Under the pieces are notes generated by a model. That model searched no databases, was not told where the DNA came from, and saw nothing but the letters and a program-made list of their open reading frames with translations. Position numbers and translations under genes: made by a program. Source: an uncultured bacterium (GTDB taxonomy: Bacteria; Patescibacteriota; Patescibacteriia; 2-12-FULL-60-25). Taken from it: 26,046 bases of DNA. Shown piece by piece: positions 1 through 26,046 of the stretch (position 1 is the first letter of the stretch; each line of letters starts with the position of its first letter). The DNA lies in NCBI GenBank assembly GCA_965368095.1, contig CBDULO010000001.1:1-26046 (forward strand), given 5' to 3'.

Positions 1-4
1 ACTA

Positions 5-33
5 TTGACAAAATGGTGCACACATGCTAACGT
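5..33 (+). promoter_or_regulatory. sigma70-type promoter
   Basis: TTGACA (5-10), 17-nt spacer, TG at 25-26, TAACGT (28-33). Same TTGACAAA...TGC-TAA pattern as other promoters in the window. Predicted start about 39-40. Confidence 0.6.
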
Positions 34-238
34 GGCTTATCAAGATCGACCGGATTCGGTCACGATAGAGCCTAAGTCGGGGGGCCGTCCGAAGAGGCGC
101 CTCTCCCGCCCCGAGTGGCGATACCTTGTCGAGCTGCTTTCAGAGCTGGATGAAGAGGACTTGGGCTCCGCGCTCATGTTCCATCGGCTTTGGAGGCGGT
201 TCGAGGGTGGTTCGATTCGGGGAGTTCCCGGGCAATAA
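5..238 (+). CDS. hypothetical ORF, possibly the 3' end of a gene truncated by the window edge
   Basis: Frame is open to the left edge with protein-like codons (RPEWRYLVELLSELDEEDLG). It conflicts with the promoter at 5-33 and overlaps strong RNA stems. Confidence 0.3.
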   Translation: MTKWCTHANVAYQDRPDSVTIEPKSGGRPKRRLSRPEWRYLVELLSELDEEDLGSALMFHRLWRRFEGGSIRGVPGQ

Positions 239-301
239 GGGCTTGCTCGGGAAGTCCCTGAATCCACGGATAGTCCGTGCTCATGGGTCTTCGGAAAGCG
301 C
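40..301 (+). ncRNA. candidate structured RNA or long structured 5' leader of unknown class
   Basis: Stems 68-78/158-168 (11 bp), 214-223/255-264 stacked on 225-235/243-253 (21 bp with one G-G mismatch), 265-270/274-279 and 170-174/297-301. Lies downstream of a promoter and ends just before ATG 309. Confidence 0.35.
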
Positions 302-308
302 TACCAGC

Positions 309-695
309 ATGTTCCACCACGAGTTCCGAGCCCGTGAACGTATCAACCCGACGTTGTCTGCATCCGAAGACATCACGATCCCAGAGCAGCTTAGCTTCGG
401 TGAACTCAGCCATCGGCTCGCGGAAGCGATTGACCGCCGGCTCGCTCATCCCGTCCCTGCCTCCGTCATTGGAGAAGAGTTCGCCGACGCGCTGCTCTCA
501 ATCCGCGCGCGACAACCGAACCTGCTTCTGATCAAGCGGTGCGACCTGCCTCCCGCGGTCGTCGCCGCTAGCCCGTCCGTAATCGGGTCGCTCTTCAATC
601 TCTTCTTCACAGAAGACCCTGTTTCTCGCGGCATGCCGCCGCTCCCCGACGAGATGGTCGATTGGGGAGATTGGTTTGACGATGAGCTGCGCTAG
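309..695 (+). CDS. hypothetical protein (128 aa)
   Basis: ATG 309 within ORF 126-695, GC3-rich codons, followed by a strong hairpin at 711-740. No family recognised with confidence. Confidence 0.55.
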   Translation: MFHHEFRARERINPTLSASEDITIPEQLSFGELSHRLAEAIDRRLAHPVPASVIGEEFADALLSIRARQPNLLLIKRCDLPPAVVAASPSVIGSLFNLFFTEDPVSRGMPPLPDEMVDWGDWFDDELR

Positions 696-710
696 GCAAT
701 CCCTCTACCC

Positions 711-740
711 AAGAGCCTGTCACACCTGTGACAGGCTCTT
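711..740 (+). terminator. intrinsic terminator-like hairpin
   Basis: Perfect inverted repeat AAGAGCCTGTCACA-CC-TGTGACAGGCTCTT followed by a pyrimidine run, 16 nt after the stop at 695. Confidence 0.7.
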
Positions 741-766
741 CTTCCGTTTCGCCTGGTAACGACTCT

Positions 767-1418
767 ATGGCTCGTGACCAACTTCCGGTGAGCTGGGTGT
801 CCCATGCTGCCTATGACAAGCCAGGGATGCTCGAGCATGTAGCTGTACCCATGCTAGGGACGACCTATGCCGACGCGCTGGGATGGCAGTTGTTCATCCA
901 AGGTACTCGTCGCTCGAGCACGAAGCTCCGGTCCAGAAAGGCACCCGTCTACCCTTTCGAGTATCCACAGAAGTGGGTGGCCGCAGCGGGCGGACGCCGA
1001 CGCAGTATCTGGAAACCGCTGAGCCTGGCCCCAGCCCGCCCACTTCTTTCGGCGGACTACGAGGGCGTGATTGATGCCGAATCGTTCTCGGACAGGGTCG
1101 CAGAGAAGCTCAGCGCATGCCTTCTCGACAAAGCGAAGTGTAAGTCCCAGCTTCGCGGGAGCTCACATCGCAATCCCTCCTACGCTAAACGAGGACAGAC
1201 ATACGGCTTCCTCGGTGGGGCCCGTCGCCCGCAAGTCGGTTGAGCGTGCGCTCTGGAAGCTGTACCAGTACAAGTGGAACGGGCCCGACGGTCCTACGGG
1301 TGCTCGAGTCGACGGGACGATCATCTTGGCGGAGCGGTTCCCTGAGCCGTACACGATCGACTTCAACGGGACCCGTCGCGCCATGTTCGGCGTCGAGTCT
1401 CCCGTGAGCCTGCCGTGA
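767..1418 (+). pseudogene. probable single frameshifted hypothetical gene (about 216 aa if fused)
   Basis: Coding-like codons in the 728-1243 frame up to about 1140 (DYEGVIDAESFSDRVAEKLSACLLDKAK), then in the 1071-1418 frame (FAGAHIAIP...VERALWKLYQYKWNG). This implies a +1 shift near 1131-1150. Confidence 0.35.
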
Positions 1419-1451
1419 CGGCAGCGATGACTCCTCACTCGGGGCATTTCC

Positions 1452-1661
1452 GTGACTGACTACGACGAGATTCAGGCAAAGAAAGACGTCTCGGAGTTCT
1501 TCTGGACCGTTCTCGGCCCAACCGTCTGCCAGAATCGGGCGTGCGGGCAGCAGCTCTGGCGCGATCAGACGAAGTTCTATACGCACCGTGATTCGGGTGG
1601 CTTGTTCGCGCGATGCATCCACTGCGACACGCTGCACCGTTTCAGCGTGACCCTCGCATGA
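1452..1661 (+). CDS. small zinc-ribbon protein (69 aa)
   Basis: GTG start, Cys pairs CQNRAC and CIHC, GGGG upstream, terminator downstream. Confidence 0.6.
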   Translation: MTDYDEIQAKKDVSEFFWTVLGPTVCQNRACGQQLWRDQTKFYTHRDSGGLFARCIHCDTLHRFSVTLA

Positions 1662-1695
1662 GCTGAGTTCTGACGTCCTCTACTCTGGCCCACCA

Positions 1696-1731
1696 TAAAA
1701 GTGAATCGTGAAAGCGGTTCACTTTTATTTT
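1696..1731. terminator. bidirectional intrinsic terminator
   Basis: 13-bp stem 1696-1708/1715-1727 with A and T tracts on both sides, between convergent genes. Confidence 0.8.
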
Positions 1732-1746
1732 CATCTTTCCGACGAA

Positions 1747-2358
1747 TCAGAATCCAGCGGAAGCAAAGATGAACTTAAATGGCTTGCACACGATCACCAC
1801 GGAATGAATGGCCGCTCTTGAAGAGGTAGCCCCCTCATCCCCAAAGTTAATTCCATCCGGCAATTCATATGTCTGCACCCCTTTTGAACTTTTAAGCTTT
1901 GCAATCTCAAATCCTTCGTCCATTACCGCGCCCGCTTTTTGCGGCGACGTTTCTGAACTTAAATAGACATAGAGCGCCGGTCCCATGAGAACCGAAAAGT
2001 CCTCGGAAAATACCAACATCTTTTTCCCGCCCTCCTCTACAATACGGACTGAACCCGCCGCCGGATGCAAAAATCTCCCTTCAAAATCCCCGAAACGAAT
2101 CGTATCTCCTTCTTTCATATGTTCTATACTTAATTTAACCTCTTTAACTTGCTCTTCTTTTGTTATTTCTTCCATCGGATGATCCTCCATCATCGCCTCC
2201 ATCCCGAGCTTTTTCTCCTCATCGGTCATAACTTCCAATTGCTCATCCGTTGGAGTTTCTCCGGGGATATAAGGCGGAATTTCTTGATTCCCAAACCCGA
2301 GACAGCCCGTGCCCATGAGGGAAAAAATCAAGAACCCTGCAAATAATCGCTTCACCAT
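1747..2358 (-). CDS. DM13-domain lipoprotein (203 aa)
   Basis: Signal peptide with LMGTGC lipobox from ATG 2358. C-terminal DM13 pattern: G-F...H-A-GSV, GPALYVYLS, LK--KG-QTYELP, VVIVC-PF--FA-A. Confidence 0.8.
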   Translation of the reverse strand: MVKRLFAGFLIFSLMGTGCLGFGNQEIPPYIPGETPTDEQLEVMTDEEKKLGMEAMMEDHPMEEITKEEQVKEVKLSIEHMKEGDTIRFGDFEGRFLHPAAGSVRIVEEGGKKMLVFSEDFSVLMGPALYVYLSSETSPQKAGAVMDEGFEIAKLKSSKGVQTYELPDGINFGDEGATSSRAAIHSVVIVCKPFKFIFASAGF

Positions 2359-2367
2359 ACATACATG

Positions 2368-2417
2368 AGTGTAGCATGAAGCATTCCATTGACAAAAAGA
2401 GCATTTTTTGCTAAGAA
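2368..2417. promoter_or_regulatory. overlapping divergent sigma70 promoters
   Basis: Plus strand: TTGACA 2389-2394, 17 nt, TAAGAA 2412-2417. Minus strand: TTGTCA 2395-2390, 16 nt, TACACT 2373-2368. Both have an extended -10 TG. Confidence 0.5.
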
Positions 2418-2442
2418 GCAAGTAAATATAACCTTATATATT

Positions 2443-4305
2443 ATGAAGAAAACACTGATTTCAGTTCTTGTAACCGCCTTTGCCATGACCCCCTTCTTGG
2501 GATTCACGCAAACGGCGAATGCCGGCGCTCCGCTCGCGGAAAACTCCGCATTTCGAACCGTTTCGAATTCAGCCGTCTACTGGCATGCGAATGGCGTGCG
2601 TTACCCATTCCCAAATGCAGAAACATATTTCACCTGGTTCGATTCATTTAATACTGTTCGAGTCGTGCACGACTCCTATCTCCAAGAGTATCCTCTCGCC
2701 GGTGAAAATATCACCTACCGCCCGGGAGCAAAACTTGTGAAAAGCACAAGCGGCGACAAAATTTATGCCGTATCTCGGCATGGCATTTTGCGACATGTCG
2801 TATCAGCCTCGGTCGCATCCCAATTATACGGATATGACTGGAATACCAAGGTACATGACATTCCCGATGCATTCTTCGGAAATTACACCATCGGATCGCC
2901 GATCTATTCGGCTTCAGATTACAATGCGAGCAATGAATATCATGGCGTAACCTTCCCGCATGAATCACTCCGTAATTCGTATTCAGCAAATACCAACTAC
3001 TTCAATAATTACTACTATCCAAATACGAACTATTACGGAACAACCGGAAGCCTCACCTTCAATACCAGCCGAACAAATATCAATTCAGGACAAGATGTCA
3101 CGCTTACGACCTATTATAATGGAAACCTTCCATCGAATGGACGTATCGAGATCAAAAATATCCGAAATAGCGCGACACTTAAAACCTGTTATAGCAATTC
3201 CTGCTCTGTAACCGTTCGTCCGGAACGAAATATCGAAGGAACATCCGTTCAATATATCGCGACCGTAAAAAATTCGAATGGTTCATTCATTACGAATAAG
3301 TACAGCCCGACGATTTATATTGATTCAAATACGAATAATCCCGCAAATGGTGACACCACGCTTTCGATTACAAATCGCTATAGCGCAAATGGAAATGAAA
3401 CCATCACCTTCGCCGCATTCGTAAATCGATCGGGATATACGAATTCAAATACGACGCTTCGTGTCTACGACGCATCGAATGGATCTCTCGTTCACACCTG
3501 CACGCAAAATACTTACTGTAGTTTTTCAAGAACATTCTCAAATGCTCTAGGAAAAACCTGGTATGTCCGCGCCACCAATGCAAACGGTGACAGCATCGAT
3601 TCAAATTATTTGACCTTCAATACAAGTGGGAATGGAACATCCGTAAATAACGGAACACTTTCGCTCACTGCCGATCGAACAAATATTTCGAATGGACAGG
3701 CCGTATATCTTTCCGCCAATTATCAGTATGGCGGCACAAGCATCAATCGTATTGAAATCAAAGAAGTACGAAACGGAAATACGGTAAAAACCTGTTACAA
3801 TACCAGCTGTTCCGCCACCGTATATCCGTATCAGAATGGATATACATCAACCCAATATTACGCGATTGCCTATAATTACGCAGGCACGCAAATCGATACT
3901 GAATATAGCCCAACGATTTACTTCAATGGGACAACGTATAATCCACCCACCTACAATCCCCCTACCTATTACCCGCCGGCAACGTATTATGGGACAGGTA
4001 ATGTAAACGATCTTCGTATCGACATGAGCGATACTCTGATCCATAGCGGGGATCTCGTAAAACTCACGGTGAATGCTCACAATACCGGCAACTGGAATTA
4101 TTCCGGAAATCGTATCGAGATCATCGATACGCGCACCGGAAATATCGTAAGAACATGCAGTGACCAAAGCTGGTGTGTTGCCGATGTCCGCGTCTTCCGT
4201 AATGGCGGCGAAGCAACCGTGCGATATGAAGCAAGATTCTACGACCGAAACGGAACGTATAGCATGAATGAAATCGGAACCCCGATTTACTTCATTACGA
4301 ACTAA
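2443..4305 (+). CDS. secreted/surface protein with a CPR-type N-terminal domain and four Cys-pair beta-rich (Ig-like) repeats (620 aa)
   Basis: Signal peptide MKKTLISVLVTAFAM. N-terminal SAVY..RYPFPN..TYFTW..TYRPG..KLVK..KIYAV..LYG.DW..DIPDAFF.NY domain typical of Parcubacteria surface proteins. Repeats carry KTC-x(4-5)-C. Confidence 0.8.
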   Translation: MKKTLISVLVTAFAMTPFLGFTQTANAGAPLAENSAFRTVSNSAVYWHANGVRYPFPNAETYFTWFDSFNTVRVVHDSYLQEYPLAGENITYRPGAKLVKSTSGDKIYAVSRHGILRHVVSASVASQLYGYDWNTKVHDIPDAFFGNYTIGSPIYSASDYNASNEYHGVTFPHESLRNSYSANTNYFNNYYYPNTNYYGTTGSLTFNTSRTNINSGQDVTLTTYYNGNLPSNGRIEIKNIRNSATLKTCYSNSCSVTVRPERNIEGTSVQYIATVKNSNGSFITNKYSPTIYIDSNTNNPANGDTTLSITNRYSANGNETITFAAFVNRSGYTNSNTTLRVYDASNGSLVHTCTQNTYCSFSRTFSNALGKTWYVRATNANGDSIDSNYLTFNTSGNGTSVNNGTLSLTADRTNISNGQAVYLSANYQYGGTSINRIEIKEVRNGNTVKTCYNTSCSATVYPYQNGYTSTQYYAIAYNYAGTQIDTEYSPTIYFNGTTYNPPTYNPPTYYPPATYYGTGNVNDLRIDMSDTLIHSGDLVKLTVNAHNTGNWNYSGNRIEIIDTRTGNIVRTCSDQSWCVADVRVFRNGGEATVRYEARFYDRNGTYSMNEIGTPIYFITN

Positions 4306-4312
4306 GTACGGC

Positions 4313-4348
4313 AAATAAAAAACCCTCCATATGGAGGGTTTTTTATTT
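4313..4348. terminator. bidirectional intrinsic terminator
   Basis: Perfect 36-bp palindrome AAATAAAAAACCCTCCAT/ATGGAGGGTTTTTTATTT between convergent genes. Confidence 0.85.
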
Positions 4349-4364
4349 TGTAAATACTCCGAAA

Positions 4365-4931
4365 CTATTTAGCCCGTTCTACATACTCGCCCGTCTCGGT
4401 GCTAATCACAATCTCCTCCCCGGCTTTAATAAACATCGGCGCGCGAATCTGAATATCTCCCTCGAGCACAATATCTTTCGTCATATTTCCACCGCTCGCC
4501 GTATTCCCGGCAACCACCTCGGGCGCCTCAATCACCTTGAACTTCATTTTGCGGGGAAGTTCAACCGAAATCGGTCTTCCTTCATAAAGCGACACGCCGA
4601 CCTCCATACCTTCTTTCATGAATCGACCTTCATCACCGACCTGATCCTCCGGTAAAGCCACTTGTTCATAGGTATCATTATCCATGAATGTATATCCGGT
4701 TTGATCTTTGTATAAAAACTGCATTTTACGAAATTCGACGGAAACAATCTCAATACTTTCAGAAACTTTGTACGTGCGTTCCAGTGCTTTTCCATTTTGA
4801 AGATTCTTCAGCTTTGATCGCACAAAGGCCGAGCCCTTCCCAGGGTTCACATGCTGAAAATCAGCAACCAACCAAAGTCCTCCATCGTCTTTTATTACAA
4901 TTCCTTTCTTAATATCATTTGGTGATGCCAT
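4365..4931 (-). CDS. efp: translation elongation factor P (188 aa)
   Basis: QHVNPGKGSAFVRSKLKNL with the modifiable Lys, MQFLY, FMDNDTYEQ, GNTAS, APMFIKAGEEI-ISTETGEYVER. Start moved to ATG 4931. Confidence 0.97.
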   Translation of the reverse strand: MASPNDIKKGIVIKDDGGLWLVADFQHVNPGKGSAFVRSKLKNLQNGKALERTYKVSESIEIVSVEFRKMQFLYKDQTGYTFMDNDTYEQVALPEDQVGDEGRFMKEGMEVGVSLYEGRPISVELPRKMKFKVIEAPEVVAGNTASGGNMTKDIVLEGDIQIRAPMFIKAGEEIVISTETGEYVERAK

Positions 4932-4990
4932 AAATATATTCAAAATTCTTAACGACTGAAGTCTGCTGAAATATATGCCTTTCGTCAAGT

Positions 4991-5938
4991 CTACCTATTC
5001 GTACCATCAAGCAATGTCACAAGCCGATCCACGCCAAAAGCCATGCCGCTCGCTTTTCCAATTGAAGGCAGTGCTTCAAGAAGCGCTTCGTCAATATCCC
5101 AGGCTCTCTTTTCCAGACTCTTTCGCAGTGCAGCCTCTTCCAAAAATCTCTTCCGCTGTTCCGATGAGTCCGTTAACTCTTGAAATCCATTCCCCAGCTC
5201 TAAATCCCCGATATATAATTCTGCCCTCAATGCATACCGCATATCATCTGGATTTTTTTCTGCCAGTGCCGCCTGTGAAACGGGATAATTCCACAAAAAA
5301 GTCGGGTACCATTTTGCTTTATCTTCATTCCAGCCCAGTTTCGGCTCAACCTCGGTTAAAAAAATCTTAAAAAACAAATCATCCCATCTATCTTTCTCTG
5401 AAACGGTCCCGCCTCGCTCTCGCACAAGCTCCGCGAGCTTTTCTCGATCTTCGAGAAGTGCGTCCAAAGCAATACCGGCATATTGATGCATGGCTTCTGC
5501 GACGGTTAACCGTCTAAATGAAATCTCAAGCTCATGGTGACGGCCGCCATCTACAAACCGCACCATTTCTTCGGTCTCACCCATGAGCGATTGAAGATCC
5601 GCTCCCTTCCGATACCATTCAAGCATTAAAAATTCCGGGGCATGCGACCCATCGCTCGGCTCTCCATCGCGAAAACAAGGGCCGAGATCATAAATCTTCT
5701 CATAACCTTCCGCCAATAACTTTTTCATTGCATATTCCGGACTGGTAATGAGCGCACGGTCAAATTCATTCCCTTGAATATCATGAAGCTTGGTCCAAAA
5801 GGGATCGAGATATGGCTCCTGCCCAGGCAGTTCCACCATTCTCGGTGTATGCACCTCCAAATATCCTCGCGCATCAAAAAAAGTGCGAATCCTTTTTACC
5901 GTTTCTGATCGAAGCTTTACATTTAGTTTCATACGCAT
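4991..5938 (-). CDS. epmA: EF-P lysine(34) beta-lysyl ligase, LysRS2 paralog (EpmA/GenX/PoxA)
   Basis: IRTFFDARGYLEVHTP, LITSPEYAMKKLLA, FRDGE...HAPEFLMLEWYR, ELGNGFQELTD, GMAFGVDRL. No anticodon-binding domain. Adjacent to efp. Confidence 0.92.
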   Translation of the reverse strand: MRMKLNVKLRSETVKRIRTFFDARGYLEVHTPRMVELPGQEPYLDPFWTKLHDIQGNEFDRALITSPEYAMKKLLAEGYEKIYDLGPCFRDGEPSDGSHAPEFLMLEWYRKGADLQSLMGETEEMVRFVDGGRHHELEISFRRLTVAEAMHQYAGIALDALLEDREKLAELVRERGGTVSEKDRWDDLFFKIFLTEVEPKLGWNEDKAKWYPTFLWNYPVSQAALAEKNPDDMRYALRAELYIGDLELGNGFQELTDSSEQRKRFLEEAALRKSLEKRAWDIDEALLEALPSIGKASGMAFGVDRLVTLLDGTNR

Positions 5939-5941
5939 AAC

Positions 5942-5975
5942 AAAAAAGTCTAGAACATTCGCGGCTCTAGACTTT
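5942..5975 (-). terminator. intrinsic terminator after rpsR
   Basis: 10-bp stem AAAGTCTAGA 5945-5954 / TCTAGACTTT 5966-5975 with a T6 tract on the minus strand. Confidence 0.7.
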
Positions 5976-5981
5976 CTTAAT

Positions 5982-6212
5982 TTATCTTACGATATATGGA
6001 AGCAAGCCCATATGTCTCGCCCGCTTGATTGCCGTTGCCAGCTTCCGCTGATGCCAGGCACATACACCGGAACGCTTACGTGGCACGATCTTCCCGAAAG
6101 AAGAAATATAGCGGCGCAATGTATCGGTATCTTTATAATCAATGTGATCCATGCCATTAACACTGAAATAACAGTTCTTAGGCACGCGCTTTTTTGTTCG
6201 TCTTTTCATCAT
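5982..6212 (-). CDS. rpsR: 30S ribosomal protein S18
   Basis: [40 protein letters not shown]. Confidence 0.97.
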
Positions 6213-6217
6213 AGTGG

Positions 6218-6667
6218 TTAAAACGGAATATCTTCTAATCTAATTTCTTGGTCACCCATGCCTTGATCGACCGTATCGTCGTTAAGCTTTCCCGGGCTTG
6301 ACTCTTGCTTGCCAACAGCGGATTCAACGGGTCCGGACCCCCTCTTATCAAGAAGAATCATATTATCCGCGACGATTTCTGTACGATACTTTTTCTGACC
6401 GTCCTGCGTTTCCCAGTCTCGCGTCTGCAAGCGTCCCTCGATATAGACTTTTCGTCCTTTTCCGAGATACTGCCCGCAAATTTCCGCAAGCTTTCTCCAG
6501 GCGACAATATTATGGTACTCCGCTCGCTCTTGTTGCTGACCATCTTTATCAGTCCAGCGCATATTGGTTGCGATACTGAATGAGCAAACGCTCTGCCCGC
6601 CGGTTGTTGTTCGAAGTTCGGGATCGCGGGTCACATTCCCGATAATCATAGCTCTATTTAAATCCAT
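6218..6667 (-). CDS. ssb: single-stranded DNA-binding protein
   Basis: [43 protein letters not shown]-terminal DIPF, located in rpsF-ssb-rpsR order. Confidence 0.97.
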
Positions 6668-6676
6668 ATAGCTTGA

Positions 6677-7186
6677 TTATACGTCTTTAATATCTTCTTT
6701 CAAAGCGGACTCAATCTTCTTTTCAACCTCTTCTTCTGTAATCGGCTTCTTCTCGGCTTCTTGCTTTTTCTCCGCTCGCGCCTGCTCGGACTGAATTTTC
6801 TCTTCCTGTTTGCGCTTACGTCGCGCCTCTTCCTTCGCTTCAATATCCACCTCCTGGAATTGTACAAGGTTGTATTTCGGATTCACTTCTTCCGCCTTCA
6901 CAATCATATGGCGCAAGACCTCTTCGGTAATGCGAAGATGCTCTTCAATTTTCGCAATACTCATTCGCGGCGCTGTAAAATATACCAGGACATAATGCCC
7001 ATGGCGCTGTTTCTTGATGGGATATGCAAAACGCAATTTTCCGAGACGATTCACGGAATCAATGCTTGCTCCATCCTTTTCCAATAAAGTTGAGACCTTG
7101 GTCTCGATGCTTCCAATTTCATCATCCGCATATGTGGTCGGGACGATATAGAGAAGCTCGTATTTTTGAATTTGTTCTTCACTCAT
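6677..7186 (-). CDS. rpsF: 30S ribosomal protein S6 with a long charged C-terminal extension (169 aa)
   Basis: KYELLYIV, LGKLRFAYPIKK...GHYVL, EEVLRHMIVK, followed by about 70 Glu/Lys-rich residues. Confidence 0.95.
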   Translation of the reverse strand: MSEEQIQKYELLYIVPTTYADDEIGSIETKVSTLLEKDGASIDSVNRLGKLRFAYPIKKQRHGHYVLVYFTAPRMSIAKIEEHLRITEEVLRHMIVKAEEVNPKYNLVQFQEVDIEAKEEARRKRKQEEKIQSEQARAEKKQEAEKKPITEEEVEKKIESALKEDIKDV

Positions 7187-7232
7187 AGTAGACGTGCCCC
7201 CGGTTGTGCCGGAGAATCCCTCTTTGGGATAT
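7187..7232 (-). promoter_or_regulatory. candidate rpsF leader (possible S6:S18-binding autoregulatory element)
   Basis: Two hairpins immediately upstream of ATG: AUCCC-AAAGA-GGGAU, and CUCCGG-CACAA-CCGGGG, which sequesters a G-rich SD-like run. Position matches the known S6:S18 leaders; the fold match is not verified. Confidence 0.35.
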
Positions 7233-7419
7233 GGACTGTCTTAGAGAATCTATTAACCACCTTTTCTTCGACTTTATCTCGCCCATTTCAGCTGCAAACC
7301 CTTCAGCGGTCCTCAACATAGCCATTAACTATGCCTCGTCACGTTTCAGAATTTTCGCTCGAAATGATTCGAGATAAATCAATAAAGAAAGGCAATGAAC
7401 AGATTCTTGAATTAGTGCC
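7233..7419 (-). ncRNA. about 187-nt rod-shaped RNA (6S-like size and shape, class unconfirmed)
   Basis: Nested inverted repeats 7233-7237/7414-7419, 7245-7251/7401-7407, 7273-7281/7370-7378, 7284-7292/7357-7366 and 7317-7321/7329-7333. The 5' end lies directly downstream of the promoter at 7423-7451. Confidence 0.55.
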
Positions 7420-7422
7420 GCA

Positions 7423-7451
7423 ACCTTAATGAAATCCTCCCTTTTTGTCAA
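7423..7451 (-). promoter_or_regulatory. sigma70 promoter for the rod RNA and rpsF operon
   Basis: TTGACA (7451-7446), 17 nt, TAAGGT (7428-7423). Confidence 0.7.
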
Positions 7452-7479
7452 CCCTCACACCCTTTAAAATAGGATAGTA

Positions 7480-7514
7480 AACAGGCCCCGAGCGTCTTTC
7501 GACTACTCGGGGCC
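7480..7514 (-). terminator. intrinsic terminator after the 7523-9814 gene
   Basis: GGCCCCGAG/CTCGGGGCC 9-bp stem with an inner GTC-GAAA-GAC hairpin on the minus strand, followed by TGTTT. Confidence 0.7.
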
Positions 7515-7522
7515 AGAATCGC

Positions 7523-9814
7523 TCAATGAGCTGGTGGAGGCTTCATCGTCTGCGAACGCAGACGATCCGGCAATTCACCACCGCACTTATCGGCGAGATA
7601 ATGCGGGAGCACGCGAAGCGGAATGAACATCCCGCTTTGCAAGGGGTCCTCGATCACCGCTCCCGCCAGAATATGCGCGAAATCGATGGCCGCATAACGA
7701 TCGAGCGGAAGCAAGCATCCCTCCTTTCGCTCAAGATGCGGCCCCACATCATCCATGAGTCTCACGATGGCATCGCTGAACTTCACAAGGACATCTCGAC
7801 TGATCGCCGGAGGCGGCTCGGTCGACGGAGGGCGATCGCTCTTTGGATTCGCGAAGGCTCGCTCTCTCCTTGTCGCCCTGGGCTTCGGAAAGGAAATGGC
7901 CTTCTTCTCATCCCAAGTGCTGTAGATAAGCGCCTCGTTCTGCGTCTGAAGCTCGGCATTATGCGCCTGCGCCTCAGCAAGCTGCATACGAAGCTCCTCG
8001 ATTTGCGCTCGGAATTCTCGAGCCTGCTCATCGCGCGAAGCGTCTTGCGTATGAATGCGCGCCTCGAGCGCTTTCACCTGCTCGTTCCGCTCGTCATTGA
8101 GAAGAAGCATCTGCCTCTGCATGCCTTGAAAGCGGCCCTCGAGTTCGGCAATCCGCGCGTCGCGCGCGGCATCCTCCCAAAGCTTCACGTCCTGGCTGGC
8201 TTCCTGAGCCTCTTTGAACGGGAGCTTGATCTTCCGAGTCGGCTCGCCGTCGAAAGGGGCCGGTTCGGATTTCGCCGCCTGCTTCTGAAGCTCCTCGCGC
8301 AGACGCTCCTGCATCTGCTCGGCCGCCCAAAGCTCTGCTTTCGCTTTCAAATGCAATTCGTCGATTTCACGCCGATCGCGCTCGAGCGAAGCCTCCATGG
8401 TTGCCGCGTAGCCGTAGAGGCCCGTGACTTCCATGAAGATCGTATTGAGCTCCTCGCGAATCTCCTCAGCCCGTTCGCCCGCTTCGGAGTGCTCAAATTG
8501 CTCGATCTCCGCACGAATCTCTTCGAAGAGATGATCGTACGAAACGGCAATCACATAGGCATCGATAGCGCTCGCATCAGCCTCCTTCTTCTTGGCCTCC
8601 TGGCGCGCCTTACTCCGCATGAGTTCGAGCGTCCGCTGTCGGATATAGAGCCTGTCCAGACCGGAGGGCTTCAGCTCTTCCAACTCATTCATGAGTTTCG
8701 GGATACGCTCAGCGATATTTCGCCGGCGCTCAATCTCCGCTTCTACTGAGAGAAGCTTAATCTTCAATGTCTCATTCAAGGCTTCCGCCATGACGAGCCT
8801 GGACTTCAATGCATGATATTCAGAAGGGGCGTCCACTCCCTCCTGAGCTCGGGTCTGAAATTGTTCATCTTGCTGATCGGCCCCGGCGTGTCCGATCGCA
8901 GATTTCTTGAGCGAACGAATGCCGCTCTTATCAGAGAGATGCTCGATCTCTTCGTCACGCTCCTTGAGAAGGAGAGCGGATTGCTCGAGAGCATTTTCCA
9001 ATTCACGAATACGCTTGTCGCGTTCGCGGATCGTGCTCAGTCGCTCTTCGTTTTTCTCCTCATGGCGAGCCATGAGCGTCTCTTCTTGTGTATCCAGAAT
9101 GCGGTGCCATTCGCGCTGATCGCGTCGGCGGACGAACATAAAGGAAAAAAAGGCGATGCCCAAACCGGCCATGAGGCCGAGAAGGAAATATACCCAGACA
9201 TAGGATTGAACGGCGCGAGAAGTGGCGGGCGTCCGCGCGTGAACGGGATGCAGTGTCGGAACACGTACTCCTGTTTCACTCGGATTCGTTGCCGGCTCCT
9301 GACTCGCCGATCGAAGATGAGCGATCGTCCGTTCCTGTCCTTCGACAAGATCATTCAGCCGCGACACTTCTTGACGAAACGACTCGATCAATGGTTCCGA
9401 ACCCATGCCTCTTGCCTGCGCGAGAGCCGATGGAATCAGATAGGTCAGCCCTTGCACGAGCCAGTAGCGCCGATCTCCCGACGCGCATCTGTCATGTAAG
9501 GATGGATTGCGCGAAAGCCTTCTTGTTCCGTCGCCTAGGCGGCAAACGTAAATGATTTTTCCCGGATTCGCGTCCACGATATCTTGTAGGGTGATGTTCA
9601 AACGATGATCGAGCGCCGTCCGCGACATCGTCGCGAAACGATCGAACGAAGCATCGGATCCCGCTCGAATGAATACCGCGCCGGCCTCTCGGTCAGCGCG
9701 TGAAATTCTGGAATACGTTTCCGGTTCCTGCGCCATGCTCCCAAGAGGGCAAAGCAGGATGAGGGAAACGAAACCCAGCACGTTGATGAAGAGACTGGTG
9801 AAAACACGGTGCAT
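7523..9814 (-). CDS. single-pass membrane protein: signal peptide, LysM-like domain, TM helix, long cytoplasmic coiled coil (763 aa)
   Basis: ATG 9814 with AAGGGGA SD, signal peptide ending SMA-QE, NITLQDIVDANP...WLVQGLTYLIP, TM VYFLLGLMAGLGIAFFSFMFV-RRR, heptad-rich C-terminal half. Confidence 0.75.
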   Translation of the reverse strand: MHRVFTSLFINVLGFVSLILLCPLGSMAQEPETYSRISRADREAGAVFIRAGSDASFDRFATMSRTALDHRLNITLQDIVDANPGKIIYVCRLGDGTRRLSRNPSLHDRCASGDRRYWLVQGLTYLIPSALAQARGMGSEPLIESFRQEVSRLNDLVEGQERTIAHLRSASQEPATNPSETGVRVPTLHPVHARTPATSRAVQSYVWVYFLLGLMAGLGIAFFSFMFVRRRDQREWHRILDTQEETLMARHEEKNEERLSTIRERDKRIRELENALEQSALLLKERDEEIEHLSDKSGIRSLKKSAIGHAGADQQDEQFQTRAQEGVDAPSEYHALKSRLVMAEALNETLKIKLLSVEAEIERRRNIAERIPKLMNELEELKPSGLDRLYIRQRTLELMRSKARQEAKKKEADASAIDAYVIAVSYDHLFEEIRAEIEQFEHSEAGERAEEIREELNTIFMEVTGLYGYAATMEASLERDRREIDELHLKAKAELWAAEQMQERLREELQKQAAKSEPAPFDGEPTRKIKLPFKEAQEASQDVKLWEDAARDARIAELEGRFQGMQRQMLLLNDERNEQVKALEARIHTQDASRDEQAREFRAQIEELRMQLAEAQAHNAELQTQNEALIYSTWDEKKAISFPKPRATRRERAFANPKSDRPPSTEPPPAISRDVLVKFSDAIVRLMDDVGPHLERKEGCLLPLDRYAAIDFAHILAGAVIEDPLQSGMFIPLRVLPHYLADKCGGELPDRLRSQTMKPPPAH

Positions 9815-9890
9815 TTGAGCTTCCCCTTTGTGAAAGTGCTCAACTCCATTGGTACATAAAAATTTTCCTTTGTCAATCCTCCATATATGC

Positions 9891-9922
9891 AAAAGAGCCC
9901 CGATGTATACACATCAGGGCTC
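9891..9922 (-). terminator. intrinsic terminator between the two paralogs
   Basis: Minus strand GAGCCCTGATGT-GTAT-ACATCGGGGCTC-TTTT. Confidence 0.75.
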
Positions 9923-9952
9923 AGCAAACGGGCGTTATGCCCGCATGTTCAA

Positions 9953-11983
9953 CTACTCTCCTTCCACCGGACCCGGGGCGGGGAGCGTCTTATGATACTT
10001 AGAGCTTTCGCTCTTTCCATTCGACTTTCCAATCCCGGACTTGGTGCGAATCACCGTACCGGAACCGGTATCAATCCTCGAAAACGGCGCTGTTTCGACG
10101 CGTTCGAGCGGCGCCGTCGGATTATCGACCTCTCTGGTCAGCTCGTCGTCGCCGTCCGCAAGGTCAATGATTTCGACCGGAGCGGAAGACTTGCTCGGAG
10201 CATAGAAGCCCGGACTCGCCGCGGCGGCGATGTCCTTTCCGGTACTTCCGACGAAGGCTCGATCATGAAGCTGCCTGAGATCTCCCTCGAGACTCATCAG
10301 CGCCCCGTAGAGCGCGGTGAGCATCTGGCTGACCACATGGCTCTTCATGCCAAAAATCTTCACCTGGCCGCCTTCGAGAAGGACGCCTTTCTGGTTGAAG
10401 ATGTCTAGAACCCCTTCGAAATGAAGCTTGGATGAACGTGCCAACTCCAGCATCCCCTCGTAATCGGAGGTCGACGGAGTATCGGAGAGAATGACCGGAT
10501 TCGCCTCCAGCTCTTCGCGCTCCTTTTCAAGAGCCACGATTCGCTGAGCTTTCCGAGCCGCTTCTTCTCGTACAAGTTCGAGCCCTTCGGAAAGAGCCCG
10601 CTCCGTCTCTTCGAGATCGGCGACGCGTCCCCTGAGTTGTTCGGCCTCCGCTTCCGCGGCCGCCTTCTCCTCTGAAAGCACCTCATTCCGCTTGTGAAGC
10701 GCGCGACTCTCTCGCGACTTATCCTTCACCTGAAGCAGTTCTCTCGAGATGGCCTTTCGAACCTTCTCCGGCGAGTCCGTATCGGTGCCGGGAAGCACAT
10801 CCTTGATGGCCTGCTTGATGAATCGAGCATTGCCGACTTCTTCGAGAACGCCGTTGAGCTCCTCGTGAATATCGCCATATGCGGGACTCCAGGCTTCCGT
10901 ATCGCGCGTCGCTCTCGCGATCGTCGTATGTGATCGGGCCATCTCCTTGATGAGCGCGACCGTATCTTCCGTAGAACCTGCGGGCATTCCCGCATCATTC
11001 CACGCAACTCGAATGCCATTGTCGTGATCGACAGTCTCGAGCTTGTGCCGAAGACGATCGATCTCAACTTGCTTCGAGTGCAGTTTCTTGTAGGCTGTAT
11101 GCAATCTATACCCCAGGGCGCCAACCAAGAGCATGAGTCCTATCAGAAGAAAATAGATGACAATGAGCACGGGACTGGACATGCTCAAGTCTGCGGTTGC
11201 TGTATTCGTATCTCCCTGAGTCTCCGCTTGCGACCCCGGGATTTCATTCTGAAGATCCGTCCCCGCGATAGCGGGAGTTTCTTCAGCAGAAAGAGCCTCG
11301 GAGGCTGCGAGATCAGTCTGATTGATAGACGTCGTCGACGCATCGGATGCACGCGTAAGCGTACGGCCCATGCTGCGAATAACGGCCTGTGTCTGCTGAT
11401 AGGTAGGCGGCTGAGCCTCTCCCATGAGATCGGCAAGTTCGGTCAGCTGACCCCCCAATTCAGCGGGAGCCGGAACCGTCTCTCCAATATCACCGGAGTC
11501 GAGCTCTCGTACCATCTCTTCCGCCCGTTCACCGGGCGTGAGCTGGCGCGATGCCGGCACGCGGTATACGGTCGGACGACCAAGGTCCGACGTTGCAATG
11601 GTCCACCGAGCACATGATCCCAAGGAACAGAAACTGCTCCAAGTCACAGGTGTCGACGTTCCGTTCTGAGAAGGACATGAGCCATTGCGGCTCATCGCCC
11701 CGGAAGGCCGGCGATAAATCAGCCGGCATGGATTGGCAGCTTCGAACTGAGCAACGGAGACATGCAAGGACGCGTCCTCGAGTCCGCCGTTCACCCGCTC
11801 GAGCATCTGCTCGTAAGAAGCCCCTCGCCCGGCGATGAAACAGCGAAACCCTTCCGGGCAACGCGCGTCATCAGCTCGAAGCTCAAGTACCTCTCCGCGG
11901 CCGGGAAGCGAGGCATCTTGTGCCATCGCCGCCATCGGAACCATCATGAGAAACGCGAACGTACAAGTAGCGATCCAACGCAT
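9953..11983 (-). CDS. single-pass membrane protein, paralog of the 7523-9814 gene (676 aa)
   Basis: ATG 11983 with GAGGA SD, signal peptide ending AMA-QD, GASYEQM...VSVAQFEAANP...DLGRPTVYRVP, TM IYFLLIGLMLLVGALG, coiled coil, Ser/Thr/Pro/Gly-rich tail. Confidence 0.75.
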   Translation of the reverse strand: MRWIATCTFAFLMMVPMAAMAQDASLPGRGEVLELRADDARCPEGFRCFIAGRGASYEQMLERVNGGLEDASLHVSVAQFEAANPCRLIYRRPSGAMSRNGSCPSQNGTSTPVTWSSFCSLGSCARWTIATSDLGRPTVYRVPASRQLTPGERAEEMVRELDSGDIGETVPAPAELGGQLTELADLMGEAQPPTYQQTQAVIRSMGRTLTRASDASTTSINQTDLAASEALSAEETPAIAGTDLQNEIPGSQAETQGDTNTATADLSMSSPVLIVIYFLLIGLMLLVGALGYRLHTAYKKLHSKQVEIDRLRHKLETVDHDNGIRVAWNDAGMPAGSTEDTVALIKEMARSHTTIARATRDTEAWSPAYGDIHEELNGVLEEVGNARFIKQAIKDVLPGTDTDSPEKVRKAISRELLQVKDKSRESRALHKRNEVLSEEKAAAEAEAEQLRGRVADLEETERALSEGLELVREEAARKAQRIVALEKEREELEANPVILSDTPSTSDYEGMLELARSSKLHFEGVLDIFNQKGVLLEGGQVKIFGMKSHVVSQMLTALYGALMSLEGDLRQLHDRAFVGSTGKDIAAAASPGFYAPSKSSAPVEIIDLADGDDELTREVDNPTAPLERVETAPFSRIDTGSGTVIRTKSGIGKSNGKSESSKYHKTLPAPGPVEGE

Positions 11984-12111
11984 GTTTTCCTCTTGTCGAA
12001 GGTGCGGTCCATCACTCCCCGAGACTGGGTAGCGACAGCTCAGTCCACCATACCTTATAATACATGTCAAGGGGTAGCCATCGAGCAATACTCCTTAAAT
12101 TCTTCTCTAAT

Positions 12112-13278
12112 ATGAGCCATTTTTGCCTATTTGGTAACCATCCATTGATCTCACTCGCCGAAGTAAGAAGCGTTTTTGGCGTCGATCCCGCATTTCAGCT
12201 CCAATCCCTGGCTGTATACAAGGAAAAGCTTGATACAAAATATGCCGGCGATACACTGGGCGGACTGGTGAAAGCGGGAGATATTATTTGGCATGGAAAA
12301 AGAAAAGATTTTGATATCGATCTTCTCGCCGAGTGGATTAAAAAACACCATAAGACAAGTAAAATTTTATTCGGCCTCACTATTTATGCCGAAAATAAAA
12401 AAGACCTCGTAAAATTTAAACATACCCCGATCGAATTAAAGAAGGCGCTGAAACCCCTTGGAAAAAAGGTGCGTTGGGTGACGGGAGAACGGGGGGAAAT
12501 TCGCCCGGTGACCATTCAAAAAATGAAGCTCATCGATGAGGGGCATGACTTTGTCATCATTTTATATAAATCGGATCTCTATATCGGCAGAACGACCAGC
12601 GTTCAAAATGCGGATACTTGGAGCGAGCGTGACTACGGTCGTCCATTTCGTGACGCGAAGACAGGCATGCTCCCCCCAAAGCTCGCGCGCATGATGATTA
12701 ATCTGGCCGTAGGGACAAAGCCAAAAAAAGGGGACGCGCTGCTCGATCCATTCTGCGGAAGCGGCACGGTTCTCATGGAAACAGCTATGCGTTATCCGAC
12801 GCTCCGACGCATCGGTTCGGATATCGACAATAAACAAGTCCGGGGAGCCGAACGAAATATGCAATGGCTCAAAAAGCGCGAGCTCGTCACCTCGAAACTT
12901 GAGACGGAATGGTTCACATCAACCGCGCAAGATATAGCCGAAAAAATCAAAGCGCCGATCAGCCATATTGTCACGGAAGGATTTCTTGGACGCCCATTGC
13001 AAGGGCGGGAAACACGGCATGAGCTGGAACGAAATATGCATGAAGTGCAAACCATTTGGAATGAGACCCTGCCGGCATTCGGGTCCCTACAAAAAAAGGG
13101 AGGGATCGTTGTATGCGCCTGGCCTGAATACCTCGTGGGGAAAGAAACGGTTGCTCTCGATATGGCGCAAGCGGTAAAAGCAGCCGGATACATACGCAAA
13201 GACAAAAACAATTTCCTTTACGGACGTGAAAATCAATTTGTTCGTCGGAGAATTGTTTTACTCGAAAAAACAGCGTGA
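12112..13278 (+). CDS. Trm11/UPF0020-family SAM-dependent RNA methyltransferase (388 aa)
   Basis: RDYGRP-RD---GMLPPKLARMMINLA, LLDPFCGSGTVLME, GSDID. Start moved to ATG 12112. Confidence 0.85.
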   Translation: MSHFCLFGNHPLISLAEVRSVFGVDPAFQLQSLAVYKEKLDTKYAGDTLGGLVKAGDIIWHGKRKDFDIDLLAEWIKKHHKTSKILFGLTIYAENKKDLVKFKHTPIELKKALKPLGKKVRWVTGERGEIRPVTIQKMKLIDEGHDFVIILYKSDLYIGRTTSVQNADTWSERDYGRPFRDAKTGMLPPKLARMMINLAVGTKPKKGDALLDPFCGSGTVLMETAMRYPTLRRIGSDIDNKQVRGAERNMQWLKKRELVTSKLETEWFTSTAQDIAEKIKAPISHIVTEGFLGRPLQGRETRHELERNMHEVQTIWNETLPAFGSLQKKGGIVVCAWPEYLVGKETVALDMAQAVKAAGYIRKDKNNFLYGRENQFVRRRIVLLEKTA

Positions 13279-13281
13279 GGA

Positions 13282-13310
13282 TTGACAAAATCAGAAAAAA
13301 ATGCCAATCT
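13282..13310 (+). promoter_or_regulatory. sigma70-type promoter
   Basis: TTGACA 13282-13287, 17 nt ending TGC, CAATCT 13305-13310. Confidence 0.5.
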
Positions 13311-13356
13311 ACGCTGTTCCGCAATATAGCGGCACAAGCACCTTTCAGAGGAGAGC

Positions 13357-14427
13357 ATGTCCTCAGACAAATCACCGAAACCGATACATCTTCGGCTCGT
13401 AGAACGTGAGCCGCTCATTCTCGATGGGATAAACGACGATGAAGCACCGGGGTCGGATACCGACGCCTTTCATCGCGATACGCTCGTCGATCATACGCCG
13501 CTTCAGCTCGACATGGTCGAGATGCTGCCGACACAAACCTTCGATCGAGGGGTAATCGTGCAAAGCGTCGAAGCAAATCAACGACGCCGCTACTACCTCA
13601 TTCTCGAAGGGCTCGCTGAACAGCGATTCTTGAAGAGGGACGGGTCTCTCGGAGAAGATTTCAAGCACCTGAAGAAGGGAGATGTGATCGGCATCACGTC
13701 CTTCGCCGAGGTCAAGACCGCGACACATCTTCATGTGCGCGTCATCGATCTCGATGACATCGACCGGTCGAATAACGCAAGCCTCATCCAGCATGCCCAC
13801 GGGCTGATTCTCAATGCCACCCTGCTTGCCGGGAATATCGCCCGGCAAGAAGTCCTCCGTTACGAGGACATGGTCGGTGAACTGGAGTCGGTCATCAACC
13901 ATTCGGACGGGCGCGTCAACCGGCTCAATGCCGAGCTGAATGCCGCGAATGAACGAGCTGATGTCGCGGAACGCCGCGCGAAGGAAATCGACGCGCTGGC
14001 AAAGGGCGATCTGAAGGCTCATGTCAACGAAGTGCTCGCGCAGAAAATCAAGCCCCTCCAAGAGGAGCGTGATGCTCACGCGGCCACTGTGCGCCGGATC
14101 ATGCCGTGGTTGCGCGAATTCTTCAAAATCTGGCCGGAGCTCCAAGCGGAGCTCCGCCGCCTTCGCAAAGACCAAAAAGCTGACGCCATCTCCATGGCCG
14201 ATATGCTCCCATTCATACGGAAAGAGCAAGGTGAAGAAATCGATCGTTTGCGCCAAGAGATCGAAAAGGCAGAAATGACCTGTCTCGATCTCAAAAAGCG
14301 CATGATCGAAATCGTCGCCCCAGCCATTCCGAAACTCACGAAAAAGGAAGATGAGGATGCTATTCGCCTGGCTCTCGACCTTTTGAGTGAGCTCTACGCT
14401 CTGCGTATTCCAGTGAAATTCGATTAG
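13357..14427 (+). CDS. hypothetical cytoplasmic protein with a beta-rich N-terminal domain and long coiled coil (356 aa)
   Basis: GAGGAG SD before ATG, own promoter and terminator, heptads from about residue 170, no TM segment. Confidence 0.75.
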   Translation: MSSDKSPKPIHLRLVEREPLILDGINDDEAPGSDTDAFHRDTLVDHTPLQLDMVEMLPTQTFDRGVIVQSVEANQRRRYYLILEGLAEQRFLKRDGSLGEDFKHLKKGDVIGITSFAEVKTATHLHVRVIDLDDIDRSNNASLIQHAHGLILNATLLAGNIARQEVLRYEDMVGELESVINHSDGRVNRLNAELNAANERADVAERRAKEIDALAKGDLKAHVNEVLAQKIKPLQEERDAHAATVRRIMPWLREFFKIWPELQAELRRLRKDQKADAISMADMLPFIRKEQGEEIDRLRQEIEKAEMTCLDLKKRMIEIVAPAIPKLTKKEDEDAIRLALDLLSELYALRIPVKFD

Positions 14428-14434
14428 CCGGATC

Positions 14435-14468
14435 AAAAAACCCCGATGGATTCTTCCACCGGGGTTTT
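14435..14468. terminator. bidirectional intrinsic terminator
   Basis: AAAACCCCG...TGGA-TTCT-TCCA...CGGGGTTTT between convergent genes. Confidence 0.75.
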
Positions 14469-14474
14469 CTACGT

Positions 14475-14738
14475 TTACGGATATATCTGATTTCCATCAT
14501 CATCGTATAAAATGATCGCTTGTGTTGGGCACGATTGAGCCGCCAGCAAAATTGTTTCATCATCAGCTCCTTTTTCATCGATAATCACCGCTTTATTTTC
14601 TTCATCAAGCTGAAAAACCGCCGGCGCAACCGTCACACAAGGCGCCGCCCCAATGCAAAGATCTCGATCCACTTCCACTTTTCCAATTTTCAGCGGCTTC
14701 GGCTCCTGCTTTCCTTCATCTTTTTTTACATCAGTCAT
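14475..14738 (-). CDS. single-cluster ferredoxin, probably [3Fe-4S] (87 aa)
   Basis: VDRDLCIGAAPCVTVAPAVF...AAQSCPTQAI; the second Cys of CxxCxxC is replaced by Ala. ATGA overlap with the upstream gene. Confidence 0.9.
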   Translation of the reverse strand: MTDVKKDEGKQEPKPLKIGKVEVDRDLCIGAAPCVTVAPAVFQLDEENKAVIIDEKGADDETILLAAQSCPTQAIILYDDDGNQIYP

Positions 14739-14983
14739 AGCGAGGCTTGGATAAATCGAATATCTTTTATCCCAGGCGCCTTCTCTCGCAAAACTTCTTC
14801 GATACCGGAAGTATAGTTCTCTGTGCAAGCACAGCCTCCGCAAAATCCGGTGAGTTCAATCGTACAAGAAATATCATCTGCTTCCGTAATGCGAATAGAT
14901 CGACCGGCGGATACGAGCATCGGCTGGATATCTTCCAGCGCCTTTTCCAAAATCACTTTTATTTCCATATGCGTCTCGTGCAT
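14735..14983 (-). CDS. stand-alone NifU C-terminal (Nfu) domain protein (82 aa)
   Basis: LEDIQPML...IELTGFCGGC...GIEEVLREKAP. TAATG and ATGA overlaps with its neighbours. Confidence 0.8.
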   Translation of the reverse strand: MHETHMEIKVILEKALEDIQPMLVSAGRSIRITEADDISCTIELTGFCGGCACTENYTSGIEEVLREKAPGIKDIRFIQASL

Positions 14984-15666
14984 TATGCCCCGAAATATTT
15001 TTCTTTGTAAAATCGAATTAATTGCTCGACTTCCGGAATGCATGTTGGATCCCCCGTTCCGGCCTTTGTTTTCTCCTGTACTTTTTCGAGAGTATCCGCT
15101 CCTTCAAGCACCGCCTCTTCAATATCATGATCCGTAATCTTGAGCACTTTATCAATAATGCGGCCGTGCTCAATTTGCATGCGGTCATGCTGGCCCGATT
15201 TCTTGAAGTAATCATTCACCGCGCTTCGAAGCGCCTTGTCGCCAAGCACAGAACAATGAACCTTTCTCGCGGGAAGCCCCCCAAGGCGCTCCATAATGTC
15301 CTGCGGCCTAAGAGCAAGCGCGTCTTCAACGGTCATCCCCGCTTCTTCGGTGACCATGACGGAAAGCATGGATGTTGAAGCGATCGCGCTCGCACAGCCA
15401 AAGGTTTTCCACTTGAACTCTTTAATGCGCTCCTCTCCGCTATCGCTTTTTTCCACTCGAAGCCACACCTTCATCGCGTCCCCGCAGGCCGGGGAACCCA
15501 CCATGCCAAGATACGCATCCTCCATACCCCCTTCACTAACAAGACAGTTTTTCGGGTGAAAAAAATGCTCTTTTACGGCATCGGTATAAAACCAACCCGC
15601 TTTTTTATTTGCGACGACATCGCCTTTTCTGGCATCGGTTTTTGCTGATTCAATCGGTTGGTTCAT
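14983..15666 (-). CDS. nifU: Fe-S scaffold: NifU/IscU N-domain plus degenerate BFD-like domain (227 aa)
   Basis: YTDAVKEHFFHPKN, GMVGSPACGD, FKWKTFGCASAIAS, LGGLPARKVHCS. C-terminal TLEKVQEKTKAGTGDPTC. Confidence 0.9.
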   Translation of the reverse strand: MNQPIESAKTDARKGDVVANKKAGWFYTDAVKEHFFHPKNCLVSEGGMEDAYLGMVGSPACGDAMKVWLRVEKSDSGEERIKEFKWKTFGCASAIASTSMLSVMVTEEAGMTVEDALALRPQDIMERLGGLPARKVHCSVLGDKALRSAVNDYFKKSGQHDRMQIEHGRIIDKVLKITDHDIEEAVLEGADTLEKVQEKTKAGTGDPTCIPEVEQLIRFYKEKYFGA

Positions 15667-16907
15667 AGGGGGGATTTTTCAAAATATTTCATATCAAGAT
15701 TTACTGGACTCATCTCTCTTAAGCGTTCGACAACCGACGGCATTTTTTCAATTACGTATTGAATATCTTTTTCCGTCGTACCGCGTCCGAGCGTAAAACG
15801 TATCGATCCATGCGCCGCTTCATAAGACAGCCCTGTCGCGAGAATGACATGAGAAGGATCAAGCGAGGTACTCGCACAGGCGGAACCGGTAGAAACCATA
15901 ATGCCTTCCGCATCGAGATAGAGCACGGCCGCCTCCCCTTCAATATCCATAAATGAAATATTCGCGCTATTCGGAAGCCGTTCGGAAGGATGTCCATTCA
16001 AGATCGTTTTCGGAATTTGCAATAATCCTTCCACGAGCCGGTCCCGTAATTGAGTCAACCTCTCCGAATCTTGTTCGCGAGCATGTTCAACCAGCTCCAC
16101 CGCTCTCTGAAGCCCTGCGATCGCCGGAACATTTTCCGTTCCTGAACGAATATTTTTTTCCTGCCCGCCTCCGATCACGCGTGGAGCGAGCCGTATCCCG
16201 CGGCGCACAAATAATACGCCAATGCCTTTTGGTCCGTATATTTTTGATCCATTGAATGTCAGGAGATCGGCATGATTTTTTTCCACGGAAAGTTTTTGAT
16301 ACCCCGCCGACTGACATGCATCGGTATGAAAAAGCGGATAGGGCGTATTTTCAGATTTTCTCCAGCGTAAAATGGCCCGACCAATATCTTCAATGGGCTG
16401 AATACTCCCGATTTCATTATTTGCCGACATAATGGAGACAAGAAGCGTCTCCGGACGAAGCGCTTTTTTTACATCCGTGATACTTACCTGCCCATATCGA
16501 TCAACCGGGAGAATGGAGAGCTCGATTCTTCCTTTTTTCTGAAGGGCGAGAAGCGGTTCAAGAACGGCATGATGCTCAATGGCGCTCGTAATGACATGCG
16601 GAACTTCTTTCCCCGATCTTGCCTGTATAGCGTCACGATGCGCTTTCGTTTCCGGAATCCCAAGAACGGCAAGATTATCCGATTCCGTTCCACCGGATGT
16701 AAAAATAATTTCGTTCTCATGCGCTCCAATAAATTTCGCAACCGCTTTTCTTGCTCTCGTCACCGCCTGTTGCGCGGAAAGTCCCGCGGAATGAAATGAT
16801 GATGGGTTTCCGTAGATTTCTGAAAAGAACGGAAGCATCGCTTCCGTGACGCGCGTATCCGTGGGTGTTGTCGCCGCGTGATCCAAATAGACAATGCGTT
16901 TCTTCAT
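15663..16907 (-). CDS. iscS: group I cysteine desulfurase (IscS/NifS)
   Basis: YLDHAATT, FTSGGTESDN, HTDACQ, PLP Lys in NGSKIYGPKG, RSGTENV, STGSACAS. Confidence 0.95.
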   Translation of the reverse strand: MKKRIVYLDHAATTPTDTRVTEAMLPFFSEIYGNPSSFHSAGLSAQQAVTRARKAVAKFIGAHENEIIFTSGGTESDNLAVLGIPETKAHRDAIQARSGKEVPHVITSAIEHHAVLEPLLALQKKGRIELSILPVDRYGQVSITDVKKALRPETLLVSIMSANNEIGSIQPIEDIGRAILRWRKSENTPYPLFHTDACQSAGYQKLSVEKNHADLLTFNGSKIYGPKGIGVLFVRRGIRLAPRVIGGGQEKNIRSGTENVPAIAGLQRAVELVEHAREQDSERLTQLRDRLVEGLLQIPKTILNGHPSERLPNSANISFMDIEGEAAVLYLDAEGIMVSTGSACASTSLDPSHVILATGLSYEAAHGSIRFTLGRGTTEKDIQYVIEKMPSVVERLREMSPVNLDMKYFEKSPL

Positions 16908-17320
16908 ATATGCAGGGCAATAGATGAGAGTGTTGTCTCATGCAATGACTTAACCATGGTTGCCTGGAGGCCTCTCCAAAGATGCTTGCTTCGACACCTT
17001 GATTCGACCGGGCACGCTATGCCCGCTTGGCATTCGACAAAAGAAATAGGACCTTCAATCGCTTCAATAATTTCACTCGCGGAAATATCTTTCGGATGAC
17101 GCGTGAGTCGATACCCGCCCCCCGGACCTTTCCGTCCTTGAATAAGCCCCGCTTCTTTCAGGCGAAGAGCGATCTCTTCCAAATATCCTGCAGAAATCTC
17201 CATGCGCTCAGCAATATCAGAAAGAGAAACAAACATATCGCCTTCAAAAAGAATAGCCAGCTCCGTCATAAGAATAAGGCCGCTATGGTGTCGTTCGGAA
17301 ACGCGAAATAATGAATTCAT
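16904..17320 (-). CDS. iscR: Rrf2-family regulator, IscR type
   Basis: SLSDIAERMEISAGYLEEI...GLI-G-KGPGGGYRL, C-x5-C-x5-C (CQAGIACPVESRC) as in IscR, first gene of the Fe-S operon. Confidence 0.8.
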   Translation of the reverse strand: MNSLFRVSERHHSGLILMTELAILFEGDMFVSLSDIAERMEISAGYLEEIALRLKEAGLIQGRKGPGGGYRLTRHPKDISASEIIEAIEGPISFVECQAGIACPVESRCRSKHLWRGLQATMVKSLHETTLSSIALHI

Positions 17321-17321
17321 A

Positions 17322-17346
17322 AAAACCTAGCTTGTGGCTAGGAATT
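17322..17346. promoter_or_regulatory. putative Rrf2/IscR autoregulatory operator
   Basis: Dyad CCTAGC-N5-GCTAGG (17326-17342) with AT-rich flanks, 5 nt upstream of the regulator ATG. Confidence 0.45.
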
Positions 17347-17367
17347 TACGTTTTATATCAATCTTCG

Positions 17368-17814
17368 TCAAGCCGCGGCGCTTGTCTCCTCTTCCTTTTT
17401 CTTCTGACCTTGATGTGACCAATAAATGGCAAGGACAATAAAAGTAAATGTCACGAGCGACAATTGAGGAATATCAAAGCCAAACCAGTCTAAGTACCTT
17501 GTTGAACAAGAAACGCCAACCGTACAAGGGGCTGCCGATTCCGGAATCAGATGATAATACAGGAGATTCTGATACAAGCCGATCAGCCAGCCGACAATGG
17601 CGAATGGATACGCGTATATGTGTACGCGTTTATCTTCAATCAGCATGCCGGCCAAAAGAATCACAACCAATGGATACATGGCGATGCGTTGATACCAGCA
17701 CAATACGCAAGGCGGAAGCTTCATCACCTCGCTAAAAAAGAGCGAGCCGGCCGTTGCGGCTACCGATAGGAGAAAGGCGAATGGAATCGCGAACTTTTGC
17801 TGTAGCATCTTCAT
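17368..17814 (-). CDS. dsbB: disulfide bond formation protein, DsbB/BdbC family
   Basis: GSLFFSEVM-LPPCVLCWYQRI-MYP, second Cys pair CTVGVSC, four hydrophobic segments. Confidence 0.92.
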   Translation of the reverse strand: MKMLQQKFAIPFAFLLSVAATAGSLFFSEVMKLPPCVLCWYQRIAMYPLVVILLAGMLIEDKRVHIYAYPFAIVGWLIGLYQNLLYYHLIPESAAPCTVGVSCSTRYLDWFGFDIPQLSLVTFTFIVLAIYWSHQGQKKKEEETSAAA

Positions 17815-18281
17815 ATTTGCTGGAGTGAAATTAGCCCGATAATAACTCGATCTTTCGCGACAAGAAATGTCTCCTTATTATCAGCGAAATGGAGCCGTAA
17901 CATATTTAACAATGATGACGGTATCTCAATTCCCTCAGATTGGAAATAGTCGGCATATCCAAACCAAAACTCTCCCAAATCGCTTTTCCCGATAAATACT
18001 TTTTGCGGAATATAGTCTACATCCTCCAATCCCATAGGGGTCACAAGCATATCCGTACTCCGAGAAAGCAGGGCTTGCGCGAGTTCATGGCATTCGGAAT
18101 TCATGACAAGCCCGGAGCTGATGCATATGAGGTCGCTGGCCGGAATACCCATTTCTGGAAAAATATCGGAAACCTCAATGGATACGGCCGATTCATTTGC
18201 AATAAGTTCTTGTCCAACCCTCGTTTTCTTACGAAAACGCCCAATCGTGCTATCAGCCAGATGCTTTAGCGTATCCTTCAT
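17811..18281 (-). CDS. stand-alone protein resembling the nucleotide-binding (N) domain of P1B heavy-metal ATPases (156 aa)
   Basis: SECHELAQAL resembles SEHPLA-AI; LEDVDYIPQK resembles VEDFE-IPGKG; EGIEIP; ETFLVAKDRVIIGLISL resembles TVVFVA-DG--IGLIAL. No TM segments and no DKTGT. ATGA overlap with dsbB. Confidence 0.55.
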   Translation of the reverse strand: MKDTLKHLADSTIGRFRKKTRVGQELIANESAVSIEVSDIFPEMGIPASDLICISSGLVMNSECHELAQALLSRSTDMLVTPMGLEDVDYIPQKVFIGKSDLGEFWFGYADYFQSEGIEIPSSLLNMLRLHFADNKETFLVAKDRVIIGLISLQQI

Positions 18282-18297
18282 AATATCCGCAGTATAG

Positions 18298-18330
18298 CAA
18301 AATCCCCCAGCGCATACAGCCACCGGGGGA
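18298..18330 (-). terminator. intrinsic terminator after the pilin gene
   Basis: Minus strand TCCCCCGG...CTGGGGGA-TTTT. Confidence 0.6.
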
Positions 18331-18347
18331 ATTTCTTGAAAAACGAA

Positions 18348-18806
18348 TTATCGAGTGACCTCAATCGTTTCACTCAGCTCTGCATTTGGAGCAGAAACCG
18401 TGATGCGAGCATTGGTCGAAGTACTTCTGACAATAAAGTAGCCCGTTCCCGTTGTCGATGTTTCCGTTGGATCAATCGGCATGCCAACGACATAGAGTTC
18501 ATCGGCATATAGCGCGCTCAAGGCAACTCCGCCCGTACAACTGGATGTCGCGACATCGCTTCGGCAAACCTCGAGAGCGGTTGTACCGATGCCTGAAGGC
18601 AATACGCCTGAGTTATCGATCGTATACTGATACACGGCATTCAAAATCGTATTCACATCGCTTCGTCGCTGAGCATTATTGCTCTGCGCAAGCTGACGAG
18701 ATGGATTAATCGCGATAATAACGATCGCGGCGAGAATGGCGATAATGGCGATCACCAAGAGGAGCTCGATGAGGGTAAACCCTTTTTGAAGTTGCTGTTT
18801 TTTCAT
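18348..18806 (-). CDS. type IV pilin, probable major pilin (152 aa)
   Basis: KG/FTLIELLLVIAIIAILAAIVIIAINP...RRSDV--ILNA (CPR-type pilin), one Cys pair, terminator downstream. Confidence 0.92.
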   Translation of the reverse strand: MKKQQLQKGFTLIELLLVIAIIAILAAIVIIAINPSRQLAQSNNAQRRSDVNTILNAVYQYTIDNSGVLPSGIGTTALEVCRSDVATSSCTGGVALSALYADELYVVGMPIDPTETSTTGTGYFIVRSTSTNARITVSAPNAELSETIEVTR

Positions 18807-18840
18807 AGGTATAAAATAATTCTGTTCGAAGTATAGCAAA

Positions 18841-19887
18841 TTAATCTGGAATCACAAAGCTTAACCCCAGCTTGGGATTCTTTGCGCGCATCGCGAGGCC
18901 GGCTAATACAGCCGTGATATCATTTTCCATCTCATCCGTTGAAAGCGGCATCTCAGGCAAGGTGACTTGAAGACCTATCTTCTCGGTTAAAAATGCGTCC
19001 AATCCCTTCATCTGACCGGCGCCGCCCGAAAGCAATACGGTGGTTACCTTGCGCTTTGTTTTCCCCTCATAATACGCTCGCGCCTCCATAAATTCTTTGA
19101 TAAGCGGATCATATATTTTTTCCACAATCTCCTTCACCTCGCCCTTCAGCCCGTCTTTAATCTTCTTTTTCTCCGCTCGACCGGCGGTAAGCTTTTTCTT
19201 TTTCGCCAATGCCTCGGTAATCATCATCCCGCCGATGGCTTTCGAAATAGAAAGCTGCTGACCGAGCGCGTCCGCAAAAACCATGCGTGTTCCGCGCCCG
19301 CCGATATCAATAATAGCCACCGCCTTCTCTTCCTCCACCAGATCTTTTGAAACAAGCGCCCGCGTCAACGACGTCGCCTCGGGTTCAAGCGCAATGAGAT
19401 CCAAGCCTGCGAGCATGACGGTATTCGCATAAGCCTGCACAATCTCCTTTCGAACGGCAGCGAATAAAATATCATGCTCAAGCTCTCCCGTTGAAAGAAT
19501 ATTATAGTCCCAGGCAATTGTTTCCAGGGTAAATGGGAGAAAATTTGTTGCTTTCTTCAGTACAAGCGCGTCCAGCTCCTCTCCATTAAGTTCTTTTGGG
19601 GCCGTCACATGCATGGAATACACCTGTGCCTCAGGAACGCCGACAATCACTTTATTCGAAGAAACTTTTTTCGGCCCGGCTTCTTCCACAAGCGTTCGAA
19701 TGAGTTCAGAGACGGCTTCTTGGTCTTTAATTTCCGCATGTTGAATCAATCCTTCAGGAACTTCGACCTCGGAGGTGGAACGGATTTGCTTTCCGCCCGC
19801 GCCGCCCAGGGCCAATAACCTCAAAGATCGATCCGAAAGATCGATTGCAAACGCACCTGGTCCAAAAAGTCCGGAAAGCCAAGACAT
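18841..19887 (-). CDS. pilM: type IV pilus assembly protein PilM (348 aa)
   Basis: AIDLSDRSLR, AALEPEA-type ALEPEATSL, IIDIGGRGT, LLSGGAGQMKGL actin-like motifs. Confidence 0.9.
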   Translation of the reverse strand: MSWLSGLFGPGAFAIDLSDRSLRLLALGGAGGKQIRSTSEVEVPEGLIQHAEIKDQEAVSELIRTLVEEAGPKKVSSNKVIVGVPEAQVYSMHVTAPKELNGEELDALVLKKATNFLPFTLETIAWDYNILSTGELEHDILFAAVRKEIVQAYANTVMLAGLDLIALEPEATSLTRALVSKDLVEEEKAVAIIDIGGRGTRMVFADALGQQLSISKAIGGMMITEALAKKKKLTAGRAEKKKIKDGLKGEVKEIVEKIYDPLIKEFMEARAYYEGKTKRKVTTVLLSGGAGQMKGLDAFLTEKIGLQVTLPEMPLSTDEMENDITAVLAGLAMRAKNPKLGLSFVIPD

Positions 19888-19889
19888 AG

Positions 19890-20285
19890 TTAGAAGTTTA
19901 TCACATCTTGCCAAGCCGTGATGCTCAATGCGGGTTGAACCGTCGCGACATCAACTTGAATCTTTCGCGTGATGCCGAGCACGGTACTCGTTGTTTGCAC
20001 CGTGCGATCCGTATTCCCCGTGCCGCCGACAGAAAGCACATAACATGTATCATCGCTGACATTCAGCAGCTCGCCGCCCGCATAACTTGTCGAATTGAGG
20101 AGTTCGTATAAGGCATATTCAGCGCAAGCGGTTGCCGCGGCATGCGCCCTTTCCGACGCCTCTTCTTGAATACGGACCGTCGCCACTCCCGTGGCGCGAA
20201 ATAGGCCGCTCGTTAAAAATAAAACCATCACCGCCGCTAAAACGAGGACGGTCAGCAATGCTACATACCCTTCTTGATATCTCAT
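19890..20285 (-). CDS. minor pilin, PilX-like
   Basis: EG/YVALLTVLVLAAVMV N-terminus lacking Glu5, followed by A--AA-ACAEYAL. Confidence 0.75.
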   Translation of the reverse strand: MRYQEGYVALLTVLVLAAVMVLFLTSGLFRATGVATVRIQEEASERAHAAATACAEYALYELLNSTSYAGGELLNVSDDTCYVLSVGGTGNTDRTVQTTSTVLGITRKIQVDVATVQPALSITAWQDVINF

Positions 20286-20791
20286 AAGCGCCTTCTAATG
20301 GTTGCTGAACCGGTAAAAACCTTTCCGGTATCTTCTCCTACACCGATATCAGCCTCCGTTGAACTGACAGACATCTCTATTCTAATACTTCCGGGAGAAC
20401 TCGTTGCGGAAACATTTGTAAAAACTAAATTCATGATCCGGATTTCATTTGCTGTCAGCGTAGACGTGGCCGCCGTCCCGGCTTTCATTTTTAATACCTC
20501 GTCTTCCACAAGAAAAATCGTTGGGTTTGAGGAGGTCGCCGCCATCACAAGCGTAAGCTGAGAGCTCGTCGTCCCTTGTGCGGGTAATGTCACACTTTCC
20601 GCATTTCGAATGCTTGTGAGCATTCTTGTCATCGCAGCCGTTCCGCCCTCATTCACTTCGTGAAGCTCATCTGTTTTTTGCACGCCCTGCAATACCTGGA
20701 TAAGAAGCGCGGATGAAATCAATAAGAAGACACTGATAATCAGCACGTAAAAAAGGGTCTCGATCAATGTAAATCCTTCTCGATATTTCAT
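20282..20791 (-). CDS. minor pilin, PilW/GspJ-like (169 aa)
   Basis: EG/FTLIETLFYV prepilin motif from ATG 20791. Confidence 0.85.
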   Translation of the reverse strand: MKYREGFTLIETLFYVLIISVFLLISSALLIQVLQGVQKTDELHEVNEGGTAAMTRMLTSIRNAESVTLPAQGTTSSQLTLVMAATSSNPTIFLVEDEVLKMKAGTAATSTLTANEIRIMNLVFTNVSATSSPGSIRIEMSVSSTEADIGVGEDTGKVFTGSATIRRRL

Positions 20792-20792
20792 A

Positions 20793-22193
20793 CTACGGTC
20801 CCGGAATAAGGATATAGACTTCATTCGCATTATTCGGCGTCGCGACAAAAGCTCGCTGAGTCGATACAGCCATGCCATCCGCATCCCCGGCTAAATTAAA
20901 TGTCGCAATGACATCAATGGTATTCGGATCACTCATATCGATCACCAGCAATTCATTTGCATTGTCATCCACTCCCACGAATACCAAATCATTCGCCACG
21001 CGTATGACATTCACGCTGTCATAGTCGGTTGAAGTGATTGTCGTCGGAGACGTCGGCGTGGAAATATTCACCACATAAAATTCATCCGCACCGCCGCGTC
21101 CCGCCGTTCCCAAATACGCAACCGTTCCTGAAACAGCCACGGCAAAGGCATTCGCCGCGCCCGTAAGATTCAAGGAGCCGCCGACCCCCATACTGCCGGG
21201 AACCGTCACATTCACCGCTTGAAGTTCTTGAGAATTGCTTTCACTTGCAATAAACGCAAAGTCTGTGCCTGTTTCAGATAGCGCGACGTCATATTCTCCC
21301 GCCCCCAAATTCGCGCTTCCAAGCAAGCTCGGACTTCCGGGCGTTGAAATATCATATACGTAAAATACAGGGTTGCTTCCGGCATTATTTCTTGTCAGAT
21401 ATAAACGATTTCCTTTAATCGCCACATCGCGTCCATCGCCGCCGCCGGCAAGGTCGAAAGATGTTGCAATACTCGGGCTCGATAAATTGGAAACATCGAT
21501 CACATACAGCTCGGTCCCTCCCGTCGCGACATAGGCATAGGTTCCCGTGACCGCCACGCCCCACGCATGCCCGTCCAAACCAAGCGATCCCAAAACAGTC
21601 GGACTCGTAGAGCTGGTCGCATCAATAATGTAAAACTCATCTTGCGCGGAAGTGCGCCTGCCGATAAACCCAATGGTTCCGCTTACCGCCGCGGAAATAG
21701 CATTTGAAGTTCCGGCGAGATCCACCGTGGACGCAATAGATGGATTCGTCCAATCTCCCACCGGCGCCGCAATGGTCTTTTGCCAATTTTTAATAATGGT
21801 CGCGAGAACAACCGAGCGCGTCTGCCCGCCATCGACCCAGCTCACCGTGGATGTCACATAGCGCGTATCAGCATCTGGTTCAGAAATTTCAATGGTGCGT
21901 GAAAAGATTGCCGTTGTATCGCTTGTTCCAGAAAAATTCCATTGTGAACCTGAAAGAGCGAGACCATGCGTTCCCGCCGTCAATTCAGCAAAGCTTCGAT
22001 CGCGAATCGCGCGCACAGCCTCAATCCCTTCTTGCGCCATACGAAATCCATCCGTTCGATTACTCGCATGAAAACTACCTCTGTACACATCCACAAAAGC
22101 AAGCACCACCGCCCCCATTAGTAATGAAAATATCGCGACGGCTAATAATACCTCGATCAAGCTCTGTCCTTTTTCAAATCGCATCTTTTTCAT
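20793..22193 (-). CDS. minor pilin fused to an LVIVD-repeat beta-propeller (putative tip adhesin, 466 aa)
   Basis: KG/QSLIEVLLAV prepilin motif. Repeats such as AWGVAVTGTYAYVA...LYVIDVSNLSSP, FYVYDISTPGSP, LLVIDMSDPNT. Confidence 0.88.
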   Translation of the reverse strand: MKKMRFEKGQSLIEVLLAVAIFSLLMGAVVLAFVDVYRGSFHASNRTDGFRMAQEGIEAVRAIRDRSFAELTAGTHGLALSGSQWNFSGTSDTTAIFSRTIEISEPDADTRYVTSTVSWVDGGQTRSVVLATIIKNWQKTIAAPVGDWTNPSIASTVDLAGTSNAISAAVSGTIGFIGRRTSAQDEFYIIDATSSTSPTVLGSLGLDGHAWGVAVTGTYAYVATGGTELYVIDVSNLSSPSIATSFDLAGGGDGRDVAIKGNRLYLTRNNAGSNPVFYVYDISTPGSPSLLGSANLGAGEYDVALSETGTDFAFIASESNSQELQAVNVTVPGSMGVGGSLNLTGAANAFAVAVSGTVAYLGTAGRGGADEFYVVNISTPTSPTTITSTDYDSVNVIRVANDLVFVGVDDNANELLVIDMSDPNTIDVIATFNLAGDADGMAVSTQRAFVATPNNANEVYILIPGP

Positions 22194-22194
22194 A

Positions 22195-22671
22195 TTAGTC
22201 AACTTCAATATTTCCTGACGAACGAATATGTAAATTCCTATAGAGCGTTCCCGCATAAATCGACCACACTTCATCAACAGTTGATGTGCCGTATAATTGA
22301 GAAAAGACAACCTCGGTTGTTGTGGCCGCAAGTGTCACCGACGGCGAAAAATGATATACCTGATCTTCCGTCACCGTTCTCGTCGCATAATCATCTCCTT
22401 GAAAAAGAACATAAGTGCTCGAAGCTGGGAAGACGCGAACACCATGCGGAGCATCGCCGAGATTTGCCACGGCATATGAGCGTGCGATATCAAGCGTGTC
22501 TTGAAGCTGCTTCGACGTATCAGTCACAAGTTGATTTTGATAAAACTGAAAAGCAAATGGAGCGCTAATCGCAAGAATAGCCACGCCAATAGCAATGACC
22601 ATTAATAATTCCAAAAGGGAAAACCCCGAGGCAAATTTAGTTCCGCAATGTAACTCCAGACGTAATTTCAT
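22195..22671 (-). CDS. minor pilin, FimT/GspH-like
   Basis: SG/FSLLELLMVIAI prepilin motif. Probable ATG 22671 overlaps the pilC end. Confidence 0.85.
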   Translation of the reverse strand: MKLRLELHCGTKFASGFSLLELLMVIAIGVAILAISAPFAFQFYQNQLVTDTSKQLQDTLDIARSYAVANLGDAPHGVRVFPASSTYVLFQGDDYATRTVTEDQVYHFSPSVTLAATTTEVVFSQLYGTSTVDEVWSIYAGTLYRNLHIRSSGNIEVD

Positions 22672-23740
22672 AAATCGGCATAATGATGGCCAGCGCAACA
22701 AAGAGCACGATGAGAGCGATAACGAATAAAAGAAGAGGCTCCATGATGGTAGGGAGGCGTCGCGTCGCCGTCTCTACTTCACGATCGTAAAATCGTGCGA
22801 GATAATCAAAACTTTCATCGAGCTTCCCGCTTTTCTCACCAACCGAAAGAAGAGCGATGGTTTGCTGTGGAAAGAAATGTGGGTCTTTTCCTAAGATAAC
22901 CGAGAGCGGAACGCCGGCGGAAAGACGTTTTCTCGCTTTCTTCAGCACCTGCTGATACCGAAGATTCGTTACGGCGTCCCCCGTCGCTTCAAGCGAGTCT
23001 TGAATGGTCAATCCGCTTTTAAAAAGCGCTCCAAATACCTGGCTGAATAATGCCAGTTGATAATCTCGCAAGATTTCTCCAAGTAAAGGCAAATGGAGCG
23101 CCGCCGTATGCATGAATAATTTGACGGGTTTCAAGCGCAAAAGCAAGAAGTACACAATGACGAGAGCAGCGATGACAAGAGCAACGAGAATGCCATTATT
23201 CTGAAGAAAATCCGACGTCGCGAGAAGAATGCGCGTCAAAAGCGGAAGCTTCACATTCAGCGAGGTGAAGAGCGGAACAAGCCGCGGCAAAATAAAAATG
23301 GAAATTCCACCGCCAATGACAACGGCCATGGCAAAAACAAGTTCCGGATAAATTAAGGCGGTTTGAATCTTTTGCTTCAATTCCTGTTGCCGCTGTAAAA
23401 GATTTGCAAGATAGCGAATATTATCTTCCAATGTTCCATTCACTTCTCCAGCTTTAATAATATTTACCGAAAGATCGCCAAAGACATATTTCGCCCCCTC
23501 CATCGCTTCCGCAAAGGCCGTCCCACCCTCAACCTGCGCCTTCATGCGTTGAAGCACTTTTTTAAATCCGGGCGAACGTGTTTCCGCGGCTAGAACCTCC
23601 AATGCTTCATTAATCGGAATGCCGCTCTTCACCATGAGAGCAAGATTTTCAAAAAAGTTCGGAATGAGCGACCGATAAGAAGCAGCGGTAATCGAACGAA
23701 AAAAAGGAACTTGCATCCCTTTCATTATAACATGACTCAT
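22637..23740 (-). CDS. pilC: type IV pilus platform protein PilC/GspF
   Basis: Two T2SSF repeats (LALMVKSGIPI-EAL...AGE--G-L; GE-SG-LDE), AL-YP, MEPLL...IIMPIY. Exact start uncertain. Confidence 0.93.
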   Translation of the reverse strand: MSHVIMKGMQVPFFRSITAASYRSLIPNFFENLALMVKSGIPINEALEVLAAETRSPGFKKVLQRMKAQVEGGTAFAEAMEGAKYVFGDLSVNIIKAGEVNGTLEDNIRYLANLLQRQQELKQKIQTALIYPELVFAMAVVIGGGISIFILPRLVPLFTSLNVKLPLLTRILLATSDFLQNNGILVALVIAALVIVYFLLLRLKPVKLFMHTAALHLPLLGEILRDYQLALFSQVFGALFKSGLTIQDSLEATGDAVTNLRYQQVLKKARKRLSAGVPLSVILGKDPHFFPQQTIALLSVGEKSGKLDESFDYLARFYDREVETATRRLPTIMEPLLLFVIALIVLFVALAIIMPIYEITSGVTLRN

Positions 23741-23779
23741 AGCACCCGACTCTTGGACTTCTCGGCCATCTGACACTCA

Positions 23780-23817
23780 CTCCAAACTCCCAGCTCCTAA
23801 CCCCAAGCTCCAAGCTA
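23780..23817. repeat. five imperfect tandem heptamers
   Basis: CTCCAAA CTCCCAG CTCCTAA CCCCAAG CTCCAAG in the pilB-pilC spacer. Confidence 0.65.
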
Positions 23818-23819
23818 TT

Positions 23820-25499
23820 TTACGATTTGGTTACACGAATAATTTCACTCATGGTTGTCTGGCCTTGAAATACTTTCTCCACTCCATCTTCAAGCATGGT
23901 ACGCATCCCTTGATCTCTCGCCGCCTGACGAATGACATCTGAACTCGTATTCTTCACAATCAATGGTCGAATCTTTTCTGTCACCTCCAGCACCTCAAAT
24001 AACCCCATACGCCCTACATATCCCGTATGACTGCATACCGTGCACCCTTTTCCTTTATATAAGCGAATATGTCTTGGATCTTTTTTTCCTGATACACGCT
24101 TCACGACCTCCGCGAGTCCCGAGTCCTTGCTAATCACCAGCAGCTCTTCCTTATCCGGCGCATAACTCACGACACAATGACTGCAAATTTTTCGTACAAG
24201 ACGTTGCGCGATGATGACATTCACCGAACTCGCGATCAAAAACGGCTCCACCTCCATTTCGTATAAACGAGGGAATGTAGCCGCGGTATCATTCGCGTGA
24301 ATGGTTGAAAGAAGCAAATGGCCGGTCAGCGACGCATTAATGGCGATCGTCGCGGTTTGCGGATCACGAATTTCACCCACCATAATAATATCGGGATCCT
24401 GACGCACAATAGAACGAAGCCCTGCCTCAAATGTGAGATTTGTTCGATTATTTACCTGAATCTGGCGCACGCCGCGAATATCATATTCAACCGGATCTTC
24501 AATCGTCATCACATTCACATCCGGCTGATTCAAAATCACCATAATCGCGTAAAGCGAAGTGGTCTTACCCGAACCGGTCGGCCCGGAAGAAAGAATCATG
24601 CCATGCGGAAGACTCGCCGCATGCTTCACTTTTTGCAAGTCATCGCTTTGAAGACCTAGATCTTCCAGGCGCAAGCGCTGAAACCCCTCGGAGAGCAAAC
24701 GCATCACGACATTCTCCCCATGCGTCACCGGCAAAATGGAAACACGGAAGTTAATATCATTGCCCTCCATGGAAATTTCGAAACGGCCATCTTGCGCCTG
24801 CGCATGCTCATCCGTTCTCAATCGTGAAAGAATTTTTACGCGAAATACCACCTTGTCATGATATTCAATCGGATAATGCATGACATCATGCATGCGCCCG
24901 TCAATACGAAAACGGACGATCACCTCATTTTTTTCAGGCTCAATATGAATATCAGACGCGCGCTTTTCATATGCCGCCTCAAGCATCAAACGGACCATTT
25001 TCACGACATCCTCATCACGCTCTCGCTCCTTCATGGTTTTAAGAAGCGCTTTAATCTGCTCAATTAAATCCCGCTGATATTTTTTGAGCGCGACCTGCAC
25101 GCCAATCGAACTCGCATAATCCACTTGCACCGGTTTTTGCAAAAGCTTCTCAACCAATTTAAAAAATTCGTAATTATCCAAAAGCGGCGTGGCAATCCTC
25201 ACAAGATCTTTTTCCTGTTTATAGACAATCGCCTCCTGTTCTTTCGCGACACGCTCAGGCAAAGTCGTGAGCAAATCAACGTCCACCGGCTCTTTTGTGA
25301 GATCGACATAAAAATATCCAAGCTCCTCTGCCAGCAGCTGCCCGACCTGGGTGTCGGACATATACCCAAGCTCCGTAATTGCTTGGGGGATCGTCCAACT
25401 ATGCCGCTCGCTTTGATCTTTGGCGGTATCAAACTCCTGAGAACTTAAAAAGTCTCCTTCCACTAAAAGCGCGCGAAGCCGTTCCTCCTTAAGATGCAT
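23820..25499 (-). CDS. pilB: type IV pilus assembly ATPase PilB/GspE
   Basis: ASDIHIEP, Walker A GPTGSGKTT, EDPVE, RQDPDIIMVGEIRD, GHLLLSTIHAN, tetracysteine CSHC/CTVC. Confidence 0.97.
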   Translation of the reverse strand: MHLKEERLRALLVEGDFLSSQEFDTAKDQSERHSWTIPQAITELGYMSDTQVGQLLAEELGYFYVDLTKEPVDVDLLTTLPERVAKEQEAIVYKQEKDLVRIATPLLDNYEFFKLVEKLLQKPVQVDYASSIGVQVALKKYQRDLIEQIKALLKTMKERERDEDVVKMVRLMLEAAYEKRASDIHIEPEKNEVIVRFRIDGRMHDVMHYPIEYHDKVVFRVKILSRLRTDEHAQAQDGRFEISMEGNDINFRVSILPVTHGENVVMRLLSEGFQRLRLEDLGLQSDDLQKVKHAASLPHGMILSSGPTGSGKTTSLYAIMVILNQPDVNVMTIEDPVEYDIRGVRQIQVNNRTNLTFEAGLRSIVRQDPDIIMVGEIRDPQTATIAINASLTGHLLLSTIHANDTAATFPRLYEMEVEPFLIASSVNVIIAQRLVRKICSHCVVSYAPDKEELLVISKDSGLAEVVKRVSGKKDPRHIRLYKGKGCTVCSHTGYVGRMGLFEVLEVTEKIRPLIVKNTSSDVIRQAARDQGMRTMLEDGVEKVFQGQTTMSEIIRVTKS

Positions 25500-25500
25500 G

Positions 25501-25878
25501 TTATGAATGCTTTTTGATGAGATCTACAATTTGAGCAAGTGAATAATCCGCCTTCACAATATAATCCTTCGCACCAAGTTTCAAACCGCGCTTCCGATCA
25601 TCTTCTTGTCCAAGATTCGTCAGAATCAATACAGGGATTTTTTTCCACTCTTTATGCTTTTGCATTTCCTCCAATACATCAAACCCGTCCATGCGAGGCA
25701 TGATCAAATCCAAGAGAATAATATCAGGCTTCTCTGCTTCAATTTTTGCAATCCCCTCCTCGCCGTCATGGGCGACGCTCACCGAAAAACCCTCTCCCTT
25801 GAGCTTTGCTTCATACGCCTTTACGAGAAAACGGTCATCTTCAATGACGAGCACCTTCTTTCCTTCTTTTTTTGCCAT
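25501..25878 (-). CDS. single-domain response regulator (CheY/PilH-like receiver, 125 aa)
   Basis: VLVIEDD, LLDLIMP (phospho-Asp), LTN, YIVKA. Start moved to ATG 25878. Confidence 0.92.
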   Translation of the reverse strand: MAKKEGKKVLVIEDDRFLVKAYEAKLKGEGFSVSVAHDGEEGIAKIEAEKPDIILLDLIMPRMDGFDVLEEMQKHKEWKKIPVLILTNLGQEDDRKRGLKLGAKDYIVKADYSLAQIVDLIKKHS

Positions 25879-25948
25879 ACGCAAAGAATAATAACGAATC
25901 AACACGCCCCTGACAATGGGGCCATGCGAAAAATCAATTCTAAAATTT

Positions 25949-25975
25949 AAAACAAAATACCGGCGCTAGCCGGCA
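25949..25975 (-). terminator. intrinsic terminator downstream of the tRNA 3' end
   Basis: Minus strand TGCCGGC-TAGC-GCCGGTA-TTTTGTTTT. Confidence 0.7.
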
Positions 25976-25983
25976 CTCTGTCT

Positions 25984-26003
25984 TGGCGGAGGGAGTGGGA
26001 TTC
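25984..26003 (-). tRNA. 3' part of a tRNA, probably tRNA-Ser, interrupted in the T-loop (5' part outside the window)
   Basis: Minus strand GAAT-CCCAC-TCCCTCC-G-CCA corresponds to positions 57-76 with G73 and the complement of a G1-G2-A3 acceptor stem. The bases 5' of it are GGAGGAG rather than GTGGGTTC. Confidence 0.7.
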
Positions 26004-26046
26004 CTCCTCCCCCAATCCTCGCATCCGCAAGCGATCCCCGCTCGGA

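Follow-up and report, generated by a model that had tools for sequence, protein, structure and literature searches.

The perfect 3' fragment of a serine tRNA gene found at the end of contig C1 of this patescibacterial genome probably marks where a member of a family of small non-coding elements, located at the 3' flanks of tRNA genes, has its 3' end. We consider it reasonably likely that these are previously undescribed insertion elements with a structured RNA, which target tRNA genes by pairing with the T-arm and duplicate the tRNA 3' end. The elements share a common architecture and a covarying fold, they are associated with tRNA genes among which they show a target preference, they are distributed patchily and in multiple copies, and recent copies are bounded by DNA duplications that start at tRNA position 57.

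The contig end and its sister copy

The window analysed here is the entire 26,046-nt contig C1 (positions 1-26046), and the sequence therefore stops at 26046. It belongs to a metagenome-assembled genome (MAG) of 870 kb in 163 contigs, designated G000, that is 91% complete. The features at the end of the window are:

25984..26003, minus strand: tail of the element, a copy of tRNA-Ser G57-A76 (direct reading)
26004..26046, minus strand: last 43 nt of a type-A core, cut by the contig end (alignment to other copies)
25946..25982, minus strand: terminator 2, an intrinsic-type hairpin and U-run (fold energy)

Read directly on the minus strand, 26003..25984 is GAATCCCACTCCCTCCGCCA, a perfect G57-A76 segment of a class-II, serine-type tRNA that comprises half of the T-loop, the 3' strands of the T-stem and acceptor stem, G73 and an encoded CCA. 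The match of this 20-mer to a tRNA 3' end is far beyond chance. It is followed by a 16-bp hairpin (25982..25951; -21.4 kcal/mol) which none of 200 shuffled sequences equalled and which is absent from the list produced by a simple terminator scanner; a hairpin and T-run also follow the tail in all four full type-A copies. Direct reading and a fold z score of -6.8 thus confirm the tRNA 3' segment, its encoded CCA and the terminator, all of which had been noticed in an earlier examination of the DNA (the sequence-only reading). Neither ARAGORN nor Rfam detected a tRNA anywhere in the window. A tmRNA, a tRNA-Sec and a tRNA-like fold of the terminal 63 nt were also considered and found no model support from either source. 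Taken alone, the 63-nt piece folds no better than shuffled sequences (z -0.3).

The 43 nt preceding the tail had been described as unrelated sequence lacking the 5' strand of the T-stem. No such strand occurs within 26004-26046, but the sequence is far from unrelated, being the 3' part of a conserved repeat that recurs, with 92% identity, on contig C115. It carries the distal hairpin of one arm of the core, arm B, and a conserved G-rich run ending GGAGGAG; it differs from the C115 copy at a single position and aligns in the same columns with copies on contigs C29, C59 and C4, to which it is 71-82% identical. The columns of the family model that match 26004..26046 form covarying helices.

The start of C115 corresponds to the last 120 nt of C1, at the 92% identity given above, and C115 then continues through the element. 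On the tRNA strand, the order is tRNA-Ser(CGA), a terminator hairpin, about 130 nt of conserved sequence, the 20-mer and a second terminator. The tRNA-Ser(CGA) is intact according to ARAGORN, scores 61.5 bits with Rfam and lies about 160 nt upstream of the 20-mer tail. The tails of the two copies are identical and match the 3' end of this tRNA at 19 of 20 positions. Between C1 and C115 there is 1 difference over 63 positions of the element, as against 9 over the 57 positions of the flank that follows, so that the element is better conserved than the flank. The two contigs represent either strain variants of one locus that were split by the assembler or two sister loci. Judging from C115, the missing part of the element, together with an intact tRNA-Ser, almost certainly lies beyond the window.

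The sequence-only reading had inferred an interrupted tRNA and offered, as one explanation, an intervening sequence in the T-loop. We regard a tRNA-Ser gene whose T-loop holds an intron or a giant insertion, a split tRNA, or an assembly artefact at the contig end as extremely improbable. The break does fall exactly at 56/57 and, as that reading had proposed to check, the matching serine isoacceptor is otherwise missing: no tRNA in the assembly matches the window 20-mer exactly, tRNA-Ser(CGA) differs by 1 nt, and tRNA-Ser(GGA) is absent among the 39 tRNAs that ARAGORN found in this 91% complete genome. However, C1 simply ends inside a repeat element, and C115 and every other full locus carry a complete, normally scoring tRNA upstream. 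No 5' half ending GTGGGTTC, as expected for an intron, abuts the element in the full sister copies, where the 5' end of the element is a terminator and/or an antisense leader and not the 5' part of a tRNA. Moreover, a local chimera is ruled out, since dozens of independent assemblies show the same junction.

The other explanation offered, an att-like junction of an element extending beyond the window, holds in two respects: the fragment represents the distal unit of a direct repeat whose start lies in the T-loop, and the element does extend beyond the end of the contig. It fails in its details, in that the element is small (about 100-180 nt) and non-coding, the intact tRNA lies about 160 nt and not kilobases away, and there is no integrase between the repeats.

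Some further observations concern the surroundings. A promoter-like site at 25888-25916 on the minus strand (TTGTCA, 17 nt, TATTAT; 10/12) lies between terminator 2 and the ATG (25878) of a response-regulator-like ORF, and the downstream genes therefore appear to be insulated from the tRNA/element transcript. The next ORF, of 559 aa, has, to judge by its sequence, the look of a PilB/GspE-type secretion ATPase. Exact-protein look-ups for the two genes neighbouring the fragment returned no record, and a metagenome scan with the tail-plus-flank junction gave no matches. Elsewhere in the genome, odd tRNA calls that lack CCA, a 95-nt tRNA-Arg(CCG) on C14 and a tRNA-Phe on C30, may represent insertions or miscalls.

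Layout and distribution of the element family

A same-strand copy of the last 20 nt of the tRNA occurs 110-200 nt downstream of 15 of the 39 tRNA genes of G000. These were located by scanning for second copies of each tRNA's last 20 nt, with at most two mismatches, and by BLAST; a search with orphan leader motifs added two type-C copies with poorer tails. The T-loop break that the earlier reading had proposed to look for in other tRNAs is present as tails matching the tRNAs' own 3' ends at these 15 loci, but the tRNAs themselves are intact.

The elements are about 100-180 nt long, with 100-200 nt and no ORF between the repeats. All copies share one order, in which the tRNA is usually followed by a terminator and often by UUGGN, after which come 8-12 variable nucleotides, a leader, a two-arm core, the tail and a terminator. 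The leader consensus, GGGAWUCGAA, is the reverse complement of positions 54-63 of the neighbouring tRNA (T-loop and 3' strand of the T-stem), while the UUGGN that often precedes it complements NCCA(A). The tail repeats the element's own tRNA from C56/G57 through A76. The core occurs as several sequence types (A-D) with a single two-arm architecture, and type B carries the invariant loop GAGUCGGAGCGAG. In G000 the types are arranged as follows:

Type A: at Ser-CGA, Leu-TAA, Ala-GGC and Lys-CTT, a truncated one at Lys-TTT, and the window copy
Type B: at Asp, Gln-CTG, Met, Glu-TTC, Gly-TCC, Trp, Arg-TCG and Asn
Type C and a single type D: also present in this genome
Tandem units at Ser-GCT, type D then type B: contig C113, about 1479-1830
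Tandem units at Arg-TCG, type B then type C: contig C56, about 3780-4125

In both tandem arrays, the second unit ends in a tail that either has diverged from the tRNA 3' end or reproduces it in truncated form.

The distribution of the family was examined with two covariance models. The first (R1), built from four copies, was searched in 60 related genomes and detected the family in nine of them. The second (R2), built from 17 diverse copies, was searched in 151 genomes sampled across the class and detected the family in 31, which belong to more than 25 families and carry 1-9 copies each. Some carrier genomes are closed or nearly so, and a motif scan of species genomes gave matches in MAGs of Patescibacteria and Candidatus Uhrbacteria. 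The tRNA-plus-tail layout was found at 20 of 21 (R1) and 22 of 26 (R2) loci of other genomes, and at two more by eye; a tRNA on the same strand lies upstream, its end 0-65 nt away, and its own 3' segment forms the end of the element. Host tRNAs span 16 amino-acid identities. At one locus (G003:C2, about 14600-14790) the tail matches the 3' end of a Glu-type tRNA, but no tRNA can be recognised upstream, where the terminator is preceded only by a sequence ending CTACCA; this may be a rearranged or orphaned copy.

Occupancy varies, from about 40% of the tRNAs in G000 to 1 of 11 unselected tRNAs in four relatives, and a given copy is closer to the other copies of its own genome than to those at the corresponding tRNA in other genomes. 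In G001, which belongs to the same genus, no element follows the orthologous tRNA-Leu(TAA) and tRNA-Ala(GGC), and the flanks at these empty sites are rearranged or too diverged to define an insert. No locus was found with both empty and occupied alleles and conserved flanks, and the extent of the inserted unit is consequently deduced from the repeats.

That the fragment could be a scar, the attR of a degraded island or prophage once integrated in the T-loop of tRNA-Ser, is in our view very unlikely. A direct repeat from the T-loop to the 3' end is the classical signature of T-loop-targeting tyrosine integrases, and G000 encodes three tyrosine recombinases; because of their presence in this genome, these enzymes are uninformative in the search for a mobilising activity considered below. 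Against a scar, the short stretch of about 100-180 nt between the repeats has no coding capacity, and RNA-type covariation, including G-U pairs, is unexpected of att arms. Perfect repeats of 60-85 nt include the terminator. Furthermore, one core family occurs at tRNAs of 16 identities, each with its own matching repeat, which excludes a fixed attP.

No Rfam family matches any of the core types, only the flanking tRNAs scoring, and our literature and Rfam searches yielded no description of such an element. Scans of viral contigs with type-A and type-B motifs gave no matches. Weak Rfam matches to the Proteobacterial sRNA sX4 at three loci (L002 186-332, minus strand; L014 745-897; L049 1285-1436), with 26-40 bits against a gathering threshold of 70, are driven by tRNA-Ser. 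In the one sX4 alignment viewed, the consensus consists of a tRNA-Ser-like sequence and then a stretch that pairs with the tRNA 3' strand, and this layout suggests that a 'tRNA plus antisense trailer' may exist outside Patescibacteria.

Fold, leader pairing and duplication from position 57

Compensatory changes were already visible when four copies were folded with RNAalifold. For the first set of 27 matches, 90.6% of the cells in the predicted helices were paired, compared with 33-49% when the partners were slid, and 38 of 41 pairs showed compensatory changes. For 27 matches at loci outside model building, the corresponding values were 90.4% and 35 of 39 pairs, with slid controls at or below 50%. 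None of 500 shuffles reached the observed structure measures in either set. The alignments were fitted to the model, which favours structure, and the slid controls derive from the same alignments. These results point to strong selection on an RNA structure. The fold is assigned to the tRNA-sense strand because of its G-U pairs and the orientation of the terminator.

In the model, a three-way junction is closed by a helix between the leader and the first 7 nt of the tail (tRNA positions 57-63). This closing helix is 98% paired and covaries at position 59 (UA 16, AU 8, CG 2). An exact reverse complement of tRNA positions 54-63 forms the leader of most copies, and the leader follows variants of the tRNA, including A57 with U, position 59, and U63 with A. 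It carries GGA at both tRNAs with a UCC T-loop and GAA in all 31 cleanly located leaders that lie opposite UUC. Since positions 54-56 lie outside the tail, the leader tracks the tRNA and not only the tail. Host tRNAs are also enriched in CCC at positions 61-63 (13 of 15, as against 7 of 22 other tRNAs; Fisher p = 0.002). Both the tracking by the leader and the CCC enrichment fit recognition of the T-arm by base pairing.

Most repeats end at CCA or a few nucleotides past it, with lengths of 17-21 nt, ranging up to 85 nt. Copies that appear young carry perfect or near-perfect repeats of 43-85 nt which begin at position 57 and extend across the terminator:

G151: 60-nt repeat of positions 57-76 and the whole terminator, around a type-A leader and core
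G065 and G044: repeats of about 85 nt
G042: 43-nt repeat that also includes the leader

The left edge of the duplication is fixed at 55/56 or 56/57, and the right edge would correspond to the insertion point. Six tRNA genes that lack CCA have tails reproducing the genomic sequence that follows the discriminator, and not CCA; at three CCA-less genes the tail nevertheless carries CCA, and two cases show the reverse. The CCA pattern is thus mixed and mostly favours a DNA copy; the three CCA tails at CCA-less genes are unpredicted by purely DNA-level copying. Taken as a whole, the repeats indicate that the duplication is made in DNA and in place.

Several simple mechanisms were considered and set aside. 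Copying of the tail from mature tRNA fits poorly with the CCA comparison, given its mostly DNA-like pattern. If the leader were an inverted copy, made in situ, of the entire tRNA 3' end, it should match over more than the approximately 10 nt that are seen even in young copies. Pure template-switching during replication, with a donor leader, leaves the GGA leaders at UCC T-loops unexplained, and a fixed 20-bp staggered cut does not accommodate repeats that vary from 17 to 85 nt.

Old copies have a different appearance, their tails being identical to the tRNA at 20 of 20 positions while both terminators have diverged beyond recognition. This implies selection on the tail, or gene conversion, and suggests a host function rather than pure selfishness. 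Accounts in which the element serves the host have to be weighed, in particular one in which leader, core and tail are processed from the tRNA transcript as a trailer RNA that acts as a mimic, decoy, sponge or processing signal and is kept by selection, the multi-copy state reflecting need and not mobility. We consider this somewhat unlikely, while noting that it overlaps with the explanation that we prefer, a mobile origin and a present function being compatible. It is favoured by the strong selection on structure, with invariant loops such as GAGUCGGAGCGAG in type B, by the identity of tails to tRNAs whose terminators diverge, and by a leader that tracks T-loop positions outside the tail. 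In G044, moreover, there is no terminator between the tRNA and the element, so that the two must be co-transcribed. On the other hand, occupancy is patchy, with an element at about 40% of the tRNAs in G000, at about 10% in close relatives, and with none detected in the majority of the genomes of the class; several unrelated core types occur in one genome and in tandem arrays; copies cluster by genome; the preference for a CCC T-stem resembles target choice; and no candidate protein partner was found.

Mobilisation and comparison with known systems

Candidate mobilising enzymes were sought among the related genomes, and TnpB, reverse transcriptase, Y1, IS110, Cas1 and Piwi proteins do not track with the carriers. 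No TnpB-type domain (PF07282) was found in G000 or in any other carrier among 61 genomes, with only the non-carrier G049 scoring above the cut-off. Reverse transcriptase (RVT_1), the enzyme expected of a target-primed or tRNA-primed retroelement, is absent from carriers G000, G003 (complete), G026, G041, G042, G044 and G142 (closed) and present in carriers G013, G065, G070 and G151. Y1 transposases occur in 4 of 10 carriers and 25 of 51 other genomes, and are thus uncorrelated with the element, and IS110-type DEDD recombinases (PF01548) occur in 3 of 61 genomes without any link to carriers. Cas1 (PF01867), for which the control worked, and Piwi were each absent from the five carriers searched. 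An IS91 profile gave no match, with its control silent too. The complete carrier G003 lacks TnpB, reverse transcriptase, Y1, IS110, Cas1 and Piwi. A search for an autonomous form, using orphan leader motifs, found none and was too unspecific.

Two side observations arose from these searches. A reverse transcriptase ORF and an element copy share a contig in G151 (C44 7483-8082, 6 kb away) and in G013 (C1 286905-287522, 16 kb away); the copy on G151:C44 is the youngest-looking, with its perfect 60-nt repeats, but it is not adjacent to the ORF and the pattern is absent from other carriers. Y1 proteins of IS200/IS605 type, or RAYT-like, were seen in 29 of 61 related genomes, many as ORFs of 180-260 aa, with TnpB almost absent.

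A further suggestion is that the element encodes the guide RNA of an RNA-guided nuclease, transposase or repressor (a TnpB omega-RNA, a homing guide of a CRISPR-associated transposon or an Argonaute guide), in which the core would be a protein-binding scaffold and the 20-nt tail would guide the complex to the tRNA gene beside a GTTC-type motif. This seems to us distinctly improbable. The layout is suggestive, with a scaffold of about 100-130 nt followed by a 20-21-nt 3' segment identical to the DNA immediately after GGTTC, as in IS200/IS605 omega-RNAs, and the tail is conserved in the manner of a guide. However, TnpB-type domains are absent from all carriers searched and pass only in the non-carrier G049, Cas1 and Piwi are lacking in five carriers, no core matches HEARO or another guide scaffold in Rfam, and the leader pairs with the initial 7 nt of the supposed guide. 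Moreover, the target and its adjacent motif are intact beside every copy, with the consequence that a nuclease would cut its own locus.

Under the preferred explanation, that of insertion elements targeted to tRNA genes, the family would spread by insertion, with the leader base-pairing to the T-arm to find a tRNA gene. The tRNA would survive insertion intact, since the stretch between position 57 and the insertion point would be duplicated and flank the inserted leader and core on either side. Transcription of the element probably accompanies that of the tRNA or follows directly on it. A more specific version is tentative and, in our judgement, rather unlikely. It envisages nucleic-acid-guided insertion, in which a structured RNA or DNA form of about 100 nt, carrying a 10-nt anti-T-arm guide, would home to the 3' side of the tRNA and regenerate the copy of its 3' end; its movement would depend on a small protein or host enzyme not yet recognised, or on RNA catalysis whereby the 3' end of the core is joined to G57 of a tRNA transcript. 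If this guided insertion occurs, the encoded tails would also be a source of defined 20-mers resembling tRF-3 fragments.

Should the general explanation be correct, up to about 40% of the tRNA genes of one genome would be followed by a conserved folded RNA in which part of the tRNA is represented in antisense as well as in sense form. This would be relevant to tRNA biology in the ultra-small Patescibacteria, organisms with minimal RNA-processing machinery. It would also add to the known mobile elements a site-specific type, either transposase-less or dependent on an unrecognised enzyme, with its choice of target seemingly set by 10 nt of pairing. Retargeting would be directly testable because the leader covaries with natural variants of the T-loop. 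In genome annotation, such tails have the appearance of broken tRNAs or of att sites, and assemblies break at them, as in C1.

Functional RNAs derived from tRNA 3' trailers are known, including the 3'ETS of leuZ in Escherichia coli and tRF-3 fragments. The element resembles them in that it would give an RNA from the 3' flank of a tRNA, with a tail equivalent to a T-loop-to-CCA fragment of about 20 nt. It differs in that this fragment is encoded a second time in the DNA, within a conserved fold.

The element is also similar to MITEs and REPINs, in being short, non-coding, multi-copy, hairpin-forming and intergenic and in showing bursts in one genome and tandem arrays; the MITE-like traits of presence or absence between close relatives and of target duplication were also seen. 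Unlike MITEs and REPINs, it is located strictly at tRNA 3' ends, its flanks derive from the target and its repeats are 20-85 nt in length as opposed to 2-10 bp. No terminal inverted repeats matching an autonomous transposon were found, the only inverted repeat being that between leader and tail, and we know of no cognate transposase for the element.

Two much larger systems likewise insert at the tRNA 3' end or immediately beyond it. Casposons encode Cas1 and duplicate about 15 bp of the tRNA 3' end, while type V-K CRISPR-associated transposons extend over many kb, encode Cas12k and Tns proteins and carry a guide that matches the tRNA. The present element differs from both, which are many kb in size and encode Cas1 or Cas12k/Tns, and Cas1 was absent in the five carriers tested; casposon-type terminal inverted repeats were not seen in it by eye. 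A preprint (10.1101/2021.02.06.429022) reportedly describes type V-K elements that home to tRNA genes.

Among RNA-guided systems, the TnpB omega-RNA has a comparable layout. The element likewise has a structured scaffold of about 100-150 nt and then, at its 3' end, about 20 nt identical to the DNA beside a motif, here GTTC at positions 53-56. The differences are that carriers lack TnpB, that Y1 is uncorrelated with the element, that the motif and target are uninterrupted upstream and that the start of the would-be guide is paired to the leader. In IS200/IS605 elements, the omega-RNA is a structured scaffold with a 3' guide identical to the DNA beside a short motif. The bridge (seek) RNAs of IS110/IS1111 elements are alike in having segments that match both strands of the target, the leader here being antisense to positions 54-63 and the tail sense to 57-76; the differences are that the recombinase occurs in only 3 of 61 genomes, unrelated to the carriers, that the two segments overlap and pair with each other, and that the target duplication is long.

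Finally, tyrosine-integrase islands and prophages reportedly integrate in the T-loop of tRNA genes (Williams 2002). The present element has in common with such islands a direct repeat from the T-loop to the tRNA 3' end, an intact tRNA and a displaced copy at the far junction. It differs in being about 150 nt in size and non-coding, without integrase or kb-scale cargo, and in occurring at many tRNA species with locus-specific repeats, which can reach 43-85 nt and take in the terminator, and a covarying RNA fold. The T-loop junction at 56/57, familiar from integrase crossover, is used by something much smaller.
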